Virus record (IMG/VR): IMGVR_UViG_3300001796_000001
Length of the DNA: 6,694 bases
Strand: one strand, 5' to 3'
Origin: a virus
Shown piece after piece: positions 1-6,694 of this stretch; positions within the stretch are counted from its first letter, which is position 1, and each line of letters starts with the position of its first letter. A program made the position numbers and the translations under genes. The notes below the pieces were generated by a model. The model had not been told where the DNA came from, searched no databases, and saw nothing but the letters and a program-made list of their open reading frames with translations.

Positions 1-79
1 AATTGAATCCCGGATACGACAGGTATGACCAGAGGATCGTCCCCGGCGAAACGTCGTTCTACTGTGAGACAACGGGGTT
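1..79. repeat. Terminal redundancy, left copy (identical to 6616-6694)
   Basis: Base-by-base comparison shows all 79 nt are identical to the last 79 nt of the window. The copy lies inside the adsorption-protein reading frame. Confidence 0.95.
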
Positions 80-1349
80 GCGGCGTAGTCCGCAGGGTGT
101 ATATGAGCCGTATGGCAAGTGGGGTAACAACGCTACCCGACGCGGTGAATCATGCGAGCCGGGCGAAACGTATAACCCTGACATTGGCGGTTGCGAGACG
201 CCACCTGGTGAAATGGGTGAGGACTGTGACGGCCCGGAGTTCGCGGGCATGCCTGCTATCTACAACAGTCAGGGCGTGTGCGTTTCTTGGGACAAAGCCG
301 ACAAGCCCGCTGTCTGCAAGTCGCTCTCCAAAACGGGCACATCCTTCACCGACCTTTATGTCGCATTCGATGGCGACGGCAATCCCGAAAAACCGCAGGC
401 TGAAAAGTTCGGGTGCGAGGTCAGTGTCGTTGACGTTGCGCAATGCAAAATGCCCGTGCCGAAGTGTGGCTCCGGCATCTGCATCGAGCACATGGTCACT
501 AAATGCCGAGTCGGCGTTACGTTTACAGGGAACGTCGCGGGCGATGGTAACGGGACCGGATATCCGGTATCGGGCGGCGCCGGTGAGGAAGGTGTCTGTC
601 CGGAAGGTGTGGATTGCACGCCAAAGCCTGAGCCGGTCGTGGAAGAGTCCAAGCCGTGTAACTACATGTACAACGGTCAGGTGGTTTCCTGCGAGTCCAG
701 CGAGTTCAAGGGCGATCCCGGTGAGATGAACTGCGGCCGCGTCAACAATGGTCCCTACACCTGCACGAAGAAAGTCCCGCAGTCGAACGGGATCGATATC
801 AAAACGAAGATCACCACCGAGCCGACCGCAGACGGTGGAACCAAGACCACCAAAGAAGACCAGCACACGAAGACGGTTTGTTCCGCTCCGGGCAGCTGCA
901 CTACTCAGGTCACCAACAACAAAACCGTCGTCGTCAAAGACTCATCCGGCAATACCGTGAGCGAATCCGGCGAGTGTACTGGCGCACTTTGTGACGGAAA
1001 GGGCAACGGCAAAACGCCGGGCAAGGGTGGCAACTGTGAGCCGGGTCAGGAATGCGGTACCGAAGAGGAAGATGCCGGCTTCACTGGTCCCCAAAACGAT
1101 GATGCTCCGGGCTTCGGTGAATCGCTCCAGTCGTTCAAGGACAAGGTTTCTTCCGCTCCTCTCATCGCCGGCGTAAGCGCTATCCAGATGCCGTCTGGTG
1201 GCAGCTGCTCGATGGGTTCAGCGTCCACCATGATCGGCACCATTTCGATGGATTCGTTCTGCCACAACAGCGGGTGGCTCGACCCGCTCTATTACGTTTT
1301 TCTCGCGATCGGTGCCCTGAACGCCGTCCGCATTCTCATGAGCGCATAA
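3..1349 (+). CDS. Adsorption / minor coat protein (pIII analogue), C-terminal 448 codons; the 5' part is at 6462-6694
   Basis: Long ORF in the position after the major coat gene. It is Cys-rich, with Gly/Thr-rich linker segments (GNVAGDGNGTGYPVSGGAGEEG, KGNGKTPGKGGN). The C-terminal hydrophobic anchor is LDPLYYVFLAIGALNAVRILMSA. The frame is continuous with 6462-6694 across the junction, giving 500 aa in total. Confidence 0.8.
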   Translation: MNPGYDRYDQRIVPGETSFYCETTGLRRSPQGVYEPYGKWGNNATRRGESCEPGETYNPDIGGCETPPGEMGEDCDGPEFAGMPAIYNSQGVCVSWDKADKPAVCKSLSKTGTSFTDLYVAFDGDGNPEKPQAEKFGCEVSVVDVAQCKMPVPKCGSGICIEHMVTKCRVGVTFTGNVAGDGNGTGYPVSGGAGEEGVCPEGVDCTPKPEPVVEESKPCNYMYNGQVVSCESSEFKGDPGEMNCGRVNNGPYTCTKKVPQSNGIDIKTKITTEPTADGGTKTTKEDQHTKTVCSAPGSCTTQVTNNKTVVVKDSSGNTVSESGECTGALCDGKGNGKTPGKGGNCEPGQECGTEEEDAGFTGPQNDDAPGFGESLQSFKDKVSSAPLIAGVSAIQMPSGGSCSMGSASTMIGTISMDSFCHNSGWLDPLYYVFLAIGALNAVRILMSA

Positions 1350-1358
1350 GGGGGCTTT

Positions 1359-1634
1359 ATGGGTGAGCTACTTTCCGATTTCGCTGGCTGGCTGAAGGAC
1401 GTGCTGCTGTGGGTGCCGCGTAAGCTGTGGTCCGAGCTGCTGGACGGTCTCGCGTCACTGCTGACGGCAATCCCGACGCCCGATTTCGTGATTCAGGCGC
1501 AGGCCGCTATGGGGGGCATCCCGTCGAATGTGGTGTTCTTCGCGTCGAAGTTCGCGGTGCCGGAAAGCATCGCTATGGCGCTTGCGGCCTACGCGATCCG
1601 CTTCCTGATTCGCCGCATTCCGCTTATCGGGTGA
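1359..1634 (+). CDS. pVI-like minor coat / membrane protein (91 aa)
   Basis: The ATG is preceded by the RBS AAGGGGG (1348-1354). The protein has hydrophobic segments and sits between the pIII-like and pI-like genes, as gene VI does in inoviruses. Its stop lies 3 nt before the next ATG. Confidence 0.7.
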   Translation: MGELLSDFAGWLKDVLLWVPRKLWSELLDGLASLLTAIPTPDFVIQAQAAMGGIPSNVVFFASKFAVPESIAMALAAYAIRFLIRRIPLIG

Positions 1635-1637
1635 CCT

Positions 1638-2879
1638 ATGGCTATCGACGCATATACGGGCCTGCCACGGTCGGGCAAAAGCTATTCGGTAGTCAAAAAC
1701 GTGATCCTGCCTTCGCTGCGCGAGGGCCGGCACGTCTACACGAACATCCCGCTAACCGACAAGCTCAAGGAAGAGTTCCCCGGCCAGATTCACCAGTTGG
1801 CCGCGGACTGGTTCAAGGACCCAAACCTGTGCGACAGCTTTCCGCCTGGCGCGGTGGTCATCCTGGACGAACTCTGGCGCCGCTGGCCGTCCGGCATGAA
1901 AACTAACATGGTCAACTTCAAGGATAAGGAGTTCCTTGCCGAGCATGGCCACAACGTCGATGAATTCGGCAACACGACGCGCGTCGTGCTGGTGTCGCAG
2001 GATCTGTCGCAGATTGCCGCCTTTGCTCGTGAGCTGGTTTCGGTAACGTATCGGTCAACCAAGCTGGATGCGGTGGGTGCCGACAAACGATTTCGTGTCG
2101 ATATCTACCAGGGCGCCGTCACTGGCCAGAAGCCGCCGAAAAGTCAGTTCGTGCGCTCGGTGTTCGATAAGTACGAAGATCAGTACTACGTCTATTACAA
2201 GTCGAGCACGAAGAGCGTAACGGGCGAAGTCGGTAACGAAAGCCGTGCCGACAAGCGTGCAAACGTCTGGCGTTCGCCCTGGATCATCGCCAGTCTCGTC
2301 GCCCCGTTTCTGCTTGGTCCCCCGCTGCTCTGGTACATCTACACGCTGTTTTTCGGCGGCATGGGGCTTGTTGAGGAAGAGCCGAAAGAGCCGGTAACGG
2401 CGCAGTCAGCGCTTGTGAATCCGCTCCCGCCCGAGATGGCGCCGGCGCAAGTTGTCACTGTCACGTCACTGCCGCCAGCGTTGCCGGAAAGGCCGCTGGA
2501 ATCACCGACATGGCGCGTTGCTGGCTACATCGAGCGATCTGCTGACCAGTCGCGTTCTGCCGAGTGGTCGTCGCGTGTTGGCTACAACGTGCCAGATGAA
2601 GCCGCGCCACGTGACCGGGTGATGCCTGACGTGGTGCTGCTGGTCTCGGAGTTTCAAGGCAAGCGTTACATGCCGGCTTCTGAGTGCGAGCGCCTGGGCG
2701 ATGGCGTGACGTGGACGTGCATTGTCGATGGTGCGCGTGCTGCGCCGTGGACTGGTCGCGGGTCATCGTCACAATGGGCCGACACATCTGGTCTTGTCGG
2801 GCGGACTGCCTCCGTAGCCAGTGGAGCCACCGAAGCTGTCAGTCCACCGCGAACTACTAACCCGCCCCCTAAAATATAG
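1638..2879 (+). CDS. zot: Zot-family / pI-like phage assembly P-loop ATPase (413 aa)
   Basis: N-terminal Walker A motif GLPRSGKS and Walker B-like VVILDELW. A central TM helix (WIIASLVAPFLLGPPLLWYIYTLFFGG) is followed by a Pro-rich periplasmic tail. Size and position are typical of inovirus gene I. Confidence 0.85.
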   Translation: MAIDAYTGLPRSGKSYSVVKNVILPSLREGRHVYTNIPLTDKLKEEFPGQIHQLAADWFKDPNLCDSFPPGAVVILDELWRRWPSGMKTNMVNFKDKEFLAEHGHNVDEFGNTTRVVLVSQDLSQIAAFARELVSVTYRSTKLDAVGADKRFRVDIYQGAVTGQKPPKSQFVRSVFDKYEDQYYVYYKSSTKSVTGEVGNESRADKRANVWRSPWIIASLVAPFLLGPPLLWYIYTLFFGGMGLVEEEPKEPVTAQSALVNPLPPEMAPAQVVTVTSLPPALPERPLESPTWRVAGYIERSADQSRSAEWSSRVGYNVPDEAAPRDRVMPDVVLLVSEFQGKRYMPASECERLGDGVTWTCIVDGARAAPWTGRGSSSQWADTSGLVGRTASVASGATEAVSPPRTTNPPPKI

Positions 2880-2890
2880 GTAACGTTACC
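2879..2890. promoter_or_regulatory. Operator-like perfect 12-bp palindrome GGTAACGTTACC (site 1)
   Basis: Perfect palindrome that overlaps the zot stop codon and lies just upstream of the predicted -35. The 12-mer AGGTAACGTTAC recurs exactly at 2904-2915 and 3097-3108. Confidence 0.6.
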
Positions 2891-2892
2891 TC

Positions 2893-2921
2893 TTGTATAA
2901 ATAAGGTAACGTTACTAAAAT
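2893..2921 (+). promoter_or_regulatory. Putative sigma70 promoter of the accessory cassette (TTGTAT-17 bp-TAAAAT)
   Basis: The -35 TTGTAT is at 2893-2898 and the -10 TAAAAT at 2916-2921, with a 17-bp spacer. The geometry fits the RBS GGAG (2939-2942) and the ATG at 2951. Operator site 2 fills the spacer. Confidence 0.45.
2905..2915. promoter_or_regulatory. Operator-like site 2 (GGTAACGTTAC, 11 of 12 of the palindrome)
   Basis: Exact repeat of the site 1 core. It lies inside the promoter spacer, 26 bp from site 1. Confidence 0.6.
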
Positions 2922-2950
2922 TGCTCCATAGACAATCTGGAGTGCACGGC

Positions 2951-3322
2951 ATGATCGACCCGACAGACAAAGCTACTCATCCCCTCCCCCTCGACGAGCC
3001 CCCCCAGCGCAAACGCCGTGGTCGCCCTTCGACTGGCAAAGCCATGACGCCAGCTGAAAAACAGCGCGCCTATCGTGAACGCCAGAAGGCGGCACAAGGT
3101 AACGTTACGCCAAAGCTCGTTTCCGGCGCCGTTCTTCTTACAGAGGCCGAGAACACTGCAATTGTTTGCATGCTCCAGGACAAGGCTCGAGAAATTGCGG
3201 TCAGGCGCCTGTCTGGTGGTCCAGTCACACCCGATCAGCTAGAACAGCAGGTGTGGTTATCGACCTTGGCCAGCAAGATCGCTGCATCGTCTCCGAACTC
3301 TCACATGTACCAGGGGAACTGA
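2951..3322 (+). CDS. Basic 123-aa protein, candidate DNA-binding regulator of the accessory cassette
   Basis: ATG at 2951 with GGAG 8 nt upstream. The N-terminus has an AT-hook-like, basic-helix segment (QRKRRGRPSTGKAMTPAEKQRAYRERQKAAQ). The ORF track starts at a TTG at 2921, which would fall inside the predicted promoter. It has no counterpart in the core inovirus gene set. Confidence 0.65.
   Translation: MIDPTDKATHPLPLDEPPQRKRRGRPSTGKAMTPAEKQRAYRERQKAAQGNVTPKLVSGAVLLTEAENTAIVCMLQDKAREIAVRRLSGGPVTPDQLEQQVWLSTLASKIAASSPNSHMYQGN
3098..3108. promoter_or_regulatory. Operator-like site 3 (GGTAACGTTAC), intragenic
   Basis: Third exact copy of AGGTAACGTTAC. It encodes G-N-V-T immediately after the basic segment of the 123-aa ORF, 193 bp from site 2. 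Confidence 0.5.
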
Positions 3323-3325
3323 CAA

Positions 3326-3412
3326 ATGGATGTTCTGTATTCGGATTGGGGCCTGCCGCTATTGCTCGCATGTTCTCTTGCTCTCATGCTTATCGCGCTT
3401 TGTACCGACTGA
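3326..3412 (+). CDS. Possible 28-aa hydrophobic peptide (MDVLYSDWGLPLLLACSLALMLIALCTD)
   Basis: The ATG lies 3 nt after the upstream stop, with AGGGGA 8 nt upstream. It has a single TM-like core and is followed by a terminator at 3441-3459. It is too short for the ORF track, and its third-position GC appears lower than in neighbouring genes, so the call is tentative. Confidence 0.3.
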   Translation: MDVLYSDWGLPLLLACSLALMLIALCTD

Positions 3413-3440
3413 TTACTTTCTCGGTCAGGGGGCAAACCGC

Positions 3441-3459
3441 AAGCCGCAGCGGCTTTTTT
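3441..3459 (+). terminator. Rho-independent terminator closing the accessory cassette and long operon
   Basis: The stem AAGCCG/CGGCTT has a 3-nt loop and runs into TTTTTT. An overlapping A/T-rich inverted repeat follows (TTTTTTCGC-N10-GCGAAAAAA, 3454-3481). Confidence 0.6.
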
Positions 3460-3513
3460 CGCTCGCTTCATCGCGAAAAAAACGAACGGGTGAGGATTTG
3501 AGGCGCTTGCGCC

Positions 3514-3527
3514 GACCCTTGACCCTC
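3514..3527 (+). repeat. Tandem GACCCT[TC] repeats (a third copy at 3587-3593)
   Basis: The sequence reads cGACCCTtGACCCTCc, and TGACCCTC recurs at 3586-3593 on the far side of the long hairpin. This is an iteron-like arrangement in the intergenic region. Confidence 0.4.
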
Positions 3528-3547
3528 CTCCGACCAGATCAAGCTCA

Positions 3548-3590
3548 GGTCATAGGGCAGGGGAAAGCTTTTCTCCCCTGCCCTCTGACC
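3548..3590 (+). other. Long imperfect hairpin (17-bp stem, one mismatch, 9-nt loop); candidate packaging signal or minus-strand origin
   Basis: GGTCATAGGGCAGGGGA (3548-3564) pairs with TCCCCTGCCCTCTGACC (3574-3590) with one mismatch (3553/3585). The loop is AAGCTTTTC. It lies in the main non-coding region. Confidence 0.5.
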
Positions 3591-3611
3591 CTCTGGCGAA
3601 GAGTGGGATGA

Positions 3612-3628
3612 CAAGGGCAAAGCCCTTG
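3612..3628 (+). other. Short hairpin CAAGGGC-AAA-GCCCTTG
   Basis: A 7-bp perfect stem with a 3-nt loop in the intergenic region. Confidence 0.4.
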
Positions 3629-3650
3629 GTGTTGGATAGGCGACACGGAG

Positions 3651-3670
3651 CCGTTAAGATCGCTTGACGG
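3651..3670. promoter_or_regulatory. Degenerate copy of the 20-bp operator (CCGTTAAG-ATCG-CTTGACGG) upstream of rep
   Basis: It has the same 8-4-8 architecture as the palindrome at 5314-5333, with 13 of 16 arm positions identical. It overlaps a possible promoter TTGGAT (3632-3637)-17 bp-TAAGAT (3655-3660). Confidence 0.45.
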
Positions 3671-3676
3671 CAAGGC

Positions 3677-3730
3677 AATAAAAAACCCCGCGAATTGCTC
3701 GTTTGCTTGCCGGCTAAACGATTCGCGGGG
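3677..3730 (-). terminator. Intrinsic terminator oriented on the minus strand, immediately upstream of the rep RBS
   Basis: A 10-bp GC-rich stem (CCCCGCGAAT 3686-3695 / ATTCGCGGGG 3721-3730) has an inner 5-bp stem (3700-3704 / 3716-3720). Read on the minus strand it is followed by TTTTTTATT (plus-strand 3677-3685). No T-run follows it on the plus strand. Confidence 0.55.
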
Positions 3731-3750
3731 CTCGGACGGTCGAGGTCCTG
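3677..3750 (-). ncRNA. Hypothetical countertranscript antisense to the rep translation-initiation region
   Basis: A minus-strand -10-like TAGAAT (plus 3757-3762) overlaps the rep start. The only -35-like element is TTGACG (plus 3783-3788), at a poor 20-bp spacing. The RNA would end at the minus-strand terminator and cover the rep RBS GAGG (3742-3745). Confidence 0.2.
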
Positions 3751-3752
3751 AA

Positions 3753-5132
3753 GTGGATTCTATCTCAAAAGACGCATGGTTGCGTCAAGGCGCTTCGAGC
3801 GCTTCCGCAGCGAGCGGAGCGACCTGCGGCAGCGCCGAAGGCGCCCTTGTTACTACTGCGAAATTCGCGGCCAGAATTAAGGAGGTCGTAGACGAAAAAA
3901 CCGGGGAAATTCAACGGTTTACGTTCGACAGCAAGCGTCGTGAGTTTGTACCCGAGTTCACGGCTGAGCAGGCCCGCGAAGCGCGGTTTTCGCTTCAGGA
4001 CGCCGCTCGTCGTCTTCTTCCCGACCATCGCGTCAGGCACTGCATCCGGACGCTGACGAACAAGGAAGGCTACGTTGGCATCCTCAAGGACTCCGCTACC
4101 GGAAAGGCTCATTACTCGGGGTTGCAGACCTGTTCTTCTGTCTGGTCCTGCCCGATCTGCTCCGCCAAAATCTCGGAACGTCGCAAACTGGAAGTGCGTC
4201 AGGCAATCGACACACACATTTCAGCCGGTGGCGGGGTCGAAATGGTCACGCTCACTGTGCGCCATGCGCGCATGGATGTGCTTTCCGAGCTGATGGGCAA
4301 GCTCCGCGTAGCGACGAAGAAAATGCGCGAGCATCGCGATTACAAGCACCTCCGCGAGTTGTTCGACGTGGTGGGTTCGATCCGGGCCTTAGAGGTAACG
4401 CACGGTAACGCCAATGGCTGGCACCCACACTTCCACGAACTCTGGCTGTTCCCCGAGCCGCTGACCGTTCGCCAGCGGGCTATGCTCCATCGCCTGCTGT
4501 TTGCCGTCTGGAAGACCTCGTCGGTCGCTGCTGGCCTTCCGGCTCCGTCCAGGGAGCGTGGCGTGCACATCCAGCAGGCGGAGTCGGCTGCAGAGTATGT
4601 TGCCAAGTGGGGTACCGAACCCCGATGGGAAGCGGCCAGCGAAGTAACCAAGGCGAACTCCAAGCGCGGGACTGGCAAGGGTCGCACGCCGTTCGATTTG
4701 CTGCGCTCCTACGCCGAAGGCGATGCCCGTTCCGGCGCTCTGTTTGCCGAGTTCTCGGCGGCATTCAAGGGCTATAACCAGCTTCGGTGGACGCCCGGCC
4801 TCAAGGCGCTTTTCCAGATCGCGGACCAGACCGATGAGGAAATCAACCAGGAGGAGATCGCCACCGCTCTCCGTGTCTCGCAGGTCACTCGCGATCAGTG
4901 GCGGATCATCCTCCGGCAGCCATATCAGGCGCGTGCCGTTCTGCTCCGACTGGCTGAGACGGGTGGCCATGAGGCGGTTGCCCGATTCGTCTTTGAACTG
5001 CTGGCCATGCACGGGCCCATCGATCCGCCCAAAATCCGCGATTCGTCTCCCGGTCCCCGTAGTACATCACACCAGCAATCACGGCCTGCGAAGGCAGTTT
5101 TAGCGCCTCGGCAACTCGCACTGCTGACATGA
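3753..5132 (+). CDS. Rolling-circle replication initiator (HUH endonuclease, gene II analogue), 459 aa
   Basis: GTG start with GAGG 7 nt upstream. The RCR motifs appear in order: MVTLTVRH (motif 1), GWHPHFHELW (HUH) and AEYVAKW (catalytic Tyr). A Cys cluster (HC...TCSSVWSCPIC) precedes them. Confidence 0.85.
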   Translation: MDSISKDAWLRQGASSASAASGATCGSAEGALVTTAKFAARIKEVVDEKTGEIQRFTFDSKRREFVPEFTAEQAREARFSLQDAARRLLPDHRVRHCIRTLTNKEGYVGILKDSATGKAHYSGLQTCSSVWSCPICSAKISERRKLEVRQAIDTHISAGGGVEMVTLTVRHARMDVLSELMGKLRVATKKMREHRDYKHLRELFDVVGSIRALEVTHGNANGWHPHFHELWLFPEPLTVRQRAMLHRLLFAVWKTSSVAAGLPAPSRERGVHIQQAESAAEYVAKWGTEPRWEAASEVTKANSKRGTGKGRTPFDLLRSYAEGDARSGALFAEFSAAFKGYNQLRWTPGLKALFQIADQTDEEINQEEIATALRVSQVTRDQWRIILRQPYQARAVLLRLAETGGHEAVARFVFELLAMHGPIDPPKIRDSSPGPRSTSHQQSRPAKAVLAPRQLALLT

Positions 5133-5283
5133 TCGACATGCACTGCTTTCCCGCTCTCTGCTGGCTGATTGCTTGGCGTGTGACGCCCAGTAGTTCGGCC
5201 AGCTTGTAGTCACTCCCTATCCCGCACCTCTCCTTCACCATGTCCAACCACTCGACGGTGGTTGGTGGGGTTTTTTCGTGCAT
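4906..5283 (-). CDS. HTH (Cro/CI/XRE-type) transcriptional repressor, 125 aa
   Basis: The ATG is preceded by GGGAG (5-nt spacing). It carries a classic helix-turn-helix, SDYKLAELLGVTRQAISQQRAGK. It is divergent from the ssb operon. The first in-frame stop is at 4906-4908, so the last 227 nt overlap rep antisense. Confidence 0.75.
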   Translation of the reverse strand: MHEKTPPTTVEWLDMVKERCGIGSDYKLAELLGVTRQAISQQRAGKQCMSIMSAVRVAEALKLPSQAVIAGVMYYGDRETNRGFWADRWARAWPAVQRRIGQPPHGHPSQPVGAERHAPDMAAGG

Positions 5284-5313
5284 GTTGACTCCCGCAATAG
5301 TTAAGGCTACTTT

Positions 5314-5333
5314 ACGTCAAGTGCACTTGACGT
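5314..5333. promoter_or_regulatory. Perfect 20-bp palindromic operator ACGTCAAGTGCACTTGACGT
   Basis: Perfect dyad with 8-bp arms and the 4-bp centre TGCA, located between the divergent repressor and ssb-like genes. A possible plus-strand promoter, TTGACT (5285-5290)-17 bp-TACTTT (5308-5313), would start transcription inside it. Confidence 0.65.
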
Positions 5334-5368
5334 TCAGGTGCTCCTGACCACTAACTGAGGTTCTTGTC

Positions 5369-5701
5369 ATGGCAGAACGCGCCCTTATCCTCTCGTGTGA
5401 TAGCTGGGAAATGCCCGACGAAAAAACCGGCGAAATTCGCAAGGGTCTTTCCGTCTGGTACGTCAACGACTACCGCGAAGACACCGCCGGTAGTTTCGGA
5501 TTCAAACCGACCAAGGTTAGCGCTGACTCTGCGCTGATTGACCGTTTGCGCGATGCCAAGTTGCCAGCGCTGTTCGATTTGGACTTCGGCAGTCGCCCAG
5601 GTGCACAGGGTAAAGCGACCCTGACGCTGACCGGGCTAACCAAGGTTCAGAACGTGAACCTCTTTGCCGTTTCCCGTCAACAGCAACCGGCGACTGCCTA
5701 A
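5369..5701 (+). CDS. Putative ssDNA-binding protein (gene V analogue), 110 aa; function assigned by position
   Basis: ATG with GAGG 8 nt upstream. It is the first gene after the rep/repressor region and has a suitable size. I recognise no diagnostic motif. Confidence 0.55.
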   Translation: MAERALILSCDSWEMPDEKTGEIRKGLSVWYVNDYREDTAGSFGFKPTKVSADSALIDRLRDAKLPALFDLDFGSRPGAQGKATLTLTGLTKVQNVNLFAVSRQQQPATA

Positions 5702-5788
5702 ATGCTGGCCGCTAGCCTCTGGCTCTTCTCCACTCTGATCGGCGGCGGCGCCTGCCTCGTCGTGGTTCGCCGGGAGCTGCGGCCATGA
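5702..5788 (+). CDS. 28-aa hydrophobic protein (pVII/pIX-like candidate)
   Basis: The ATG directly abuts the upstream TAA. The sequence is MLAASLWLFSTLIGGGACLVVVRRELRP, a TM core with a basic tail. Its stop overlaps the next ATG (ATGA). Confidence 0.45.
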   Translation: MLAASLWLFSTLIGGGACLVVVRRELRP

Positions 5789-5958
5789 AAAAGCTGTCAC
5801 GTTACGCCGTTGCACTGCTGTGGCATTGGTCTATCCCGTTCGTCTTGGGTGGCGTGTTCGCTTATGTCGTGATGGCTTGGCAGTTCTCTGTCCTCGCTCC
5901 TGACATAGAACGCGCCTTCGAGGCGGCAATCGGCTCCTACTGTGGGGTTAAGCAATGA
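5785..5958 (+). CDS. 57-aa membrane protein
   Basis: GGGAG lies 8 nt upstream. The protein has the TM segment WSIPFVLGGVFAYVVMAW and ATGA overlaps at both ends. It is below the ORF-track size cutoff. Confidence 0.55.
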   Translation: MKKLSRYAVALLWHWSIPFVLGGVFAYVVMAWQFSVLAPDIERAFEAAIGSYCGVKQ

Positions 5959-6179
5959 GTTCGGGCGTTCTCCGCTGTGATGGCGACGTGGCCATTTCGG
6001 TGGATGGTGCCCCCCTGTGTTCCGGTGTCTGGACGCTTGTTCCGGTGCCTGAGCCGTTCAGCCTTGAAATGCTCGACCCCGCCGACCTTGGCGCCGCGTT
6101 CTCGGCTGGATTCGTAATAGTGGGCTCCTGCTGGTTCGCCGGCCGGTGTTTCCGCGCTGTCCTTTCTCTTCTTCGCTGA
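5955..6179 (+). CDS. 74-aa membrane / minor virion protein candidate
   Basis: ORF in the track, translationally coupled by ATGA. Its C-terminus has a TM segment and basic tail (AAFSAGFVIVGSCWFAGRCFRAVLSLLR). Confidence 0.6.
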   Translation: MSSGVLRCDGDVAISVDGAPLCSGVWTLVPVPEPFSLEMLDPADLGAAFSAGFVIVGSCWFAGRCFRAVLSLLR

Positions 6180-6190
6180 GGTAACAAACC

Positions 6191-6319
6191 ATGGATGCAA
6201 TCGTAACTGCTGTCTCCGTCACTGACGTCGTTGCCGGCATTGGCGCTATCGCTGGCGTCATCGCTCTGGCTCTGGTCGCCCGCATGGGTGCCCGCAAGCT
6301 GCTCGGCATGATCCGTTAA
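6191..6319 (+). CDS. Major coat protein (pVIII analogue), 42 aa, no signal peptide
   Basis: The sequence is MDAIVTAVSVTDVVAGIGAIAGVIALALVARMGARKLLGMIR: an acidic N-terminus, a hydrophobic core and a basic C-terminus. GAGG lies 9 nt upstream and a strong terminator follows. Confidence 0.8.
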   Translation: MDAIVTAVSVTDVVAGIGAIAGVIALALVARMGARKLLGMIR

Positions 6320-6345
6320 GGGTCATCGCGTCGGGCGGTACAAAC

Positions 6346-6375
6346 GAAGGGGCCGCGCGCCCCTTCTTTCGTTTC
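6346..6375 (+). terminator. Rho-independent terminator after the major coat gene
   Basis: The stem GAAGGGGC/GCCCCTTC has a 5-nt loop and is followed by TTTCGTTTC. This position is typical for inoviruses. Confidence 0.7.
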
Positions 6376-6385
6376 TGGAGGGGCT

Positions 6386-6460
6386 ATGGATCAGGTCTGG
6401 TATCTCACGATGTTCATCCTCGGCGGTGCATCCGCCTTTGTCGCATTCACGGGGGCATAA
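6386..6460 (+). CDS. 24-aa hydrophobic ORF (MDQVWYLTMFILGGASAFVAFTGA)
   Basis: The RBS GGAGGGG lies 2 nt upstream of the ATG, and the stop is 1 nt before the pIII-like ATG. It has a single TM-like segment. It is too short for certainty. Confidence 0.4.
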   Translation: MDQVWYLTMFILGGASAFVAFTGA

Positions 6461-6461
6461 C

Positions 6462-6694
6462 ATGCGCCGGATTCTTCTCGGACTAGCGTTGCTCGTGGTT
6501 ATGCAGGCGTCCGCTTATGCGGAGAGCTACTACTGGACGATCCCGTTTCCTGCCGACAATTTCAGATACGCCACTGGTGTCGCCGCGTGTAACGCGAATC
6601 ATGCGTATTATCAGCAATTGAATCCCGGATACGACAGGTATGACCAGAGGATCGTCCCCGGCGAAACGTCGTTCTACTGTGAGACAACGGGGTT
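6462..6694 (+). CDS. 5' part of the pIII-like adsorption protein gene (continues at 1-1349)
   Basis: ATG with GGGGG 6 nt upstream. The signal peptide MRRILLGLALLVVMQASAYA is followed by ES. It is in frame with ORF 3-1349 through the 79-nt redundancy. Confidence 0.8.
   Translation, partial: MRRILLGLALLVVMQASAYAESYYWTIPFPADNFRYATGVAACNANHAYYQQLNPGYDRYDQRIVPGETSFYCETTG
6616..6694. repeat. Terminal redundancy, right copy (identical to 1-79)
   Basis: All 79 nt match the window start exactly. This implies a 6615-bp circular unit or a tandem copy. Confidence 0.95.

Follow-up and report, generated by a model that had tools for sequence, protein, structure and literature searches.

Filamentous phages that infect Pseudomonas, Ralstonia, Aeromonas and related bacteria have an influence on virulence, on biofilm formation and on superinfection, and inovirus regulatory circuits beyond cI-like repressors are largely unknown. 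The window analysed here, a 6,694-nucleotide stretch of DNA from a filamentous phage of Pseudomonas-like bacteria, raises the question of what is encoded between zot and the intergenic region and how it is controlled. An earlier note, made from the sequence, described this segment as a self-contained cassette with its own promoter, three operators, a basic regulator-like protein, a mini membrane peptide and a terminator. We found that this design, which has never been studied before, is common to more than 80 related phages and small plasmids, many of the loci being closely related, so that counts among them do not represent independent events. A literature search found no report of the operator core, GTAACGTTAC, in a phage context or of the regulator gene. 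Our preferred reading, to which we give a probability of roughly 70%, is that the cassette is a negatively autoregulated two-gene operon that comprises the regulator and a 28-aa membrane peptide and ends at a conserved terminator.

Operator sites, promoter and terminator in the window

The 12-mer AGGTAACGTTAC occurs in three exact copies on the plus strand (2878-2889, 2904-2915 and 3097-3108), and its core is the 10-bp palindrome GTAACGTTAC, composed of the half-sites GTAAC and GTTAC. First-order Markov simulations predicted about 0.007 chance copies of the exact 10-mer; at up to two mismatches 0.23 matches were expected, and the observed count was reached in none of 200 shuffles, in agreement with the claim that the three copies are not due to chance. 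In relatives no more than the 10-11-mer (G)GTAACGTTAC is conserved, so the further bases that the 12-mer copies have in common inside the window are incidental. The geometry was also as described, with a palindrome 1 nt from the -35 box, a second site in the 17-nt spacer and a third 193 bp further on (Table 1). The proposed start of the cassette, 2877, is one base before O1 and actually opens the zot stop codon (TAG, 2877-2879), the last two bases of which are shared with O1. O3 encodes G-N-V-T, at the junction of the N-terminal module and the C-terminal domain of the regulator. Even with up to two mismatches to GTAACGTTAC allowed, neither the intergenic region nor the sequence upstream of rep had a site; the three sites all lie in the cassette. 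Isolated GGTAACG half-sites were enriched in the window, with six extra copies, all on the plus strand, as compared with 0.34 expected, including one tandem pair 10 bp apart inside rep.

Table 1. Features of the cassette, numbered from the first base of the window
Feature	Position	Strand	Description
Operator O1	2878-2891 (core 2880-2889)	.	14-bp perfect palindrome AGGTAACGTTACCT; exact match
Putative -35 hexamer TTGTAT	2893-2898	+	Read from the sequence; 3/6 consensus positions
Operator O2	2904-2915 (core 2906-2915)	.	Exact match; fills the promoter spacer and adjoins the -10 box
Putative -10 hexamer TAAAAT	2916-2921	+	Positional homologue of the conserved TATAAT of relatives
Regulator gene, 123 aa	ATG 2951 to stop 3322	+	ORF; GGAG at 2939-2942, 8 nt upstream
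Intragenic operator O3	3097-3108 (core 3099-3108)	.	Exact match; 193 bp from O2
28-aa ORF MDVLYSDWGLPLLLACSLALMLIALCTD	3326-3412	+	Putative single-pass membrane peptide
Intrinsic terminator	3441-3461	+	AAGCCG-CAG-CGGCTT stem-loop, then TTTTCG; scan call and predicted fold

The putative promoter, TTGTAT-17-TAAAAT, agrees with the consensus at 8 of 12 positions, too few for a sigma-70 promoter scan to call it; the scan required a spacing of 16-18 nt and at least 9 of 12 matches. Its support comes from positional homology with the TTGnnn-17-TATAAT of relatives, and close relatives carry a TTG at the matching distance (TTGCTT, TTGCAT and TTGCTG). The claim that the cassette has its own promoter is supported by position, although the consensus is weak and falls below the scan cut-off. 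At the other end, the anticipated intrinsic terminator was found by the scan, with a 6-bp stem (3441-3455, including four G-C pairs), a 3-nt loop and a TTTT tail reaching 3459. The same scan also gives 1.4 such sites per shuffle, and the better evidence is therefore conservation: the terminator is kept in L004-L006, L091, L092 and L094, and its region lies inside a stretch that is 90.7% identical to phage blackswan219-1. The terminator scan found none between zot and the cassette, and read-through from zot could therefore bypass promoter-level autoregulation. A candidate 5'-UTR hairpin over the Shine-Dalgarno sequence (CTCCA-N9-TGGAG) was not supported, as RNAalifold gave no consensus structure and there was no covariation, with 72% of cells pairing, no better than in shuffles. 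An Rfam search of the window found no RNA family apart from a chance miRNA match.

Layout and operator specificity in related phages and plasmids

The layout is fixed across the related inovirus and plasmid loci. Among 45 non-redundant relatives, the distal site lies upstream of the proximal one by 25-26 bp (n=14), 30-31 bp (n=3) or 63 bp (n=28), and the proximal operator fills the promoter spacer, fused directly to a conserved TATAAT. The 16-mer GTAACGTTACTATAAT has 64 occurrences in IMG/VR, 47 of which precede a regulator homologue. The intragenic site, conserved at +139 to +148, is found 179 to 205 bp downstream of the proximal operator without conservation of helical phase, and equivalent intragenic sites are present in other specificity groups. 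In a codon analysis, the exact palindrome encoded 22 of 25 in-frame intragenic NVT tripeptides; the Val codon was GTT in 22 of 25, as compared with a background of 21%, and the residue before NVT varies (G, S or R), yet its codon ends in GT in 24 of 25. This analysis rules out chance or a codon artefact: selection acts on the DNA of the intragenic site, and the cassette offers a conserved example of an operator inside the coding sequence of its own regulator. Many relatives have a fourth copy, which fills the 17-nt spacer of a second promoter, TTCGCA-N17-TTTAAT, driving a convergent gene of about 78 aa, and hence the site has been reused repeatedly as a promoter-spacer operator.

A 2.8-kb rolling-circle plasmid (L084) contains only Rep, one small ORF and the regulator with its palindromes, so that no other regulator is needed to explain the sites. 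A role as a Rep-binding or origin site was rejected, given that the Rep proteins found with the cassette belong to two unrelated families; the cassette also occurs in either orientation. Positional homologues of the regulator include RSS1 ORF10, the 'RepB' of Pseudomonas phage 42-1 and proteins of many uncultivated inoviruses; the statement that the unit has no counterpart in the canonical inovirus core accordingly holds for the Ff phages, which have none, but not beyond them. The cargo that flanks the regulator gene on each side is a mosaic in relatives, and a comparison of related phages for an indel, as the earlier note had proposed for the whole cassette, showed that insertion and deletion affect this cargo and not the regulator. 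The 75-79-aa upstream ORFs and the convergent protein of about 78 aa (PHROG 13909) in the cargo of relatives gave no match of known function.

We found that the operator sequence changes with the N-terminal basic module of the regulator, and not with its interchangeable C-terminal domains. Modules with TPAEK pair with GTAACGTTAC (about 45 TPAEK genes have GGTAACGTTAC) and those with SNAER pair with GTTACGTAAC (about 14 S/T-N-A-E-R genes have CGTTACGT(A/T)AC), these two classes not being cleanly separated, as hybrid GTTACGTTAC sites exist and SNAER phages retain GTAACGTTAC at the fourth site. A module variant of P. aeruginosa phages pairs with GTGACGCGTCAC; the 14 genes encoding S/T-D-A-E-R-A-R-R-Y-R-A-N-K-K have GTGACGCGTCACG, one of them with a single-base variant, and the RSS1 and Aeromonas-plasmid variants have GTNAC half-sites at other spacings. 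The C-terminal domain may be exchanged (coiled coil, helical hairpin or strand-helix-helix) with the operator unchanged. One locus, L096, is a natural swap, in which a C-terminal domain of the window type is joined to a SNAER module and the operator is GTTACGTAAC. Together with the conserved promoter palindromes and the selection on O3, this covariation argues for an autonomous promoter-operator-regulator cassette that is probably autoregulated.

A broader reading is possible, and we put it forward tentatively. The N-terminal segment, comprising an RGRP arm and a basic helix, may be a portable module for reading DNA, not described before, that inoviruses share with small rolling-circle plasmids. 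It might work on any dimerising scaffold, whether coiled coil, helical hairpin or strand-helix-helix, and read ACGT-core palindromes through a residue-to-base code (T-P..K for GTAAC, S-N..R for GTTAC and S-D..R-A-R-R for GTGAC-CG), by analogy a prokaryotic counterpart of bZIP logic; the specificity classes may then be heteroimmunity or incompatibility groups. If so, the classes would govern cross-talk of co-resident filamentous phages and the expression of exclusion-related membrane peptides.

The regulator and known DNA-binding systems

The 123-aa ORF is present as described. In its product, residues 1-33 form a conserved but disordered arm (MIDPxDKxTxxLPL...KRRGRP), in which KRRGRP occupies residues 20-26 and G-R-P is invariant across the family. 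AlphaFold2 models, built as monomers, predict a basic helix at residues 34-49 (PAEKQRAYRERQKAAQ), a 15-residue linker that includes a glycine (50-64) and a confident helical hairpin at residues 65-113 (helix 65-87, loop, helix 94-113), without any strand. The hairpin is presumed to be an oligomerisation domain. The window-type C-terminal domain is limited to about eight representative clusters, and a short family member was modelled with an extended NVTVT segment followed by two helices. Searches with HMMs and structure prediction, which had been suggested as a check, revealed no family of known function. Scans of Pfam, NCBIfam, PHROGs and PADLOC found no informative family for the regulator, the matches being to function-less PHROGs, and, with regard to the lysogenic-conversion, immunity or exclusion role that the earlier note had suggested as possible, defence-system and known-function models matched nothing in the cassette; sequence-profile searches of the PDB returned nothing significant, and Foldseek gave no significant match, RHH folds included, for either AlphaFold model. 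RHH Pfam models likewise had no match in the window protein or the scanned family members. The AT-hook proposed for the N-terminus corresponds to a Pfam AT_hook model that was reached by RSS1 ORF10 alone, exactly at the cut-off of 17.4 bits, and not by the window protein. The best reading of the protein is a small modular DNA-binding regulator; the comparative evidence, with an operator that varies with the basic N-terminal module, favours the earlier suggestion of such a function. The family comprises at least 1,446 clusters at 90% identity, without functional annotation, and a role as operator-binding autorepressor would give this very large group a concrete proposed function, together with predicted operators, a promoter and a residue-to-base specificity code. 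Such compact, orthogonal repressor/operator pairs would be of potential use in phage engineering.

The closest known protein is CopB/RepA2 of the IncFII plasmids R1 and R100 (PF10723, RepB-RCR_reg), with a likeness that is unstable and confined to the motif level. Both are small basic proteins, in which the motif G-K-x-M-[TS]-x-x-E-[KR]-Q-x-A...R-K can be aligned, and short members of the regulator family share with CopB the order of motif, V-T-V-T strand-like segment and two helices. In CopB plasmids a GTAAA/TTTAC palindrome overlaps the copB stop codon and the putative -35 of the repA promoter; O1 likewise overlaps the zot stop codon and flanks a -35 box. CopB is a tetrameric transcriptional repressor that acts at a promoter; its own gene has a constitutive promoter, and the gene that it represses is repA (PMC4344636). 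In contrast, the window regulator apparently regulates itself through three operators, has a different C-terminal domain (the helical hairpin) and has no operator near rep. The PF10723 model (gathering score 21 bits; CopB control 151.4 bits) was hit neither by the window protein nor by any of about 95 homologues, with thresholds as loose as E<=1 or E<=0.01. The hhalign probabilities against CopB/PF10723 depended on the alignment, at 52% (24 columns), 85% (55), 60% (20) and 33% (36), and for the window subfamily only the G-K-x-M-T-x-x-E-K-Q segment aligned with CopB. As the 85% probability fell to 33% with a deeper alignment, and a profile search of 5.8 billion proteins had no PF10723-annotated sequence among its best 120 hits, the regulator was not assigned to the CopB family.

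Homologues of the N-terminal module in both position and sequence are RSS1/RSS0 ORF10 and the 42-1 'RepB', which likewise lie between zot and the replication/regulatory region and have their own paired GTNAC palindromes, at the promoter and within the gene. They differ from the window protein in their C-terminal domains and in their operators (GTTAC-N2-GTAAC in RSS1 and GTGACGCGTCAC in 42-1), and in 42-1 the gene has the opposite orientation. The RSS ORF has been described as unknown in the literature (PMC4471427).

The likeness to eukaryotic bZIP proteins is an analogy only, with no sign of common ancestry. It consists in a basic helix with a separate dimerisation element, a coiled coil in most family members, and in adjoining half-sites that form ACGT-core palindromes, in which the flanking base sets the class (AACGTT, TACGTA and GACG(CG)TC). 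Unlike in bZIP proteins, no continuous helix is predicted, the 15-residue linker parting the basic helix from the presumed oligomerisation domain. A comparison by eye found no bZIP N-x7-R signature in the basic helix, and the bZIP_1 model had no hit in the window protein and one sub-threshold hit in a family member (E=0.0037).

Auxiliary operators inside the first structural gene are present in the lac (O2 in lacZ) and gal (OI in galE) systems. The cassette resembles these in combining a promoter-proximal operator with an identical or near-identical intragenic one, no more than a few hundred base pairs away. It differs in that its regulator belongs to an unrelated protein family, that looping is only proposed, and that the intragenic operator lies within the coding sequence of the regulator itself, at a domain junction, in a position conserved across the family.

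Proposed autoregulation, its alternatives and the downstream peptide

We infer the rest of the model from these observations: that the regulator binds and represses, in what oligomeric state it does so, that the DNA may loop, and what the peptide does. The N-terminal module (RGRP arm and basic helix G-K-A-M-T-P-A-E-K-Q-R-A-Y-R-E-R-Q-K) would read the 5-bp half-site GTAAC, and the C-terminal hairpin would oligomerise the regulator, so that two modules would read the palindrome. The regulator is best read as a dimeric or tetrameric autorepressor: with O2 and O1 occupied, RNA polymerase would be excluded and the cassette promoter repressed. O3 may serve as an auxiliary operator, through cooperative looping if the regulator is tetrameric, or as a roadblock. 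O1 and O2 are 26 bp (about 2.5 helical turns) apart and thus lie on opposite faces of the helix, and, as the O2-O3 phase is not conserved either, a rigid loop is not favoured. Either mode of O3 action might have a further effect, since zot and the cassette have no terminator between them: transcription running on from the zot operon could be limited by protein at the three sites. The predicted outcome is a buffered level of regulator and co-translated 28-aa peptide, independent of phage copy number, from transcription that would stop at the conserved terminator ahead of the intergenic region.

The regulator could instead bind the palindromes as an activator or switch, or have its main target elsewhere, acting on replication or read-through via half-sites in a Cop-like control of copy number. 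One GenBank record does name a homologue 'replication regulatory protein RepB', the family occurs on rolling-circle replicons down to the minimal 2.8-kb plasmid, half-sites are enriched, with the tandem pair in rep, and there is the motif-level likeness to CopB. We nevertheless regard this alternative as unlikely, given that the full operator is absent from the intergenic region and upstream of rep in the window, that the cassette accompanies two unrelated Rep families in either orientation, and that an operator in a 17-nt spacer, adjoining the -10 box, is in the classic position of a repressor site; the tandem half-sites in rep fall within codons of a conserved catalytic motif and are seen only in closely related genomes.

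It is very unlikely that another factor, either a phage HTH repressor or a host protein, binds the palindromes and that the role of the 123-aa protein is unrelated. The phage does have a separate HTH regulator (4906-5283, minus strand), which matches PHROG 4441/638, but in at least three specificity classes the operator tracks the N-terminal module that the adjacent gene encodes, the domain swap in L096 shows the same link, and the sites move with the gene among phages that differ in Rep and regulatory modules. The HTH repressor is disfavoured as the binder by this covariation and by plasmid L084, which has palindromes and regulator without any HTH repressor. Less probable still, and scarcely to be expected, is that the palindromes are mainly cis sites for recombination, partition or module exchange, as centromere-like repeats or junctions for shuffling of N- and C-terminal modules. 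The position of O3 exactly at the boundary of the conserved N-terminal module and the variable C-terminal domain, and the mosaic cargo on both sides of the gene, would suit such a function, and identical 10-mers in co-infecting phages could promote exchange. Against this, the remaining two or three copies are in every case found over promoter elements (spacer or -10), the cassette has no associated partition ATPase or recombinase, and an identity of 10 bp is too short for efficient homologous exchange; a function of this kind could coexist with the operator role but not replace it.

In the operon that we propose, the second gene is the 28-aa ORF, which starts 4 nt past the regulator stop codon with GGGGA upstream. 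Scans of Pfam, NCBIfam, PHROGs and PADLOC found no informative family for it. The Pseudomonas Pf phages encode PfsE, an inner-membrane peptide of 30 residues that acts in superinfection exclusion and has a conserved YxWGW motif (PMC8764522). It resembles the window peptide as an inovirus mini-protein of about 30 residues with one hydrophobic segment, and provides a precedent for functional ORFs of this size; the two differ in genomic position and are without sequence similarity, YxWGW being absent from the window peptide, which carries YSDWG close to its N-terminus and matches no PHROG or PADLOC model. The best 17-residue Kyte-Doolittle window of the peptide scores 2.64, and the suggestion of a real small membrane ORF is strengthened by what occupies this slot in relatives. 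The same allele is found in L006 and L094, the frame and stop codon being kept across 12 nucleotide differences between the window and L094, whereas L004, L005, L091 and L092 carry other hydrophobic mini-ORFs, and a 31-aa allele is called by gene callers. A short hydrophobic ORF was always retained downstream of the regulator in the relatives compared, and this set of apparently co-regulated mini membrane peptides provides candidates for exclusion or host-manipulation functions.

Putative operators and promoter of the cassette

The 12-mer AGGTAACGTTAC occurs exactly three times in the window (O1, O2 and O3), as the earlier note had claimed. The operator core is the 10-bp palindrome GTAACGTTAC, of which about 0.007 copies are expected by chance, and O1 is palindromic over 14 bp. 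The layout described in that note was also found: O1 stops one base short of TTGTAT, O2 occupies the 17-nt spacer up to TAAAAT, and O3 lies 193 bp downstream, within the 123-aa regulator gene. The proposed terminator was called by a scan. The proposed promoter, TTGTAT-17-TAAAAT, held in its geometry, but it matches the consensus at only 8 of 12 positions and was not called by a promoter scan. On the minus strand, O1 falls exactly in the spacer of a promoter-like site (TTTATA-17-TATATT, 9/12 consensus; 0.3 expected per shuffle), which would yield an RNA antisense to the zot 3' end. A candidate 5'-UTR hairpin including the Shine-Dalgarno sequence, CTCCA-N9-TGGAG, had no support from pair counting, which showed no covariation; similar arms, CCAT(G)...(C)ATGGAG, recur in relatives.

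Features of the cassette and of the phage genome around it (window positions)
Feature	Position	Strand	Remark
pIII-like gene	ATG 6472; ends 1349	+	signal-peptide-like start (MRRILLGLALLVVMQASAYA)
pVI-like gene	1359-1634	+	
zot/pI	1638-2879	+	Pfam Zot
Promoter-like site	2873-2901	-	
Cassette	between zot and the intergenic region	+	
O1	2878		
O2	2904		
Candidate hairpin	2924-2942		
Regulator gene	2951-3322	+	ATG 2951 after GGAG
O3	3097		intragenic
28-aa ORF	3326-3412	+	
Stretch shared with two phages	3418-3633		just past the terminator
Terminator	3441-3459		
Intergenic region	about 3460-3750		
rep	3753-5132	+	Rep_1 family
Tandem half-sites in rep	4394-4410	+	GGTAACGcacGGTAACGcc
HTH repressor-like ORF	4906-5283	-	PHROG 4441, E=6e-18
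ssDNA-binding-like gene	5369-5701	+	small coat genes also on +

The exact palindrome has a fixed layout across 80 IMG/VR loci and reference phages: the proximal copy runs directly into a conserved TATAAT, the distal copy is 25-26, 30-31 or 63 bp upstream of the proximal one, and the intragenic copy is at +139 to +148. Many loci have a fourth copy, which occupies the 17-nt spacer of a further promoter, TTCGCA-N17-TTTAAT, that drives a convergent gene of about 78 aa absent from the window. The 16-mer GTAACGTTACTATAAT was found 64 times in 2.9 million viral contigs, and 47 of these occurrences precede a regulator homologue. Beyond the fourth operator, at L008 3526-3830 and the corresponding positions of about 25 further loci, come an inverted repeat and a degenerate site (GTAACGTTGA) beside the start codon of the convergent gene, whose product is a conserved 76-81-aa coiled-coil protein (PHROG 13909).

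O3 codes for G-N-V-T, at the junction between the conserved N-terminal arm with its basic helix (the N-module) and the C-terminal domain. Among 79 non-redundant genes, the exact palindrome encodes the tripeptide NVT in 22 of 25 cases, and the Val of NVT is GTT in 22 of 25, against a background of 21%. The residue before NVT varies (G, S or R), yet 24 of the 25 codons for it end in GT. This codon usage shows that selection acts on the intragenic DNA site, not on the peptide. Other specificity groups also carry intragenic sites of their matching type.

The regulator family and its predicted DNA reader

Every homologue of the regulator opens with M-I-D-P. The N-terminal ~55 residues, MIDPxDKxTxxLPL...K(R/K)xRGRPxTGKAMTPAEKQRAYRERQK, are common to RSS1 ORF10, Pseudomonas phage 42-1, blackswan219-1, many uncultivated inoviruses and small Aeromonas plasmids; RSS ORF10 is given as unknown in the literature (PMC4471427). 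A profile search matched at least 1,446 clusters, and among the best 120 listed none carried a Pfam domain or a functional name. Searches of the kind that had been proposed for the protein gave no match in Pfam, NCBIfam, PADLOC or PDB. In the AlphaFold2 model, for which Foldseek returned no match, residues 1-33 are disordered and 34-49 form a basic helix; a linker (50-64) then leads to a helical hairpin (65-113) that is predicted with confidence. This window-type C-terminal domain is rare and occurs in about 8 representative clusters out of 1.8 billion. We found no mention of the palindrome in a phage context in the literature.

The operator sequence varies with the N-terminal module of the adjacent regulator. 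The T-P-A-E-K module is accompanied by GGTAACGTTAC (about 45 genes), the S/T-N-A-E-R module by CGTTACGT(A/T)AC (about 14 genes), and the S/T-D-A-E-R-A-R-R-Y-R-A-N-K-K module of P. aeruginosa phages by GTGACGCGTCACG (14 genes, one with a single-base variant), while RSS1, the Aeromonas plasmids and some other loci have GTNAC half-sites 1-3 bp apart. Coiled coils, window-type helical hairpins and V-T-V-T strand-like segments with two helices stand in for one another as the C-terminal half, and their exchange leaves the operator unaltered. One locus, L096, combines the window-type C-terminal domain with a SNAER module, and its operator is GTTACGTAAC. Because the operator follows the N-module and not the C-terminal domain, the N-module is the predicted DNA reader, and the C-terminal domain would supply oligomerisation. 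The basic helix would confer a preference for GTAACGTTAC in the TPAEK class, for GTTACGTAAC in the SNAER class and for GTGACGCGTCAC in the P. aeruginosa-phage class. The TPAEK and SNAER classes partly overlap: hybrid sites occur, and SNAER phages retain GTAACGTTAC at the fourth site.

The nearest known protein considered was CopB/RepA2 of IncFII plasmids, a tetrameric repressor (PMC4344636). It has the motif G-K-x-M-T-x-x-E-K-Q in common with the regulator family, and the order of elements also matches in the short members of the family. However, hhalign support ranged from 33% to 85%, and the PF10723 Pfam model, of which CopB/RepA2 is a true member (151 bits), was reached by no scanned family member. 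We therefore count it as a resemblance and not as membership in the CopB family. A suggestive parallel lies at the downstream end of copB on an IncFII plasmid (L086 1756-1772), where the copB stop codon and the putative -35 box of the repA promoter (TTTACT) are both overlapped by a palindrome of the GTAAA-N-TTTAC type, AAGTAAAG-A-CTTTACTT, with a half-site (GTAAA) similar to the GTAAC of the regulator family.

Regulator homologues are also carried by two tiny Aeromonas plasmids, L084 (Aeromonas veronii pHS28, 2,804 bp) and L085, and each homologue has GTNAC-N-GTNAC palindromes of its own, both at its promoter and within its coding region. The Rep of one plasmid, a minimal rolling-circle replicon, has an HPHFH motif; in the other, the homologue lies directly upstream of a MobC mobilisation gene.

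Accessory cargo and a proposed model of autoregulation

As to whether the cassette is an indel, it is the cargo that differs among close relatives; they keep the promoter-operator unit, regulator and terminator. Three relatives (L004, L006 and L091) have an additional 75-79-aa ORF between promoter and regulator. The promoter-operator unit appears to be a general-purpose platform from which small accessory genes are expressed. In all the close relatives, a short hydrophobic ORF follows directly on the regulator; three unrelated sequences occur at this place. The 28-aa allele of the window type differs from that of L094 at 12 nucleotides, with frame, start codon and stop codon intact and amino-acid changes that remain hydrophobic. 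The retention of these features across the 12 differences supports the reading of the ORF as a probable real mini membrane protein, in agreement with the possible single-TM peptide noted earlier. PfsE of Pf phages offers a functional precedent only (PMC8764522). The upstream ORFs of L004, L006 and L091 (3263-3499) represent unrelated cargo under the operator-controlled promoter, and in L096 (3349-3501) such a promoter drives an ORF of 50 aa that has a hydrophobic segment at its C-terminal end.

We infer that an oligomer of the 123-aa protein would bind O2 and O1 and occlude the promoter, resulting in negative autoregulation; binding, direction of regulation and oligomeric state are alike predictions. 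O3 would help, as a roadblock or via looping, and the three occupied sites together may damp read-through from zot. Both the regulator and the putative membrane peptide translated with it would then be kept at a buffered level. A small autorepressor with palindromic operators is a familiar logic. What is new is an N-terminal reading module, uncharacterised and very widespread, that occurs on exchangeable scaffolds; new too are its apparent specificity code and a conserved operator within the regulator's own coding sequence.

Surrounding genome and isolated half-sites

The window holds a complete circular inovirus genome of ~6,616 nt, bases 1-78 being a repeat of 6617-6694. With this 78-nt terminal repeat, the window is a circularly permuted genome, and the pIII-like gene thus spans its ends. 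The hosts suggested by the names on homologues and genome loci are Pseudomonas, Stutzerimonas, Metapseudomonas and Halopseudomonas. The HTH repressor-like ORF is convergent with rep, overlaps the final ~227 nt of the rep ORF and is uncalled by gene callers in close relatives; it is reminiscent of ORF13 of phage RSS0, a repressor gene that is also in reverse orientation. The stretch just past the terminator, part of the intergenic region, shows 90-93% identity with blackswan219-1 and Pseudomonas phage 42-1, and the rest of these two genomes gave no megablast match to the window genome. This suggests a conserved cis element, for example an origin or packaging signal. In phage 42-1, the similar stretch also adjoins a regulator homologue, with the cassette inverted relative to it.

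Isolated GGTAACG half-sites are strongly over-represented in the window, with 6 extra copies (546, 2042, 2232, 2393, 4394 and 4404) against ~0.34 expected per strand. All are on the plus strand (coding, presumably packaged), within gIII, zot and rep, in mixed reading frames. In other phages, the enriched 7-mer matches their operator type (CGTTACG, CGTGACG), much of the signal coming from the operators themselves. The tandem pair in rep codes for E-V-T-H-G-N-A directly before the HPHFH motif. Of five close relatives checked, four have the pair, and L094 retains the second copy only.
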